From: Bacteroidia bacterium | Lineage (GTDB): Bacteria; Bacteroidota; Bacteroidia; UBA4408 | Assembly (NCBI GenBank): GCA_043778625.1 | Contig: JAYWFU010000128.1 | Location: 54,528-118,527, forward strand | Reading direction: 5' to 3' | DNA: 64,000 bases | In this document: piece after piece, positions 1-64,000 of the stretch | How the letters are laid out: every line of letters begins with the position of its first letter | Numbering within the stretch: the first letter of the stretch is position 1 | Made by a program: the position numbers and the translations under genes | Notes under the pieces: model-generated | Told to the model about the DNA's origin: nothing | Seen by the model: only the letters and a program-made list of their open reading frames with translations | Databases searched by the model: none

Positions 1-345
1 CATCTTTTTGATAGTCTTGCGAATTGTTTGAAAGTTAGTAAGCATTCCGCCTGGCCAACGTTCTGCCACAAATGGCATATTGATAGGTGTTACTTTTTCG
101 GCTAATACTTCTTTAGCTTGCTTTTTGGTAGCAACGAACATGATTTTTTTGCCCGATTTTGCTATTTGTTTTAGTGCGGCAGCAGCTTCCTCTACTTTAA
201 CAAGAGTTTTGTTAAGGTCAATTAAGTGAATACCATTTTTTTCCATAAAGATATATGGAGCCATTGCTGGATTCCATTTTCTTTTTAAGTGTCCAAAATG
301 AGCGCCTGCTTCTAATAATTCGTTGTATGTAGTTCTTGATGACAT
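1..345 (-). CDS. rpsB: 30S ribosomal protein S2 (partial, runs off left edge)
   Basis: Manual translation from ATG at 345: MSSRTTYNELLEAGAHFGHLKRKWNPAMAPYIF...ERWPGGMLTNF; follows rplM-rpsI. Missing from the ORF track because there is no stop in the window. Confidence 0.97.
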   Translation of the reverse strand, partial: MSSRTTYNELLEAGAHFGHLKRKWNPAMAPYIFMEKNGIHLIDLNKTLVKVEEAAAALKQIAKSGKKIMFVATKKQAKEVLAEKVTPINMPFVAERWPGGMLTNFQTIRKTIKKM

Positions 346-365
346 GTTGTATGAATAAGTATAGA

Positions 366-752
366 TTAACGTTTGCTGAATTGGAATCTTTTTCTCGCTC
401 CTGCGCGACCAAATTTCTTACGTTCCACCTCACGAGGATCACGTGTCATTAAACCTTCCTTACGTAAAGCTGGCTTGTTGTTGGCATCTAATTCAACCAA
501 AGCACGAGCTATACCCAAACGTACTGCCTCTGCCTGACCTTTAAAACCTCCACCTTTTACGGTAGCCATTATATCGTATTTTTCAACTGTATCAGTAGTT
601 GTAAATGGTTGGTTAATGATGTAACGTATTGGCTCTGTGGTGAAATATTCTTTCATCTCACGACCATTTACAACAATTTTACCTGTTCCTTTTTTTAAGA
701 AAACGCGTGCAGTTGCAGCTTTACGTCTTCCAATTGTATTAATAACTTCCAT
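366..752 (-). CDS. rpsI: 30S ribosomal protein S9
   Basis: [36 protein letters not shown]...QFSKR motifs. Confidence 0.98.
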
Positions 753-754
753 AC

Positions 755-1216
755 TTATTTAGATGTGCTAGTGGTAAGGTTTAATTTTACTGGCTTTTGT
801 GCTTCGTGCGGGTGGTTTGTACCTGCATATATATGTAAGTTTCCGAACATAACTGCTCCTAATTTGTTTTTAGGCAACATACGCTTAATTGCATATTCTA
901 ACACACGTGTTGGGTGTTTGGCAAACAATTCTTTAGGCGTTGCAAAACGCTGTCCGCCTGGGTAACCAGTATGACGCACATATTGCTTTGTTTCTAATTT
1001 GTTTCCTGTAAAACGCGCCTTCTCTGCATTTACGATAATTACGTAATCACCACAATCAACATGCGGTGTAAAATAAGGCTTAGTCTTACCACGTAATATG
1101 CTAGCTATTTGTGTAGCTAAGCGACCTACGACTTGATTGTCAGCATCTACTAATACCCAGTTTTTAGTAACTGTAGCACTGTTTGCCGAGACTGTTTTGT
1201 AACTTAATGTATCCAC
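755..1216 (-). CDS. rplM: 50S ribosomal protein L13
   Basis: [30 protein letters not shown] motifs; GTG start. Confidence 0.98.
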
Positions 1217-1262
1217 TTTATTTAATTAAAAATTGTTATTCTCTATCTTATAATAGAGTGTA

Positions 1263-1270
1263 CAAATATA
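1263..1270 (-). promoter_or_regulatory. Bacteroidota sigma-70 -7 box (TATATTTG) upstream of rplM
   Basis: Matches the TAnnTTTG consensus, about 47 nt upstream of the rplM start. Confidence 0.6.
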
Positions 1271-1466
1271 ATTTTTATTTTACTTAACACAACATTTTTA
1301 ATATCTTTTTTATTAAAAGCAGTTAGTTAATTATACTATATACAAAAAATACTGAGTAAGACTTAGCACTAGTGTTATTTTACGCACAATAAAATTAGCA
1401 TTACAATGTACCTTACTAGCAACTACACACCATATTAAGTTTAGTATGCCTTGATATGTATAGCCT

Positions 1467-2426
1467 TTAAAAATGTGGACAATCTACAGGTATCATTTTT
1501 TTGGCGGTATTAACCAACTTAAATCCTAACATAACCTCGTGGCTACCGCTTGTGTAAGGTTTTATAGCACCTGTATGGTAGTTGTAAGCATAGGCAATAT
1601 TTAATTGTTTTACAATTTGAATATTAAGCAAGCCTATGTAAGTACCCATTGTACGATACGAAGCTCCAATGCCTATTTTGTTATTAATCATAAATTGTAC
1701 GTTAGCATCTACTTGCAAGGGTGCACCTGCTACTTGCTTTACCAATACCGACGGCATAAATTTGAGGTTAGCTCCTATGTTTTTTTGCCAACCGCTGTGC
1801 ACAAAAAAATGTAATTGGTTATAATCAAATGAGGTGCTTGCACTGTATTTATTAATGCTTGATGCCGTGTATTTATTAGCTAATAAATTAGGAATACCTA
1901 AGCCAAGATAAAAATTATCAGTAAAATAATAAGCTCCAAATTTAAAATTAGGGGTAAACTGCGTGGCTACATCGCCGTTGAGCAATGGGTCGTTAGCATC
2001 TTTAACAGGTATAGCTGATAAGTTGGCTGAATACAGGTTAGCCATTGCCCCCAAGCCAAAGGATATAAAATTTTTGTAACTTAGTCTTACGCGATAGGCA
2101 TAGTTTAAGGTTAATTGAGTATTTTTAGTATAACCAAATTGGTCGTCCACTACGTTTACACCTATGGCGCTGTTAGTTTTGCCAATGGGCATGTTTACGT
2201 CCAGTGCTTTTATGGTAGGTGCTTTATCAATACCTACCCATTGTTTTTTGAACAATAAAGCTCCATTAACATAGCCATAGCTACCAATAGCGGCAGGATT
2301 TATAAACGATTGTTGCAACATGTACAACGAGTAGTGAGGCGTGTTTTGTGCGCATACTATTCCTCCGTAACTCAACGTTAATAATAAATATAACGTTTTT
2401 AAGTAGATTGATTTAAAAAGCTTCAT
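1467..2426 (-). CDS. PorP/SprF family type IX secretion system outer-membrane protein
   Basis: Signal peptide, YSLYM...INPAAIG, KQWVGI..AP, SGSHEVMLGF motifs; lies directly downstream of a type B CTD cargo gene, the usual arrangement. Confidence 0.9.
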   Translation of the reverse strand: MKLFKSIYLKTLYLLLTLSYGGIVCAQNTPHYSLYMLQQSFINPAAIGSYGYVNGALLFKKQWVGIDKAPTIKALDVNMPIGKTNSAIGVNVVDDQFGYTKNTQLTLNYAYRVRLSYKNFISFGLGAMANLYSANLSAIPVKDANDPLLNGDVATQFTPNFKFGAYYFTDNFYLGLGIPNLLANKYTASSINKYSASTSFDYNQLHFFVHSGWQKNIGANLKFMPSVLVKQVAGAPLQVDANVQFMINNKIGIGASYRTMGTYIGLLNIQIVKQLNIAYAYNYHTGAIKPYTSGSHEVMLGFKLVNTAKKMIPVDCPHF

Positions 2427-2459
2427 AACAAGTAAATGGGGTAAAATAAATTAAATAAG

Positions 2460-5756
<3,297 letters not shown>

Positions 5757-5762
5757 AGTATA

Positions 5763-6185
5763 CTATTTTAATTTAGTTAATGTAATAAACGTTTGTTGCG
5801 GAGCTTGATAATTACTAATAATAGCGAGGTTTGTGGCAGATATATATTGTGCTACAAAATCAAATTTATGGCGTTCAATACCCTCTACAAAAGTTAATAT
5901 TCCGTTAGTTAGTTGCCAAGTTCCGTTGTATGAATTTTCTCCGTAGGTCATTATACATACAGCATCAGGCTTAAATGTGTAGGTAACTTTAGGATTTTGC
6001 TTGCGTTCGGTATAAGTACCATCATCATTTTGACGATTGGTTTTAACTATTTCCCACGAAGTATTAATTAATTTTTGAGTACTAACAATAGTATCGGTTT
6101 GGGCGGTAATGTTGGTGGTAGTTTGCGCTACGAGTGGTATATTTATGGCTACAATTGCAAATAAAATAAGTAATAGTAATTTCAT
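5763..6185 (-). CDS. Secreted lipocalin-like domain protein
   Basis: Signal peptide; KLINTSWEI and YTFKPDA...GTWQL patterns typical of bacterial lipocalin-like folds. Confidence 0.55.
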   Translation of the reverse strand: MKLLLLILFAIVAINIPLVAQTTTNITAQTDTIVSTQKLINTSWEIVKTNRQNDDGTYTERKQNPKVTYTFKPDAVCIMTYGENSYNGTWQLTNGILTFVEGIERHKFDFVAQYISATNLAIISNYQAPQQTFITLTKLK

Positions 6186-6279
6186 AGTTAATTAGTTTTA
6201 GTTAATTATTAATTTAACTAAGATAATTGTTTTATTTACTTTTAATACACTAAAACTAATTTTTAATTAAAATGAACTA

Positions 6280-7257
6280 TTACAATGCCAATACATCAAT
6301 CATTTTAAGTAAATCAGTATCCAAATTATTAATGTGTTTTATGGCTTGGGCAAATGGCGTATATTGTATTTTGTTATGCACAACACCTACCATAAAACCG
6401 TGCTTATGCTCCACTAATGCGTTTACGGCGGCGTACCCCATACGGCTTGCTAATACCCTGTCCATGGCACTTGGCGCGCCTCCACGTTGTATGTGCCCTA
6501 GTACACTTACACGTATATCAAAATTGGGTAATTGTGGTTTTATACGGTTTACTAAGGCATAAGCTCCACCCTCCTCTTCGCCCTCAGCAACAATAACTAT
6601 ACTGCTTGATTTTTTGCGACGGCGATCACTGGTTAATTTTTCTATTAGTTTGTTTAGTTCAGTGGGAGTTTCGGGTATTAATATAGCCTCTGCCCCTACC
6701 CCAATTCCGCTACGCAATGCTATTAAGCCTGCATCACGCCCCATAACCTCTACAAAAAACAAACGGTCGTGGCTTGCGGCGGTATCTCTAATTCTGTCCA
6801 CAGCTTCTACCACAATATTTATAGCAGTATCGTACCCTATGGTAAAATCAGTGCCTACTAAATCGTTGTCAATAGTGCCAGGTAGCCCTATAATGGGGTA
6901 GTTGTAACGTGTGCCAAATTCGTGTGCGCCTTTAAATGTACCATCGCCCCCTATTACAATAAGCGCATCAATGTTGTGCTGTTGCAAATTAGTATGCGCT
7001 TGTTGCATACCTTGGGTAGTCATAAAGCCCATGCTACGTGCGGTTTTGAGTATAGTGCCACCACGCTGTATAATGTTACCCACATTGGCGGTAGTAATTA
7101 GGCTTATTTCGTTATTTATTAATCCGTCGTAGCCGTGCATTACTCCGTATACTGCTATGTTATTAAAAGCGGCGGTGCGCACTACTGCTCTAATGGCGGC
7201 ATTCATGCCTGGCGAATCTCCACCTGAAGTAAGTACGGCTATGTTTTTTATGTTCAT
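6280..7257 (-). CDS. pfkA: ATP-dependent 6-phosphofructokinase
   Basis: LTSGGDSPGMNAAIRA, GGDGT, PGTIDND, EVMGRDAG, LGHIQRGG. Confidence 0.97.
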   Translation of the reverse strand: MNIKNIAVLTSGGDSPGMNAAIRAVVRTAAFNNIAVYGVMHGYDGLINNEISLITTANVGNIIQRGGTILKTARSMGFMTTQGMQQAHTNLQQHNIDALIVIGGDGTFKGAHEFGTRYNYPIIGLPGTIDNDLVGTDFTIGYDTAINIVVEAVDRIRDTAASHDRLFFVEVMGRDAGLIALRSGIGVGAEAILIPETPTELNKLIEKLTSDRRRKKSSSIVIVAEGEEEGGAYALVNRIKPQLPNFDIRVSVLGHIQRGGAPSAMDRVLASRMGYAAVNALVEHKHGFMVGVVHNKIQYTPFAQAIKHINNLDTDLLKMIDVLAL

Positions 7258-7279
7258 TTTTTTACGTATGTATTAAGTT

Positions 7280-9295
7280 TTATTGTATTAACTTCATTAA
7301 TTCCTCCTCGCTAATAATAGGTACACCAAGGCTTTCGGCTTTTTTTAGTTTTTCGGGTCCCATATTATCTCCTGCTACTACATAACTTGTTTTGCCTGAA
7401 ATACTACCAGATACCTTGCCTCCGTTTTGCTCAATGAGCTGCTTAATAGCATCTCGCTCTATAGTAAACACGCCTGACACTACTAATGTTTTACCACTTA
7501 ACTTATCCGTTTTAGTGGCTAATACGTTTTCGTTTAACGTAAATTGTAACCCCGCATTAACTAAACGTTGTAACAGTTGTTGGTTGTGCAAATTGTCAAA
7601 AAATGCACGTACACTTACCGCTATTTTAGCACCTACTTCGCTTACTTGCGTAAGCTCTTCAAGCGAGGCTTGTTGTAACTTATCTAATGTATGAAAATAA
7701 TGTGCTAGTTTCTTGGCCGTGTTTTCGCCCACGTGCCTAATACCAATAGCGTATAGCACCCGTTCAAACGGTACTTGCTTACTTGCTTTAATTCCTGCTA
7801 ATAAATTATCAACTGTTTTTTGTCCAAAGCGCTCAATGGCAAGCAGCTGCTCAGGTTTCAAATCGTAAATGTCAGCATAATTATGTAGTAGTTTTTGTTC
7901 AAATAATGTTTCGATAGATTCTTCGCCAAGTCCGTCAATGTTCATCATTCTACGGCTTACAAAATGATTCATTTTACCCTTAATTTGTGGGGCGCAATGG
8001 TCTTCGTTTAAGCAATAATGATTAGCCTCTCCCTCAGGGCGCACTAATACACTATTACACTCAGGGCAATTATGAATAAACGGTATGGGCTGTGCATTAG
8101 CGTTACGGCGCAATAAGTCCACCCCCATAATTTTTGGAATAATTTCGCCTCCTTTTTCTACATACACATAATCGTTAATATGTAGGTCGAGTTCCGTCAT
8201 AAAATCGTCGTTGTGTAATGTAGCACGTCGCACTGTTGAACCGCTTATTAATGCTGGAGCTAGGTTAGCCACAGGTGTTACATTGCCCGTGCGCCCTACT
8301 TGATACGTTACGCTTAATAATTGTGTGGATACCTGTTGTGGTTTAAATTTGTAAGACGTAGCCCAACGTGGGTTTTTGGACGTAAAACCTAGTGCTTTTT
8401 GTTGCGCAATACTATTTACTTTTATTACAATACCATCAATATCAAACGGTAAGTTGTTACGCTCCGTGTCCCAATGGTGTATAAATTCAAGTACTTGGTG
8501 TATAGTAGCACATTTTTTATAATAGTTACCTACCTTAAACCCCCAGCTGTTGGCGGCTTGCAGGCTTTGTTCGTGTGTGGTATAACTATTTTGGTTAGTG
8601 TACACAAAGTACAAGAAGCAATCTAACTTGCGCTTTGCCACCAGTGATGCATCTTGCATTTTGAGCGAACCACTTGCCGCATTGCGAGGATTCGCCATTA
8701 GGACCTCACCTTCTACTTCTCGCGCTGCATTTAACTGTTTAAACACTTGATGCGGCATAAATATTTCGCCCCGTATTTCAAACTCATTGGGGTAGTTGCC
8801 TTGGGTAAGTTGTAGCGGAATGGTTTTAATAGTTTTTACGTTGTTGGTTACATCGTCGCCCTGCGTGCCATCGCCACGTGTTACAGCTTGGTATAGCTCG
8901 CCATTGCGGTATTTAATGCCTATGGCCACCCCATCGTATTTAAGTTCGCACACGTATTCGTAATCGGCGGTGAGCAATCCTTTTTTTACACGTTCGTCAA
9001 AGGCTAGTAAATCTTCTTCAGAATAAGTATTGCTTAACGATAGCATAGGATGCTGGTGCACAACAGTATTAAAAGCCTTGGTAATACTGCCTCCTACACG
9101 TTGCGTGGGCGACGATGGTAGCTTGTACTGCGGATATTGTTCCTCTAGCGTAATAAGTTCGTGGAGCAAAGCGTCAAATTCATAATCAGTTATTGTTGAG
9201 GCGGATAATTGATAGTAAGTATGATTATGCTGGTGTAATAGCGTTGATAATGCTTGTATGCGAGCTTGTGCTATGGGGTTGAATGTGGTATTCAT
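7280..9295 (-). CDS. ligA: NAD-dependent DNA ligase
   Basis: ELKYDG adenylation motif, TRGDG, NPRNAASGSLK, Zn finger, HhH and BRCT. Start placed at ATG 9295 because a TATTTTTG -7 box at 9319-9326 lies inside the longer ORF. Confidence 0.97.
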   Translation of the reverse strand: MNTTFNPIAQARIQALSTLLHQHNHTYYQLSASTITDYEFDALLHELITLEEQYPQYKLPSSPTQRVGGSITKAFNTVVHQHPMLSLSNTYSEEDLLAFDERVKKGLLTADYEYVCELKYDGVAIGIKYRNGELYQAVTRGDGTQGDDVTNNVKTIKTIPLQLTQGNYPNEFEIRGEIFMPHQVFKQLNAAREVEGEVLMANPRNAASGSLKMQDASLVAKRKLDCFLYFVYTNQNSYTTHEQSLQAANSWGFKVGNYYKKCATIHQVLEFIHHWDTERNNLPFDIDGIVIKVNSIAQQKALGFTSKNPRWATSYKFKPQQVSTQLLSVTYQVGRTGNVTPVANLAPALISGSTVRRATLHNDDFMTELDLHINDYVYVEKGGEIIPKIMGVDLLRRNANAQPIPFIHNCPECNSVLVRPEGEANHYCLNEDHCAPQIKGKMNHFVSRRMMNIDGLGEESIETLFEQKLLHNYADIYDLKPEQLLAIERFGQKTVDNLLAGIKASKQVPFERVLYAIGIRHVGENTAKKLAHYFHTLDKLQQASLEELTQVSEVGAKIAVSVRAFFDNLHNQQLLQRLVNAGLQFTLNENVLATKTDKLSGKTLVVSGVFTIERDAIKQLIEQNGGKVSGSISGKTSYVVAGDNMGPEKLKKAESLGVPIISEEELMKLIQ

Positions 9296-9408
9296 TTTTG
9301 AATAATTATAATATTGTACAAAAATAACAAACCCTACCATACTATGCGGCTAAGTCAAAATAATTGTAGTTGATTTTTAATTACTTTTGAATTAAAATCT
9401 ATATCGAA

Positions 9409-9897
9409 ATGAATAATATATTCAACAACACTTACCTAAATACACTGTGGTTTTTAGTAATTAATAGTGTTAATGTTTATGTAATAGATCCTTATTTTCC
9501 TTATCTGTCAACTATTTTGGCAATAGTTTTAAATGTAGGATTAATGTATTTAATAGCTAAGCAAACATCAAAAACTAGTACAACAAAAAAAGAAATTTTT
9601 AACGAGCTGGTGCTAATTGGTTGCGCTGGTGCAGCACTATTTGCAGTAATGAGATATGTTGTATTAGAAATTAATCCTGCTGAAATTGAAAGAGTATTGG
9701 CGTTACTAAAAAGCGAAATGACTAAAAAAGAAGTTGATCCCGAAGTTATTGCAAGTACTTTAGCTCAATCAAAAAAAATAATGCCCCCTTTTATAGGTGC
9801 AATAACAATCTTAATAAGCTATGGTATTAGTGCACCAATTAACGCATTTATATCTAGCAAACTATTTTCAGCAAAAAAAAGCAATGCGCAATCGTGA
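9409..9897 (+). CDS. Membrane protein, DUF4199-like
   Basis: Four hydrophobic segments with a soluble loop; TACTTTTG -7 box at 9382-9389. Confidence 0.5.
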   Translation: MNNIFNNTYLNTLWFLVINSVNVYVIDPYFPYLSTILAIVLNVGLMYLIAKQTSKTSTTKKEIFNELVLIGCAGAALFAVMRYVVLEINPAEIERVLALLKSEMTKKEVDPEVIASTLAQSKKIMPPFIGAITILISYGISAPINAFISSKLFSAKKSNAQS

Positions 9898-10267
9898 TGT
9901 ATTTATGGACGAAATTGAGCGGTTGTCTACCGTAATAGCCAAGCTATTATTACAAAAAAGTAACCTACCAAAGCTTGCATTAGTTATAGAAATTAATACC
10001 GCCTACACTAATTTATTTGACCTTAATAGCAAAGAAATTTCGCTAACTAACCCTAAAATAATAGCGCTACTTACACTTGAAGGAGACTCTAAATTAAACG
10101 AACATAAAATTAATACCTTAATCGAATTAATTGAACTTGACGTTGCCTCCAATGGGTTAACCCATGCCAAGCAAGAAGTGCTATTTGCCTTAGTTAAAAA
10201 AACTATTGCGATAGGCAAAACCTACTCCATTGAACTCAACAATAAATTAATGAAGTACCACCTATGA
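9884..10267 (+). CDS. Hypothetical protein
   Basis: Likely start MRNRDVFMDEIERL at 9884; overlaps both neighbours as in an operon. Confidence 0.6.
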   Translation: MRNRDVFMDEIERLSTVIAKLLLQKSNLPKLALVIEINTAYTNLFDLNSKEISLTNPKIIALLTLEGDSKLNEHKINTLIELIELDVASNGLTHAKQEVLFALVKKTIAIGKTYSIELNNKLMKYHL

Positions 10268-10608
10268 TTAACAATTATATAATTTTGTACGATGGCAAGT
10301 GTAAATTTTGTACCGCAGCTGCTCAATTTGCATTAGCGCATAGTAGCTCAACAACACTTGAAATAATTGCCGTGCAAGAGTCTTCGGCACGTGTATTATT
10401 GCGCACACGAGCAATTCAATTCGTTGATTTAAACACCATCTATTTCGTTACTCCCACTGCTGTTTTGGTAAAATCTAACGCAATATTTGCTATTTGTGCA
10501 CAACTAAAAGCACCTTATAAATGGCTAAGAATGTTGGTAATATTACCCACTTGGCTTACTGACAGGGTATATGATTTTATTGCTAGAAATAGATATCGAT
10601 TAAATTAA
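10264..10608 (+). CDS. DCC1-like thiol-disulfide oxidoreductase family protein (DUF393)
   Basis: LYDGKCKFC (DxxCxxC) and YDFIARNRY motifs. Confidence 0.9.
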   Translation: MINNYIILYDGKCKFCTAAAQFALAHSSSTTLEIIAVQESSARVLLRTRAIQFVDLNTIYFVTPTAVLVKSNAIFAICAQLKAPYKWLRMLVILPTWLTDRVYDFIARNRYRLN

Positions 10609-10697
10609 GTCAGTATTAAATATTTATTTATATACGAAGGTATTAAATGCTGAGGATACTTAAACATTTAAAAAACTTAGATGCGACTTATAATTTT

Positions 10698-12560
10698 TCA
10701 AATATTTTTATTGTACCAGTACTGAAACACCAACAGCGCCCATAACTTAGCAGGAGCATCGGCAGGAGCGTTTGATAATAGTTGTAGGCGGAGGTTTTCT
10801 ATTTCGGAATAATTAAAAACATGTTGTGCTTCGATGTTTTTTTTGCTCAACAAATCATCAAACAATAATGAGTACAAATCGTTGCGTAACCATTGTTGCA
10901 AGGGTACTTCAAAGCCACGCTTACTACGGTTTTTAACAGCATCGGGCAACAAATAATCAAAGGTATTTATCAGTATTTTTTTGCGTTGTGAGGCATCAAT
11001 TTTATAGCTGCTTGGTAAGGCGCACACATAATTTACCACATTTACATCTAAAAACGGGTTGCGTACCTCTAAACTATTTGCAGCGCTCATTCTATCTACT
11101 TTGGTAAGCATATCGCCCTCTAATACTAGGCTTAAATCGTTGTTGAGTACTGAGTTAAAATCGTAAGTAACACTGTATAGCCCAGCGTTGTTGATAGGCG
11201 CAGCGTGTTTTAATAAACGGCACGTATAATTATTTTGCCCAAAACCTGCTAATTCCCAATAGCGTTCGGTAGGGCTTAGTTGTAGGCTTTGTGCGTATTT
11301 TTTTAGTTTGCGTGCTGTATCAACTACTTTGCTCGCACGCGATTCGGGCAAGTACTTTAGTAGCGGATAACTATGTTTGAGTACTGTATTAAGCATCGAA
11401 TTTTGCTGCGCACGTAACATGGCGGCATGTTTATTATAGCCGCCCAACAGTTCGTCGGCACCATCGCCACTAAGTGCTACTGTTACGTGCTTGGCGGTGT
11501 ATTTACTAAGTATGTACACGTTTAATGCACTAGAGTCCGCAAAGGGTTCGTCCATATAATCGAGCATATTAAACAGCTCGTTATACATATCATTATTAGT
11601 AAGTTGTATACTATGGTGGCGTGTATTGTGGTGCTTACTTACAGCTTCGGCAAAGCGAGTTTCGTCGTAATGTGAGTTATCTTTAAACCCTATCGAAAAC
11701 GTATTTAATTGTGTAATATGTTGCGCCGCAATACCTGTAATAACTGACGAGTCTATACCTCCACTCAAAAAACAACCTAGTTCAACATCGCCCACAAGCC
11801 TTGTTGTTACTGCATTTTGGAGCAAGGTTTTAAAATTACTTTTAGCAGCGTCATAACTTGGAGCTGAGGCACTAGTAGTTGGTAATGTATAATACGTATG
11901 TTGAGTAGTAGCTAATGTGTTAGTGTTAATACTTAAATAGGTAGCTGGCGCAAGGCGTGTAATATGGTTAAAAAATGAAATGGTGTGTGGTAAATAATTC
12001 AAATGAAAATAAGTGCTTAGTGCATCAGCATTCAAGCTATAATTGCAACCAGCATCACGTAAGGCTTTGGGTTCGGAGGCAAAGGCCACAACTCCCTCGT
12101 GCGTGTATACATACAATGGCTTAACGCCGTATCTATCGCGGGCTATGAGCATAGTGTGTGTGTGGCTATCGTAAAAAGCAAATGCAAAAAAACCATTTAA
12201 ACTGTTTAAACACTCAGCCCCTTGCTGTATTAATAAATAATACAATACCTCTGTATCGCTTTGTGTGCTAAGGTTTATACCACTTGCTATAAGTGGTGTG
12301 CGTAATTGTTTGTAATTAAATATTTCGCCATTGAATATTAAGTAATAGCGTTGTTCGACATTAGTAAATGGTTGGTTGGCACCTGCTGTGGTATCAATAA
12401 CAGCAAGACGTGCGTGCCCAAGCGTACAATTATTAACCTGTACAAACTGTTGATGGTTAGGTCCACGTAAGTGTAAAGCTTTTAACGCACGTTGTGCAGC
12501 GTCAGCACTTAGTATGGGTGCTATTGTGGTGGTACTAATTGCTCCAAATATTCCGCACAC
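10698..12560 (-). CDS. asnB: Asparagine synthase (glutamine-hydrolyzing)
   Basis: MCGI N-terminus, HARLAVID, FNGEIFN, RDRYGVKPLY, LSGGIDSS, SGDGADEL. Confidence 0.93.
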   Translation of the reverse strand: MCGIFGAISTTTIAPILSADAAQRALKALHLRGPNHQQFVQVNNCTLGHARLAVIDTTAGANQPFTNVEQRYYLIFNGEIFNYKQLRTPLIASGINLSTQSDTEVLYYLLIQQGAECLNSLNGFFAFAFYDSHTHTMLIARDRYGVKPLYVYTHEGVVAFASEPKALRDAGCNYSLNADALSTYFHLNYLPHTISFFNHITRLAPATYLSINTNTLATTQHTYYTLPTTSASAPSYDAAKSNFKTLLQNAVTTRLVGDVELGCFLSGGIDSSVITGIAAQHITQLNTFSIGFKDNSHYDETRFAEAVSKHHNTRHHSIQLTNNDMYNELFNMLDYMDEPFADSSALNVYILSKYTAKHVTVALSGDGADELLGGYNKHAAMLRAQQNSMLNTVLKHSYPLLKYLPESRASKVVDTARKLKKYAQSLQLSPTERYWELAGFGQNNYTCRLLKHAAPINNAGLYSVTYDFNSVLNNDLSLVLEGDMLTKVDRMSAANSLEVRNPFLDVNVVNYVCALPSSYKIDASQRKKILINTFDYLLPDAVKNRSKRGFEVPLQQWLRNDLYSLLFDDLLSKKNIEAQHVFNYSEIENLRLQLLSNAPADAPAKLWALLVFQYWYNKNI

Positions 12561-12573
12561 GTTAATTATGGTT

Positions 12574-13704
12574 TTATAAATTAATTAAATCAGCAGCTTC
12601 CTTAGCCGTTAAGCTACCTAGTGCAACGCCCATACCCCCCATGCGAACCGCACAATACACGCTGGGGCTTAGCTGTTGTACTATAGGGTTTTTAGTTTCG
12701 CCAAACGCCATAATACCACTCCAATTATAATCAATAGTATAGGGAGTATTGGGTAGTATTAGTGTGTTTAATAAATTAATTAAATAGGCCTGTATGTCGG
12801 GCGTGGTACCAAAATCGGTGGTGGTTTCGGTTTCAAAATTTACGTTGCGTCCTCCGCCTAATAACACTCTGCCGTCAATGTTTCTAAAATACACATAGCC
12901 ATCGTTGTAATGAAAACAACCCTTCCAAGGCAAATTATCAATTACATTGGTTACCATTACTTGCCCTCTGCCAGGTGTTACGTCAAGTGCTGGTAGTAGT
13001 GTTTTAGCAAAAGCATTATTGGTAACAATTACTTTTTTGGCAGTTATTGTATAGCTCTCTTTACTTACTGCCACGCAGTGTGTACCTTGTTCGTGTAGGT
13101 GTTGTACGTCCAACCCATTGTAGGTGGTTATGCCCAATGCTATTAATTTAGCTTGTAAAGCAAGGGTTAATTTGCCAGAATTTAATTGCCCCTCTAGTTT
13201 ATTTTTAATACTTAATGTACTCCTCATTTTCCATGCGGCAGCATTATCTTCCACACTATACACATTGGCTACACCAAAGGCGTGCTGTGCCATAGCGTTA
13301 AAGTGGGCAATGTTATCGCAACACAAATTATACGATGCTTGGTTGGTAAATAGTTCGTAGCCACCGTGTTCGTGGTAATCTATAACATCGTCAGCCACTA
13401 TGGTACGTAGGCGTTGTAAGCCTTGATAACGCTTGGTTAGCAGTTCTTCAACGGCTTTATTAGAGCTTGTTTTGGCATCGCTAATTAGCTCGCTAATGCT
13501 ACCAAAGCAAGCAAACCCCGCATTGCGTGTAGTTGCACCTTGCGGTATAAAACCTCGCTCGGCTATGGCTATGTGTAACGCCTTGTTTTTTTGCTTGAGT
13601 TCAATGGCGGTAAGCATACCTACAATACCTCCACCAATTATAAGTACGTCAATATTGTTAATTAAAAAGTTTTGCTCCCAATAGCTAAATGACGTTGCAC
13701 TCAT
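12574..13704 (-). CDS. FAD-dependent oxidoreductase (DAO family)
   Basis: IIGGGIVG Rossmann motif, GATTRNAGF, WSGIM, GGMGVALG. Confidence 0.88.
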   Translation of the reverse strand: MSATSFSYWEQNFLINNIDVLIIGGGIVGMLTAIELKQKNKALHIAIAERGFIPQGATTRNAGFACFGSISELISDAKTSSNKAVEELLTKRYQGLQRLRTIVADDVIDYHEHGGYELFTNQASYNLCCDNIAHFNAMAQHAFGVANVYSVEDNAAAWKMRSTLSIKNKLEGQLNSGKLTLALQAKLIALGITTYNGLDVQHLHEQGTHCVAVSKESYTITAKKVIVTNNAFAKTLLPALDVTPGRGQVMVTNVIDNLPWKGCFHYNDGYVYFRNIDGRVLLGGGRNVNFETETTTDFGTTPDIQAYLINLLNTLILPNTPYTIDYNWSGIMAFGETKNPIVQQLSPSVYCAVRMGGMGVALGSLTAKEAADLINL

Positions 13705-13736
13705 TACAAATTACTAAAAATAAATTTCATGACCAC

Positions 13737-14429
13737 TTATTTTTTAGCTAAAGCATACGATGCCGCCAATACTTTTACTTCGTCCATTAGTCTGTTATTT
13801 TCAGCAGGCTTGTCGCCGTTGTAATAGCCACGTATACAACCCTCTCTATCCACTAATATAGTTTTGGTGCTGTGTACAAAATTAGTATCTCGCATTAGTG
13901 TATCATTTTGCATCAACAAAAAATAGTTACGGGCTAAATCGTTAGCATTAGTACTTAACGGTTGTGCCAGTATCCACCACGATTTGTCGTTATGCGCTCT
14001 GTTACTATATTCAGTAAGTGCTTGTGGCGTATCCTCAGTGCGGAGGCTAATACTTAGTTGTTTTACAATTTTTAGGTAATGTAGTTTTTCTTGCATACGT
14101 AGCATTTCCGATGCCTTGCGAATACAATCGGTCTTGCATTGCGTGTAAAAAAAATTAACTAAATAAATATTGCCTTGCATTTCTCGGCTGTCTAACAAGC
14201 CGTTTTCTTGGTTAGTAAGCTGAAACGGAGGAATGGTATAATACACCGTATCTCCTTTGTTATTAAGCGTTTTAGGGCCATAGTAAGGTAACGATTTGAA
14301 TATACTCGCATCTCTATTAACGATAGGCGTGCGTATTACTACGTAGTAAAATACAAACGAAAACAGCGGCGGCACAATAAACATTACGAATATGAATAAT
14401 GATTTTTTGATGGTTGACAACTTGCTCAT
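13737..14429 (-). CDS. SCO family protein
   Basis: N-terminal TM, NFFYTQCKTDC (CxxxC), HS...LVD..G.IRGYY. Confidence 0.88.
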   Translation of the reverse strand: MSKLSTIKKSLFIFVMFIVPPLFSFVFYYVVIRTPIVNRDASIFKSLPYYGPKTLNNKGDTVYYTIPPFQLTNQENGLLDSREMQGNIYLVNFFYTQCKTDCIRKASEMLRMQEKLHYLKIVKQLSISLRTEDTPQALTEYSNRAHNDKSWWILAQPLSTNANDLARNYFLLMQNDTLMRDTNFVHSTKTILVDREGCIRGYYNGDKPAENNRLMDEVKVLAASYALAKK

Positions 14430-14531
14430 AATTATTATTGTTTAGTTAAAAAATTAATGGTGTTAATTACGGTTAACGTAATAACGTAGTAGCTAAGTGG
14501 AGCAATATTAAAAAAGCTGAACAATTAGCTC

Positions 14532-15776
14532 TTACACTAACTGTTCAGCTTTAATACTTGTTTTGTTAAATTGGTCTTGTGCGTAAGCCAAGCTAACTTT
14601 ATAATCTTTAGTGCCTTTTTGCGAGGGTAGGGTGTACATTAAATCAGTTAAAATATTTTCGCAAATACCACGCAAACCACGTGCACCTAATTTGTTTTCC
14701 ATTGCTTTCTCCACTATAAAATCTAGTACTTCTTTATCAAACGAAAGCGCAATGCCATCAATGGCAAATAGTTTTACGTACTGTTTTATTATTGCATTTT
14801 TAGGCTCTAACAGTATTCGTTTTAATGCTACGGCATCTAGTTTATCTAAATTAGTAACACTAGGGAAACGCCCTACTAGCTCAGGTATTAAGCCAAACGA
14901 TTTTAAGTCTTGTGGCGATACGTACTGTAAAAAATTTTCTTTGTCGTACGCATCAGCGCTTGCGCTTGCTGAATAACCTACGCTTGCTGTATTTAATCGA
15001 TTGGATATTTTACGTTCGATACCATCAAAAGCACCACCCGCTACAAACAATATATTTTTGGTGTTAATTTGTATTAGTTTTTGCTCAGGGTGTTTGCGTC
15101 CGCCTTGTGGTGGCACGCCTACTACTGAGCCTTCCAATAGCTTTAATAAAGCTTGTTGCACACCTTCGCCCGACACATCACGGGTAATAGACGGGTTGTC
15201 GCTCTTGCGGGCAATTTTATCAATTTCATCTATAAACACAATGCCACGTTCAGCAGCTTTTTCGTCAAAATCAGCTGCTTGCAACAAGCGTGATAGTATG
15301 CTCTCCACATCTTCGCCCACATAGCCTGCCTCAGTAAGCACAGTGGCATCAGCTATAGCAAAGGGTACGTTAAGCATACGTGCAATAGTTTTGGCTAACA
15401 AAGTTTTGCCTGTACCTGTTTCGCCTACTAAAATTATATTCGATTTTTCAATCTCTACATCGTCATCGTCGCCTACGGTTTTAGTTTGATTTAAACGTTT
15501 GTAATGGTTGTACACCGCCACGCTCAATAAGCGTTTGGCACGATCTTGCCCTATTACGTATTCGTCCAGTTTCTCCTTAATTTCGGTAGGTTTTACTAAT
15601 TTAAGTGCATTAGCAGTAGCACCTTTCTTGGGTGGTTCCTCTTGCTTTACAATGTTATGGGCAGCTTCGGCGCACGAGTCGCATATATGACCCGTGCTAC
15701 CAGCTATCATTACCTTAACTTGTGAATTATCACGTCCACAAAAACTGCATTTAGTTTTTTTGTTGTCGGTGGCCAT
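14532..15776 (-). CDS. clpX: ATP-dependent Clp protease ATP-binding subunit ClpX
   Basis: CSFCG Zn finger, [37 protein letters not shown]. Confidence 0.98.
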
Positions 15777-16453
15777 TATTTTTTAACGCGTGTTAACACT
15801 TCGTCCACCATACCGTAAGCTTTTGCCTCTTCTGATGTCATCCAATAATCACGGTCGCTATCAGCCCACACTTTATCGTACGTTTGACCAGAGTGTAGTG
15901 CAATAATATCGTATAATTCTTTCTTTAATTTTTGAATTTCGCGGGCTGTAATTTCAATATCAGTAGCTTGCCCTTGTGCGCCACCTAGTGGTTGGTGTAT
16001 CATTACTCGAGAGTGTTTAAGTGCTGTACGCTTGCCCGCTTGCCCTGCACACATTAACACTGCGCCCATACTTGCGGCCATACCTGTACATATTGTAGCT
16101 ACATCAGCATTAATGTATTGCATGGTGTCGTATATGCCCAAACCTGCATATACACTGCCTCCTGGTGAGTTAATGTATATTTGAATATCTTTTTTGGCAT
16201 CAGTACTTTCTAAAAACAATAACTGCGCTTGCACAATGTTAGCTACGTAATCGTTAATGCCTGTACCCAAAAAAATAATTCTGTCCATCATCAAACGCGA
16301 AAACACGTCCATTGATGCTACGTTAAGCTGACGCTCCTCAATAATAGTGGGCGACATATAGTCGTTGTAAACCGATGCATAACTGTGTAACGATGCGCTA
16401 CTGATGCCTTTGTGTTTGGTGGCGTACTTGTAAAATTCGTCGTGTGTGTTCAT
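15776..16453 (-). CDS. clpP: ATP-dependent Clp protease proteolytic subunit
   Basis: DVFSRLMMDRIIFL, YINSPGGSV, AASMGA, MIHQP. Confidence 0.98.
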   Translation of the reverse strand: MNTHDEFYKYATKHKGISSASLHSYASVYNDYMSPTIIEERQLNVASMDVFSRLMMDRIIFLGTGINDYVANIVQAQLLFLESTDAKKDIQIYINSPGGSVYAGLGIYDTMQYINADVATICTGMAASMGAVLMCAGQAGKRTALKHSRVMIHQPLGGAQGQATDIEITAREIQKLKKELYDIIALHSGQTYDKVWADSDRDYWMTSEEAKAYGMVDEVLTRVKK

Positions 16454-16504
16454 AGTGTGTTGTTTGGTTTTATGTTAGTTATAATAGTTGGTTGAATTGT
16501 AGAT

Positions 16505-16584
16505 CAAAAGTAAAATAATAACGGGAACAATTACACAATTATTTACCTTGATTTTTGATGTAAATAGTATTAATGTTATGTTTG
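16505..16584. promoter_or_regulatory. Divergent Bacteroidota promoters for clpP (-) and tig (+)
   Basis: TACTTTTG on - at 16505-16512; TATGTTTG on + at 16577-16584 with TTTG at 16554-16557 (19-nt spacer). Confidence 0.6.
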
Positions 16585-16625
16585 CACATCGTAAAACTAA
16601 CCTAACCTAACTAGCCACACACATA

Positions 16626-17981
16626 ATGGAAATTACACAAGAAAACCCTGATGCGTTAAACGCAATTATTAAAGTAAAAATAACGGAGCGCGACTACCAA
16701 CCACAGGTGGATAAAGCGTTGAAAGAAGCTGCTAAAAAAATGACTATGCCAGGTTTTAGGCCAGGTACCGTGCCCGTAGCTATGGTTAAAAAAACGCACG
16801 GGCGTTACATTTTATTAGAGGTGTTGAATAAATTAATTAACGGGCAATTATCAAACCACTTAGTAAGTAACAAATTACAAGTGCTAGGGCAACCATTACC
16901 AAAGGCTGACGACGTTATAGATATTGAAAAAGGCGGTAACTTATACTTTACCTACGAGGTGGGTATTGCCCCTCAAATTGAAGTAAACTTTGCTAACGTT
17001 GCTCCTGCTAATTACTATACCGTAAAGGTGGATGAAGATTTATTGAATAAATACAAAAACGATGTGTCGCGCCGCAATGGTAAGTACGAAAGCCCCGACA
17101 CCGTTGGTGCTAACGACCTTGTGTACATTGACCTTGTGGAACTTGATGCCGATGGTGGTGTGAAAGTAGGCGGTATATTTCAACAATCGACCTTAGCAGT
17201 GGATATGATTAATAGCGAAGCATTTAAAGCCGAATTAATTGGTAAAACTAAAGATGAAGTAGTAAAAGCTAACGCAAAAGATTTGGCTAGTAGCTCAATA
17301 GATTTGGCCAGTATGCTTAACATGGATAAGGCAGCTGCGGAGCAAGTTACGAGCGATTTTAATGTTAAAATTGGCACAATTAGCCGTGTAATGCCTGCTG
17401 AACTTAACCAAGATTTTTATACCCAAATGTATGGCGAAGGAGTCGTAAATAACGAAGCCGAATTTAATGCTAAAATAACTGAAGAGCTTGCTGGTATGTT
17501 TAGTAATGATAGCGACCGCAGACTACGCTACGAAATTCAATCGCAGTTGATAAACACTATTAACCCTAACTTGCCCGATGCGTTTTTAAAACGTTGGATA
17601 CTAGAAAGTAATACTAAAGAAAAACAAGTAACGCCTGAACAAATAGAAAAGGAATATCCTAACTACGCTAAGTCGTTAAAAGCCCAATTAATTGAAGGAA
17701 AAATAATGAATGAATACAAAATTAGTTTGGACAAAAACGAACTATTAAGTGTAACCAAACAATTAGTTAGAGACCAATACTTTAAAAATTCTACTGAAAA
17801 AGTTGAAGATAGTTTCCTAACCGAAACCGCCAATAAAATATTAGAAAAAGAAGAGGAATACCGCCGTGTAGCGGATATGGTACTTGATAGAAAGTTAGTA
17901 GCCTTGTACAAAGAGAAATTTCAATTAACTACTACTGAATTATCATACAACGACTTTGTTAAAAAAATGAACGAAGAATAA
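16626..17981 (+). CDS. tig: Trigger factor
   Basis: PGFRPG ribosome-binding signature, LPDAFLKRW; 451 aa. Confidence 0.95.
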   Translation: MEITQENPDALNAIIKVKITERDYQPQVDKALKEAAKKMTMPGFRPGTVPVAMVKKTHGRYILLEVLNKLINGQLSNHLVSNKLQVLGQPLPKADDVIDIEKGGNLYFTYEVGIAPQIEVNFANVAPANYYTVKVDEDLLNKYKNDVSRRNGKYESPDTVGANDLVYIDLVELDADGGVKVGGIFQQSTLAVDMINSEAFKAELIGKTKDEVVKANAKDLASSSIDLASMLNMDKAAAEQVTSDFNVKIGTISRVMPAELNQDFYTQMYGEGVVNNEAEFNAKITEELAGMFSNDSDRRLRYEIQSQLINTINPNLPDAFLKRWILESNTKEKQVTPEQIEKEYPNYAKSLKAQLIEGKIMNEYKISLDKNELLSVTKQLVRDQYFKNSTEKVEDSFLTETANKILEKEEEYRRVADMVLDRKLVALYKEKFQLTTTELSYNDFVKKMNEE

Positions 17982-17999
17982 TTGTGTAATATGCGTAAC

Positions 18000-18037
18000 A
18001 AAAAAGCACTTAACTAAATTAGTTAAGTGCTTTTTTT
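18000..18037. terminator. Bidirectional rho-independent terminator
   Basis: AAAAAAGCACTTAACTA-aat-TAGTTAAGTGCTTTTTT between the convergent tig and TrmH genes. Confidence 0.9.
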
Positions 18038-18163
18038 GTTTTAATGTGTTTTTTAAAATACTTTGTAAATGAGTACTAGAATGCTATCGCTAACTGAGGC
18101 TTGCACAAATAACATATGCAACATAACAATTAACAAAAATACAATTTTCATACCCTCAATTAT

Positions 18164-18685
18164 CTAACTATTAACTACGCTGTACAACGCCACTGACGTG
18201 GCCGTGGCCACATTCATACTATGGCTCATGCCCATCATAGGTATGTGCAACACTACGTGCGCCATTGCCAATGCCTCGGTGCTCATTCCTTTTTCTTCGC
18301 TACCCATTATTACTACTACTTTATCCAAGTGTTTAAAACTCATTTCGTTGAGCGGTAGGCTGTTAGTGGCTAGTTCAATAGCTACAATATGGTAGCCGTC
18401 GTTACGTAATTTTTGCAACACACCCACGGTATCGGAGTTAAACTCGTGGTCAATGTATTTGTGCGTATTACGCGATGCCCTGTGTACCTTGGTAGTAAGG
18501 TGTTGTAGCATGTGGCCTACCATGTATATTTTTCTAATGCCAAAGTTATCGCTTAGCCTAAATATCATACCTATGTTACCAGGGTCGTTAAGAGTTTCTA
18601 CCACTACCACTACCTCTTTTTGATGTAATACCACACGACGTTCGGCGTAGGTTATTTGGCGCGGATTAGCTATGTATTGATTCAT
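18164..18685 (-). CDS. TrmH/SpoU family RNA methyltransferase
   Basis: DPGNIGMIFR, GSEEKG, IPMMG..HSMNVA SPOUT motifs. Confidence 0.92.
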   Translation of the reverse strand: MNQYIANPRQITYAERRVVLHQKEVVVVVETLNDPGNIGMIFRLSDNFGIRKIYMVGHMLQHLTTKVHRASRNTHKYIDHEFNSDTVGVLQKLRNDGYHIVAIELATNSLPLNEMSFKHLDKVVVIMGSEEKGMSTEALAMAHVVLHIPMMGMSHSMNVATATSVALYSVVNS

Positions 18686-19775
18686 TTAAAGCGAGTGTTA
18701 TATTATGTAGTCCTTGTTCAAATTCGGTTTCAGTAGGCCAACCAAAGCCTATGCGCATGTAGGTGTCGGGCATTTCAAACCAATGGCCTGCACCTATCAT
18801 AGTGGCATATTTATTTACCAGTATGGTATAAAATTGCTCTATATTCACATTGGCTGTAATGCAGGCAAAACAAACCGTTCCGCCTTGTGGCACTACACAT
18901 TTAATACGTTTACTTTCGGTGGCTAACCACGTTTTAAGCACTTCAAAATTATGCATATAACGTTGTTGTATAGGTGCATAATACGCTTGCTTATTAAGCA
19001 TGAATTGATACGCTACCTCTTCGTCCAACGCTGAATTACAAATAAATATTTGCTCCTTAGCCGCTAAAAACTTTTCCATTAACGGTTTGTCTTGCGTAAT
19101 AAGCCAACCTAGCCTAATACCAGGTAAACCAAAGGCTTTAGATACCGACGACACACTAATAACTTTATTATTTAAAGTAGCTGCCAAAGGTTGCTTAACC
19201 GTAAAATTCAAATCGCGATAGGTTTCGTCCACCAACAAATATACGTTATGTTCTTCAGCTATTTTTACTAACTCGTCTATCTCATGTTGTGCAAGCACTA
19301 CGCCCGTAGGATTATGAGGGTTAGTTACGCTTATGTATTTAGTGTTAGGTTTTATAGCTTTGATAATTTCGTTGCGATTAATTTTCCAATTATCATCAAT
19401 ATTCAAATCAATAAACGAAATATGGCAACCTATGGCACGTGGCGTTTCAATATTGGTGGCATAGTTGGGGCGCACTACTATTAGGTGGTCGTCTTTGCTG
19501 AGTAGTGTGGTACTAATAATAAATAATGCCGAAGCCGCACCCACGGTAAGTAGTACATCGTTTTGCTGTAATTGCTTATAATCATTAATTATTAAGTTAC
19601 GCAGTTCGGGCTTACCATAATGGTCGGTATAGCACAGTACTAAATCGTTAATGTTAATATTAAGGTTTTTGAATACTTGATCGCTTACGCTACTCTCAGC
19701 AAGGTTGTGTTTAATGGTATTGTAGCCCAACTGCTCAGGCGATTCCATTTCTATTGGCATTCGTTTGTAGTTCAT
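18666..19775 (-). CDS. PLP-dependent aminotransferase class I/II
   Basis: NPHNPTG, DETY, SVSKAFGLPGIRLGW. Confidence 0.92.
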   Translation of the reverse strand: MNYKRMPIEMESPEQLGYNTIKHNLAESSVSDQVFKNLNININDLVLCYTDHYGKPELRNLIINDYKQLQQNDVLLTVGAASALFIISTTLLSKDDHLIVVRPNYATNIETPRAIGCHISFIDLNIDDNWKINRNEIIKAIKPNTKYISVTNPHNPTGVVLAQHEIDELVKIAEEHNVYLLVDETYRDLNFTVKQPLAATLNNKVISVSSVSKAFGLPGIRLGWLITQDKPLMEKFLAAKEQIFICNSALDEEVAYQFMLNKQAYYAPIQQRYMHNFEVLKTWLATESKRIKCVVPQGGTVCFACITANVNIEQFYTILVNKYATMIGAGHWFEMPDTYMRIGFGWPTETEFEQGLHNITLALNESIHS

Positions 19776-19896
19776 AATTATATTAGTGAAGTAATATGTT
19801 TTTTCAAATTTACTTAAAAAAAATCTTATATTAAATTCTACAATTATTTTACACTAAAATACACCTTTCAATCCTAATAGAATGTACTTTTATAGT

Positions 19897-20595
19897 ATGA
19901 AAAAAATAACACTATTATTTATATGCGTTGCTAATATCACTTTTGCACAACAATTTAACGCAGGCATAGTTACAGGTATTGCAGGTACTCAGGTAGAGGG
20001 CGATGGCTTAGGCGGTTTTCATAAAGGCGGTGCTGTGGCTGGTGTGTGGTTAAATTTGCCTTTACCTAACAAAAATTTTGCATTACAGGTAGAGATGCAC
20101 TATACTGGCAAGGGTGCTAAAACGCCCACACGACCACTGTTTCAAGACAGTGCCGCTAAGGGAAACCAAGGCTTTAACTATTTTTATTTAATGCGTTTAC
20201 ATTATATTGATGTACCGTTTTTGCTACAGTACCACAACAAAAAATTTACTTACGAAATTGGTACTGGTATTGGTTTTTTGGCTAGTGCACATATTTTTGA
20301 TACCTATGGCGAACTGCAAGAAGGTGCGCAGGGTAGCCCACAACATGATCCTTTTAAACGCTACGATTGGACAACTGCCCTAGGCATAACCTATGCCATG
20401 AACGACCACTGGCAAGGCAGTTGGCGGTTATGTAATAGCATAACTCCCATACGTACTTATGCTGTAAACCTAGCTCGTACCCAAGCTTTTGGAGGTTGGG
20501 GACAATACAATACCGTTATGGAATTTACACTCCGTTATTCATTTAACAAACTTATTCGCAACACTACTATACCCACATTAATACCCGCTAAATAA
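19897..20595 (+). CDS. Outer-membrane beta-barrel (porin family) protein
   Basis: Signal peptide MKKITLL...FAQ; alternating beta-strand pattern, Y..KGA, LHYIDVPFLLQY. Confidence 0.75.
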   Translation: MKKITLLFICVANITFAQQFNAGIVTGIAGTQVEGDGLGGFHKGGAVAGVWLNLPLPNKNFALQVEMHYTGKGAKTPTRPLFQDSAAKGNQGFNYFYLMRLHYIDVPFLLQYHNKKFTYEIGTGIGFLASAHIFDTYGELQEGAQGSPQHDPFKRYDWTTALGITYAMNDHWQGSWRLCNSITPIRTYAVNLARTQAFGGWGQYNTVMEFTLRYSFNKLIRNTTIPTLIPAK

Positions 20596-21165
20596 ATGAA
20601 TGCTCCCAAAATAGTAGTGGCCATAACAGGCGCTAGTGGTGCTATATACGCACAATTATTATTACAAAAATTACAGCAGCTGCAACATACTAACCAAGTA
20701 CAAGCGGTAGGAATTATAATGAGTAAAAACGCTAAAGATGTGTGGGAGTACGAATTGGGTAATACCAATTACGATACATTTCCATTTACGTTTTACGACA
20801 AAACAAATTTCATGGCGCCGTTTGCTAGTGGTAGTGCAGGTTACACCACTATGATAGTGTGCCCCTGCAGCATGGGTACGTTGGCACGCATAGCCCACGG
20901 CATAAGCGACGACTTAATAACACGTGCGGCCGATGTAATACTTAAAGAGCGTCGTAAACTAATACTACTAGCGCGCGAAACACCGCTAAACCTAATACAC
21001 ATTAACAATATGAAAACCGTAACCGAAGCAGGAGCTATTGTATGCCCCGCTACGCCTAGTTTTTATAGCAAACCACAAACCATAACTGAAGTTGCACTAA
21101 CAGTGGTAGATAGAGTTATGAGCCTAGCAGGCTTGCCTAACGTGGCATACACATGGGGCGAATAA
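20596..21165 (+). CDS. ubiX: Flavin prenyltransferase UbiX
   Basis: VAITGASGAIY, ASGS, PCSMGTLA, RAADVILKERR, RETPL. Confidence 0.95.
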   Translation: MNAPKIVVAITGASGAIYAQLLLQKLQQLQHTNQVQAVGIIMSKNAKDVWEYELGNTNYDTFPFTFYDKTNFMAPFASGSAGYTTMIVCPCSMGTLARIAHGISDDLITRAADVILKERRKLILLARETPLNLIHINNMKTVTEAGAIVCPATPSFYSKPQTITEVALTVVDRVMSLAGLPNVAYTWGE

Positions 21166-21188
21166 AATTTTAAATTAGTATTAGTTAC

Positions 21189-22163
21189 TTACTGCGTACG
21201 CTGCATTAACTGTGCAGCTAGTTGCAATAATTCGTGCTTACGCTCAAGGGCTACAGGTATGGTGCTAAGGTGTTGTAATGCTTTGTTGTAGTACATATCC
21301 ATTTCGGCTTCGGCAAGCTTACGTACGTTAAGGTAATCGTATACTTCGGTTACAGCTTTTATTTTTTCGGTAGGATTGTAGTTGGTAGTTTGTGTCCATT
21401 GTTGCAATACCTCTAACTGATATTTGTGCGCTACCTGCAACGATTTTAATAACAGGTATGTTTTTTTGTTAGCTAGTATATCCCCACCTACTTGTTTACC
21501 AAAGGTTTCAGGGTTACCGTACACATCTAATATATCGTCTTGTAGCTGAAATGCAATACCTAAATACTCTCCAAATTTATACAACGCTTGCGCATCTTCC
21601 TCTACCGCTCCGCCTATGTAAGCTCCTATCTTTAGGCTTGCACCCAATAGTACAGCGGTTTTAAGCCGTATCATATTAATGTATTGCGGAATAGACACCG
21701 TGTTTTGTGTTTCAAAATTCATATCTAACTGCTGTCCTTCGCATACCTCAAGAGCTGTAGCATTAAATGTAGTTAGGCATTGTGTAAGCACAGCACTAGG
21801 CGCACACATCATCAGTTGCATTGATTTTACAAACAACGCATCGCCACTAAGTATGGCTATGTTAGTATTCCATTTTTCGTGCACGGTGGCTTTGTTGCGG
21901 CGTAGCGGTGCATTATCCATAATATCATCGTGCAATAACGTAAAGTTATGAAAACACTCAATAGCCATAGCTGGTTTAAGTGCAGAAGTAACATCGTTAG
22001 TAAACAGCTGGCTACCCAACAATACCAATAGCGGGCGGGTGCGCTTGCCACCAAGGCTAACAATGTAGCGCATGGGTTCGTACAAATTATCAGGCTTGCC
22101 CTTTAGTTCAAGCGTAGTTATTTCGTGTTCAATTAATGCACTAAGTTCGGTGGCAGTACCCAT
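21189..22163 (-). CDS. Polyprenyl synthetase family protein
   Basis: GGKRTRP, LHDDIMD..RR, GQQLD, FQLQDDILD. Confidence 0.93.
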   Translation of the reverse strand: MGTATELSALIEHEITTLELKGKPDNLYEPMRYIVSLGGKRTRPLLVLLGSQLFTNDVTSALKPAMAIECFHNFTLLHDDIMDNAPLRRNKATVHEKWNTNIAILSGDALFVKSMQLMMCAPSAVLTQCLTTFNATALEVCEGQQLDMNFETQNTVSIPQYINMIRLKTAVLLGASLKIGAYIGGAVEEDAQALYKFGEYLGIAFQLQDDILDVYGNPETFGKQVGGDILANKKTYLLLKSLQVAHKYQLEVLQQWTQTTNYNPTEKIKAVTEVYDYLNVRKLAEAEMDMYYNKALQHLSTIPVALERKHELLQLAAQLMQRTQ

Positions 22164-22164
22164 A

Positions 22165-23103
22165 TTAAATAATATAGCTAGTGTTGTTTAATAATTTTTG
22201 TAAGCCTTGTTCCAGCGGTAATAAATCAGTGGTGAGCAATGTTTTCATTTTGCTAATATCAGGGCAACGCCTTGTCATGTCGCCCTCTTTAAGCGCAGCT
22301 ACGTGTATTATTTTAGAAGTTGATTGGGTAACACGTATAATAGTTTGTGCTAATTCTAGTATGGTAATTTCATTTTCGCCACCTACGTTTATAGTGTCGT
22401 TTATAAATTTATTTTGTAAAAAAGCAGTGGTGCAGGCCGCTATATTATCATCAATAAAGCAAAATGTGCGTGTTTGCAAACCATTGCCGTACACAATAAT
22501 ATCTTCGTTTTTAAGCGCAGCATTCAAATACTTACTTACCACAAAATCTTTGCTTTGCTTGGGTCCGTAAGTATTAAAAAACCTAAATATAGTATAAGGG
22601 AGCTTGTATTGTTGTTCGTACGAACGAATAAAAGCTTCGCCTACATTTTTAACAATGGCATAGGGCAAACGAGAGTTAAGCGGAGTAGTTTCTTCGTTTT
22701 GAGGAAACTCTACAGGTTCGCCATACACCTCGCTCGACGACGAATAAAACACTCGTTTTACGCCACCGTCTTTGCACAGAGTTAATATGTTTTTGATGCC
22801 TGTGATGTCATCTAACACCATAGTAGGATTATCCAACGTGCGCTTAACGCCTACCAACGCTGCGTAATGAAACACATAATCAAATTTATGGCTTTGGAAC
22901 ACAGGTGCTATTTGCTCCCACACATTTACGTCAGCCTCCACAAACTCAATATTATTGTATGTGCCAACGGGTATTTTAATATGCTCACCAGTTATAAAAT
23001 TATCCACTACAACAATTTTATAATCAGTATAGTGCGATAAATTTTCGGCAAGGCAACTGGCTATAAACCCAGCTCCTCCTGTAATAAGTACGGTTGTTGG
23101 CAT
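22165..23103 (-). CDS. NAD-dependent epimerase/dehydratase
   Basis: ITGGAGFIAS, SSSEVYG, YAIVK (YxxxK), FNTYGP. Confidence 0.92.
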   Translation of the reverse strand: MPTTVLITGGAGFIASCLAENLSHYTDYKIVVVDNFITGEHIKIPVGTYNNIEFVEADVNVWEQIAPVFQSHKFDYVFHYAALVGVKRTLDNPTMVLDDITGIKNILTLCKDGGVKRVFYSSSSEVYGEPVEFPQNEETTPLNSRLPYAIVKNVGEAFIRSYEQQYKLPYTIFRFFNTYGPKQSKDFVVSKYLNAALKNEDIIVYGNGLQTRTFCFIDDNIAACTTAFLQNKFINDTINVGGENEITILELAQTIIRVTQSTSKIIHVAALKEGDMTRRCPDISKMKTLLTTDLLPLEQGLQKLLNNTSYII

Positions 23104-23138
23104 TTAATTTAAGTTAAAAATACGAGCTGTAAAAAAAA

Positions 23139-23660
23139 TTATTTTTCTAATGCGTATTTCGAATTTATGAACGTTCCGTTTTTAACAATAATAGTATCGC
23201 CATTATTGGCTACCTTAAAACTATATTTACCCGCAACACGTTTTGTAGGCACGTCGGCACTAGTAATTTCAAGGTTTCCTTCAAACGAAATTAAATTAAC
23301 AAGTACACCATTACGAGGAAATTTCAAAAAGAACACACAATATTTATCATTGGCATTTAACGGATTAAGGTTGGTGTATTTACCCTCAGGTTTTTGTGTA
23401 TTACCTCGCTTTGCTACGTAGTTAGCACTAATGGTAGTGTTTAACGTACCTGTTTTTCCATTACTCATAGCTAATTCAAATTTTGTAACGGTATCATGTT
23501 CGGTGGTAAGATAGCACGCATTTAGGCTATCTACACCTCTAAACGCACGCCCATCAATAAGTGCAGCTTCATATTGAGGGAGCTCGTATTCGGGGGCTTT
23601 ATTTTTGTTACATGCTGTAATTATTACAAGCAAGGTTAGTAGTAATGTTAATTGTTTCAT
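23139..23660 (-). CDS. Hypothetical lipoprotein
   Basis: Lipobox ITAC; beta-rich, ends with the G.F motif common in Bacteroidota lipoproteins. Confidence 0.7.
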   Translation of the reverse strand: MKQLTLLLTLLVIITACNKNKAPEYELPQYEAALIDGRAFRGVDSLNACYLTTEHDTVTKFELAMSNGKTGTLNTTISANYVAKRGNTQKPEGKYTNLNPLNANDKYCVFFLKFPRNGVLVNLISFEGNLEITSADVPTKRVAGKYSFKVANNGDTIIVKNGTFINSKYALEK

Positions 23661-23665
23661 TGTGT

Positions 23666-23893
23666 TTAATCTTTAATAAGTGTACAAGTTATGGTTACTC
23701 CCGCTTCGGTTTTGCTCAATGCTTCGCAGTTAGCTTGTGCCGTTTTAGCTTCTTTTTTAGCAAGGTGTTTGTACGGATAGTTTTTTACTTCGTTGGTAAA
23801 CACTTTGTCTTTAGTAACGCACTGGCACGAATAGTCTTTAGAGCAACTACTTAGTGTAGCTACAGCAAGTAGTAATGGCACAATTATTTTCAT
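23666..23893 (-). CDS. Small Cys-rich lipoprotein
   Basis: Lipobox LSSC, then KDYSCQC and two more Cys; TATATTTG -7 box at 23934-23941. Confidence 0.7.
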   Translation of the reverse strand: MKIIVPLLLAVATLSSCSKDYSCQCVTKDKVFTNEVKNYPYKHLAKKEAKTAQANCEALSKTEAGVTITCTLIKD

Positions 23894-23944
23894 TGATTGA
23901 ATGGTGTTATTTTTTTTTAAAAACTAATATGCACAAATATAACA

Positions 23945-23976
23945 AATGCGGTTGTACTAGCAAGTACAACCGCATT
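23945..23976 (-). terminator. Rho-independent terminator downstream of the TPR lipoprotein gene
   Basis: Perfect 14-bp stem AATGCGGTTGTACT / AGTACAACCGCATT with a 4-nt loop and a T-rich tail on -. Confidence 0.75.
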
Positions 23977-24038
23977 ATTTAAAAATAGAATTATATAACA
24001 GAAAGTTAATTACAGACCATCTAAGACTTATTAATAAA

Positions 24039-25733
24039 TTACAAGCCTGTTAATTGCGTTGCAAATTTAGTAAATTCCTTATCGCCTTTGGCTAAGTTTT
24101 TTAACGAAGCATCTTTATTAATTGCTGCTTTTAGGGCATCTAACATACTTGTTGCGTTACCCATACGTGCATTAATTACTGCTTTTAAGTAGTAGCCCAT
24201 TGCTGAATTTGCATCTTTGCTAGCCTCTAATATACTTAATGCGGCATCTTTATTACCTGCTAACAAGTTAGCTAATGCTGCGTTAAACGACTTATCATTA
24301 CCGTAGTTGCTTACCGCTTGGCTGTATTCGCCTTTAGCTATTTGTAAGCTGGCCATGTTACCGTTTACTTCAGCACCTGCGCCTGCAGCGTTTTTGTACA
24401 TGCTTTCAGCGGTAGCCTTGTCGCCACTTAATTGTGCCACAACACCTAGGTTGTTTTGTACAGTTTTGTTGTTAGCGTTTAATTTATTTGCTTTTTCAAA
24501 TTCAGCTTTAGCATCTGATATTTTATTTTGCATCAAATACACTCCCCCTAAGTTGTTAGATGGGCGCCAATCGTACACAAATTTAGCTTGTGCTGCTTTG
24601 TAGATAGTTGCTTTAGCGGCTAAGTCAGTTTGTAAGTTAGCGGCATATAATAACTCCTCTACATTTAGTTGATCAGGAGCTGATGTTGCTAATTGCTTTA
24701 GTTCATCATCAGTCTTAGCTGGTTTTTCGGCGTTAATTGCTATTTTCGAGCGGCGTAGTTTAGGAAAAATATCATCAGCTAATTCAGTATATGCTTTTGA
24801 AATATTTTTCATTTCTTTTTCGCGTACTTCTAAATCAGGGTAGGTAGTTAAGATACGTAATATCATATCTTTATCTGCTATTTTAGATTGGTTCATTAAT
24901 TCTTTAAAGCCTTCCCAATCTTCGGGTGTAGCGGTTTTAGCGTAAAAACCGTCTTGCGCACCTGCTTCTAATTTATATTTTTTAAACATTGCTTTTACTG
25001 CATTAGCGGCGGTGTTACCTCGTTGGTTAGCAAGGTCAGCATTTTTGGTTTCAATACCATCTGGCGATGCATACGATGCTATACTCACTCCCTTAATAGT
25101 GTAAGCATTGGTCGTTCCGTCTTTAATAAATTTGTCTAACGCAGCTACATCTTCCGCTTTTAATTCGGTAGGACGCACAGCATCAGAATTTATTGTATAC
25201 AATATATCAGCGTTGGTACTAAACGCTGTCATTTTAGGCATTGCGTCTTTAGCCATAATTGCTTTTTGGTCGTTCATTACCAATAGTTGAGTGGTAATAG
25301 TAGCCTCCGCTAATTCAGCATTATAGGTTTTTGTTTTGCCTTTTAAGTTACCATCAATATGGCCTACTAACTTAGCATCACGCATTTCGGGAGTGTAGGC
25401 AATAACATCGCTATACGAAATTTTGCCCCCAGTTTTCCAATCTACCACTGTACCTTTGGCATCTTTAACCTTAGTACCTACCAATGTTATTGGTTTAAGT
25501 ACCTTGTCGCCATTAGCTGTTTTAATTGTAGGAGTAAATACGGCAGTAGCTTTTGGATGAAAAGTTTTGGCAGGTATCATTCCTTCAATTTTTACACGTA
25601 CACTATCTCCTACTAATTCAAGTGGCGATGGGGTAACGGTGTACGAGTTTTTGTCTAATTTTAAACTCTTGCAGCTAGATATTGCTATAACTGCTGTAGT
25701 AGCAAATAATAAACTTTTTTTTGTGGTGTTCAT
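24039..25733 (-). CDS. TPR-containing lipoprotein with an OmpA-like middle domain
   Basis: Lipobox ISSC, YASPDG...N..LA..R, EDWEGF, C-terminal TPR repeats (NNLG). Confidence 0.85.
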   Translation of the reverse strand: MNTTKKSLLFATTAVIAISSCKSLKLDKNSYTVTPSPLELVGDSVRVKIEGMIPAKTFHPKATAVFTPTIKTANGDKVLKPITLVGTKVKDAKGTVVDWKTGGKISYSDVIAYTPEMRDAKLVGHIDGNLKGKTKTYNAELAEATITTQLLVMNDQKAIMAKDAMPKMTAFSTNADILYTINSDAVRPTELKAEDVAALDKFIKDGTTNAYTIKGVSIASYASPDGIETKNADLANQRGNTAANAVKAMFKKYKLEAGAQDGFYAKTATPEDWEGFKELMNQSKIADKDMILRILTTYPDLEVREKEMKNISKAYTELADDIFPKLRRSKIAINAEKPAKTDDELKQLATSAPDQLNVEELLYAANLQTDLAAKATIYKAAQAKFVYDWRPSNNLGGVYLMQNKISDAKAEFEKANKLNANNKTVQNNLGVVAQLSGDKATAESMYKNAAGAGAEVNGNMASLQIAKGEYSQAVSNYGNDKSFNAALANLLAGNKDAALSILEASKDANSAMGYYLKAVINARMGNATSMLDALKAAINKDASLKNLAKGDKEFTKFATQLTGL

Positions 25734-25859
25734 GTATTCTTGGGTTAATTGGTTGAATGGTGTTTTTAATTAATGGCGAAAGTATTAAAAAGTTTTCAAC
25801 ACGCCAAACTATAATAGTTGAGATATTACCCCATTTTAAACAACACAAATTATTATTAC

Positions 25860-28601
25860 CTACTCCTTCACTACCTTAAACGTTGTGCTTACGCCCTCCG
25901 CATTAGTAAGCTGCAATAAGTACATGCCCGTAGGATACTCGGCTATGCTTAGTTGGTTGTTAGTTACATGCCCTTGCTTGAGTAGTGCGCTGTGTAGGCT
26001 TTGCAATGTGTAGGTGTAAGTATCCCAATTAGGGTTATTAATGGTAAGTGTGCCGTTGGTGGGGTTGGGGTACACGTCTAGTTGGTCGTAGGTGTGTATG
26101 TGCGCAGGGGAAAATGGCTTGGCGGTAGTGGTTGTAGGACTTGGTGCACCACCTTTGGTGGCGGTGTTAGCCGTTGTTATGCCTGTAGTTGTACTCACGC
26201 TAGGCTGTGCTAACCTATGCCCACTATAAGCACTACCACAATTATTTATACGCATAGCTACCGTTGAACCTGCTTTAGCACTAAAGCCTGCGCCTAGCTT
26301 AACGTTACTACCCGCTACAAACTCCACGTGGCTTGCGGGCTGGCACACTACGGGTGCTACTGTAGCCACATTAACATTGTGGTAAGCTTGGTAGCTAAGT
26401 AAGTTGGGTTGCGTAAAGTTTTTATTATCTATGGCATAATCGTAGGTACAGCAAGGTGAGTTAATGTACTCACCGTAGTACACATCATCATGGGCAGTGC
26501 CGTAGCCTATACCACTTACATCGTTAAACGAATACAAAGTAGTGTTACTAATATTGTTAGTAGCATTAGCTTTCATTTGTGTGGCTTCGTAATTAGCATC
26601 GCTAACATCATAGGTTACGCGGTTCTCGCGGAACACGGTAGCTATATCGTCTCTATCGCAGCCTGTGGGTGTAGTATTAATTAACCAATTATAATACTCG
26701 TAAATGTTTTGACGCTCTAAATCTAAGGGGAGCGTACCATTTTTTACAGCAATAAAAAAATCAGCTATTTGCTTAAACGATAATGATACGTAATCAGTGC
26801 CTTTTGCATAACTGGATTTTGCACGAGTATTTATTTGAAGTAAATCAGTATCGTATTTATGTGGATAATTGAGATCATTATCGTTATAATCAGTAGTAGG
26901 TTTCCAACTGGGTATTTTATCAGCTCCATCGTATAAATCAAACAACGCACAAGCGATGTTGTACTCACTCCTAAAACCATTGTTTACCTGATTGTTGGGT
27001 TCAAGGCTAAATACTTTAGGGTTGCGTAACTCCAAGGGAGCGTCTTTAGTGTAATGCCCTGCGCCTGGTATCGATTTTGCCCAATCAAACTCGTTGTCCT
27101 CCTGCCAATATTCTAAGTCGCACATTTGTGCAAAGGCATATCCCCAGCCTTCTGTCCATACTTCGCGTGGTGTTTTTTCGTCTTGCCATGGGTGGTTGGC
27201 TACAGCCCCAGTGTGCGGATAACCACCTTGTAAGCGGTTCATTACATGATGCCCAAACTCGTGGTACACTACTGTTTTGCGGTGGGTGTCGTCAGTTTCT
27301 AAATAAATACGATAGCCAAATGCAGGATGTAACACTGGGTCGTAGTGCGATGATTGACCAAATACATTACTATTTATGTACACATTAACTGTAATGCCAT
27401 TAGGCATATCAACTGAAGAGTAGTGCTTACGCACAAACTTATAAGCATTGTGTATATAGTGCAATGTTACAAAGGGGGCTTTATCTACATAACTAATATT
27501 CCAGTCAACACCTGTTTTGAGACCATTGTTTTGTACACCCATTGCACTAAAAACAGTAGCATGTAAGTTATACAAAATATTATTAGTTTGGCTTGGCTTA
27601 ACAACAATGTCAAAGTCTCCGTTGTCGTCAGATACTAAACGAAGTATTAATTTACCTTGATTAAATATTTTTCGCACATCAAAATTATAGCTTAACGAGT
27701 AGTTGCCATCAGCATCAATTATTCCGCCTGCTTTTACATGTTTTATTCCGTATTGTATCCATACTAATTGTATATGTACGCCCGATAGTGGTGGATATAG
27801 GTTGTAAAAATTATCGTAATCGCTTGTTTTGTTAAATGTTACATAGCCCTGTATAGTACCTTGATAATTATTTTTTGCTAAAGCGGCACTACTTTTTTGC
27901 GAAGTAGTATTGTTTGTATAATTAACAGAATCTTGATCCATCAATGCTTGTAATTGTGCAGGTGTTCGGGCTTTCATTACTATACCATAAGGCATATTGG
28001 GCAGTTGTACTACGTATTCATTTTCGATTTCGTACACTGTTTTAGTAGTGTCAGTGTTAGGTAAACGTGTACTTACGGGTAGGCTATCTTTGGATATATA
28101 CACGCGTGTAGGCGCAACACCTGTAGTGGGTTGGTTCCATTGGCGAGGCAAGTTCAAGTAGTCGTATTTGTTCCAAAGTTCTATAGTATTGTAAGGGGTA
28201 AAAAACACCACTACCTGTGTAGCCTTAGTGTTACGTGCACCTTGTGCAGAGTGGCTATGCACAGTTACATCTATTTGATCAGGGTAGTAAGGCAAGTTAT
28301 TTACTGGGTAGTTTACACTTGTGGTAACCAAAGCACTATCGCCTACATATAGTACCGTTTTGTTGTAGCTAGCACTATTACTAGCATTAAACCCATTAGG
28401 GAGGTGAGTAAACGATAGCGAATCTAAGTAAGCGGTATCGCTAGTAAATACCTTAAACTGTAGTGTAAAACTCCCAGTAAGGCTAGTTATTTCCGTACTT
28501 GTAAAACCAAGTGCTATGTTGCTATAATTACCTGCGCCACACTGCTGGGCTTGTAGTTTTGTAGCAAAAAATAGTAAGGTTATAAATAATATTGTTTTCA
28601 T
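25860..28601 (-). CDS. T9SS type A-secreted putative zinc metalloprotease
   Basis: Signal peptide; YHEFGH (HEXXH) plus downstream TEGW; AGSNVKLGAGFSAKAGS (3-coathanger-stack-like); CTD VYPNPTNG...GMYLLQ...FKVVKE. Confidence 0.8.
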   Translation of the reverse strand: MKTILFITLLFFATKLQAQQCGAGNYSNIALGFTSTEITSLTGSFTLQFKVFTSDTAYLDSLSFTHLPNGFNASNSASYNKTVLYVGDSALVTTSVNYPVNNLPYYPDQIDVTVHSHSAQGARNTKATQVVVFFTPYNTIELWNKYDYLNLPRQWNQPTTGVAPTRVYISKDSLPVSTRLPNTDTTKTVYEIENEYVVQLPNMPYGIVMKARTPAQLQALMDQDSVNYTNNTTSQKSSAALAKNNYQGTIQGYVTFNKTSDYDNFYNLYPPLSGVHIQLVWIQYGIKHVKAGGIIDADGNYSLSYNFDVRKIFNQGKLILRLVSDDNGDFDIVVKPSQTNNILYNLHATVFSAMGVQNNGLKTGVDWNISYVDKAPFVTLHYIHNAYKFVRKHYSSVDMPNGITVNVYINSNVFGQSSHYDPVLHPAFGYRIYLETDDTHRKTVVYHEFGHHVMNRLQGGYPHTGAVANHPWQDEKTPREVWTEGWGYAFAQMCDLEYWQEDNEFDWAKSIPGAGHYTKDAPLELRNPKVFSLEPNNQVNNGFRSEYNIACALFDLYDGADKIPSWKPTTDYNDNDLNYPHKYDTDLLQINTRAKSSYAKGTDYVSLSFKQIADFFIAVKNGTLPLDLERQNIYEYYNWLINTTPTGCDRDDIATVFRENRVTYDVSDANYEATQMKANATNNISNTTLYSFNDVSGIGYGTAHDDVYYGEYINSPCCTYDYAIDNKNFTQPNLLSYQAYHNVNVATVAPVVCQPASHVEFVAGSNVKLGAGFSAKAGSTVAMRINNCGSAYSGHRLAQPSVSTTTGITTANTATKGGAPSPTTTTAKPFSPAHIHTYDQLDVYPNPTNGTLTINNPNWDTYTYTLQSLHSALLKQGHVTNNQLSIAEYPTGMYLLQLTNAEGVSTTFKVVKE

Positions 28602-28612
28602 AATTATGTTTT

Positions 28613-29266
28613 TTATTTAATAATGTTATGACGTAAGAGGTTCCATCTAACGTTTGCGGTATCTAAGTAACTTATTATTCCTATTCCTCTATTCATAACA
28701 ATTTCATAGCTGTGATCAAATACAATACTCGGTCTTGTGCGTTCTATAATACATTCAGTGTAATTTATATTGTCTATTTTGTAGTTATTGGTGTCTTTTA
28801 GACCTATATTAACCCACTTATCATCAGGGTAAAAAAAGCTAACACCGACTGTTTTACGTCCAGTTTGTAAGCCAAACCAATAATTATCTTTAGTATAGTT
28901 TTGCACACGGTTTAAATCTAAATTAATGTAGTACACTAGGTAAACTTTGTTGTGACATTCGTTGTATTTATTATTTAAAATTTCAACACTCATATTTTCA
29001 TAACATTGTTTTTGGTAACAGTTGCACCCACTTTTCTCAAGGCTTTCGGTGCCTATGTAGCTATTGCACACCCAGTGGCTGTCTGTAGCTAATGTAGTTT
29101 GGTTTTGGTACACCCAGTAAGTACCTGGTTTAAAATAAAAGTAGTCTTTAACCTTTTGTGCTATTTCAATACGGTTGCCCTTTCGGCAAGCTATGCGTTG
29201 CTTGCGGTTGGTGCAGTTGCTTAACAATAGGTAGATTAGTACTGTTAGGTATAGTATAGTTTTCAT
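28613..29266 (-). CDS. Cys-rich lipoprotein (paralog A)
   Basis: Lipobox LSNC; KDYFYFKPGTYWVYQNQTT motif shared with the neighbour. Confidence 0.8.
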   Translation of the reverse strand: MKTILYLTVLIYLLLSNCTNRKQRIACRKGNRIEIAQKVKDYFYFKPGTYWVYQNQTTLATDSHWVCNSYIGTESLEKSGCNCYQKQCYENMSVEILNNKYNECHNKVYLVYYINLDLNRVQNYTKDNYWFGLQTGRKTVGVSFFYPDDKWVNIGLKDTNNYKIDNINYTECIIERTRPSIVFDHSYEIVMNRGIGIISYLDTANVRWNLLRHNIIK

Positions 29267-29272
29267 GTTATG

Positions 29273-29938
29273 TTATTTTAAAATGTTTGACTTAATTAAA
29301 TTCCAGCGTGTGGAGTCGTTACTGTTTACGTAACTTATTATTCCCACATTTTTATTCATTATTACTTCTTTATAACGTCCGTAAATATTACCTAATGTGC
29401 GGCGTTGCACATTACACTCTATATAGTTTACACCGTTAATAATACAGTTAGCCGTGTCTTTATACCCATCTCCAAACCAAGTTCCATCCATTAAAAAAAC
29501 ATTTCCATAACCTTGATTAGTTAATGTAAAATAAAAATCAACTCCTAAATATTGTTTATACTCGTCTTGCACAGTTATAATGTAGCGCAAGTATTCATGT
29601 GTATTGCTACCATCGTTGCAGCCGTTGTACTTAGGGCTAAGTATGTTTACAAACATGTTTTCGAAACACATGTGGTTATAACAATTACAACCAACTTTAT
29701 CGTAGGTTACACTAGCTGTGCCTAGGTAGCTATCGCATACCCAGTGGCTGTCTACCTCAAGGGTAGTTTGGTTTTGGTACACCCAATACGTGCCATGTTT
29801 AAAATAAAAATAGTCTTTAACCGTTTGTGGTATGCGTACTTTTTTGTTATTGCGGCATAGTACCTCGTCGCGCACGGTGCAACTAACAATCGTTAGTTGT
29901 GTTAATAGTAGTACGATTAATTTTAGCAGGGGTTTCAT
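29273..29938 (-). CDS. Cys-rich lipoprotein (paralog B)
   Basis: Lipobox IVSC; KDYFYFKHGTYWVYQNQTT...DSHWVC...GCNCY. Confidence 0.8.
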   Translation of the reverse strand: MKPLLKLIVLLLTQLTIVSCTVRDEVLCRNNKKVRIPQTVKDYFYFKHGTYWVYQNQTTLEVDSHWVCDSYLGTASVTYDKVGCNCYNHMCFENMFVNILSPKYNGCNDGSNTHEYLRYIITVQDEYKQYLGVDFYFTLTNQGYGNVFLMDGTWFGDGYKDTANCIINGVNYIECNVQRRTLGNIYGRYKEVIMNKNVGIISYVNSNDSTRWNLIKSNILK

Positions 29939-29941
29939 AGC

Positions 29942-30655
29942 TTAGATACTTATAGTTAACGATAGCATCAAATTATTATAACGAGGGTTACGTGCCAAGT
30001 AGCCAGCTTTGCTATAGAAAGAGTTCTTGTGCTGAGTGAAGTAATTATGCTCTAAGCTTACTCCAAAGTTTTTAAAGGCATAACTTACTCCAACAATTGT
30101 TTTAAAGTAGCCTATCGGAAACCGCGTGTAAACATCAGTGTCATAAAATGAAAAACTATTAGTAGGTTTGTTTAATTGGTATTGCCATTGCAATGTTTTA
30201 TTTAACAATTGTTTTTCTTCAAGGCGCTGAATAAACACCCATATAGGCGCACCTCCAGCAAATAGTTGTAGATTACTGTGCTTACTAAATTGCGTAATTG
30301 TGTATTGTAAACGTATTGGCGCTTCTAAGGAATTATTTATAAGTACGTAATACACGTTTTTAACACTACCATTAGTTAGCGGAATAGTATACGTGTCAAA
30401 CAATAGCGTACGATAATAATAGCCTAAACCCGTTTGCAGGCTTAGTTTTTTACTTTTACGAAAATGTATGTTGTAATTAGCTTCCAGCCCAAACGACCGA
30501 AACGATTTTTTACCCAAAGCACTCCCTCCTATATAATGTGCCTTAAAACTCCAATTGTATTTGGTTAAAGAAGAATCTTTTTGCGCTACTACGTTATTAA
30601 AATTACCAAGCAACAAGTAACAACTTAATGTTGTTATAAATAATGTATGTTTCAT
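29942..30655 (-). CDS. Putative outer-membrane beta-barrel protein
   Basis: Signal peptide; amphipathic strands (LSLQTGLGYY, LEAPIRLQY, VGVSY). Confidence 0.6.
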   Translation of the reverse strand: MKHTLFITTLSCYLLLGNFNNVVAQKDSSLTKYNWSFKAHYIGGSALGKKSFRSFGLEANYNIHFRKSKKLSLQTGLGYYYRTLLFDTYTIPLTNGSVKNVYYVLINNSLEAPIRLQYTITQFSKHSNLQLFAGGAPIWVFIQRLEEKQLLNKTLQWQYQLNKPTNSFSFYDTDVYTRFPIGYFKTIVGVSYAFKNFGVSLEHNYFTQHKNSFYSKAGYLARNPRYNNLMLSLTISI

Positions 30656-30667
30656 AATAGTAAATTA

Positions 30668-32506
30668 TTAACGGTTTAATAATTTACTCTCAATGGCTTG
30701 TAACCGTTGTTGTAGTAAGTCGTTTTGTTTTTTAAGTTCAATAATATACAAGTACGCCTCTTCAATTTTTTCCATTTGTTTTACTTGCATGTCAGCAAGT
30801 TTTAACCCGTCTTTCTGTACCTCAGTAGCACTAGGTATATTGGGTAAATGTTTGTTGGCGGTTATGTAATTATCTAACTCCGCTATGGTTAATAGGTTGT
30901 AGTTTTTATCAAATACATAGTCGGGAAAGATTAAGTTTTGGGGCATTACGTTTATTTCGCGCGCATACACGTAACCATTGGCGCTTACTTTAAAATTTAT
31001 TTTACCACTAGCATCATACGTTTGTATAGTTGCTTTATTACTTGGGCTATACACATTAAGCATAGCATCGCCAAACTGCCCTGCGGGTATAGCACCTATG
31101 GCAGTAAGGCCATCGCCCATTACTCTAAACGTGTAGTCGTAAGCGCCTGTAGGTTTGGTATTACTTACGATTAATGCAGTGGTACGGTCGCGCGTTACAT
31201 TTATTTGCGCAGCAGTTAACCAATCTTGTGTGTGGTTAGTGCTAACATTAAGCCCTTGATAATCCACATCGCCCTTAACATTAAGCGCACAAGCTAACGA
31301 TTGTGGGTACGGGAAACCTATCTCTACGTTTTTGCCCATGCTTACCTTTCCGCCATTAGCACCAGTATTAATTTGTGTATTGCTACCACAAAAATAATTA
31401 ATAAATAATTCGTTGGGGGTGTTGCCTCCAACACTAGCATCAATACCAGAGTTACCATTGGTAAACGATTGCATATTTAACAAGCCTGTGTTAGGCTTAG
31501 GGGCTCCAGTAGCATCGACATCAAATATTTGTACCCACCCACCAAACTGATGCCCAAAAGGAGCAAATGGCGTAGCTGCGCATGCAGGGGGCAGGGGCAA
31601 CAAAATATTGCTACCTATGTTGCGCCCGTAGTTAAACACGCCACCACCTGTGGTGGCGGTGGGCGTATAGCTTATGCCTATGTTAGCGGTGTTAAACGCT
31701 ATGCCTTGCACGGCACGCAGAGATTTAGTAAATGTTGCCGTATTATTAAATTCAGTTATTGTATTAAAACTAACTGGCGAGTTAAAATAGGCATTGTTAT
31801 TAACGTTAATACTGCCATTAACAGTAGTTGCACCATTAAGTTGTGTTGCACCACGTAACACGGTACTGTTTTGTACATCTAAGTCGTTATCTACCTTAAA
31901 ATCTAAGCCTTTAATTAAGGTGGCTGCCTGCACCTTGTCAGTAATAATAACTCCGCCACCCACGTATAGGTTGTTGCTTATACGAGCATCGCCAATAACA
32001 TCGAGTTTAAAAAACGGACTAGGTTGTGCGCCTATGCCCACATTGCCAGTGGGCTTGTACACATCGGCAGGATTATTAGCCGTTAGCCATGCCGTATTAG
32101 TAGCAGGTAGGGTTTGCCATGTGCCGTTACCTGCTAAGTACTGTGTGGCTAGGCCTGTAAAACTATAGCGTTCTATTTTGCCTTGCCCATTAGTTAGTAC
32201 CAAGCCATTAAGGGTGGTGCTGTTGAGGTCGAATGATTTTATAACCATTTCGCCATTGGGCTTTAGGCGCAATGCTTCGGCGTTGTTGGTTTTAAGTAAA
32301 ATGGTTGGTTGTTGGTAGTGCCTAGCCAATCGCCACTGTTGGCACTGGTACCGTTACGGTTCCAAGGGGCATTGGTTTGCGCAGTAGCAGTTAGTGCTGT
32401 GCTTAGCAAGGCGCACATGGTTATGCTCGCTATTGCATTAGCAACACTATGTGTTGTGTTGTGTTGTGTTGTGGCTAACCAACACGGGGATGTAATTGTT
32501 TTTCAT
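30668..32506 (-). pseudogene. Phage tail-fibre-like secreted protein, frameshifted at the 5' end
   Basis: Main ORF 30668-32329 has GNVGIG motifs and a C-terminal PDYVF...KHLPNIPSA.EV...EKIEE.YLY coiled-coil module. The N-terminus (ATG 32506; signal peptide ...TALTATAQ; WNRNG...DWLGTTNNQP) lies in other frames, broken at the (AACAC)4 tract and at about 32301. Confidence 0.75.
32450..32473. repeat. Pentanucleotide simple sequence repeat (GTGTT)4 / (AACAC)4
   Basis: Read directly from the sequence; begins about 36 nt after ATG 32506 on the - strand. Confidence 0.9.
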
Positions 32507-32680
32507 AGCTAATTGTTTTTATAGATTAACCAATAGTAACAAATAAAAATGGGATTATCAATTAAAAATGCCTAATGAAACATTAAAGCTAAAATTTGAT
32601 AATGTTGCATTTATTAATTGAATCCTCCCCACTTAAGTAAATACGCTGTTTTTTTTAATAGCTAGTGTAGTTATTGTTTT

Positions 32681-33665
32681 ATGTATGTCCGCAAATAATC
32701 ATAATCCTGTAATTGCAGCAATAACAAGCCTGTCAAAGAGTTTCTCCTCAAAATATCTTCGATTCAGTTTGTAAACAAACTCGTTAAGGTATAATTGTAA
32801 GTACTTACCCTTTATTTTGTGGTAGTTCCCTAATAAATTTCGTTTAGCATTACTTATGGTAATGTGTACCCACTTTAGTACCTTTTTGGTAGTTTCTTTG
32901 TCTGATTTTTCAGTAAAGTGTAACTCTACATAGTCTGCTATATTTACGTAAGAGGTACTTTTGTCGCTAAAAACTATACTTTTTTCACTAATAGATTCTT
33001 TTATAGTCCCGTTTATTTCAGTTGCACTGTGGCTAGTTAATACCTTTGCTTTAAAATATCTACATTGGTTAGACACCTTTCCGGTTTCAATATCCTCCAA
33101 AGGGGTTGATTCTGCTAGTATTGCGACATTTTGCTTGCCTACCGCTCCACGCCCTCTAACGCCTTTGCTTTTTTCTATTTCGCTAGACTCAATGGTAAAA
33201 TACCCCTCGTCCATTTCAATCATTCCTTCTAAAGTGTAGCGTGCATCACGCTTGCCCATTGCCTTGCGGAGCTTGTGAACCATAGCCCACACAGGTTTCG
33301 TAGCGTTTTAAACCTAATTGTTTTTGTATTTCCTTACTCGAAAACCCTTTTTTAGTCGCACTGAGTAAAAACATAGTTTTATACCATACTAAAAAAGGTA
33401 AGTTAGAACTCTGCATAATTGTTCCGCTACGCAAAGAAGTACGACTTCTGCATATTTTGCACTCGTAACTCAACCTACTTTTTATCCAATAATGTGTAGT
33501 ATTACCACAGTTACAAACTATACCCATAGTGTCTCGTTCGCCCTTGAAATGGGCTATGCAGGCTTCTTCGCTCTCAAAATTTGCTGTAAAATTAAATAAA
33601 TTCATACCGTTTTTTTCTGCTAAGATAACTAAAAATATCAATTATGGGTATTTGCGGACATGCAT
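32681..33665 (-). mobile_element. IS1595-family insertion sequence, 985 bp
   Basis: TIRs ATGTATGTCCGCAAATAATCATAAT (32681-32705) and the reverse complement of 33641-33665 (22/25 match); direct repeat TTATTGTTTT at 32671-32680 and 33666-33675. Confidence 0.93.
32699..33605 (-). pseudogene. IS1595-family transposase, split by a +1 frameshift
   Basis: N-terminal Zn ribbon (CNC...CKIC, SLRSGTIM) and DDE part (IEMDEGYF, SDKS, YLNEFVYKLNRR) are in different frames; removing one A from GAAACC near 33296 gives KRYEPVWAMVHKLR. Confidence 0.88.
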
Positions 33666-33854
33666 TTATTGTTTTAACCTTGAGCTATGGTACAAGTGGT
33701 ATTTTATACCTTAAACTATTGGTAGAAAAAAGTCGTAAATACAATTGATGGAATATAATTAAACACCCACCGTAAATTAAATTGTAAGTACACTATTATT
33801 TCAAGGTTAAAATAGTATATTTACAACACTTAAATATTTTTAATCAAAATACAA

Positions 33855-36800
33855 ATGACAATGAAGAAAAAATTACTTACCCTCGTATTTTCACTAATCA
33901 TACTAAATAGTTTTGCACAAGTAGCCACTTGGACTAATGGTGGTGGCACTAATTTATTTAGCACTCCGCTTAACTGGAGTACTGGCATAGTTCCAACTAC
34001 TGCCAACGATGTGCTCTTTGATGGTTCTACGGCAGCCACATGTATTATTGACCAAAACGTAAGTGTAAAAACAATAACTGGTAATAGTACCTACAACGGT
34101 GCTATTATGTTTAATGCTGGCTCTACCATAACTACCAACACCGATTTTACTTGGAATAGTAGCACCACCATTACAGGCAATACAGGTAGCGTAACTATTG
34201 GACGAAACTTTTTTATGAGCGCAGGTAGCTTTATTGCAGGTACGGGTACAATAATGGTTATGGCTGCCTATGCCCAAAACGGAACAACCAATACCGTAAA
34301 TTTATCCGCAGCTGGTTTGGTTACTTATACCACCACATTTATGTTACAAAACGGAACGTATATAGCGCCTGCTAACGAAACTCACAATGGTAATTTTACG
34401 GTATCGGGTGGTACATTTACACCCAATAATGGCAATGTGCGTTTTGTGTCGCCTAGTAGTACTGTTATAGCCACTAGTGCTACTAACGCTGCTATAATTA
34501 CTAATACTCAACCATTTTACAATTTAATATTCGAAAACTCAACTATTGCTCCAGCTAACTTATTTAGAACCTATGCAGTAAGCGGTATAGTTACTGTAAA
34601 CAACGAATTAATTTATGATTATGGTGCAACTTTAGCTAACCCAAGTATTATTACTAATAGGTCAGGTGCAACAGGTACTATTGTACTAAAAAAAGATTTA
34701 CGCGTAATTACGGGTTCTACTCGTCGTAATTACGATGGTGGTTCAGCAACTATTGAGTTAAATAGTTCGTCAACTCAAACCTTGTTTATTAATAACCTCA
34801 ACAATGGTTATACGCTTTGTAATGTAAGTGTTACAGGGCCAGCACGTACTATACAAAATACAAGCTCGCCGTTTCAAACTCATCAGTTAAACTGCATGAG
34901 TTTTACGTGTGCTGCCAGTGGCTTTATTACAATGAACACTAGTTTAAATTTAAAAGGCGATTTAACCGATAATGGTAATTTAATATTTCCTTCGTCACAA
35001 ATTACTTATTTTAGAGGCGATGCCAAAAATCAAAATATTATTACCTCAGGCGAAATATCGTTTTCTACTCTGCGTATTGTAAACGGAACGCCTTACTCAA
35101 TTATACAACAAGGCAATGTGGCTGTTAGAGATTTTATGGCGTTTGCTTCGGGGGCAACACATAATGTAAATGGCAGAGTACTAACATTTAAATCAGTAGC
35201 GGTAGGTGGTAATTCTGCAAAAACAGGTATGCTCACCGATTTAACATTGTTTCCTACGGCACAACTAATAGGTAACTTTACGGTGGAACGTTTTTTAAAA
35301 GGTGGTACAACGGGTTGGGTATTATTAGGTTCGCCGTTTGGATCACAAAATACGCTAAATGATTGGAAAGATGATTTTGCAATGAGTGGTTTTACAGGTA
35401 GCACGGGCAATACGTTTCCTGCATTTACATCAATGTATAGTTACGACGAAACTCAGCCAGGTGCCGTGGGTGCTGATGCCAAATATATTGCACCAACTAA
35501 TATTACTAATACAATAGGTACAGGTAAAGGTTGGTGGGCTTATGTAGGTACTGCGTTAAATACTACTACTGATATAACATTAGATGTTACTGGTGCTTTA
35601 ACGTCAGGCATTAACAGAAACAACGTAAACATACCCGTAACCGCTACGCCCAACAATGGTGCTATACCCAACGCTGATGACGGTTGGAACTTAATAGCAA
35701 ACCCTTATCCAGCCTCGTTAGATTTTAAATTATTTAGAGCAAGCAATGGAGGCTTAGGTTTGGGAGCAAGTATATTTGCCTATAATGCTGATTTAGGGGC
35801 TGACGCTACTTATAACGATGCCACAAGTATATCAAGCCCTAGTGTGTTTAGCGGTGGTATAAGTCAGTTTTTAACAAGCTCAAGGGCCTTTAACGTGCAA
35901 GTAACAAGTTCAGGTAACTTAGTGGCGCAAGAAAACCATAAACGTGTATCAGGTGCTGGCGATAACATGCCTCTATGGCGTGTAGCCACAGCAGATAGTG
36001 CTACACAGTATTTTAGAATATTTATGCAAAATAATACTGATAACCGTGTGAATGATTGTGTACTTAATTTTAACGACCTTGCCACCACTGGCATTGACGA
36101 TTACGATGCACTTAGAACAAAAACACTAGTAGATAACCCACATGATATGTTATTAATGACCAAGCTTAACGGACGAGATTTTGCCATAAACTCAATACCG
36201 TTAGATACCATTAACATAACCAACTTACCGCTTAGTACACGTGTGGGCACAACAGGTTCGTACACTATTAATGCTAGTAACTTAGCTGGTATAGTACCTA
36301 ATAATTACTGCATTAAGTTAGTGGATTATAAGCTAAACACCACTATTAATTTGCGTAACGAAAGTTATACTACCGTATTAGACTCTAACGATAATGCTAC
36401 CTATCGTTTCAGTATTGTTATTGAACCCAACGCTACTGCCTTAAACGTTACGGCTAGTGTTAGCGTGCCTGTTAATAATTTAACTAATGTGCAAGCAAGT
36501 GTAAATAGTGCTAGTAATTTTAATTACTACTTAATAAACACAACTACTGGTACTAAAGTAGATTCGGTAATGAATAATAACACCGCCCAGTTTAACAATG
36601 TGGCAGCAGGCTATACTTACAAAGTACAAGCTGTGCAAGTGGGTGGAGCTATATGCTCAGTAGCCGAAACCATGGTTGAAATAGTAGCCAACGTTACCAA
36701 CATACACACCAATGCCACTAAAGCACTACAAAGCTACTATGCTAACGGAACTATTGTGGTTAAAACCAATGCTACTTACGAACCTGCTACTATAACAGTA

Positions 36801-36956
36801 CACAATATGTTAGGGCAATTATTAACTAGTAAAAAAATTACACTTAACGGACAAACTGAATTAGTTGTACTAGGCGATATTGCTACGCAAAACGTGTTGG
36901 TAACAGTAGTTTCCAACACTACTAATTATAGTAACAAAATTACAGTAATTAAGTAA
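33855..36956 (+). CDS. Large secreted T9SS-type surface protein
   Basis: Signal peptide; TW..GG...NWS.G.VP start; beta-helix-like T/G/N-rich region; GWNLIANPYPASLD; CTD-like end (VHNMLGQLL...KITVIK). Confidence 0.75.
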   Translation: MTMKKKLLTLVFSLIILNSFAQVATWTNGGGTNLFSTPLNWSTGIVPTTANDVLFDGSTAATCIIDQNVSVKTITGNSTYNGAIMFNAGSTITTNTDFTWNSSTTITGNTGSVTIGRNFFMSAGSFIAGTGTIMVMAAYAQNGTTNTVNLSAAGLVTYTTTFMLQNGTYIAPANETHNGNFTVSGGTFTPNNGNVRFVSPSSTVIATSATNAAIITNTQPFYNLIFENSTIAPANLFRTYAVSGIVTVNNELIYDYGATLANPSIITNRSGATGTIVLKKDLRVITGSTRRNYDGGSATIELNSSSTQTLFINNLNNGYTLCNVSVTGPARTIQNTSSPFQTHQLNCMSFTCAASGFITMNTSLNLKGDLTDNGNLIFPSSQITYFRGDAKNQNIITSGEISFSTLRIVNGTPYSIIQQGNVAVRDFMAFASGATHNVNGRVLTFKSVAVGGNSAKTGMLTDLTLFPTAQLIGNFTVERFLKGGTTGWVLLGSPFGSQNTLNDWKDDFAMSGFTGSTGNTFPAFTSMYSYDETQPGAVGADAKYIAPTNITNTIGTGKGWWAYVGTALNTTTDITLDVTGALTSGINRNNVNIPVTATPNNGAIPNADDGWNLIANPYPASLDFKLFRASNGGLGLGASIFAYNADLGADATYNDATSISSPSVFSGGISQFLTSSRAFNVQVTSSGNLVAQENHKRVSGAGDNMPLWRVATADSATQYFRIFMQNNTDNRVNDCVLNFNDLATTGIDDYDALRTKTLVDNPHDMLLMTKLNGRDFAINSIPLDTINITNLPLSTRVGTTGSYTINASNLAGIVPNNYCIKLVDYKLNTTINLRNESYTTVLDSNDNATYRFSIVIEPNATALNVTASVSVPVNNLTNVQASVNSASNFNYYLINTTTGTKVDSVMNNNTAQFNNVAAGYTYKVQAVQVGGAICSVAETMVEIVANVTNIHTNATKALQSYYANGTIVVKTNATYEPATITVHNMLGQLLTSKKITLNGQTELVVLGDIATQNVLVTVVSNTTNYSNKITVIK

Positions 36957-37040
36957 CCTAGTATTTTATAACCCAAACTAATTTTAATAGTGTGTTAAAT
37001 TTAACGTTCTATTAAAATTAGTTTTTAGCTTTTAACAGCA

Positions 37041-39098
37041 ATGAAAACAATGAAAGCAATCAAAATAATTATATTGTTTTTATTGTTTGGTATAGCAAAC
37101 GTTAATGCCCAAAATAATGTAGGTATAGGTACAACTACACCTAATGCTAAAGCTGTACTGGAGCTACAAGCTATTGATAAAGGTTTTTTGGCACCACGCA
37201 TGAGTGCCGTGCAAATGAACGCTATAACAACACCACCTAATGGCTTGCTAGTGTACAACACTACTGTTAATTGTTTTAATTACTGGAATAGTGTTACCAC
37301 AACTTGGGTAAATATGTGTGCAAGCACTGGCACTACTGGAGTAAGCAATAGCGGCGATACTGTAATTATTAATTTATTAAAAGTAGATAGTGCATTTATT
37401 ACCAACTTGTTTGCCACATACATAAAGGCTGACAGTGCGTTTATTAAAAATATAATTAGTAATTATATTAAAACGGATAGTGCTTTTATTCACTTACTGC
37501 GTAGCGATACTGCTTACATTAAAACATTAATAACCAATACTATTAACGCGCACTACATTGTAACTGATAGCATTAATGCTGGTTTTGGACGCTTTGATAG
37601 CATATATGTAAACGGACAAAACTTACAACAATACATAAGCACATTATTAAGTAATAAAGACACGGTGGTGTTAAAATACCTGCAAACTGATAGCATACAA
37701 ACCTTACTAATAAAGGCAGATAGTGCCTACATTAAAAACTTACTGGCTAATACAATTACTGCTACGTTTATAATTACTGATAGTATTAAAGCAGCCTTTG
37801 GGCGTTTTGATAGTTTGTATGTTGGGGGTAAAAACATATTACAAACAATTAGCGACAGTATTAAAGCACAAGCATGGTTGCTAAAGGGCAACACTGCTAC
37901 TACAACTAATTATTTGGGTACAAACAATGCGCAAGATTTAGTGTTTAAAACCAACGGGGTTGAAAACATGCGCATACTCAATACAAACGGTAATGTAGGT
38001 ATTGGTACCACTACACCTGCATTTAGGTTGCACGTACCTGCAGGTTACATAGGTACTGATTACATCAACACTACCGATAACTCCGTTAACACAGGGGTTA
38101 CAGGCATTATGATAAAAGCTGGCGATAATTTTTTGCGTACAGGTACAGCAGCCGCTATTAATTCTTTTTTAGGAATAACAGCACCAGGCGGCGATAACTT
38201 AGGCAACCATTTTGCAACAACTACATTAAATATGAATGCTAACTTTATTACTAACGCACAAGGTAGCTCAACATTTGCACAAAGTAATAATACCTCTACT
38301 TCATTTGTTGATGCCCCTATACAATTACGTGAGGCACAGTTTGGTGGGGCAGGGTTTATAGCTCCTCGCCTAAGTTTTCATTGGGCAGGTGTGGTAGCTT
38401 CGCAAATAGGCATAGAAGCCAGCGGGCGAATAGCCATACGTAATAACCCAGGTACAGGCTACGAAAACTTTGTGGCCAACGAAACCTATGCCAATGGCTG
38501 GTTTAGAAACATAAACTCAAATACAGGTTTGTATAACGAAACTAATTTTACTGGAATATACTCGCCAAGTGTAGGGGTTATGGCTATTTTTAACAATGGT
38601 GTATTAGGCATTAAAACAATTACGCCCACTGCCGACCTTGATGTAAACGGTACAGTACGTGTACAAAGCCTACCTGCAGGCGCTAATAACGAAAGCATAG
38701 TAACCGTTGATGGTGCAGGAAACTTACACAAAAAACCAGCAGGCTTTGGAGGTGCTATCTATGTAGGGACTTTTTATTCGGGTAACACAGGAGCTCCACC
38801 AGCTTCGCCGCCTGTTAGTGGCTATTTTACATCAGCTTCAGCTTATAATTATAGTTGTGCTCCCGTTTGTAGAGATGTTGTTACAGTTAATTTTCCAGCT
38901 TTACCTAATACAAATTACGTCGTAATCTGCACTCCCGTTTGCAATACTTGCACCACAGATTTCGCTGCAGATTTTTCAAATGAAATACGTACACCATTAA
39001 TTTATCAAAAAACTACTACTAGTTTTAAATTAATGGTTGAAGAGACTGGCAACGCTACACAAGACTTAACATGGGATATTGTTATTATTAATTATTAA
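37041..39098 (+). CDS. Phage tail-fibre-like secreted protein with a D(S/T)x repeat block
   Basis: Signal peptide; NVGIGTTTP twice; KGFLAPRM...GLLVYNT; WLLKGN...LGTNNAQDLVFKTN; duplicated repeat block; fibre-tip-like C-terminus. Confidence 0.75.
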   Translation: MKTMKAIKIIILFLLFGIANVNAQNNVGIGTTTPNAKAVLELQAIDKGFLAPRMSAVQMNAITTPPNGLLVYNTTVNCFNYWNSVTTTWVNMCASTGTTGVSNSGDTVIINLLKVDSAFITNLFATYIKADSAFIKNIISNYIKTDSAFIHLLRSDTAYIKTLITNTINAHYIVTDSINAGFGRFDSIYVNGQNLQQYISTLLSNKDTVVLKYLQTDSIQTLLIKADSAYIKNLLANTITATFIITDSIKAAFGRFDSLYVGGKNILQTISDSIKAQAWLLKGNTATTTNYLGTNNAQDLVFKTNGVENMRILNTNGNVGIGTTTPAFRLHVPAGYIGTDYINTTDNSVNTGVTGIMIKAGDNFLRTGTAAAINSFLGITAPGGDNLGNHFATTTLNMNANFITNAQGSSTFAQSNNTSTSFVDAPIQLREAQFGGAGFIAPRLSFHWAGVVASQIGIEASGRIAIRNNPGTGYENFVANETYANGWFRNINSNTGLYNETNFTGIYSPSVGVMAIFNNGVLGIKTITPTADLDVNGTVRVQSLPAGANNESIVTVDGAGNLHKKPAGFGGAIYVGTFYSGNTGAPPASPPVSGYFTSASAYNYSCAPVCRDVVTVNFPALPNTNYVVICTPVCNTCTTDFAADFSNEIRTPLIYQKTTTSFKLMVEETGNATQDLTWDIVIINY

Positions 39099-39105
39099 AT
39101 AATAA

Positions 39106-39639
39106 ATGCTCAACAACCGCTATTTTATACTACTTACATTACTTAAAGCATTAGGGCTGTATGTATTGTGGTTTGTAGTGTATGATTTGTGGTTGCACCC
39201 TTTAGGTAAGTTAGATAGATGGGCTATTAATAGCATAAGTATAACTGCCAGCGGTGTATTAAAATTAATGGGCTACACACTACTACCAGAGCCTCCGCCC
39301 GAAGAGGTGATACGCACCATAGGTATTGATGGCACACATGGCTTGTGGATTGGCGACCCTTGCAACGGCTTAACCATTATGGCACTGTTTGCAGGTTTTG
39401 TGCTAATAATGCCAGGTAATTATAAAGCTAAATTATGGTACATACCATTAGGGTTAGCCGTATTACATTTAGCCAACATATTGCGTGTAGTGGGTTTGTG
39501 CTTGGTGTTAAAACATTACCCAACCTCTTTAGAGTTTAACCATACCTACAGCTTTACTATTGTGGTGTATAGCATTGTGTTTGCCTTGTGGATGTACTGG
39601 ATAAACAACCACTCGTTTACCACAACTAAAGCTAGTTAG
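39106..39639 (+). CDS. Exosortase/archaeosortase family protein (XrtX-like)
   Basis: Multi-TM; catalytic-type Cys (DPCNGL), Arg (NILRV) and His (FNH). Confidence 0.85.
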   Translation: MLNNRYFILLTLLKALGLYVLWFVVYDLWLHPLGKLDRWAINSISITASGVLKLMGYTLLPEPPPEEVIRTIGIDGTHGLWIGDPCNGLTIMALFAGFVLIMPGNYKAKLWYIPLGLAVLHLANILRVVGLCLVLKHYPTSLEFNHTYSFTIVVYSIVFALWMYWINNHSFTTTKAS

Positions 39640-39645
39640 CAACAA

Positions 39646-40830
39646 TTATTTGGTTTGTAGCTCTTGCTCAATGGCTTTGCGCAACTCAGTTAAAAATGGA
39701 AACCCTACGGTAGCATATTCATACTTGCCATCGTTAAGTATTTCGTTGTTATTACAATATATACTTGCGGTTAAATAGTAGCGTAGTCCTTTTTGTTTAT
39801 TTTCGATATAGGCACAATCGCCAAGGAAACCATAAGCCATAGCCACTTTGTTGTACACACTATATCCTATGGGGAGTTGGGCTTTTTCGGTATCGTGAAA
39901 AAAATATTTATTGTACGTACTTACATACTTGTTACTATCGGTATACGCCAGAAGCCCTGATTGATAGGGGGTATGGAGTAAACTATTTTTTAGCAACGCA
40001 ATGTGTTTTTTATTTACAACATTAGTTTGTTGTGCAAATAAATCTTGCATTAATTGGTGTAGTTCGTCAATGGCTATATAATTTGCGTACGAAAAATCGA
40101 GCCCTCGTTTAATTAATTTACCATTAGCAATATACCCACGCCCTACAATTGCATTTTCGTTTTTATGATATTTGTATTTTGATTGTACTGCAAATGTGGT
40201 AATAATAGAGTCGGTGTTTGCATTAATATAACGCACATTATTGTACAATGATACAGGGCCTGTGTTACGTAATTGCGTAGTGTCGCAAGCGCCTAGTTTT
40301 TTGTTGATGAAGGATTTTTGCAAGCGCATTTTTTGTAATTGTGCGTTCAAAAAATCTTGCCCCATAAGTTCGTATAGCATATTGTAAGCCGTATTATCGC
40401 TAACGGTAAGCATACGTGTAATAATATTAGCGAACGAATCATCGTATAATAAGCTATCGTACACTGCGTTAGTTGCAGTAAAACCACAGGCTATATCACG
40501 CTTACGAATACATATAAAAGTACTGTCGGTAATACGCTCTTCGCCTATAGCGTCCAAATAATTGCAGGCAGCAATAGCGGTAGGTAACTTAACAAAACTT
40601 GCAGGGTAGTAGTACTCGTTTAAATTACCGTACTCGTAGGTAAGGGTGGGTTCGCCTTTAATGATAGGGGTTAGTAGTATTTTGAGTTTATACTTAGTAG
40701 GGTTACTCAATACCTTGCGCACCACAGGGTTTGAGTTTTTTTTAAGTGTGTTTTCAATAAAAAATTCGCCACGCTGCGCACTACTACTAATAGTAATAAA
40801 TAAAATAACTATAATAAATAAAGTGCGCAT
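39646..40830 (-). CDS. Serine hydrolase, class A beta-lactamase-like fold
   Basis: PASFVK (SxxK), VSDN, NKVAMAYG; signal peptide. Confidence 0.8.
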   Translation of the reverse strand: MRTLFIIVILFITISSSAQRGEFFIENTLKKNSNPVVRKVLSNPTKYKLKILLTPIIKGEPTLTYEYGNLNEYYYPASFVKLPTAIAACNYLDAIGEERITDSTFICIRKRDIACGFTATNAVYDSLLYDDSFANIITRMLTVSDNTAYNMLYELMGQDFLNAQLQKMRLQKSFINKKLGACDTTQLRNTGPVSLYNNVRYINANTDSIITTFAVQSKYKYHKNENAIVGRGYIANGKLIKRGLDFSYANYIAIDELHQLMQDLFAQQTNVVNKKHIALLKNSLLHTPYQSGLLAYTDSNKYVSTYNKYFFHDTEKAQLPIGYSVYNKVAMAYGFLGDCAYIENKQKGLRYYLTASIYCNNNEILNDGKYEYATVGFPFLTELRKAIEQELQTK

Positions 40831-40877
40831 TGTTGTTATTGGTTAATTATTAATAAATACTAGGGGGTAAATTATAT

Positions 40878-40942
40878 GCCTTGGTTCGTGTCCTCACGAA
40901 ACAATAGTGTATTAATTGTTTCGTGAGGACACGAACTAAGGC
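40878..40942. repeat. REP doublet (REPIN-like) palindrome, copy 1
   Basis: 28-bp arms GCCTTGGTTCGTGTCCTCACGAAACAAT / ATTGTTTCGTGAGGACACGAACTAAGGC with 1 mismatch; each arm has an internal TTCGTG-tcct-CACGAA hairpin. Confidence 0.85.
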
Positions 40943-40980
40943 GAAAGAAAGCCACAATACTAAATGTTAAATTACAAATT

Positions 40981-41012
40981 AAAAGCGCATTAAACTTAAT
41001 TAATGCGCTTTT
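40981..41012 (-). terminator. Rho-independent terminator downstream of the DUF3127 gene
   Basis: AAAAGCGCATTAA-acttaa-TTAATGCGCTTTT. Confidence 0.75.
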
Positions 41013-41041
41013 GATAAAAGTAATAGTGTTGCAGTTAATTA

Positions 41042-41446
41042 TTAAAACGGCATATCGTCGTCAACTACTGCGGTGTTGTTTTGCATTGTTTGTGTAAATG
41101 TATCTTGTATTGGAGCGCTACCACCCTGTGCTTGATAAGCTGGTTGTTGTTGAGGAGCTGCTGCACCGCTATCAGCTACTACACGCCACGCTTGCAACGA
41201 GTTAAAATAACTTTTTACGCCTTGTGCATTTGTCCAAGCTCTACCACGTAGGTTAAACGATACATCTACCATTGCACCTACCTGAAAGCCGTCTATTACC
41301 GACACCTTATCTTGTATTAACTCAAATTTAATATACTCAGGGTACATTGCATTTTCAGAATATTCTAACACAAAATCGCGTTTTTTAAACGTTTCTTTTA
41401 CCTGTTGTACTTCCGACATTTCGATAATTTTTCCTTTTACATTCAT
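41042..41446 (-). CDS. DUF3127 protein (SSB-like OB fold)
   Basis: FKKRDFVLE, VSFNLRGRAW, YFNSLQAWR, SSB-like acidic tail DDDMPF. Confidence 0.88.
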   Translation of the reverse strand: MNVKGKIIEMSEVQQVKETFKKRDFVLEYSENAMYPEYIKFELIQDKVSVIDGFQVGAMVDVSFNLRGRAWTNAQGVKSYFNSLQAWRVVADSGAAAPQQQPAYQAQGGSAPIQDTFTQTMQNNTAVVDDDMPF

Positions 41447-41505
41447 TGGTTCTTATTTTTAGTTGTTTATATTTTTTTAGTTCAAAGTGGGCATCCACAC
41501 ACGGT

Positions 41506-42162
41506 TTAATACAACATTATGTGAAACGATTTATTCAACAGTAATTCAATAATTAAATTGTTGTTGTGAGACAAAATTACAAAATTGCTATTAACTTTTT
41601 GCGCATAGTAGTTAATTATTTCTTCACAAGTTTTAAAACTATGTTCGTTTTTTATTATTTCGCTAAAGCATTCTCTGTTTTCAGCTCTAAACCCATCAAT
41701 GTATGGTGCAATAATGTGTGCGGTTTGCATTACTTCAAAATCGCTATTGCCCTTGGTTAAGCTTATCACATTAGTTTTAACGGCAGTAGTTAACACGTTT
41801 GCTAACTGCGGAACATTAGGGGTAGTGTTAGCTGCAAATACTACTGCGTTGGTAATAGTAGCATTGCTAGCCCCTATAATTAGCACCTTACTTAATTTAA
41901 TATATTGTTGCACCCATTGTAAGTTAGTGTGCGTGGTAAACACAGTGCCTACATCGCTATCATTAAACGTTGTGGCTATGGTATAGTTAGCGGGTACAAC
42001 GGTATGTAATTGTGTAAGCAGTTCGGTAGTTAATAATTGGTTATTGCTGCTATACACCGTGTAATTAGCACAAGGTACAATGGCGTGCTGTTGGGTAATA
42101 AAATGTGCAATAGCCAAAAAATCGGCAATGGTAGTGGCAACAATACACCTTTGTTTGTTCAT
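41506..42162 (-). CDS. Hypothetical protein
   Basis: 218-aa ORF with host-like codon usage; only a faint resemblance to universal-stress-protein folds. Confidence 0.55.
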   Translation of the reverse strand: MNKQRCIVATTIADFLAIAHFITQQHAIVPCANYTVYSSNNQLLTTELLTQLHTVVPANYTIATTFNDSDVGTVFTTHTNLQWVQQYIKLSKVLIIGASNATITNAVVFAANTTPNVPQLANVLTTAVKTNVISLTKGNSDFEVMQTAHIIAPYIDGFRAENRECFSEIIKNEHSFKTCEEIINYYAQKVNSNFVILSHNNNLIIELLLNKSFHIMLY

Positions 42163-42265
42163 ATTAATTTTTAAAAATATAAGTGGGTATTAATCATTAC
42201 GCTTACTTTTACGCTAAAGTATTAAATAAATTGAATTATTAATTTAAAAACACATATATAATAAC

Positions 42266-43135
42266 ATGATTAAAATAGGCGATTCAGAACTTATACTTAA
42301 CCCCGATGGGAGCGTTTACCATTTGCATTTAAAGCCCGAAAACATAGCCGAAAACGTTATTGTAGTAGGAGATCAGGGGCGTGTAGAAATGATATCGAAA
42401 TACTTTACCAACATTGAATTTAAAGTACAAAGTCGTGAGTTTGTTACCCACACGGGTACGTTTAACGGTAAGCGTGTTACGGCATTATCCACAGGTATTG
42501 GTACTGATAATATTGATATTGTGATGAACGAATTAGACGCCGCTGTTAATATTGATTTAACAACTCGCACTCCCAAAACCACGCACACTGCGCTTAATGT
42601 AGTGCGCATAGGCACGTCGGGCGCATTGCAGGGCGATATTCCAGTGGATTCTACCGTGCTATCTACCCACGGACTGGGTATGGACGGGCTACTTAATTTT
42701 TATGAGGTAGATAGTATTAACGAGGCCGATTTAGAGCAAGCTTTTATAGCGCACACTAACTGGAACAAGCGTTTTAATCACCCGTATTTTGTAAAAGGTT
42801 CGGAAGAGTTAATTAATAAATTATCGCCAGGCAAACATTTAGGCATAACCGCCACAGCCTGCGGTTTTTATGGCCCACAGGGGCGTGTGTTGCGCTTGCC
42901 ATTGCAAATGAACGACCTTAACGAAAAACTTACTTCATTTGCTCACAACGGACATCGTATTACTAATTTTGAAATGGAAACATCAGCCTTATTTGGCTTA
43001 GGCAAGTTGCTGGGGCATAATACTGCTACCGTGTGTACCATTGTAGCTAACCGTATTCGCAAGGAATTTAGTAAAGATTACAAAGTAAGTGTAGACAAAC
43101 TAATAGTAAATGTGTTAGAAACATTAACTACCTAA
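42266..43135 (+). CDS. Nucleoside (uridine) phosphorylase family protein
   Basis: GSVYHL, VGDQGRV, REF, STGIG, RIGTSG, GFYGPQGR, NFEMET. Confidence 0.92.
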   Translation: MIKIGDSELILNPDGSVYHLHLKPENIAENVIVVGDQGRVEMISKYFTNIEFKVQSREFVTHTGTFNGKRVTALSTGIGTDNIDIVMNELDAAVNIDLTTRTPKTTHTALNVVRIGTSGALQGDIPVDSTVLSTHGLGMDGLLNFYEVDSINEADLEQAFIAHTNWNKRFNHPYFVKGSEELINKLSPGKHLGITATACGFYGPQGRVLRLPLQMNDLNEKLTSFAHNGHRITNFEMETSALFGLGKLLGHNTATVCTIVANRIRKEFSKDYKVSVDKLIVNVLETLTT

Positions 43136-43165
43136 TTAACTTTAAGTAAACACAAAACATACACC

Positions 43166-44041
43166 ATGGATTCAAATCAATTAATGGCACTTATTAATTT
43201 GCTCGACGACCCCGACGAAGAAATTTTTAACCACATTGAAGAAAAAATAATTACGCTTGGGTCGCCCGCCATTCCTACCTTAGAAACGGCTTGGGAAACA
43301 AGTATGAATAGTGTATTGCAAAGCCGTATTGAAAACGTAATACACAAAATACAGTTTGAAAGCGTTGATAAAAACATTATTCAATGGATTGATACTGGCG
43401 CACAAAGCCTACTTGATGGCTTACTTATTATTGCCCAATATCAATACGCTGATGTGGACGAACACTTAGTGCGTGAGCAAATGAACCGTATAAAACAAGA
43501 TGTGTGGTTGGAGCTTCGTGACGACTTAACAGCGCTTGAAAAAGTAAAAATATTGAACCGTATTTTTTTTGATATTCACGGCTTTGCTGGTAATACCAAC
43601 AACTTTCATTCGCCTAACAATTCGTTTGTAAATAGTGTGTTAGAGTCGCACAAGGGCAACCCACTAATGCTATGTGCTATATACAGCATTGTGGCGCAAA
43701 GCCTTAACATACCTATTATGGGAGTTAACTTACCCGAGTTGTTTATACTAGCTTATGTTGATGAACATGCCACGGGTACAAGTAGCTCGTTTGAATTTGG
43801 TAGTAACGTACTATTTTATGTAAATGCCTTTGCTAAAGGCACCGTATTTGGCCACAAAGAAATTGATAAATTTTTGGCACAAATGCGCTTACAGCCTAAC
43901 GCCAAGCATTACGAGCCTTGCCACAATGTGGATATTATAAAACGATTGTTGCGTAACTTAAAATTTGCTTACGAAAAAAATAGCGATGCCAAACGTGTAA
44001 ACGAAATACAATACATTATTGAACGCATTGAGCAATTGTAA
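43166..44041 (+). CDS. SirB1/transglutaminase-like domain protein
   Basis: LLDDPD, GFAGN..NFH...NS, KGNP, GVNLP..F. Confidence 0.85.
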   Translation: MDSNQLMALINLLDDPDEEIFNHIEEKIITLGSPAIPTLETAWETSMNSVLQSRIENVIHKIQFESVDKNIIQWIDTGAQSLLDGLLIIAQYQYADVDEHLVREQMNRIKQDVWLELRDDLTALEKVKILNRIFFDIHGFAGNTNNFHSPNNSFVNSVLESHKGNPLMLCAIYSIVAQSLNIPIMGVNLPELFILAYVDEHATGTSSSFEFGSNVLFYVNAFAKGTVFGHKEIDKFLAQMRLQPNAKHYEPCHNVDIIKRLLRNLKFAYEKNSDAKRVNEIQYIIERIEQL

Positions 44042-44058
44042 CACACCACATATAACTT

Positions 44059-44643
44059 ATGATTTACGAATTTAACGGCTATAAACCCGTAATACATCCA
44101 ACATCATTTATACACCCGCAAGCCACAATTACAGGCAATGTAATTATTGGCAAACACGTGTACGTGGGCCCAGGAGCTGCACTGCGTGGCGACTGGGGAC
44201 AAATAATAATTAAAGACGGTTGTAATGTGCAGGAAAACTGCACCATACACATGTTTCCGGGTACAACGGTTACGTTACACGAAGGGGCGCACATTGGGCA
44301 CGGCGCTATAATACACGGTGCTACGGTAGGGCAAAATTCGTTAATAGGTATGAATTCAGTGCTTATGGACGATGTAGTTATAGGCAACGAGTGTGTAGTA
44401 GGCGCATTAGCATTTGTGCCTGCACGCACTGTATTTAGCGCACGCCAAGTAATTGTGGGTAACCCCGCACGTGCCGTAAAAGAGGTAAGCGACACCATGA
44501 TAGCTTGGAAAACTAAAGGCACTGAACTATACCAACAACTACCCGCTGAGTGCTATGCTACACTTAAACCCTGCGAACCACTTACCGAAATAGAATCTAA
44601 CCGCCCTACACAGCAGGCAGTATATGATGTGTGGAAGAGTTAG
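44059..44643 (+). CDS. paaY: Hexapeptide-repeat protein, PaaY/CaiE (gamma-carbonic-anhydrase-like) family
   Basis: YEFNGYKPVIH, LRGDWG, NVQENC..HMFPG, HIGHGAIIHG; paaB/paaC occur in the same window. Confidence 0.75.
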   Translation: MIYEFNGYKPVIHPTSFIHPQATITGNVIIGKHVYVGPGAALRGDWGQIIIKDGCNVQENCTIHMFPGTTVTLHEGAHIGHGAIIHGATVGQNSLIGMNSVLMDDVVIGNECVVGALAFVPARTVFSARQVIVGNPARAVKEVSDTMIAWKTKGTELYQQLPAECYATLKPCEPLTEIESNRPTQQAVYDVWKS

Positions 44644-44667
44644 GTTGTTCTCCGAATTGTATTCTCC

Positions 44668-44733
44668 GCCTTGTTTCGTATCCTCACGAACTGAAAGTAT
44701 ATTTGATTGTTTAGTGGGAACACGAAACAAGGC
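44668..44733. repeat. REP doublet (REPIN-like) palindrome, degenerate copy 2
   Basis: GCCTTGTTTCGTATCCTCACGAAC...GTTTAGTGGGAACACGAAACAAGGC, homologous to 40878-40942. Confidence 0.75.
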
Positions 44734-44752
44734 TTATTAAACACAACACCCA

Positions 44753-45856
44753 TTGAACCCTCAAAAAAAAATAATAGTAAGCGTAACTAACGATCTCGTA
44801 ACCGACCAACGTGTGCACAAAGTATGTACATTTTTGCAAGCGCACAATTATACTGTTATGCTGGTGGGGCGAGTGTTAAAAGGTAGTCCAGCTACTGAAC
44901 GTAAGTACGCTACGCATCGTTTTAAATTATGGTTTACCAGTTCGGCATTGTTTTATGCTGAATATAATTTGCGATTATTTTTGTATTTATTGTTTCATAA
45001 ATACGATTGTTTATTAGCCAATGATTTGGATACATTGCTTGCCAACTACTTAGTACAACAACTTAAAGGCGGTGAACTGTACTACGACACGCACGAATAT
45101 TTTACCGAAGTACCTGAACTAGCACACAATGCCATTGCAAAAAAAACTTGGCTAAGTATTGAACGTTACATTTTCCCAAAGTTAAAAAATGTATATACCG
45201 TAAATAATTCTATTGCCAAAATATATAACAAGTTTTACGGCAACACATTACACGTAGTGCGCAACATACCTATGTTTACACCTAATAGCACTACACTAAA
45301 AACACGTGAGGAATTAGAATTAAACCCAACTCAAAAAATAATTATTATGCAAGGTGCAGGTATTAATATAGATAGAGGCGCTGAGGAAGCGGTGTTAGCT
45401 ATGCAATACCTTCCCAATTATTTATTGCTAATTATTGGCTCGGGCGACGCCATACCTGCCGTACAACAATTAATACAACAACACCATTTGCAACATTGCG
45501 TACAGCTTATGCCCCGCATGCCTTACGCTGAATTAATGCACTACACCCGCACTGCTAACGTGGGTATTACGTTAGATAAAGACACTAATCTTAATTACAA
45601 ATACAGTTTGCCCAACAAATTATTTGACTACTTGCACGCTGGTATACCAGTAGTAACAAGTAATTTGGTGGAACTAGCTACTATTGTAACCCAGTATAAC
45701 GTTGGGCAAATTACACCAAGCCATGCTCCGCAAGATATTGCTACAGCTATTGAACGTGTTGTAAACACTGATTATACGGCACAAATTAACCTAGCACAAA
45801 CAAAATTACAATGGCAAAACGAATGTGTAACATTGGCTAAAATTTATAACGTGTAA
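44753..45856 (+). CDS. Glycosyltransferase family 4 protein
   Basis: DQRVHK, YDTHEYF, SLPNKLFDYLHAGIPVV; TTG start. Confidence 0.88.
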   Translation: MNPQKKIIVSVTNDLVTDQRVHKVCTFLQAHNYTVMLVGRVLKGSPATERKYATHRFKLWFTSSALFYAEYNLRLFLYLLFHKYDCLLANDLDTLLANYLVQQLKGGELYYDTHEYFTEVPELAHNAIAKKTWLSIERYIFPKLKNVYTVNNSIAKIYNKFYGNTLHVVRNIPMFTPNSTTLKTREELELNPTQKIIIMQGAGINIDRGAEEAVLAMQYLPNYLLLIIGSGDAIPAVQQLIQQHHLQHCVQLMPRMPYAELMHYTRTANVGITLDKDTNLNYKYSLPNKLFDYLHAGIPVVTSNLVELATIVTQYNVGQITPSHAPQDIATAIERVVNTDYTAQINLAQTKLQWQNECVTLAKIYNV

Positions 45857-46923
45857 TGAGCCTTACTACCACTCACCCCATTAGTAATTTGTTGCTGCAA
45901 TGGTATGCTACACACAAGCGTGATTTGCCTTGGCGCAACATTAACAATGCTTACTATATATGGCTATCGGAAATTATATTGCAACAAACCCGTGTAGCAC
46001 AAGGCTTACCCTACTACGTAAATTTTATTACTGCTTACCCCACCGTACAAAAGTTAGCCAATGCGCCTGAGCAAGATGTACTAAAACTATGGCAAGGCTT
46101 GGGCTATTATAGCCGAGCACGCAACTTGCACGCTGCCGCTAAAATGGTAATAACAGATTTTAACGGAGTATTCCCTACCGATTATATTAATTTAAAAAAA
46201 CTAAAAGGCGTAGGCGAATACACGGCATCGGCCATTGCATCATTTGCTAGCAATGAAGCCAAGGCAGTAGTAGATGGCAATGTATATAGGGTGTTGAGCC
46301 GTTTGTACAACGTAGCTACACCTATTGATAGTACGGAGGGCGTAAAATTATTTTCGACCTTGGCCTACGAATTATTACCGCAATTAAATGCAGGCGAACA
46401 CAACCAAGCCATGATGGAGCTAGGCGCTACGTGCTGCAAACCCAAATTGCCCATGTGTGAGGCATGCCCTGTACTACAGTACTGCCAAGCATTTAAAGCC
46501 AATACTATAAACGAACTACCTGTTAAAAGCAAAAAGACAAAAGTTACTGCACGTTATTTTTATTACCTAATAATTGAAGATGCGCAACAACACACCTTAA
46601 TACATCAACGCCCTGCAGGCGACATTTGGCAAGGCTTATACGAGTTTGTATTAATAGAAAGTACGAGTGTATTAACTCCAACAGAATTAAAAAAAGAAGT
46701 GCAAAGTAAATTAGGCAACCTAAAGTTTAACATTACGCAGCAATCCACTTCGGTTAAGCATGTGCTAAGCCATCAACATTTATACACCGTTTTTTGTACC
46801 TTACAAGTGGCTACATTACCTGTAATTGCTAGTACTTTAGCCATACCTATGGCTGTAATTAACAACTATCCTTTACCCCGATTAATTGATAAATATTTAA
46901 ATGAACATTTTTTTAACCAATGA
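45856..46923 (+). CDS. mutY: A/G-specific adenine glycosylase
   Basis: RDLPWR, SEIILQQTRV, WQGLGYYSRARN, LKGVGEYTA, VDGNV.RV, [4Fe-4S] Cys cluster. Confidence 0.97.
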   Translation: MSLTTTHPISNLLLQWYATHKRDLPWRNINNAYYIWLSEIILQQTRVAQGLPYYVNFITAYPTVQKLANAPEQDVLKLWQGLGYYSRARNLHAAAKMVITDFNGVFPTDYINLKKLKGVGEYTASAIASFASNEAKAVVDGNVYRVLSRLYNVATPIDSTEGVKLFSTLAYELLPQLNAGEHNQAMMELGATCCKPKLPMCEACPVLQYCQAFKANTINELPVKSKKTKVTARYFYYLIIEDAQQHTLIHQRPAGDIWQGLYEFVLIESTSVLTPTELKKEVQSKLGNLKFNITQQSTSVKHVLSHQHLYTVFCTLQVATLPVIASTLAIPMAVINNYPLPRLIDKYLNEHFFNQ

Positions 46924-47702
46924 TACTTACTGATACCCACATACACCTGTATTACCCCGAATACGAAACGCCCGTAGCACAACTTATTGAGCAAGCTAAT
47001 AAGCGCGGTGTTAGTCGTTTTTTTTTACCTAACGTAGATTTAGCTTCTATACCTATGATGTATGCGGTACACGCTGCCCATCCTACGTGTACTTATATGA
47101 TGATGGGCTTACACCCCTGCAGTGTTACCGACGATTATTTGGAGGTACTTGCGGCAATGGAAAAAGAATTAAATAGCGATAAAACATTTTGTGCCATAGG
47201 CGAAATAGGTTTAGATTTATATTGGGATAAAACCACACTTGTACAACAAACACATGCTTTTGAGCTACAAATAAAATGGGCCGTAGCACGCAACCTACCC
47301 TTTGCAATACACTGCCGCAAAGCATTTGACGAAACGTATGCACTACTTTTAAAACTTAAAAAAGAATTAAAGCTAGAAAAATTTAGTGGTGTATTTCATT
47401 GCTTTGGAGGAACTGTGGAGCAAGCGCAATTGCTTATTAAAATAGGGTTTTACATAGGTATTGGTGGTGTAGTTACTTACAAAAACAGTGGCATACAACA
47501 AGTAGTTGAAGCCCTTGATTTACAACACATAGTTCTCGAAACTGATGCTCCTTATCTTGCTCCAGTACCACATCGTGGCAAAACTAATATGCCCGTGTAC
47601 TTGGCTGATATTGCACAACACATTGCCTTAATAAAACAAATAAGCGTACCCGAAGTGGCACGTATTACTACCCAAAATTCTATTGATTTGTTTGGCGCGT
47701 AG
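46920..47702 (+). CDS. TatD family hydrolase
   Basis: DTHIH, GLHP, IGEIGLD, IHCR, FHCF, LETDAPYLAP. Confidence 0.93.
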   Translation: MILTDTHIHLYYPEYETPVAQLIEQANKRGVSRFFLPNVDLASIPMMYAVHAAHPTCTYMMMGLHPCSVTDDYLEVLAAMEKELNSDKTFCAIGEIGLDLYWDKTTLVQQTHAFELQIKWAVARNLPFAIHCRKAFDETYALLLKLKKELKLEKFSGVFHCFGGTVEQAQLLIKIGFYIGIGGVVTYKNSGIQQVVEALDLQHIVLETDAPYLAPVPHRGKTNMPVYLADIAQHIALIKQISVPEVARITTQNSIDLFGA

Positions 47703-47775
47703 TCCTCAAAAAAAAGCTAAACTATTTTGTATAACTTTGAATATTACTATTAATAACAAACACTTACTTAGTGCC

Positions 47776-48384
47776 ATGCCAGCATTACACAAACTATTAA
47801 TTATTGTTGCGCTAGTAGTGTATGGTAGTACTTGGGCACTAGCGCAAGACGATGAATATACCCGACAATCCAAAACTAATACAAGCATTGATACTGTAAA
47901 ACCAAGTAATATAACTGCACGCCAACTTCCCGAAACGTGGTGGCAAAAACACAAAGACAAAATTAGCACAGGCGGAAACCTTAGTATAAATTACTATAAT
48001 GGCTGGGTAGTACAATTAAGCCCATTAATAGGTTATAAGTTTAACAAATATATTATGCTGGGCAATACCTTTAACTTTGCCTATTACGAAAATGGTTATG
48101 GCATAGGCCGCTCAATAAGTACTTATGGTGTTAGTCCGTTTGCACGGGCGTACATTTTACCTCGTTTGTTTTTGCATACTGAGTACGAAAACAATTATAT
48201 AAAAGTACTTAATACGGCTACTCAACCCATTTATATTTACAACTGGTTAGCTGGTGCAGGTATTACTTATCCTATTGTAGGTAATGTGTATGCTACCCTA
48301 TCAGCCTTGTGGGTTGTTAAAACTAACTATGCCCGCTTTTATCAAAATCCAATAATTAGAGGTGGAATAATAGTAGGGTTTTAA
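47776..48384 (+). CDS. Putative outer-membrane beta-barrel protein
   Basis: Signal peptide from ATG 47776; GGNLS, LSPLIGY, C-terminal GF. Confidence 0.65.
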   Translation: MPALHKLLIIVALVVYGSTWALAQDDEYTRQSKTNTSIDTVKPSNITARQLPETWWQKHKDKISTGGNLSINYYNGWVVQLSPLIGYKFNKYIMLGNTFNFAYYENGYGIGRSISTYGVSPFARAYILPRLFLHTEYENNYIKVLNTATQPIYIYNWLAGAGITYPIVGNVYATLSALWVVKTNYARFYQNPIIRGGIIVGF

Positions 48385-48393
48385 TTAAAATTC

Positions 48394-49320
48394 TTATAGT
48401 CCCTCATACATTACCCCTTCTTTGAGCGCATAGGTACTTAGCCATAGTTGGTTAATGTTGTACTGTGTAATAATATATTGCGTGCAAAGGGCTGCTAAAA
48501 CTAGCATTTGAGCACGTAGAGGTATTACACCTGGCATAGCTAAACGTTGCTCAAAAGTACTTACATAAATTGTTTCAAATAATTGAAACAGTTGGGGTAA
48601 ATCAAATTCGTAACTAGTATGTTGTGAGGTAAGTATGGGTAAATTATTTTGTAACAGTAGCACATCGGCAAAGGTGTCAAAGCTACCGCTTGAGCCTACT
48701 AACAGGGTAGGGCGGTGCAATTGTATAGCAACGGTAAGTGTACTTAATTCGGCAGTTAAATAATTAGTAATAGTAGTTTTATCTTTCTCGGTAATTACAT
48801 CACTTGGGTTAAACTTAGCCAACAGCCTTGCTATACCTATGTTGTAGCTTTGCTTAAAAATAATGTGTGCGTGGTTACAAATAATAAACTCAGTGCTACC
48901 TCCGCCAATATCCATTATTAAGGTGTTGTGCGTGGTGGGTATAGTTACGGCGTGACGCACCCCGTTGTATATTAACTCGGCTTCGCGTAAGCCATCAATT
49001 ACTTGTATAATAATGTTGGTGTATTGCTTAACTGCCGTGCAAAATTCGTTACAGTTGCTAGCATTGCGCACGGCCGATGTAGCAAAGGCATTAATAGTAG
49101 TTACCTTATACTCGTTGCAAATAGTAACAAAGTGCTGTAAGGCATTAATGGCTCGCTGTTGTGCGGCAGCATTAATTATGTTGCTACCAATTGTATGCTC
49201 CCCCAATTGTACGGCTTGCTTAGTAGTGTGTAGTATGTGGGGTACATTGTTGGTAACTTGCATTATTAGCAGGTTAAAGGTATTAGTGCCTAAATCAATA
49301 ACGGCGGTAGTTTGGCGCAT
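48394..49320 (-). CDS. Ppx/GppA family exopolyphosphatase
   Basis: IDLGTNT, ATSAVRNA, DG.REAEL, DIGGGSTE, LKEG. Confidence 0.92.
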   Translation of the reverse strand: MRQTTAVIDLGTNTFNLLIMQVTNNVPHILHTTKQAVQLGEHTIGSNIINAAAQQRAINALQHFVTICNEYKVTTINAFATSAVRNASNCNEFCTAVKQYTNIIIQVIDGLREAELIYNGVRHAVTIPTTHNTLIMDIGGGSTEFIICNHAHIIFKQSYNIGIARLLAKFNPSDVITEKDKTTITNYLTAELSTLTVAIQLHRPTLLVGSSGSFDTFADVLLLQNNLPILTSQHTSYEFDLPQLFQLFETIYVSTFEQRLAMPGVIPLRAQMLVLAALCTQYIITQYNINQLWLSTYALKEGVMYEGL

Positions 49321-49329
49321 TGTTAATTG

Positions 49330-49965
49330 TTATAGTTTACGAGTAATATATAACCCATCACGCAGGGGCAATAATATTTTTTGGATACGAGTATCGTTGT
49401 TAATGTAAGTGTTAAAATCTATAATAGCTTGTGTGTCTTTATCAGGTAGGGCATCGGTAACACGCCCTTTCCATAACACGTTATCAATTATTATTAATGC
49501 ACCTTGGCGGCAGTGGTTAATACTCCAATCGTAGTACAGTTTATTGTTTTTTTTATCAGCATCAATAAATACTACATCAAACGTGTGTTGTAGTGTTGGC
49601 AGTATATCCAAGGCATTGCCTACTTTAAGTTGTATTTGATAAGCGTAGGCACTCTCCGTAAAATACTGTTGCGCACGCTCGGCTACTTCATCATTTTTTT
49701 CAATAGTAATTATAGTGCCGTTAGTTACTAAACCTTGTGCCATACACAGCGTTGCATAGCCTGTGTAAGTACCAAATTCTAATACATAATTAGCGTTAGA
49801 TAATTGGCATAATAACTTTAGCAATTGCCCTTGCACTGCGCCCGATAGCATGTGGGGCTGCAATACGTGTAGATAAGTTTCGCGCTCAATTTTGGTGAGT
49901 AGCGCATCAACTTTAGAGCTGTGTTGTTGGCAATAGTTTTGTATGTCGGCAGCAATAATTTCCAT
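49330..49965 (-). CDS. SAM-dependent O-methyltransferase
   Basis: LEFGTYTGY, FIDADK, DNVLWKG, PLRDG. Confidence 0.92.
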   Translation of the reverse strand: MEIIAADIQNYCQQHSSKVDALLTKIERETYLHVLQPHMLSGAVQGQLLKLLCQLSNANYVLEFGTYTGYATLCMAQGLVTNGTIITIEKNDEVAERAQQYFTESAYAYQIQLKVGNALDILPTLQHTFDVVFIDADKKNNKLYYDWSINHCRQGALIIIDNVLWKGRVTDALPDKDTQAIIDFNTYINNDTRIQKILLPLRDGLYITRKL

Positions 49966-51210
49966 TTAATTAGCAGCAGGGGTAAATACTAATTGCGTAA
50001 AATTATCTTGGTTTAATATTTCGTTGGCCACGTGTAATAAATCGCTTGCCGTAATTTTATCAATAGCCCGTAACGACTCGTTAACCGTAACCACACGATT
50101 ATTCATTAACTGCGATTTGCCTATACCAAACAAATTACTTAGGCCACTATCCAGCCCCAGGCTTATTTGCCCGCTGAGTTGATTTTTGGCTTCGCGCAAT
50201 TTTATTTCGCTAAGTTGTTTGGTTTTAAATGAATTTAAAATTTTCCATACCGAAGCATTTACTTTGTTGTGGTTGGCTTCATCGCAACCGTAGTAAATAC
50301 TAAACTGCCCCGAGTTTTTGTAAGCCCCATAGTTACTGCTAATGTCGTACACCCAAGCATTTTTTTCGCGTACATGCATGTTTAATGCAGCATTCATAGC
50401 TGGGCCACCAATTATATTATTTAAGAGCATAAATGCTAAGCGTTCTTTTTGATTGTGGCCATAAGCAGGCACGCCAAGTATGCAATGTAGTTGCGAAATA
50501 TCTTTTTCCATCACCACATTTTTGGGTTTGTAGCTAGGTTTACCTACTCGTACTTTAGGGGTAGTTGCAGGCATTTTGCATTGCATTAAATGCTTGTTGA
50601 GTATGGCTACTTGCTGTGCAATAGGCAGTGGGCTTACACTTACAATAATTACGTTTTGAGCGTTGTAGTGTTGTTTTACAAACTGTTGAAGGTCTTTTGT
50701 TTTAAAATTAGCAATACTGTCTTTAGTGCCTAAAATAGGGTGTGCCAGCGGGTGCTTGCCATAAAATAATTCATCGTAGTCGTCCATTATTTGCTCAGCG
50801 GGCGAATCTTGGTAAGAGTTAATTTCCTCGTTAATTACACTTTTTTCTTTTTCAATTTCGGCTTGCGGAAACAACGAATTAAACGTAATATCAATTAACA
50901 AATCAGCGGCACGGTCGTAATACTCGTTACGAAACGAAGCGTGATAGCACGTTTCTTCCTTGCTGGTGTAAGCGTTAAGCTCGCCACCTACGGTATCTAA
51001 CCTATTAATAATGTGAAAACTTTTGCGCTTGGCCGTACCCTTAAATATACAATGTTCAATAAGGTGTGCAAGGCCGTGTTGTTGGGCGTTTTCGAGACCC
51101 GAGCCACAATCAATCATAATGCCTAGGTGCGAGTTAAGTTGATGCCACTCCTTGCTTACTAGCACTATGTTGTGGTGGAGTATTGCGGTTGATATTTTTT
51201 CGTGGTACAT
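49966..51210 (-). CDS. M16 (pitrilysin) family peptidase
   Basis: HLIEH (HXXEH), GGELNAYT, EK.VI.EE. Confidence 0.92.
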   Translation of the reverse strand: MYHEKISTAILHHNIVLVSKEWHQLNSHLGIMIDCGSGLENAQQHGLAHLIEHCIFKGTAKRKSFHIINRLDTVGGELNAYTSKEETCYHASFRNEYYDRAADLLIDITFNSLFPQAEIEKEKSVINEEINSYQDSPAEQIMDDYDELFYGKHPLAHPILGTKDSIANFKTKDLQQFVKQHYNAQNVIIVSVSPLPIAQQVAILNKHLMQCKMPATTPKVRVGKPSYKPKNVVMEKDISQLHCILGVPAYGHNQKERLAFMLLNNIIGGPAMNAALNMHVREKNAWVYDISSNYGAYKNSGQFSIYYGCDEANHNKVNASVWKILNSFKTKQLSEIKLREAKNQLSGQISLGLDSGLSNLFGIGKSQLMNNRVVTVNESLRAIDKITASDLLHVANEILNQDNFTQLVFTPAAN

Positions 51211-51235
51211 GTAATTTTTTATTATTATAAGAAAA

Positions 51236-51715
51236 CTAAACGGTTGTTATATCTCTTTGTATTAGTTTTTCTCTAGCTGTACTAATCATAGCTTCTCTAA
51301 TTTTAGTATTATTCAACTCTTGATTTATTTCATCATCACTGCTAATAGCCTCGCCAATATTATCAAAGATGTTCATGTCATTCTCCTCTTCATCATTTTC
51401 GTTACCTGAATTTAGTTTGACAATAGCACGATTATACTTATCAAATTCAATAACAGCGAATGTATTAACCCAATCAATGCCGTGAGTTGGGAAACGACTA
51501 TTAATCAACCGTACTAATTCAATATAGAGTTCTTTATCAATTTCTGGTATTATTCCATTTTCACTAATATGAACAAATAAATCTGAACAATTATCAAAGC
51601 CGTATTTTACTCTTAGTGAACGGAAATTATTTATGTCGAAGTTCTTTACAACGGGGTTTTCGCTATTGATTGTAATTGTAATAATATCGTTTTGAGAATT
51701 TATAGTATATGCCAT
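51236..51715 (-). CDS. Hypothetical protein (acidic, AT-rich)
   Basis: 159-aa ORF with no recognised motif. Confidence 0.6.
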   Translation of the reverse strand: MAYTINSQNDIITITINSENPVVKNFDINNFRSLRVKYGFDNCSDLFVHISENGIIPEIDKELYIELVRLINSRFPTHGIDWVNTFAVIEFDKYNRAIVKLNSGNENDEEENDMNIFDNIGEAISSDDEINQELNNTKIREAMISTAREKLIQRDITTV

Positions 51716-51790
51716 TTTTTGTTAATGATTATATGTTATTATTACGATATTATTTATAATTACGTGAGTTATTTTATTATCAATATTCCC

Positions 51791-52951
51791 TTACTCCCCC
51801 TTAGCCTCTGCCAATAATTTATTTTGGCGGGTAAACCATCTAAATAATTTTAAGGATACGTCCATAAACAATATTTTGCTGTTGGCGTTGCGTTCAATGT
51901 GGTAAATACAGTTATTAAATTCCTCTACAATTTCAATAGTGTCGGCACCAATAATCCGTTGATGAAACTTATCAATAAATTGTTTTTCGGCCCCTGCTGT
52001 TTTACCCACTTCATTGCCTTGGTAAGCCATTATTAGGCTTTCGCGAATAAGATGCAAGCAATATTGCAAGAATTTTTTTTGTCGCTCGCGTTTCAATGCC
52101 TCCAACTTGTCAATAAAACCAACTAACTCAATTGTTTTTTTGTTAAAGCATATTAGCATCCACTCTCTAAATAGTTGCATAAATAGGTTGTCGCCCTCGG
52201 TTTCTTCGGCCAAGCGTTTAGCTGCGTTATAACTGCCTTCTGCCATATTTATCACTTCGTGTGCTTGCTCTGCACTTAGTTGATAATCGTACATAATGGC
52301 TTTGGTAAGGTTATCATCATCAATACCTGTAACTTTTATTAATTGTGTACGACTAATAATTGTACTTAATAATTGTTCTTGTTGCTCTACAATAAGTATA
52401 AATAGTGTTTTATCAGGCGGCTCTTCCAATAGTTTTAATAGCTTGTTGGCAGCCTGCGTATTCATTTTTTCGGCCATCCAAATAATCATTACCTTAAACT
52501 CGCCTTCGTAAGGTTTAAGAGCCAGTTTGCGTATAATGTCGTCGCTTTCGTTAACGGATAATATACCTTGTTTGTTATCAATACCAATGGTTTGCAACCA
52601 TTCAAACAAATCCATATAGACATTATCTAACACCGCTTTACGCCACTCGGGCATAAACTGTGCGCTAGTAGGGTCTTTGGTTACTTTGGTAGTAGTGTTG
52701 GTAGGGAAGGCAAAGTGCAAATCGGGGTGCGCTAATTTATTGTACTTAACGCAAGCACTACACACCCCGCACGAATCAGTAGGTTGCCTATTAGTGCAGG
52801 CAATGTATTGTGCGTAAGCAATAGCAAGCCCTATGGTACCCACGCCCTCCTTGCTCAAAAATAGTTGAGCGTGGCTAATACGTTTTTCGTTAGCACTGTT
52901 AATTAATCGTTGCTTAATGGCGGTGTGGCCTAGTATATCTTTAAACAGCAT
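51791..52951 (-). CDS. holB: DNA polymerase III subunit delta'
   Basis: ISHAQLF, SCGVCSAC, HPDLHF, AANKLLKLLEEPP, TIISRTQ. Confidence 0.93.
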   Translation of the reverse strand: MLFKDILGHTAIKQRLINSANEKRISHAQLFLSKEGVGTIGLAIAYAQYIACTNRQPTDSCGVCSACVKYNKLAHPDLHFAFPTNTTTKVTKDPTSAQFMPEWRKAVLDNVYMDLFEWLQTIGIDNKQGILSVNESDDIIRKLALKPYEGEFKVMIIWMAEKMNTQAANKLLKLLEEPPDKTLFILIVEQQEQLLSTIISRTQLIKVTGIDDDNLTKAIMYDYQLSAEQAHEVINMAEGSYNAAKRLAEETEGDNLFMQLFREWMLICFNKKTIELVGFIDKLEALKRERQKKFLQYCLHLIRESLIMAYQGNEVGKTAGAEKQFIDKFHQRIIGADTIEIVEEFNNCIYHIERNANSKILFMDVSLKLFRWFTRQNKLLAEAKGE

Positions 52952-52954
52952 GGG

Positions 52955-55900
52955 CTAGTGGGTATTGAGGTCTTGGTTTTGCATGGCGTTGGTAATGGCC
53001 ATGGTTTGTACGCTTACGGTGCTTACACGCATGAGTAAATCTATTACGTGGGTTTTATAATCGGCAAACTGATAGGTGTTAAAATGTGCTAACAAAGTTG
53101 GGTCAGTAGGCTTTTTTTCTTTGTATTGGTCAAGCACCCATTCAATAGCCGAGCGGTTGCCTAGCTTGTACTCCCAGGCTTGTGGCGGTATGCCCGTTAA
53201 CTCAGTGGCATCGTCAATGGTTATTGTACCAATGGTTTTGTCGGCTTTGAGTTTGGCTTTGGGTTTACTTATTTCGAGGTTAGTAATCTCTTTTAATTTA
53301 AACGGAGCTACGGTTTCGTAGTTAATATGCAAGTCCATTAATTGCTTGCCCCACGCTACCCATTTATCAAAATTAGTGTACAAGGGAATACGCGGAAAAT
53401 CACGTTTTAAATTTAACTCATACTTACTACGATACGCAGGGTTGTGCAACACGGCATAGCAGTAGTTAAACACATCTTGCTTAGTAATAGCAGCGTTGTT
53501 GTAATGCGCCGTAAATTGTGCCAAGCCCCAATTAGTAATGTTATCAAGGCGCTCGCCTGAAGCGTTGTAAGTATATAATGCTAAACACTGACTATCTCCA
53601 TTAAAATGTAAATCCACAAGTGTATTTGATGCAAGTATATTAAATGGTTTGGAACTACTATTTATTGCAATTAAAGTGTTTTTGGTATCTTTGGTTGGAA
53701 AAAATAAAGGGGTTTGATACCTCATTTCATTTACCTCATTTCCATAATATAATTTTAATTTAGTAAATACTCTGTAGTGGCAATCTCTATATTCATTTTT
53801 ATTAATTTCTATATTTTGTAATTTTGCTCCACGTTTTTTTAAATCTCTTGTATATTTTATTACTGAATTAAAAACGGGAAAACCTTTGTTTTTTTTATTT
53901 AAGCGTAGGTCTTCTTTATATTGCTTAACAAAAAAATTAATTTTTAACTTTAGGTTCTTCTCGTCAAAACTGTAAACCCATTCGTCTCTATTTGAGGTAG
54001 TTCCTAATGAAAATAGTTTGAAAATTGCCTTCTCACTCTTACCAGCCTTTGCTTCTTTTGAACAAATAGGCAACAAGGTGTCAAAATCATTTTCTACTAA
54101 ATTTATCCAGTTATTGTTTTTGTCTGGTTTAATTTTTTCAAAATCAATATTTGTAATTTTATTATGTTGTAAAAAAGAAATTTTTTCATCTCGCGTAGCT
54201 CTTATATCACAAGGGTGTATGTAATTAATATAACATTTTTTAGATACAGCAGAGGAGTCTTTTATTAAAAACATCATAGCAATACCTACCGCAGCCGATT
54301 GCCCAAAAATAGTGTGTTTTTCATTTAAAAAAATGCCGTCTTTGCCTGATAGCTCTCTAATATTACCACCTAAATCAATAATATAGGCGTGGCTAAATTC
54401 ATTTTCAATTATTTTTCTAAATCCATCAAAAGTACGAGAGTTAATAAATGAATTATTTGTAATCATTGTTATTACGCCATCGTCGCCCACCCTATCCATT
54501 GCCCAACGATAAAAGCGCGCGTACATGTCGTATACTTTTGTTTTTTGAGCTGAACTTTGTTTTATAAACGTATCTTTAATTCGTTTGTCAATTAATGGAT
54601 AACTTCTATTTTTATTATTATCATTTTCGTTTTGTTGATTAGCATTGTAGGGTGGGTTACCAATAATAACTGATATTTTATGGTCGTTTTGTTTTTTAAT
54701 ACGCAACGCATTTTCGGCACTCATGCCAAATATATCGGTTTGTTTTCCTTTGTAGCTAAACCCCATATTATCCAACGTATCTACAAAGCAGAGGTTTTTG
54801 TATTCCTCATGTTTTTTCATTTTTTGCTTGTAGGTAAATTCAATATTTAAGTTGGCAATGTAGTAAGGTAATATAGCTACCTCGTTAGCGTGTAGTTCGT
54901 GCTTATATTTGTACTCTAGTTTATTAGGGTGTATATAATCAATAATATCGCAGATGAATGTACCTGTACCCGTTGCTGGGTCAAGTATTTCTACCCCCTT
55001 ATCTTGTAACATTTTATTAAAATGTTTTTGTAACAAATAGTCAGTACTTTCAATCATAAACTTTACAATTTCGTTAGGGGTGTACACCACGCCTAGTTTG
55101 TCAGCCGCTTTGGGATTATAGCTTTTGTAAAATGTTTCGTATATTATTTTTAAAAACTTTTGTTTTTCGTGATGATTAGCTATGTTGTGTGCTGCTGCAT
55201 TAATGGCTTGGTAATAATGCTTTATGGCATCTAAAGTTAAACGACGTGTGGCACCCGTAAAAAAAGTGTCTAATACTTTTTCTAATTCTTTGGCAATATT
55301 ATTTTCTCTATGAAAATATGCTTCATCAAAAATGGTATTGAAAATTTCGGCTGTTAGTATATGTTGCACCATCATTTCCTGAATATCTATTTTTGATATT
55401 TCAGGGTTAATACTTTCGCGACACAACTCAATAAAATTATCTTGAGCTTTAATAAATTTTGCGTTTGTTTTTTCTTGTGCTTGTATAATGCCTTTAATCG
55501 TATCCGTTACTTTGGGCACATCTTGTTTAAAAAACTCTATTGCTTGCCTAAATTCAGTTACCTCTACTTTTTCGTAGGTTGTAAATGATTTTAGTAGTCT
55601 ATCTAATGCTAATTCATCTTCTATTTTTATGCGCATTACCTCAACACCTGCCTGAAATAATACAGCAGTAACACTATCTTCAAACAATATATTATCGTTT
55701 GGATAACCTTTAGCAAATTTCTTTTCTATCTCTTCATTTAGGTCATCGTCTTCATCTTTGCTTTCGTAATAACCCCACGCTTGTTGCAAAGCATCTTTAA
55801 GCGTACCGTCTGGAGTGATAATCCTTCCGTTTAATTTAATACTATATTCTGGCACAAGTGTTAATTCATTATTATAAGCATAATCATTTATTAAATTAAT

Positions 55901-55996
55901 AAATGGTGTGCGTATAGCAGTTTCTTTACGAGTACCACCAAAGCGTATAATACGCTCAACTTCGGTATAATATTTTTGTATTGCTTGCAGGCTCAT
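52955..55996 (-). CDS. Single-chain restriction-modification enzyme (N6-adenine MTase, type ISP-like C-terminal specificity domain, no helicase)
   Basis: PD...ESK nuclease-like N-terminus; VYTP, LDPATGTGTF (motif I), GNPPY (motif IV); C-terminal YAVLH.P.YR.KY...DFPRIP and Y.LG.RSAIEW. Confidence 0.88.
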   Translation of the reverse strand: MSLQAIQKYYTEVERIIRFGGTRKETAIRTPFINLINDYAYNNELTLVPEYSIKLNGRIITPDGTLKDALQQAWGYYESKDEDDDLNEEIEKKFAKGYPNDNILFEDSVTAVLFQAGVEVMRIKIEDELALDRLLKSFTTYEKVEVTEFRQAIEFFKQDVPKVTDTIKGIIQAQEKTNAKFIKAQDNFIELCRESINPEISKIDIQEMMVQHILTAEIFNTIFDEAYFHRENNIAKELEKVLDTFFTGATRRLTLDAIKHYYQAINAAAHNIANHHEKQKFLKIIYETFYKSYNPKAADKLGVVYTPNEIVKFMIESTDYLLQKHFNKMLQDKGVEILDPATGTGTFICDIIDYIHPNKLEYKYKHELHANEVAILPYYIANLNIEFTYKQKMKKHEEYKNLCFVDTLDNMGFSYKGKQTDIFGMSAENALRIKKQNDHKISVIIGNPPYNANQQNENDNNKNRSYPLIDKRIKDTFIKQSSAQKTKVYDMYARFYRWAMDRVGDDGVITMITNNSFINSRTFDGFRKIIENEFSHAYIIDLGGNIRELSGKDGIFLNEKHTIFGQSAAVGIAMMFLIKDSSAVSKKCYINYIHPCDIRATRDEKISFLQHNKITNIDFEKIKPDKNNNWINLVENDFDTLLPICSKEAKAGKSEKAIFKLFSLGTTSNRDEWVYSFDEKNLKLKINFFVKQYKEDLRLNKKNKGFPVFNSVIKYTRDLKKRGAKLQNIEINKNEYRDCHYRVFTKLKLYYGNEVNEMRYQTPLFFPTKDTKNTLIAINSSSKPFNILASNTLVDLHFNGDSQCLALYTYNASGERLDNITNWGLAQFTAHYNNAAITKQDVFNYCYAVLHNPAYRSKYELNLKRDFPRIPLYTNFDKWVAWGKQLMDLHINYETVAPFKLKEITNLEISKPKAKLKADKTIGTITIDDATELTGIPPQAWEYKLGNRSAIEWVLDQYKEKKPTDPTLLAHFNTYQFADYKTHVIDLLMRVSTVSVQTMAITNAMQNQDLNTH

Positions 55997-56062
55997 TGCT
56001 AATGTATATAGGGTACTTGTACTAAAAAATGTGGTGGTGTTACGTTGTAAATATACCCAAAT

Positions 56063-56425
56063 TTACTCCTCCGCCGAATCAATATGAAACAACTGCAACG
56101 CCCTATGTACAATGGGCGACATAAGTACCGCCACCGATGTTAAAAAAGCAATGCCACTGTACAACGAATAAAATGATGAAAATAGTTTGGCCGCATCGCT
56201 CATCATTTTATCCACAGGCCCCATACCTGTAAGTATCATACAGGCGTTATAAAAACTATCTAACACAGTTAGGTTACCAAAGTAATGATAGCCAGCAACC
56301 CCCATAAACAAAGATGCCGCAATGAACAACGCCGACAGTGTAAACAACTTGAGCATACGTAGCCCAAAGTCTTTATTTGAAATTATTTTTTTACTACCAA
56401 CACCCACTATGTTATGTGTTATCAT
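56063..56425 (-). CDS. Small 2-TM membrane protein, potassium-channel-like topology
   Basis: TM - DSFYNACMILTGMGP pore-helix-like segment - TM. Confidence 0.55.
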   Translation of the reverse strand: MITHNIVGVGSKKIISNKDFGLRMLKLFTLSALFIAASLFMGVAGYHYFGNLTVLDSFYNACMILTGMGPVDKMMSDAAKLFSSFYSLYSGIAFLTSVAVLMSPIVHRALQLFHIDSAEE

Positions 56426-57582
56426 TTACGGCGTTGTTTTTCTTTTATAATTAACGATAGCTCTCGCCCTGTTTGCCCTTTAACGCTTGTGTTTTCTTGC
56501 GCACGGCGCAATAGGTACGGTACAACCTCACGCACAGGGCCGTAAGGCACATATTTAGCCACGTTGTACCCCGCAGCCGCTAGGTTATAGCTTATGTGGT
56601 CGCTCATGCCTAATAGCTGCGAATAGTATACTCTTACATCGTTGTTGGCAATGCCATGTTGCGCCATTAGTTGCATTAATACGGTGGCACTATCCTCGTT
56701 GTGCGATCCTGCGCAAATACTTAATACATCAGCATTAGCTGCCCAATAACTCAAGGCTTGGTTATACAGTTTATCAGTGGCTTCCTTAGTAGTGTTTATG
56801 GGTGATGTGTAATTGTGCTGTAGCGCTCGGTTACGTTCTTTTTCCATATACGCACCTCGCACTAATTTAGCACCTACAAAATAATTATTGGTACGTGCGC
56901 TAGTTACCGTTTGTGTGAGGTAATGTAAGCGGTCGTGGCGGTACAGTTGGTAGGTATTGTACACAATAGCTCGTTTGGTATTGTACAGCTCCATCATAGC
57001 GTTGGCTAGGTTATCAATAGCGTCTTGTATCCAACTCTCTTCAGCATCAATAAACACGGCCACATCGTTATCGTGGGCTTGCTTACATATTGCATTTACA
57101 CGTGCTGTTACACGGCTATACTCCTGTTGTTCGGTAGTGGTAAGGGGTTGGTTTGCATTTACTTTTTCGAGCAATGCAAAGCGCGAAATACCAGTAACTT
57201 TAAATACACTAAAGGGTATGTTTTTATCGCCTTTGGCACGATTAACAGTGGCAATAATTTCGTGCATTGTGGCATCAAAATCTTCCTCTTTGGTTTTACC
57301 CTCAATACTATAATCGAGTATAGTACCTATGTTAAACTTGCCCAATTGTGCTATGGCGGTAGTACATTCGTTAATGGTTTCTCCCCCACAAAATTGCTTA
57401 AAAATAGTAGGCTTAATAGCCCAGCCAATAGGTATGTGTAAGCTTAGTGCCAACGAAGCTAAAGTATCCGAAAGTTTAACAATAGTAGGGTTGCTTACTA
57501 TTTTAAACAACCAATACGACCTATTTAAATCAGTACCCGTTTTTGAGCCAAACGCAATTTGAGTATTATCGAATGAAACCAT
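56422..57582 (-). CDS. Proline dehydrogenase family protein
   Basis: FCGGE, IDAEESW, KLVRGAY, SHN, QLLGMSD, KYVPYGP..YL.RRA.EN; TATATTTG -7 box at 57617-57624. Confidence 0.93.
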   Translation of the reverse strand: MVSFDNTQIAFGSKTGTDLNRSYWLFKIVSNPTIVKLSDTLASLALSLHIPIGWAIKPTIFKQFCGGETINECTTAIAQLGKFNIGTILDYSIEGKTKEEDFDATMHEIIATVNRAKGDKNIPFSVFKVTGISRFALLEKVNANQPLTTTEQQEYSRVTARVNAICKQAHDNDVAVFIDAEESWIQDAIDNLANAMMELYNTKRAIVYNTYQLYRHDRLHYLTQTVTSARTNNYFVGAKLVRGAYMEKERNRALQHNYTSPINTTKEATDKLYNQALSYWAANADVLSICAGSHNEDSATVLMQLMAQHGIANNDVRVYYSQLLGMSDHISYNLAAAGYNVAKYVPYGPVREVVPYLLRRAQENTSVKGQTGRELSLIIKEKQRRK

Positions 57583-57650
57583 TTTAAATTGTATATTTTT
57601 GTAATTATTACTACTACAAATATAAATTGTTACACCATATTATTGGCACT

Positions 57651-58721
57651 ATGCACACAGTTATTGATAACAAAAATTACACAATAGTACTTACCACTAA
57701 TTTTAGTGCGCAGCTTGCCCAGTTTATTAATAGCAACACGTATAGTAAAGTGGTGTATTTGTTTGATACCAACACGTTTAGGCTATATGGTAACTTACCT
57801 TGTTTTGATGCCACGCAAAGCATAGTTATCCCTTCGGGCGAAAGCTACAAAACCATTGAAACCTGCAACGAAGTGTGGCAACAGCTCTTACACCTTAACG
57901 CCGACCGTAATACATTATTAGTTAACGTAGGTGGTGGAATGGTAAGCGATTTAGGCGGGTTTGTGGCCAGTACCTATAAGCGAGGCATACATTTTATAAA
58001 CCTACCTACCACGCTACTTGCCTGCGTTGATGCCAGTATTGGTGGTAAAACTGCGGTAAATTGTGGCGACACTAAAAATATAATTGGCGCATTTTGCAAT
58101 CCGCAACACGTTATTATCGATACCGTTTTTTTAAACACACTACCTGCTAATGAGCTACTATCAGGCTTTGGCGAAATACTAAAACACGGCTTAATAGCCA
58201 ACGCTACTTATTTTGAAGCGTGTAGTGCGTTAAATTTAAGTGAGAATACTATTAATTGGTTACCAATTATTGAAACTTCGTTACGTATTAAACAACAAAT
58301 TGTTGCACAAGATTTTGACGAACAAAATATTCGTAAAAAATTAAACGCAGGGCATACTATTGGTCATGCGTTAGAAACCGTGCTTATGCAAAGTAGTAAA
58401 CGCCTTACACACGGCGAATACGTAGCAATAGGGCTATTAGTTGAAAGTAGTATTGCGCTACAACAATGCTTAATTTCACCTACTGATTTTGATATAATTT
58501 CAACTGCTATACAACGTCATTTTAAGCCTCAAAAAATGAACCCCAAACCACACGATTGGCAAGCTTTGAATAACGCACTACTCAACGATAAAAAAAATGA
58601 TAGTGCCACCATTAATGCATCGTTGCTTACGGGCATAGGCAGTTGCGCTATTAACTGTGCTATAACGCTTACTGAAATTGAACACGCTATTAGCCAGCAC
58701 ATTGTAGTTAGTAATGCATAA
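57651..58721 (+). CDS. aroB: 3-dehydroquinate synthase
   Basis: GE..K, GGGMVSDLGGF, PTTLLA.VDASIGGK, LNAGHTIGHALE, HGE. Confidence 0.95.
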   Translation: MHTVIDNKNYTIVLTTNFSAQLAQFINSNTYSKVVYLFDTNTFRLYGNLPCFDATQSIVIPSGESYKTIETCNEVWQQLLHLNADRNTLLVNVGGGMVSDLGGFVASTYKRGIHFINLPTTLLACVDASIGGKTAVNCGDTKNIIGAFCNPQHVIIDTVFLNTLPANELLSGFGEILKHGLIANATYFEACSALNLSENTINWLPIIETSLRIKQQIVAQDFDEQNIRKKLNAGHTIGHALETVLMQSSKRLTHGEYVAIGLLVESSIALQQCLISPTDFDIISTAIQRHFKPQKMNPKPHDWQALNNALLNDKKNDSATINASLLTGIGSCAINCAITLTEIEHAISQHIVVSNA

Positions 58722-59922
58722 CATAAGTTTGCCTACCTCCAAAAGCCTTGTAAATAGGCTGTTAATTATACATGCGTTAATGAATAATTGGGATAAATTA
58801 TCCGAATTAAATAATGGTAATGATGATGTAGTAGCCATGATTGATGCTTTACAACAATTACACACCACCAACAACTGTACTATAAACATTGGGCATGGCG
58901 GTACTTGTATGCGTTTTTTAACTGCTTACATAGCAGCTCAACGGAACAAAAAAGTGTTGCTTACAGGCAGCCAACGCATGCAACAACGCACCATAAAACC
59001 CTTGGTAGATGCGCTTACTAGCCTTGGTGCCCAAATTAATTATACAACTAATGTAGGATTTCCGCCATTACAAATTATAGGTACAACACTAACAACAAGT
59101 ACACCTGTGGTAATAGATGCAAGTGTAAGCAGCCAATACATTACGGCATTACTACTTATTGCACCTTACATTAACAATGGGGTGCAACTACGCTTACTAG
59201 GCAATGTGGTGTCGGCACCGTACATACAACAAACTATTAGTGTAATGCAATACTTTGGAGCTACCGTAACCATGACTGGTAAAAACATATTTGTTGCACA
59301 AACCTCTTACGCTACACCCGCTACACACCTTGCTATTGAAGCCGACTGGAGTGCAGCTGCATTTTGGTACAATTATGTGGCTATTAGCCCTATTGACGTA
59401 ATATTAAAATTAATGCAGCTACGCACCAATACCACACAGGGCGATGAAGCCTGTATGCAACTGTACGCACAGTTAGGAGTACAGTCGGAGGTGGTGGCGG
59501 ACGGAATTATAATTTCGAAAATTAAAAATTTTACGATCCCTACATCATTCAATATTGACTTAACCAATACCCCTGACCTTGCACAACCAATCGTTGTAAG
59601 CCTAGCTGTGCTTGGTATACAAAGTACTCTTACCGGTTTACAAACGCTTACTATTAAGGAAACTAATCGTATTGAGGCAATGGTAAACGAGCTTGCAAAA
59701 TTTAATGTGCACTGCACCACCAATACTATTGATGCACTAACTATTAATACTGCATTACCTCTAAATTACAACAATACCGCTATTACTACCTACCACGACC
59801 ACCGCATGGCCATGAGTTTTGCGCCGTGTGTGCAATTATTTAATACATTAGTTATTGATAATAAAGAGGTGGTAAACAAATCGTACCGACAGTTTTGGAG
59901 CATAATGGAGGGAATAAAATAA
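58714..59922 (+). CDS. aroA: 3-phosphoshikimate 1-carboxyvinyltransferase
   Basis: SKS..NR, GTCMRF, SSQYITALL, PDL, KETNR, DHRMAM. Confidence 0.95.
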   Translation: MHNISLPTSKSLVNRLLIIHALMNNWDKLSELNNGNDDVVAMIDALQQLHTTNNCTINIGHGGTCMRFLTAYIAAQRNKKVLLTGSQRMQQRTIKPLVDALTSLGAQINYTTNVGFPPLQIIGTTLTTSTPVVIDASVSSQYITALLLIAPYINNGVQLRLLGNVVSAPYIQQTISVMQYFGATVTMTGKNIFVAQTSYATPATHLAIEADWSAAAFWYNYVAISPIDVILKLMQLRTNTTQGDEACMQLYAQLGVQSEVVADGIIISKIKNFTIPTSFNIDLTNTPDLAQPIVVSLAVLGIQSTLTGLQTLTIKETNRIEAMVNELAKFNVHCTTNTIDALTINTALPLNYNNTAITTYHDHRMAMSFAPCVQLFNTLVIDNKEVVNKSYRQFWSIMEGIK

Positions 59923-60260
59923 TTGCATTGAGCCTTTCAAAATTTTAACCCCTTCGGCTCCGCAAATTTGCATCAAGATGAGTTGGCAACGAAATTTTAT
60001 ACCCGCATTCAAAACTGAATACTTATGTTTAGGTAACCAAACTATATGTACTTTAATGCGATATACAGTATGATAGTTTGTACGTTGAAATTCAATAATA
60101 CAAAGATAACTTCATTTTTAAAAGCTGAAAGCGAAACGCACTAAAACCCATAGTTTTAACTATTTTTGAAATCAATAAATTGATTTTAATACATTTGTGA
60201 TAATATGTTAAATCAGCAGTAAGAGAGCGCTTATTATAAATTATTAAAATAATTAGAAAG

Positions 60261-60548
60261 ATGACTGAAAATCAATGGCCCGTGTGGGAAGTGTTTATAC
60301 AAGCTAACCCAGGTATTCCGCACAAACATGCAGGCAACGTGCACGCAACCGACGCTGAAATGGCATTGCAAAATGCACGCGACCTTTACGGACGCCGTAA
60401 CGAAGGGATAAATATGTGGGTAGTACCCGCTAATGCAATAACAGCAAGCTCGCCCGAGGATCAAGGTTCGTTTTTTGACCCTGCTAACCAAAAACCTTAT
60501 CGCCACCCCACATTTTACCAAATACCTGAGGGGGTTAAGTATTTGTAA
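60261..60548 (+). CDS. paaB: 1,2-phenylacetyl-CoA epoxidase subunit B
   Basis: WPVWEVF, HAGNVHA.DAEMALQNARDLY.RRNEG, YRHPTFY; TACATTTG -7 box at 60190-60197. Confidence 0.93.
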   Translation: MTENQWPVWEVFIQANPGIPHKHAGNVHATDAEMALQNARDLYGRRNEGINMWVVPANAITASSPEDQGSFFDPANQKPYRHPTFYQIPEGVKYL

Positions 60549-60569
60549 TTTATTTTAACACTGTACATT

Positions 60570-61322
60570 ATGCAAGATAATTTATTTGAGTACTTACTAC
60601 GCCTAGGCGATTCGTCAATTATTATTGGGCACCGTTTGTCGGAACTATGTGGGCACGGTCCTGTGTTAGAGGAAGATATAGCCACTACTAACATTGCTTT
60701 AGATTTTGTGGGCTTGGGAACTAATTTATTAGAGTATGCCGCCACTATAAAAGGCAATGGCACCACTGCTGATACATTGGCTTACTTACGCAACGAGCGC
60801 GAGTACAAAAACTTGTTAATAACCGAACTGCCTAACAGCGATTTTGCATTTACCACCGTACGCCAATTTTTGTTTGATGTGTATCAACTGTATTTATACC
60901 AAGGACTAACACATAGTACTGACGAAGGGCTGCGTAATATTGCGTTAAAATCATACAAAGAAATTGAGTATCATGTGCGCCACACCGCTTCATGGATGTT
61001 GCGTTTGGGCGACGGCACTACCGAAAGCCATACCCGCACACAGCATGCGTTAGATCAATTGTGGGAATATACAGGGGAGTTTTTTACTGCCGACGATGTT
61101 GATACCGCTTTGATTACTAAGGGTATTGCGCCTGAGTTTAACGCCATAAAAACACAATGGTTACAACACGTGCAAGATATTGTAACGCAAGCTACCTTAA
61201 CATTACCCACCACTATTTACGTGCAACAAGGTAGCCGACAAGGTAAGCATAGCGAACACTTGGGTTTTTTGTTAGCCGAAATGCAGTACATACCCCGCAT
61301 GCACCCTGGTGCTGAATGGTAA
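60570..61322 (+). CDS. paaC: 1,2-phenylacetyl-CoA epoxidase subunit C
   Basis: LGD...GHRLSE.CGHGP.LEEDIA..NIALD, KE..YH, RLGDGT.ES, HSEHLG..LAEMQ. Confidence 0.93.
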   Translation: MQDNLFEYLLRLGDSSIIIGHRLSELCGHGPVLEEDIATTNIALDFVGLGTNLLEYAATIKGNGTTADTLAYLRNEREYKNLLITELPNSDFAFTTVRQFLFDVYQLYLYQGLTHSTDEGLRNIALKSYKEIEYHVRHTASWMLRLGDGTTESHTRTQHALDQLWEYTGEFFTADDVDTALITKGIAPEFNAIKTQWLQHVQDIVTQATLTLPTTIYVQQGSRQGKHSEHLGFLLAEMQYIPRMHPGAEW

Positions 61323-61373
61323 TGAGGGTGCTTTAACAAAGTACAACCTCTATTATACAAAGTAAAAATTATA

Positions 61374-62099
61374 TTGATGAATATCAAAAACACTATACGT
61401 GCAATTTTAAATTTTTTGCACCTCGACTTAACTAAAAATTTAGAATACGATAGGCTCACAAAAAAAATTATGCAACGCGTAATTACTAACAATACAAATT
61501 GTATAGATGTAGGTTGCCACAAAGGTGAGATGTTAGACGAGATGTTAAAATACGCGCCTAACGGAACGCACTTTGGGTTTGAGCCTATACCTTACCTATA
61601 TGAGGCGCTCCAAAAAAAATATACTACCAAAGCTACTATTTACCCTTACGCATTATCCAATACTAACGGAACGTCAACCTTTCAGTTAGTTAAAAACGCA
61701 CCCGCTTATAGTGGAATTAATAGAAGGAAATACGATATAGAAACCCCCAATGTAGAGGAAATTACTGTTGAGTTAAAAACACTGGACGAACTTATTGACG
61801 CCAATTTAAAAATAGAGTTTATAAAAATAGATGTGGAGGGGGGGGAATTTGGCGTACTTAAAGGTGCTGAACAATTACTCAAAAAAAACAAGCCTACTAT
61901 AGTGTTTGAAAGTGGCTTAGGAGCAAGCGATTATTACGGCACAACCCCTGATGCGTTGTATCAATTTTTAACTCAAAATATTGGATTAAAAATTTACACT
62001 CTAAAATCATTCATTAACGAAAAAAAATCTTTGTCATTAAAAGAATTTGAAGAGTATTTTAATACTAATAAAGAGTATTATTTTATTGCAAATAATTAA
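61374..62099 (+). CDS. FkbM family methyltransferase
   Basis: IDVGCHKG, FEP, IKIDVEGGE..VLKG. Confidence 0.9.
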   Translation: MMNIKNTIRAILNFLHLDLTKNLEYDRLTKKIMQRVITNNTNCIDVGCHKGEMLDEMLKYAPNGTHFGFEPIPYLYEALQKKYTTKATIYPYALSNTNGTSTFQLVKNAPAYSGINRRKYDIETPNVEEITVELKTLDELIDANLKIEFIKIDVEGGEFGVLKGAEQLLKKNKPTIVFESGLGASDYYGTTPDALYQFLTQNIGLKIYTLKSFINEKKSLSLKEFEEYFNTNKEYYFIANN

Positions 62100-62118
62100 A
62101 CTTAAAACGAATTAAAAA

Positions 62119-64000
62119 ATGAAAAAAATAGCATTAATTACTTTAGCACTTTTTACATTAAATACCATTTATGCACAACCCATTATATCTAACGTAACTA
62201 TTTCTAAATCGTCTAGTGTTTATAATACACTTGAAGTAAAGTTTAGTATGGGAGTGTACACCAATCCTTACAATCCAAGTGTTATAAAATCTCAAATAGA
62301 CTTTACATCTCCGACAGGAAAGACATTTACAGTAGATGCGTTTTATTATTCTGATTATACAAAAACAAATCATCCATGTAATTGCCCTACAGGACCAACT
62401 CCAGCTTGTACTAAAGCTATAGCAAATCCTAATTGTGATCCATATAATTACAGTTGCGAAACACTAACTCCAAACGGTACTAATAGTTGGAAAGTTAGGT
62501 TTACACCAAACGAAGTAGGCACTTGGTTTTATAGAATTAAATCAACAGATAATATTGGGACTACTTCTTATCCTACTTTAAGTAATCCTACATTAAACTT
62601 TAACTGTACTCCTTCAACCACTAGTGGATTTATTATGAAAGCAAATGATAAATTTTTGAAACGAACTACGGGAGAATTCTTTTTTCCAGTTGGAGAAAAT
62701 TATGCTAATTACGCTCAAGCTGATTGCTGGTGGGGAGTAGAATCTTTTGGCACAAATGAATACATTAAGGAAATTGATAAAATGTCAATGAATAAATTAA
62801 ATTTTATGCGTGTGTTTTTAGATGTCTATGACGGAATTGCGTTAATTGGGCCAGATTTTCAAAACGGACAAACTTATTTTGATTTATATAATCAAAAAGA
62901 TGCTTATCAATTAGATCTTATTTTTGATTATGCAAAATCAAAAAACATTAATATTCAACTCTGTTTATTTGGTTTTACTTCGTTAGGTGATGCAAGCTTT
63001 TCATGGTCTGCATGGAAAGATCGTAATCCTTTTAATGCAACAAGAGGGGGGCCTTGTAACACTCCTTACGATTTTTTCACGAATGTTACAGCCATAACCA
63101 AGACCAAAAATTTAAGTAAGTACATAGTCTCACGATGGGGACACAATACTAACTTGGTAGCCTGGGAATTATTTAATGAAATTAGTCAGGTACCTGGATT
63201 TAATCCTAATATTACAATGCCCACTAATTTTTTCACAACCGATGTAGTAAATTGGCATAGCACAATGTATAATTATATAAAAAGTATAGATCCTTATAAA
63301 CATTTAGTTACAACATCTGTGGCAGGAGACTTGGGAGATAATAATACTAATTGGGCTCCTCTTTTTAATACCGTAGATTTAACACAGTCTCACGATTATA
63401 AAGATTTTTCAGTAAATAATGATAATTTTCAAGATCATTTTAATTTAATTGCAAATAGATCTCAGCAATTAGTTAATAAACCATATATGGTTGGAGAATG
63501 GGGATTAACTCCAGACGAAAATTATTGGGGTAAAATAGGATATGGTCCATTTGCACCAATAGGATCTCCACCTATACCTTATTACGATTTGTCGTCTGTA
63601 GATCCTAATGGTTTTGAATTACATAATTCCTTGTGGAGTTCTTGTTTTTCTACATCTTATGGAGCTGTTGGTAATTGGGATTGGTTTTATCCAAAACAGA
63701 AAAATCTATATCATTTATATAAACCCGTTGTTATATTTATGAATTCCTTGGCTATACCGTCTTCGTCATTTAGATCTAGATTATACTCTAGTACTGTATT
63801 AAACACAAGTATGAACGGAATGAGGTGTTACTATATGGAAAATACAAATAGAGATACTATTTACGGCTGGATACAGGATATTGCATTTCACTACCAAAAT
63901 TTAAAAACGAACAATAGTTCATACTTATTAAGTACATTAAATCCTGTTAACAAACCGAGTTCTAGTTCCAATAATAACGAGCTAATAATACCTATGTATA
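62119..64000 (+). CDS. Secreted glycoside hydrolase, clan GH-A/GH5-like with a DUF5060-like N-domain (partial, runs off right edge)
   Basis: Manual translation: MKKIALITLALFTLNTIYAQ signal; NPY.P...FTSPTGK...DAFY; WKVRFTPNEVGTW; FFPVGEN; RWG...AWELFNE (acid/base) and MVGEWG (nucleophile). Missing from the ORF track. Confidence 0.8.
   Translation, partial: MKKIALITLALFTLNTIYAQPIISNVTISKSSSVYNTLEVKFSMGVYTNPYNPSVIKSQIDFTSPTGKTFTVDAFYYSDYTKTNHPCNCPTGPTPACTKAIANPNCDPYNYSCETLTPNGTNSWKVRFTPNEVGTWFYRIKSTDNIGTTSYPTLSNPTLNFNCTPSTTSGFIMKANDKFLKRTTGEFFFPVGENYANYAQADCWWGVESFGTNEYIKEIDKMSMNKLNFMRVFLDVYDGIALIGPDFQNGQTYFDLYNQKDAYQLDLIFDYAKSKNINIQLCLFGFTSLGDASFSWSAWKDRNPFNATRGGPCNTPYDFFTNVTAITKTKNLSKYIVSRWGHNTNLVAWELFNEISQVPGFNPNITMPTNFFTTDVVNWHSTMYNYIKSIDPYKHLVTTSVAGDLGDNNTNWAPLFNTVDLTQSHDYKDFSVNNDNFQDHFNLIANRSQQLVNKPYMVGEWGLTPDENYWGKIGYGPFAPIGSPPIPYYDLSSVDPNGFELHNSLWSSCFSTSYGAVGNWDWFYPKQKNLYHLYKPVVIFMNSLAIPSSSFRSRLYSSTVLNTSMNGMRCYYMENTNRDTIYGWIQDIAFHYQNLKTNNSSYLLSTLNPVNKPSSSSNNNELIIPMY

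Follow-up and report, generated by a model that had tools for sequence, protein, structure and literature searches.

By layout, the closest precedent for the locus described here is the potempin/KLIKK operons of the oral pathogen Tannerella forsythia, and among these the nearest case is forsilysin with PotE. The potempins inhibit the KLIKK peptidases, including the M4 enzyme forsilysin, which is paired with the lipoprotein PotE (PMC9890683). According to the parts of that paper available to us, potempin operons encode lipobox lipoproteins, have stop-to-start distances of at most 5 bp and include the paralogous PotB1 and PotB2, and the potempins are mutually only 4-14% identical. Its authors also noted an orphan lipoprotein adjoining a thermolysin-like protease and reported that PotA did not contribute to prokarilysin secretion or maturation.

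The window, a 64,000-nucleotide stretch of a Bacteroidia bacterium contig, carries five co-directional open reading frames on its minus strand with spacers of 12, 3, 6 and 11 nt in order (Table 1), which agrees with the preliminary description; the genes are presumably co-transcribed. That description had proposed a fibre, a beta-barrel, two lipoproteins and a metalloprotease, all with export signals. Such signals are found in frame in four of the five genes, and the signal-peptide-like stretch of the fibre sits in the +1 frame. The claim that no phage structural genes lie nearby holds for 34 neighbouring ORFs (9.8 to 51 kb), where the sole PHROG match was ClpP, to 'head maturation protease'. 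The suggested gene-neighbourhood check found that lipoprotein-protease adjacency recurs and that fibre genes precede type IX secretion system (T9SS) cargo, but the five genes are not conserved together. We regard the cluster as a composite of two recurrent units rather than a conserved five-part machine. The statement that no characterised system has such a composition fails for the lipoprotein-protease half, given what the available text of the potempin paper describes (PMC9890683), and stands for the other half, as our literature search found no description of the fibre's PDYVF module or of a fibre-to-T9SS-cargo linkage.

Table 1. Positions of the features discussed, in coordinates of the window.
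Feature	Positions	Strand	Remarks
IS1595-family element	32681..33665	-	985 bp; 174 bp upstream of fibre ATG
PDYVF-type fibre gene, broken	30668..32506	-	ATG 32506 and long ORF in main frame; 32263-32502 in +1 frame
CACAA repeat	32449..32473	-	four CACAA and one CACAT, between ATG and signal-peptide-like stretch
Frameshift site	32297..32298	-	one A missing: CCATTT-TACTTAAAACC here vs CCATTTATACTTAAAACC in paralogue (alignment)
C-terminal PDYVF module	30668..31000	-	110 aa: FPDYVF, KHLPNIPS, EKIEE, helical tail
Small outer-membrane beta-barrel candidate	29942..30655	-	237 aa, signal peptide ending ...VVAQ
Lipoprotein 1	29273..29938	-	221 aa, lipobox ...IVSC, YFYFKHGTYWVY motif
Lipoprotein 2	28613..29266	-	217 aa, ...LSNC; 11 nt upstream of protease gene
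T9SS-exported zinc metalloprotease	25860..28601	-	913 aa, Pfam/NCBIfam matches and structure model
Thermolysin-fold catalytic domain	26613..27851	-	aa 251-663, structure alignment
Type A T9SS C-terminal sorting domain (CTD)	25860..26075	-	aa 843-913

The protease consists, in order, of a signal peptide, a beta-sandwich (residues 26-137), the catalytic domain, a Thr-rich linker and the type A CTD. Its HEFGH motif (residues 447-451, nt 27249-27263) together with a TIGR04183 score of 35.4 bits (cut-off 23) bears out the earlier assignment as an HEXXH protein with a type A CTD, and PF18962 scores 33.4 bits (cut-off 27). H447, E448, H451 and E484 are conserved across 34 sequences, E484 being the invariant downstream Glu and a candidate zinc ligand. 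No match to Peptidase_M4, Peptidase_M4_C or M36 was found in Pfam at E<=0.01. VIA-align of the protease model gave thermolysin at Z 18.9 (273 aligned, rmsd 4.0), M36 fungalysin at Z 18.3 and LasB at Z 15.5, and Foldseek returned aureolysin and thermolysin with probability 1.00. The family numbers 157 representatives at E<=1e-10 and has no name; its relatives also carry Por_Secre_tail. The genome encodes SprA/Sov and has 114 CTD matches.

The two lipoproteins are indeed paralogous (46% identical). Their lipoboxes were read from the sequence, and lipoprotein 2 has an unusual residue at position -1. For lipoprotein 1, an alignment of the close subfamily shows seven invariant Cys. The AF2 model of lipoprotein 2 (pLDDT 81.3) predicts an all-beta barrel-like fold, for which a fold search gave a best Z of 6.4, hence no clear relative, and no potempin among the top 50. 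A PDB profile search with the lipoprotein family matched nothing.

The protease family (aa 26-690) is present in 9 of the 301 genomes of the class, and in eight of these the lipoprotein-family profile matches one or more co-directional genes directly upstream: one copy in G032, G271 and G293, two in this genome (G000), G207 and G050, three in G267, and a fragment at the contig end in G056. Only in G222 did the profile search detect no upstream lipoprotein. The arrangement is likewise seen at locus L007, and G050 keeps remnants of a tandem lipoprotein duplication. In three other genomes the DNA upstream of the pair can be seen (loci L132, L134 and L005), and none has a fibre gene there. The conserved core is the lipoprotein or lipoproteins plus the protease, and gene linkage supports the idea of a secreted protease with cognate lipoprotein partners. 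The lipoprotein family is not confined to protease partners, because at about half of 24 lipoprotein-seeded loci the lipoprotein stands alone amid housekeeping genes.

Our favoured reading, to which we give slightly better than even confidence, is that the cluster joins a Unit A of two lipoproteins, most likely cognate inhibitors, and a T9SS protease to a Unit B of fibre and barrel. In Unit A (28613-29938 and 25860-28601) the paralogous lipoproteins lie directly upstream of the divergent thermolysin-fold protease. The protease would cross the inner membrane by Sec and then the outer membrane by T9SS via its type A CTD, and the lipoproteins, presumably membrane-anchored, could bind it en route out or at the cell surface. 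Such binding would spare the envelope of the producer, as potempins do for KLIKK peptidases. Unit B (29942-32506) comprises the PDYVF fibre gene and the small outer-membrane barrel candidate. The barrel claimed for the second gene is supported by a signal peptide and by ESM Atlas matches to OMP_b-brl_2 (PF13568) clusters (0.96 by features, TM 0.71 by structure), which make it a reasonable candidate.

The fibre gene of Unit B is broken. Reading from its ATG in frame 1 meets a stop after 19 codons, the conserved N-terminus and the signal-peptide-like stretch fall in the +1 frame, and the long ORF (30668-32329, 553 aa counted from the TTG at 32329) resumes past the 1-nt deletion. The intact paralogue P0007, on contig C108 of the same genome, reads through without a break. 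Contigs from three sequencing runs (X1, X2 and X3) match 32189-32339 exactly, deletion included; variant contigs in X2 and X3 have one extra base and five other letters, and are consistent with the paralogue. The CACAA repeat is spanned by X1 and X3 contigs without difference, and one X2 contig begins at 32481. Judged by its sequence, the fibre gene of the window is a pseudogene, inactivated by frameshift.

Compared with two genomes of the same genus, the cluster falls where synteny is interrupted, and the insertion sequence lies at its flank. This IS1595 element has 25-nt terminal inverted repeats (32681-32705 and 33641-33665) and a transposase split into two overlapping ORFs (Pfam DDE_Tnp_IS1595 and Zn_ribbon_IS1595); contig ends are loose there at 32678/32685 and 33665, and depth is raised. 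Because the fibre is frameshifted and the element lies just upstream, Unit A is likely the only functional part in this genome.

The C-terminal module of the fibre is present as described (FPDYVF...HLPNIPS...MEKIEE), with D32, V34, F35, H56, L57, P58, E85 and E86 invariant in an alignment of 25 modules. It is found in 160 of the 301 genomes, with as many as 14 copies in one genome, and has no match in Pfam, NCBIfam, PHROG or PDB. The whole fibre family gave 434 matches and has no functional name (hypothetical or unnamed, with one row called 'bactofilin' per JGI). The label 'phage-fibre-like' finds no homology support: the fibre matched no PHROG family, and a tblastn search with the module found nothing in 50,697 phage records. 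One IMG/VR contig was matched. A phage tail fibre is thus unsupported both by family homology and by presence in phage genomes. Nor is there support for a Peptidase_S74 fibre C-terminus or a trimeric autotransporter with a YadA-type anchor, for which neither Pfam nor NCBIfam gave a match; the S74 value in the ESM Atlas (0.83) is at chance level. The proposed coiled-coil tail scored 0.71 in a crude heptad test against 0.62 +/- 0.09 in shuffles, which is not significant.

What does recur around these fibres is T9SS cargo. A CTD protein lies within three co-directional genes downstream of the fibre at 13 of 20 loci, where chance would give roughly 0.1 per locus (from the 114 CTDs in 3.24 Mb), and four of the five fibre loci of this genome head such cargo. 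The cargoes are diverse, with GH5, GH16, esterases, PKD proteins, Rhs/Tc-like giants and M4 proteases. Some fibre-headed clusters hold SpvB/TcdB/RHS giants followed by small genes, and at L099, L100, L107 and L110 the gene directly after the fibre encodes a small signal-peptide protein rich in aromatics. On C108 the order is fibre, two lipoproteins of an unrelated family and an FTP/Peptidase_M4/M4_C T9SS protease; the fibre is 58-72% identical to that of the window, the protease shares 52% identity with that of the window over its last ~180 residues, CTD included, and there is no barrel gene. This looks like a cassette-like swap within one genome. Lipoproteins of the C108 type adjoined an HEXXH protein at none of 12 other loci (within 1.5 kb of flank). 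It is conceivable, if rather unlikely, that PDYVF fibres are an undescribed and widespread T9SS accessory, a conserved cassette head whose C-terminal 110-aa module tethers or exposes a fibre, which in turn bears, shows or directs variable cargo, with the window holding a decayed copy. The cargo would then include proteases together with their lipoprotein inhibitors or immunity proteins, as well as esterases, glycosidases and Rhs/Tc-like toxins, and the role would be analogous to that of VgrG in the type VI secretion system.

For the lipoproteins, two rival readings seem to us improbable, and about equally so. They could be cargo-specific helpers rather than inhibitors, for instance periplasmic or surface chaperones, folding partners replacing the missing FTP/PepSY propeptide, or anchors that retain the protease on the cell. 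An FTP propeptide is present in the C108 M4 paralogue and absent from the window protease, the lipoprotein model bears a weak likeness (Z 4-6) to LolA, ependymin and YmcC-like carrier folds, and tight adjacency would suit any obligate partner. However, the C108 protease has two lipoproteins upstream despite its own propeptide, the carrier-fold matches are at chance level, and the sole characterised precedent for the layout is inhibition, with the available text on PotA giving it no part in prokarilysin secretion or maturation (PMC9890683). The second rival is an interbacterial weapon, in which the protease would attack the envelopes of competitors, the lipoproteins would confer immunity and solitary homologues would be orphan immunity genes. 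This could account for the sporadic spread (the pair is in none of 24 same-family genomes, and the protease family in 9 of 301 of the class), the synteny break and IS flank, lipoprotein copies varying from 1 to 3 with the G050 remnants, the many solitary homologues and the clusters with SpvB/TcdB/RHS giants. Protease action on bacteria would be a supposition, however, the usual role of T9SS proteases is nutritional or host-directed, and the immunity-like genes are upstream here, unlike those of classical polymorphic toxin loci, which are downstream.

The least likely reading, and a very doubtful one, is a dedicated surface system of five genes, with a trimeric fibre, the barrel as anchor, the protease for maturation and the lipoproteins as accessories. 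The make-up of the C108 cluster, a G028 row (lipoprotein, 176-aa protein, fibre, PF13568 barrel and large secreted protein) and the aromatic-rich proteins behind fibres speak for it. Against it, pairs elsewhere have no upstream fibre at the three loci where this is visible, cargo behind fibres is highly diverse, C108 has no barrel, the barrel-like proteins near fibres show no detectable mutual similarity, and the fibre is frameshifted here with four intact genes downstream.

Should the lipoproteins prove to be inhibitors, self-protection of the potempin kind would reach beyond a single oral pathogen as a general design for the T9SS proteases of environmental Bacteroidia. Here it would be assembled from two unnamed families, and it would supply new protein inhibitors specific for thermolysin-type enzymes. 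Given its genetic tie to T9SS cargo, the PDYVF module offers a definite, testable starting point for learning how that cargo is put to use.

Comparison with known systems can help to place both units. VgrG-headed effector/immunity cassettes of the type VI secretion system have a conserved spike-like gene ahead of a variable effector and small partner genes. The PDYVF clusters are similar in having a conserved fibre-like gene first, then variable effectors, Rhs giants included, and small partners, but their cargoes bear T9SS CTDs, the fibre has a signal peptide only, and there is no homology. The barrel candidate is like the OMP_b-brl_2 barrels of Bacteroidota in its size, its signal peptide, its richness in aromatics and its structure match in the Atlas, but the PF13568 Pfam model does not match it even at E<=1. 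The protease differs from thermolysin (M4) and fungalysin (M36) of clan MA(E) in its identity of about 11%, its lack of Pfam M4/M36 matches and its N-terminal beta-sandwich in place of FTP/PepSY, and resembles them in the two-lobed fold (about 270-290 residues aligned) and in HEXXH with the downstream invariant Glu. From the potempin/KLIKK operons, as far as the available text describes them (PMC9890683), Unit A differs in lipoproteins of about 200 aa rather than 98-132 aa that have no detectable sequence relation to potempins, in a protease that ends ...TTFKVVKE and not KLIKK and in which no prodomain was detected, and in a host from environmental biofilm. It shares with them lipobox lipoprotein genes immediately upstream of a T9SS peptidase at near-zero gaps (here 6 and 11 nt), paralogous lipoprotein duplicates, all-beta lipoproteins (here a predicted model) and, with forsilysin, a thermolysin-type catalytic domain joined to a T9SS CTD.

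The five genes for which a dedicated surface system had been proposed turned out to be a composite, in which a decayed head made of the fibre-like gene and the barrel gene is followed by a conserved lipoprotein-protease pair. The arrangement itself stands as it was described, with five minus-strand ORFs and spacers of 12, 3, 6 and 11 nt in order, but the fibre gene is broken, and there is no fibre gene upstream of the pair at the loci where the upstream DNA is visible (L132, L134 and L005). The cluster has the same GC content (0.36-0.40) as the remaining window. A promoter and terminator scan of the stretch gave counts equal to those of shuffled controls, using models that do not include Bacteroidota promoters. 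The source genome, G000 (152 contigs, 3.24 Mb, completeness 96.9%), encodes the type IX secretion (T9SS) translocon SprA; the T9SS C-terminal sorting domain (CTD) is matched 114 times in it.

Features of the cluster and of the DNA upstream of it
Feature	Position	Strand	Remarks
Protease ORF	25860-28601	minus	913 aa
Lipoprotein 2 ORF	28613-29266	minus	217 aa
Lipoprotein 1 ORF	29273-29938	minus	221 aa
Barrel ORF	29942-30655	minus	237 aa
Fibre-like ORF	30668-32329	minus	553 aa, counted from TTG
Pentanucleotide repeat, 4 CACAA + CACAT	32449-32473	minus	5' coding region of fibre gene, between ATG and signal-peptide-like stretch
IS1595-family element	32681-33665		985 bp; lies 174 bp upstream of fibre ATG; 25-nt inverted repeats 32681-32705 and 33641-33665

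Translation of the fibre gene from the ATG at 32506 ends after 19 codons. The long ORF shares the frame of this ATG. In the +1 frame (32263-32502) is the stretch ...AIASITMCALLSTALTATAQTNAPWNRNGTSANSGDWLGTTNNQPFYLK, and the signal-peptide-like stretch, too, is not in frame with the start codon. The intact paralogue P0007 (710 aa), from contig C108 of the same genome, is uninterrupted through ...GDWLGTTNSQPFILKTNNAEALRLKPNG..., and the DNA alignment places the difference at one missing A, with CCATTT-TACTTAAAACC in the window and CCATTTATACTTAAAACC in the paralogue. The frameshift is present in the population, since contigs of three biofilm-metagenome runs from a single study cover 32189-32339 without a difference and the variant contigs at this point carry one extra base and five substitutions consistent with the C108 paralogue. 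The three runs may, however, themselves be the source of the assembly. We rejected an in-frame allele of the fibre gene because the variant contigs share the extra base and several substitutions with the paralogue. The CACAA repeat encodes H, N, T and Q whatever the frame and resembles a slipped-strand switch. We see no sign of phase variation or of length variants there, as contigs of runs X1 and X3 run through the repeat without change and at equal length; the contig of run X2 merely breaks at this place. The transposase of the IS1595 element is split into two overlapping ORFs. Raised depth and contigs from differing copies, which show a 1-nt indel at 33296, establish that the element is multi-copy, and the copy in the window may be defective. 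The second gene of the head, the barrel candidate, has no Pfam match even at E<=1, gave nothing usable in NCBIfam, PHROGs and PDB sequence searches, and falls among OMP_b-brl_2 clusters in the ESM Atlas (features 0.96, structure TM 0.71); no paralogue of it was found in G000.

In the protease, the Pfam and NCBIfam models recognise the CTD alone. An exhaustive search returned 380 cluster representatives at E<=1e-3 (157 at E<=1e-10), mostly 900-1750 aa long, which share residues ~25-690, and a T9SS CTD also terminates the relatives from other genomes. An alignment of 34 sequences shows no variation at H447, G450 and E484 and very little at E448, H451 and H470. Residues 1-740 were modelled with AF2 (pLDDT 71.8, pTM 0.78), and the model aligns to thermolysin with a Z of 18.9 (273 residues, rmsd 4.0), to an M36 fungalysin with 18.3 and to LasB with 15.5, and Foldseek gives aureolysin and thermolysin a probability of 1.00. 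By these model alignments and Foldseek ranks the protein is a divergent gluzincin of thermolysin fold; it begins with a beta-sandwich (26-137) and lacks an FTP propeptide.

The two lipoproteins share 46% identity, and searches of Pfam, NCBIfam, PHROGs and PDB sequences yielded no usable result for them. Seven Cys are invariant in their close subfamily, which has just five members in an index of 5.8 billion proteins, the two lipoproteins of the window included. The AF2 model of the lipoprotein (pLDDT 81.3) is all-beta and barrel-like, and no solved structure is clearly related to it (best Z 6.4; Foldseek 0 at E<=1e-3). Scanning all species genomes with a pattern located distant relatives at 24 loci; in about half of these the gene is solitary among housekeeping genes, and in two (L007 and L015, the latter in genome G032) a protease homologue adjoins it. 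The metagenome scan seeded with the Cys-rich subfamily found only 3 distant, solitary loci. The reciprocal test, seeded with the protease, was decisive on the linkage. The protease family is present in 9 of the 301 genomes searched, and inspection of the DNA upstream of the nine proteases with a profile built from the lipoprotein alignment A5 revealed one to three lipoprotein family genes immediately upstream, on the same strand, in eight of them. The sole exception is G222, where no upstream lipoprotein was detected. In genome G050 (L134:8122-10683), a full 1736-aa protease is preceded by two lipoprotein genes that alternate with two short pieces of the protease N-terminus, an arrangement that looks like what is left of a tandem duplication of the pair.

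The paralogous cluster on C108 has the order fibre, two lipoproteins and T9SS M4 protease. Its lipoproteins (146 and 139 aa, mutually 68% identical) belong to a family unrelated to that of the window, its protease has the domains FTP, Peptidase_M4, Peptidase_M4_C and Por_Secre_tail, and over its last ~180 residues, which take in the CTD, this protease has 52% identity with the window protease. By these sequence comparisons the catalytic domain and the lipoproteins were swapped jointly between the clusters, with the fibre and the tail retained, and such a joint exchange would be the behaviour expected of cognate partners. The small lipoproteins of the C108 type have no protease neighbour in 12 of 12 other loci, within 1.5-kb flanks. 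Convergent to the C108 protease gene lies a gene for a 1835-aa bacterial alpha-2-macroglobulin, a broad protease trap, with a lipoprotein signal (L048:1648-7155 on the plus strand, equal to G000:C108:21648-27155).

The lipoprotein-protease pair was not found in 24 genomes of the same family. Two genomes of the same genus have orthologues of the cluster-flanking genes (86-88% and 63-65% identical), with other genes as neighbours, but lack all five cluster genes; synteny thus breaks at the cluster, which adjoins the insertion sequence. Elsewhere in the window, the protein encoded at 37041-39098 on the plus strand has 685 aa, a signal peptide, a fibre-like NNVGIG motif at its start and no Pfam match. 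It is missing at the corresponding site in the two same-genus genomes, where genes for 1033 and 177 aa adjoin.

The fibre belongs to a family of at least 434 members, and the rows listed carry no functional name, being "hypothetical protein" or unnamed except for one labelled bactofilin by JGI. A 17,864-bp JGI contig is the longest listed both for the fibre P0010 and for the lipoprotein P0003. Sharp conservation is seen in the C-terminal 110 aa, the PDYVF module (FPDYVF, KHLPNIPS and EKIEEL, then a tail of 30-40 aa; alignment A6), which was found in 160 of the 301 genomes sampled from the class, G200 and G116 (both unpublished) being in the count, and which reaches up to 14 copies in a single genome. 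The term "phage-fibre-like" is unsupported, given that Pfam, NCBIfam, PHROGs (0 hits) and PDB sequence searches gave nothing usable for the fibre and that the module matches none of 50,697 phage records and, in a profile search, no PDB sequence. Its sole match in a viral collection is one IMG/VR contig, and 0 of the 30 nearest ESM Atlas clusters have a Pfam family. The IMG/VR contig, classed as viral, has two PDYVF fibre genes in tandem (L117:2975-6315). The proposed coiled coil of the tail fared no better, with heptad periodicity that is not significant by a crude test. The ClpP gene at 15776-16453 (minus strand) matches the PHROG "head maturation protease" (E 1.9e-46), but it adjoins ClpX and trigger factor and was rejected as a phage gene. 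Two intact fibres (L048:10366-12498, minus; L006:9081-10277, plus) have an unusually long N-terminal region, up to ~60 aa, before the signal-peptide cleavage site, reminiscent of the extended signal peptides of autotransporters.

Fibre genes commonly stand first in clusters of T9SS cargo. For 20 different genomes we took the 15 kb surrounding the best match to the module and ran 76 proteins encoded nearby against Pfam; a Por_Secre_tail or CHU_C protein lies within three co-directional downstream genes of the fibre in 13 of the 20 loci, and at a fourteenth (L097) an internal match is ambiguous. CTD cargo is also downstream in 4 of 5 fibre loci of G000. The chance of a CTD near a fibre is ~0.1 per locus by a rough estimate from 114 CTDs in 3.24 Mb, with no formal control. 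The cargo includes an M4 protease (L116), PGAP1-like esterases (L105), GH16 (L111) and GH5 (L112) enzymes and a PKD protein (L110). At L099 (PF13568), L100, L107 and L110 the gene next behind the fibre encodes a small, aromatic-rich protein with a signal peptide; these proteins have no detectable mutual similarity, and apart from PF13568 at L099 the barrel-like proteins behind fibres drew no match from Pfam. Nearly CTD-only proteins are frequent behind PDYVF fibre genes (140-151 aa at L098:973-7719 and L103:3411-7696, up to 154 aa with L049:935-8337 of the window's own genome included); they are followed by a giant SpvB/TcdB_midN/FG-GAP/RHS protein and then by small ORFs, and at L113:1104-7625 such a giant comes directly behind the fibre; the giants are 1285-2313 aa long. 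Possibly these are Rhs toxins in an arrangement linked to T9SS. We found no account in the literature of PDYVF fibres or of a link between fibres and T9SS cargo, full-text search being weak for an unnamed family. A general role of PDYVF fibres as an accessory of T9SS cargo deployment seems to us rather doubtful.

For the pair, the best explanation, and the one towards which we lean, is that the lipoproteins would act as inhibitors of the adjoining T9SS protease. Complex prediction for protease residues 26-675 and mature lipoprotein 2, both entered as alignments, had a score of 0.01, which bears on binding in neither direction. A known counterpart is found in Tannerella forsythia, where the potempins are lipobox lipoproteins 98-132 residues long whose genes lie no more than 5 bp upstream of those for T9SS peptidases (PMC9890683). 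Each is co-transcribed with its own peptidase, is anchored in the outer membrane and specifically inhibits the enzyme encoded downstream; forsilysin, which is among the targets, is an M4 enzyme of thermolysin type, and the authors also mention an orphan lipoprotein adjoining a thermolysin-like protease (PMC9890683). The window shares with this potempin/KLIKK system the layout, the lipobox, a pair of paralogues, an all-beta lipoprotein (from the model) and the type of enzyme, but differs in having neither a KLIKK terminus nor a sequence relation. We therefore do not class the window pair as a member of the system, yet the shared features suggest by analogy that it would work like a potempin pair.

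Follow-up and report, generated by a model that had tools for sequence, protein, structure and literature searches.

An exported fibre-like protein of a Bacteroidia bacterium with a five-residue-repeat shaft whose aspartates all lie in the Bacteroidota O-glycosylation motif

The window, the whole 64,000-nucleotide stretch of Bacteroidia DNA that was analysed, contains on its forward strand a gene (37041..39098) whose translation is a fibre-like exported protein of 685 residues, here called P0002. The protein begins with a signal peptide read from the sequence, MKTMKAIKIIILFLLFGIANVNA (37041..37112, forward strand), in which n-, h- and c-regions were recognised by eye and with a crude rule; the resulting N-terminus, MKTMKAIKIIILFLLFGIANVNA|QNN, points to type I cleavage. 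The Gln at +1 fits the Bacteroidota Q-rule as stated in the abstract of PMC10653852. Directly behind the signal peptide lies a conserved N-terminal domain, QNNVGIGTTTP...W..MC (37113..37340, forward strand), which was delimited from matches in the same genome and from the AF2 model (pLDDT 83-89 at aa 51-90). This domain is common to dozens of paralogues, and a query made from it matched 35 of the 49 ORFs of the genome listed with modules of the family.

The N-terminal domain is followed by a shaft of two blocks, which were delimited from the sequence and from a trimer model. Block 1 (37356..37658, forward strand; aa 106-206) is made of 5-residue units, contains seven D-S/T-hydrophobic sites and ends in TDSINAGFGRFDSIYVNGQN, while block 2 (37659..37862, forward strand; aa 207-274) contains six such sites and ends in TDSIKAAFGRFDSLYVGGKN...SDSI. 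Conservation, AF2 and the trimer model define a neck behind the shaft, AQAWLLKGN...LGTNNAQDLVFKTN...GNVGIGTTTP (37863..38060, forward strand; aa 275-340; AF2 pLDDT 78-90), which is the best-conserved part of the family, with W279, G283, N284, G293 and G320 invariant in 54 sequences. The remainder is a C-terminal tip (38061..39095, forward strand; aa 341-685) of no known family, in which Pfam and NCBIfam scans detected neither an S74 domain nor a recognisable T9SS sorting domain and for which the Atlas look-up returned no named family; this tip is kept at high identity in the related proteins P0003 and P0007. For the whole protein the Pfam and NCBIfam scans returned no family and no T9SS or other outer-membrane sorting signal, and the PHROG scan gave as its sole match one weak family of unknown function. 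P0002 also bears a precomputed Pfam label, PF26696 (PTL_trimer, 'phage tail like trimerisation region' in the Atlas naming), given without a position within the protein.

Modules of this family occur in 49 ORFs scattered over the 3.2-Mb genome, where P0002 has at least 45 partial paralogues, and relatives are found in named Bacteroidia too. The tips of paralogues and relatives carry PF13884, PF07484, PF01391, PF08309 or no known family; the S74 trimer-chaperone domain is present in paralogues, and Collar domains also occur among relatives and paralogues. The neighbourhood of the P0002 gene comprises a gene for a 1033-aa exported protein upstream (33855..36956, forward strand), the gene for the exosortase XrtX (39106..39639, forward strand; NF046081, 187 bits with a cut-off of 170), which starts 7 bp downstream, and a beta-lactamase-family gene; no phage gene adjoins. 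The 1033-aa gene is a kept neighbour of xrtX in relatives, and in two related genomes xrtX lies directly behind its orthologue with no fibre gene between them. A functional link between P0002 and XrtX was therefore rejected, as the adjacency is not conserved, and XrtX is probably not part of the fibre system.

Translation of the shaft (37356-37862, forward strand) gave 169 residues (aa 106-274) with exactly 13 Asp, at positions 106, 116, 131, 146, 156, 176, 186, 207, 217, 227, 247, 257 and 272 of the 685-aa ORF. In order, these residues open the triplets DTV, DSA, DSA, DSA, DTA, DSI, DSI, DTV, DSI, DSA, DSI, DSL and DSI, and all 13 thus belong to the sequon D-(S/T)-(A/I/L/V), compared with 0 of the 15 Asp elsewhere in P0002. 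The successive spacings are 10, 15, 15, 10, 20, 10, 21, 10, 10, 20, 10 and 15, multiples of 5 in 11 of 12 cases, and both blocks close with TDSI.A.FGRFDS.YV.G.N, confirming the preliminary description, which had reported a sequon at every shaft Asp, the spacing and the two homologous blocks. The block ends are identical at 23 of 41 amino-acid and 60% of nucleotide positions, and are thus not recent copies. Glu, Pro, Cys, Met and Trp are absent altogether from the shaft. The density also stands out from the proteome: in a crude set of 2406 ORFs from this genome the canonical sequon occurs at 3643 of 43762 Asp (8.3%), and Asp is followed by S/T in 14.6% of cases. Taken as independent sites, 13 out of 13 would be far beyond chance, but the sites are copies of one repeat unit and hence not independent, so that conservation across relatives is stronger evidence than the count itself. 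The codon family of the Ser residues was considered as a further marker and dropped as uninformative: AGY codons make up 57 of 59 Ser after Asp and are also dominant in the other shaft Ser (74 of 85), and genome-wide they account for 56% of Ser.

Among 53 homologues the canonical sequon was present at 428 of 540 shaft Asp versus 91 of 1123 (8.1%) in the remainder of the same proteins. In 43 related shafts delimited by their flanking motifs, whose sequences are related and do not provide independent counts, 396 of 421 Asp (94%) were followed by S/T; 291 matched the canonical motif and 395 a broadened one in which S/C/G/F are also allowed at the third place. Glu amounted to 0.1% of the residues in these 43 shafts. 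The distances between D-S/T sites were multiples of 5 in 319 of 353 cases, with 10, 15 and 20 about equally common (103, 105 and 94 cases), and indels between paralogues come in fives.

On the evidence of its sequence the shaft consists of consecutive 5-residue units akin to pentapeptide repeats, in the order hydrophobic, x, small/hydrophobic, Asx/K/H, x; in block 1 the first (i-2) position is hydrophobic in 16 of 17 cases. In the portions of the relatives' pentapeptide alignments that were examined, D-S occupied the two turn positions (i+1/i+2) and the third sequon residue coincided with the conserved hydrophobic i-2 of the next unit, and D-S/T-hydrophobic therefore belongs to the repeat itself. 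The likeness to pentapeptide repeats was seen in relatives only and not in the shaft profile of P0002. The repeat region of the phage-type protein P0207 matched the pentapeptide-repeat chains 4yfo (E 6.4e-13) and 2j8k (E 3.5e-8) in the PDB, P0163 matched 2j8k at E 8.6e-5, and the best match of P0080, a subfamily-2 shaft, was 2j8k at only E 0.039. The P0002 shaft profile (A2) gave no pentapeptide-repeat structure in the PDB at E <= 1, returning just an irrelevant dehydrogenase (E 0.85), and the Pfam Pentapeptide family (PF00805) had no match in P0002 at E <= 0.01. Pentapeptide repeats follow a rule for inward- and outward-pointing positions; by analogy the third sequon residue is predicted to face the core, and the S/T residues would be exposed as in pentapeptide-repeat proteins.

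Repeats of the form DSA(Y/F)I at the same 10/15 spacing were found in five phage-type proteins, P0163, P0207, P0177, P0179 and P0174, all devoid of a signal peptide. Four of the five (all except P0174) matched PHROG tail-fibre or baseplate families, and P0163, which carries an S74 domain, adjoins T4-like baseplate genes on a viral contig (locus L058); the nearest cultured phages match at 25-32%. The link between the shaft and the phage-type repeats is weak (E 6e-6 to 8e-4; hhalign probability for A2 of 68% over 42 columns). Because this repeat recurs in tail fibres of T4-like phages devoid of a signal peptide, the DS motif is judged structural in origin, and its periodicity is by itself no sign of glycosylation. 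The preliminary description had named the same periodicity in fibres of phages from non-glycosylating hosts as an argument against its own reading, and that argument partly applies, through DSA(Y/F)I in these T4-like fibres.

The Asp residues of the two groups differ in their context. In the phage-type repeat regions (n=5) D-S/T accounted for 133 of 298 Asp (45%) versus the 94% of the exported shafts. When in-register units starting with D were compared, both sets being anchored on D-S/T by construction, S/T came next in 99% of 321 exported units and in 78 of 106 phage-type units, the other 28 having Q, N, K or other residues, which indicates that S/T is not structurally obligatory after Asp. 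Further searches delimited the distribution of the motif. Tail fibres of Firmicutes phages with matches to the phage-type repeat contain AxIxx units of five residues but lack the DS motif (D-S/T at 6 of 28, 4 of 38 and 4 of 48 Asp). The DNA pattern for DSA(F/Y)I-x5-DSA(F/Y)I was present in 23 stretches of 185,579 species genomes; in the 14 that were translated, leaving aside five loci of two related Bacteroidia MAGs and four further Marinobacter loci, long repeat-bearing ORFs occurred only in two Bacteroidota MAGs (L048 and L051), the others being short low-complexity frames. A neck query against 401 Pseudomonadota genomes gave six weak matches, none with a shaft of 5-residue units, and these six fibre-like ORFs showed only background D-S/T (26 of 181 Asp). 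A fish protein and an arachnid protein among 20 distant matches were discarded as plain tandem-repeat false positives.

The general O-glycosylation motif of Bacteroidota is D(S/T)(A/I/L/V/M/T), widened to S/C/G/F at the third place in T. forsythia, according to the parts of PMC8550257 drawn on here. Glycosylation requires export, common motifs are nearly fully occupied, and engineered motifs are glycosylated as well, as stated in the sections used of PMC12871550. The prerequisites of a substrate are present in P0002, namely a Sec signal and 13 motifs in a soluble region (aa 106-272). In the genome as a whole, sequons reached 1.70-1.74 times expectation in about 900 signal-peptide proteins versus 1.15 times in 1301 cytoplasmic ones, both classes being set by crude rules and the enrichment serving as a proxy for a glycosylation-competent host; an E-(S/T)-x control was flat (0.042 versus 0.041). 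Our preferred reading, to which we assign a probability of about 0.5, is that an inherited structural motif coincides with the sequon, so that heavy O-glycosylation of the exported shaft is probable.

The foremost alternative, which we regard as possible though rather unlikely, is that the motif is purely structural: Asp-Ser/Thr would form a turn or cap, for example an Asx/ST turn neutralising the sole acidic residue allowed, the match to the sequon would be a coincidence of the hydrophobic core position behind it, and the shaft would be unglycosylated or carry glycans without a role. The phage fibres speak for it, as they cannot meet a periplasmic transferase and a structural reason thus suffices for the presence of the motif. 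In the 43 shafts, moreover, the third position is just as hydrophobic in units without Asp (A 27%, L 26%, I 18%), and Asn rather than Asp takes the same position in 58% of the remaining units, pointing to an Asx ladder. Shafts of subfamily 2, that of the orthologue P0003 among them, mostly have Ser as third residue (DSS/DTS), outside the canonical motif; DSS and DTS sites are, however, glycosylated in T. forsythia, according to the same parts of PMC8550257. Two further points tell against a purely structural motif: the near-invariance of S/T after Asp in the exported family, where phage-type units admit other residues, and the nearly complete occupancy that PMC12871550 (sections as above) describes for common motifs of exported proteins, given which the escape of 13 exposed sequons would be unusual.

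The quaternary structure of the stalk was addressed by modelling. A three-copy model of aa 100-340 reached an ipSAE of 0.82 (0.83, 0.82 and 0.80 in the individual runs) versus 0.00 for the best of three controls, a value that expresses model confidence and holds only roughly, since the score was calibrated on two copies with the tool's own alignments and three copies with our own alignment were used here; the neck may, moreover, score well through likeness to solved fibres. Partner pLDDT was 77-93 and contact agreement between runs at least 78%. Every residue of 112-186 in block 1 was in inter-chain contact, block 2 made contacts at 231-263, and the inter-chain pairs of lowest error lay at 278-334, making the neck the most confident interface. 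The AF2 monomer of the whole protein (mean pLDDT 54.9; 34-51 over aa 101-190) was set aside as too poor in shaft and tip. The AF2 monomer of the relative P0080 (mean pLDDT 51.4) displayed alternating strands in long-and-short pairs with pLDDT 60-72, and Foldseek retrieved no PDB structure for it at E <= 0.001 (best 0.35); its weak rows were mostly beta-helices and were given no weight. The models thus support a homotrimeric intertwined stalk, and a beta-rich structure is likely on account of the P0080 strands and of the relatives' likeness to pentapeptide-repeat beta-helices. Of the trimeric beta-helical shaft proposed in the preliminary description, the trimeric fibre is retained and beta-richness is likely, while the specific fold matched no solved structure.

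An improbable alternative is that the shaft is a monomeric pentapeptide-type four-sided beta-helix whose turns comprise 20 residues each and whose corners are lined by D-S/T. The 5-residue periodicity, the exact 20-residue repeats of the subfamily-2 shafts and the sequence matches of relatives to monomeric pentapeptide-repeat structures would agree with it, but a monomer was modelled poorly in the shaft and three copies confidently, with an unbroken run of inter-chain contacts in block 1. The long-and-short strand pairs of P0080 are unlike a helix with four short strands in every 20 residues, sites 20 residues apart are no commoner than those at 10 or 15, and relatives of the same layout (P0109) have collagen triple-helix repeats in the shaft slot. 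The small central residues of the shaft (S/T/A/I) also contrast with the L/F that are the central residues of the pentapeptide-repeat consensus. Finally, that P0002 is a prophage or virion tail-fibre gene and not a cellular surface protein is most improbable: relatives are named 'tail fiber domain-containing' or 'phage tail protein' in the sources and neck and repeats are phage-fibre-like, but the protein carries an export signal followed by Gln at +1, its gene has no adjoining phage gene and belongs to a family scattered across the genome, a tblastn search with the shaft was blank in 50,697 phage records at E <= 0.01, and PHROG yielded only the weak match of unknown function.

According to the preferred reading, that of an exported and glycosylated shaft of structural ancestry, the gene would encode a chromosomal, Sec-exported, homotrimeric fibre composed of phage-tail-fibre-like modules in the order signal peptide, conserved N-terminal domain, shaft, trimerising neck and variable C-terminal tip. 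Asp-Ser/Thr would sit on the turn residues of every second to fourth unit of a repeat type that was probably inherited and recurs in phage tail fibres assembled in the cytoplasm, Asp being now apparently confined, in the exported Bacteroidia family, to the D-S/T-hydrophobic context. O-glycans would most likely be attached at many of the 13 sites of each chain, which add up to 39 in the trimer, with the S/T side chains presumably pointing outward. Counted in 5-residue steps, the sites are spread over all faces (mod 3 and mod 4); the regular in-register ladder of glycans proposed earlier is not borne out, and the glycans would instead form a coat all round the stalk. Such a coat might plausibly shield the stalk against proteolysis and maintain it in a soluble, extended state, thus holding the C-terminal tip off the cell.

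A bolder proposal, which we put forward tentatively, is that a phage-fibre turn motif became a genetically encoded periodic glycosylation code, stalk Asp being kept only where it forms a sequon, and that each trimer, with some 39 O-glycans along roughly 500 stalk residues, forms a bacterial mucin-like 'bottle-brush'. Glycans of B. fragilis and T. forsythia have 9-10 sugars; with glycans of this size the stalk would be roughly half carbohydrate by mass, and glycan density would be set by the number of D-S/T units in the shaft cassette. If glycosylated as predicted, P0002 would bear the densest and most regular Bacteroidota O-glycan array known on one protein, and would offer a natural scaffold whose simple repeat specifies how many glycans there are and how far apart they stand. 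It would then be possible to test what the glycans do (shield against proteases, add stiffness or space an adhesive tip), whether action of the transferase precedes folding of the trimer, and whether host-encoded phage-like fibres of Bacteroidota are surface organelles like the Bdellovibrio MATs. If the shaft is unglycosylated, the lesson is one of caution: in fibre repeats, periodic D-S-hydrophobic motifs coincide with the sequon on structural grounds and lead to too many glycoproteins being predicted from sequons.

P0002 was compared with several known systems. Like general O-glycosylation substrates such as the T. forsythia S-layer proteins TfsA/TfsB, it is exported and has several D-(S/T)-(A/I/L/V/M/T) sites; in the known substrates, as far as the sections drawn on describe them, the sites are scattered, whereas the predicted sites of P0002 are periodic and repeat-built, with 13 in 169 aa including every Asp (PMC8550257; PMC12871550). 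The fibres of uncultured aquatic T4-like phages (P0163, P0207, P0177 and P0179) share the DSA(Y/F)I head and the 10/15 spacing with the exported shaft family, but they are virion proteins without signal peptide in which Asp is also common outside D-S/T. Pentapeptide repeat proteins (Np275/Np276, 2j8k; the designed 'beta1' proteins, 4yfo) are likewise built of units of five residues, in which two hydrophobic or small positions face inward, an orientation that the shaft would share; in the shaft, however, Asx stands at i+1 and not at i-1, the central residues are small, and the three-copy model predicts an intertwined trimer in place of a monomeric four-sided helix.

The closest layout is that of the mosaic adhesive trimer (MAT) fibres of Bdellovibrio bacteriovorus, NS74 subgroup, described by Caulton et al. 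2024 (PMC10769870, of which only some sections were drawn on). Both families are host-encoded and non-viral. In each, a signal peptide leads directly into a conserved N-terminal domain, behind which come a long trimeric beta-rich stalk, predicted from models in P0002, and a variable C-terminal tip. Tips occur with or without the S74 chaperone in both, P0002 itself having none. The repertoire comprises 21 MATs in Bdellovibrio versus 49 ORFs with family modules here. The N-terminal domain has about 75 aa in P0002 versus about 130 aa in MATs, and the likeness between the two is one of arrangement. P0002 also belongs to another phylum, and the Bacteroidota sequon saturates the 5-residue units that make up its stalk, a feature not described for MATs in those sections.

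The fibre protein (685 aa) is encoded on the + strand at 37041..39098 of the window, in an open reading frame that contains the whole shaft. Translation of positions 37356-37862 returned 169 residues (aa 106-274) with exactly 13 Asp, all of them (13/13) within D-(S/T)-(A/I/L/V) and spaced by 10, 15, 15, 10, 20, 10, 21, 10, 10, 20, 10 and 15 residues; the shaft is devoid of Glu, Pro, Cys, Met and Trp. The list agreed with the preliminary description, which had assigned every shaft Asp to the Bacteroidota O-glycosylation sequon, D-(S/T)-(A/I/L/V/M/T), and had recognized two blocks ending in TDSI.A.FGRFDS.YV.G.N, an ending that was present in both. The block ends share 56% of their residues and 60% of their nucleotides, and the blocks are therefore old copies. 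None of the 15 Asp outside the shaft lies in a sequon (0/15). In a sample of 2406 crude, non-overlapping ORFs from the same 3.24-Mb genome, 8.3% of 43,762 Asp occur in a canonical sequon and 14.6% precede S/T, rates at which 13/13 lies far beyond chance. As copies of one repeat unit, however, these sites are not independent events, and conservation in relatives is better evidence than this count. Among 53 homologues, canonical sequons accounted for 428/540 Asp in the shaft versus 91/1123 in the remainder of the same proteins. In 43 shafts delimited by two flanking motifs, 396/421 Asp were followed by S/T; 291 were canonical and 395 fitted the motif as widened at its third place to S/C/G/F by Veith et al. 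(PMC8550257).

The D-S/T spacings of these 43 shafts are multiples of 5 in 319/353 cases, and indels between paralogous shafts measure 5, 10 or 15 residues. Units starting with D carry S/T at the second position in 99% and S, L, A, I or V at the third, while units without a starting D have Asn at position 1 in 58% and an equally hydrophobic third residue (A 27%, L 26%, I 18%). Two shaft subfamilies were recognized, the window's type (DSAFIKNL...) and a 20-residue type (V-DTSITNVAIINNATINLLKV) with mostly Ser as third residue (DTS/DSS repeats). The orthologue P0003, 56% identical to the fibre protein overall, shares the N- and C-terminal parts, including a well conserved C-terminal tip, and has a shaft of the 20-residue subfamily; fibres that are orthologous in other respects have therefore exchanged their shafts as cassettes.

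An exhaustive profile search with the shaft among 1.84 billion representatives returned only 118 proteins at E <= 0.001. Plain tandem repeats of DSAFIGTVQT or DSAKVDFTKV in a salmonid and an arachnid protein (P0161 and P0188) also scored E < 0.001; tandem repeats inflate the scores of this profile, and weak matches therefore need checking by eye. The weaker matches include five long proteins without signal peptide (P0163, P0207, P0177, P0179 and P0174) carrying DSA(Y/F)I repeats at 10/15-residue spacing. The first four match PHROG tail-fibre/baseplate families, and no PHROG match labelled tail was found for P0174. P0163 ends in a C-terminal Peptidase_S74 domain and its gene adjoins gp8- and gp9-like baseplate genes on a viral contig. 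The phage is T4-like, with matches of only 25-32% to its nearest relatives in culture. The link between P0163 and the window's shaft profile is modest (hhalign probability 68%, 42 columns).

The repeat region of P0207 matched the solved pentapeptide-repeat proteins 4yfo (E 6.4e-13) and 2j8k (E 3.5e-8), and P0163 matched 2j8k at E 8.6e-5. The latter was also the top, weak match (E 0.039) of P0080, a shaft of the 20-residue subfamily; a PDB search with the window's own shaft profile matched no pentapeptide-repeat structure. In the stretches examined, the alignments placed D-S on i+1/i+2 and the next residue on i-2. Positions i and i-2 of pentapeptide-repeat proteins point inward and the others outward; by analogy, the S/T of the shaft would lie exposed at the surface, with the third sequon residue in the interior. 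Among phage fibres, the 5-residue unit appears to be widespread. Tail fibres of Firmicutes phages (Lactobacillus, Christensenellales and Bacillus phages) contain extended stretches of such units, e.g. AQIANGAITDAQIGSLAVGT, which lack D-S and give weak matches to the phage-type DS repeat.

Phage virion fibres assemble in the cytoplasm. As the phage-type fibres described above also lack an export signal, their D-S-A-(Y/F)-I cannot be the target of a periplasmic transferase, and the motif therefore has a structural origin. The preliminary description had named the same DS periodicity in phage fibres from non-glycosylating hosts as evidence against glycosylation; this applies in part, DSA(Y/F)I recurring at 10/15 residues in T4-like fibres without export signal. 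This origin favours the explanation that the shaft motif is structural only, in our view a rather unlikely one, and the composition of the repeats speaks against it. D-S/T makes up 133/298 Asp of the phage-type repeats versus 94% in exported shafts, and in 28/106 phage-type units a residue other than S/T (Q, N, K and others) comes after the Asp at the same position, as opposed to S/T after 99% of unit-starting Asp in exported shafts; such in-register counts take D-S/T as their anchor by construction, and the relatives are not independent. S/T after Asp is therefore no structural necessity, and the exported family retains it almost without exception. A Bacteroidales MAG (L051) encodes, in an ORF piece of 641 aa, a further exported repeat protein in which the decapeptide DT(T/A)(F/Y)(V/I)NNYIH recurs about 17 times, Asp occurs only in D-T and the terminal segment resembles a T9SS sorting domain. 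Four metagenomic signal-peptide proteins (P0131, P0132, P0171 and P0192) form a second group, with 10-residue repeats D-(S/T)-I-(Y/F)-S-x-x-x-x-x, in which S/T follows 106/115 Asp; a PHROG tail-fibre family gave weak matches to two of them.

In the host proteome, sequons reached 1.74x expectation in 929 proteins assigned a signal peptide by a crude rule, 1.70x in 900 of this class with fibre-motif proteins left out, and 1.15x in 1301 cytoplasmic proteins, the E-S/T-x control being flat. The same bias is taken as a sign of an O-glycosylation system in a review (PMC12871550), according to which export is needed, common motifs are nearly fully occupied, engineered sequons become glycosylated and the transferase is unknown. 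The fibre protein begins with the signal peptide MKTMKAIKIIILFLLFGIANVNA followed by Gln, which fits the Bacteroidota Q-rule (PMC10653852). Taking all of this together, we put at roughly 0.5 the probability that an inherited structural motif leads to heavy O-glycosylation of the shaft.

The AF2 single chain gave a pLDDT of 34-51 across aa 101-190. Three copies of aa 100-340, comprising shaft and neck, reached ipSAE values of 0.83, 0.82 and 0.80, where the best of three controls scored 0.00, with a partner pLDDT of 77-93, at least 78% of contacts common to runs, and all residues of 112-186 and most of 231-263 in inter-chain contact. The ipSAE mark is attained by 20/30 solved one-chain pairs and 1/23 single chains, proportions that are only rough for the three-copy run as the mark was calibrated on two copies and other alignments; the neck may score well through likeness to solved fibres. 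The model thus supports, without proving it, the trimeric shaft proposed earlier. The regular ladder of glycans envisaged with it is not supported. Counted in 5-residue steps, the sites fall at 0, 2, 2, 2, 1, 2, 1 (block 1) and 0, 2, 1, 2, 1, 1 (block 2) modulo 3, and modulo 4 they are just as scattered, so that on a three- or four-sided helix, judging from the sequence, they would be spread over the whole circumference of the stalk instead of forming a single aligned ladder.

The signal peptide is followed by a conserved N-terminal domain, the shaft, a highly conserved neck (AQAWLLKGN...GNVGIGTTTP) and a C-terminal part for which Pfam and NCBIfam scans and an Atlas look-up returned no known family. 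In the source database the protein carries the label PF26696 (Atlas name PTL_trimer, "phage tail like trimerisation region"); family scans of the window neighbours found no phage gene near it. Its neighbours encode a 1033-aa exported protein, the exosortase XrtX and a beta-lactamase-family protein. The last (394 aa, exported, 39646-40830, - strand) matches Beta-lactamase2 (PF13354, E 3.6e-17) and scores 18 bits, far under the class A beta-lactamase cut-off of 200. In two related Bacteroidia genomes (L055 and L056), the next gene after the orthologue of the 1033-aa protein gene is xrtX, and the roughly 85 bp between them hold a hairpin resembling a terminator. The window has the fibre gene between the two, 7 bp separate its stop codon from the xrtX start, and the hairpin is absent (36957-37040 and 39099-39105 examined). 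The 1033-aa protein and XrtX are the conserved pair, and the fibre gene is an insertion between them.

At least one of the N-domain, shaft, neck or tip modules was found in 49 ORFs of the same genome (e.g. C17:26581-30702, C72:13299-18801, C151:35968-37389 and C104:52905-57194), several of them at contig ends; the family therefore probably breaks the assembly. The window's shaft type was found at 11 loci in the genomes of two further species, both of them Bacteroidia MAGs, and in 3/401 sampled genomes of the phylum, including its own and two weak matches; none was found in cultured phages. When 185,579 species genomes were scanned at the DNA level for two DSA(F/Y)I heads at a distance of 10 codons, 23 stretches matched, and among the 14 translated only two, both from Bacteroidota MAGs (L048 and L051), lay in long repeat-bearing ORFs. 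Fibre-like ORFs with a similar neck were found in 6/401 Pseudomonadota genomes; they have other stalks, with background D-S/T (26/181 Asp), and therefore offer no like-for-like comparison outside the phylum.

Among the papers listed by word searches of open-access article text, none describes a fibre whose shaft carries periodic sequons, or MAT-like fibres in Bacteroidota. Relatives of the fibre protein pair its modules with S74 chaperone, Collar, collagen and LVIVD domains, and P0109 shows the same layout with collagen GXT repeats in place of the shaft. This layout resembles that of the Bdellovibrio MAT fibres, which, as described in PMC10769870, combine a signal peptide, an invariant N-domain and an intertwined trimeric stalk with swapped tips, with or without S74.
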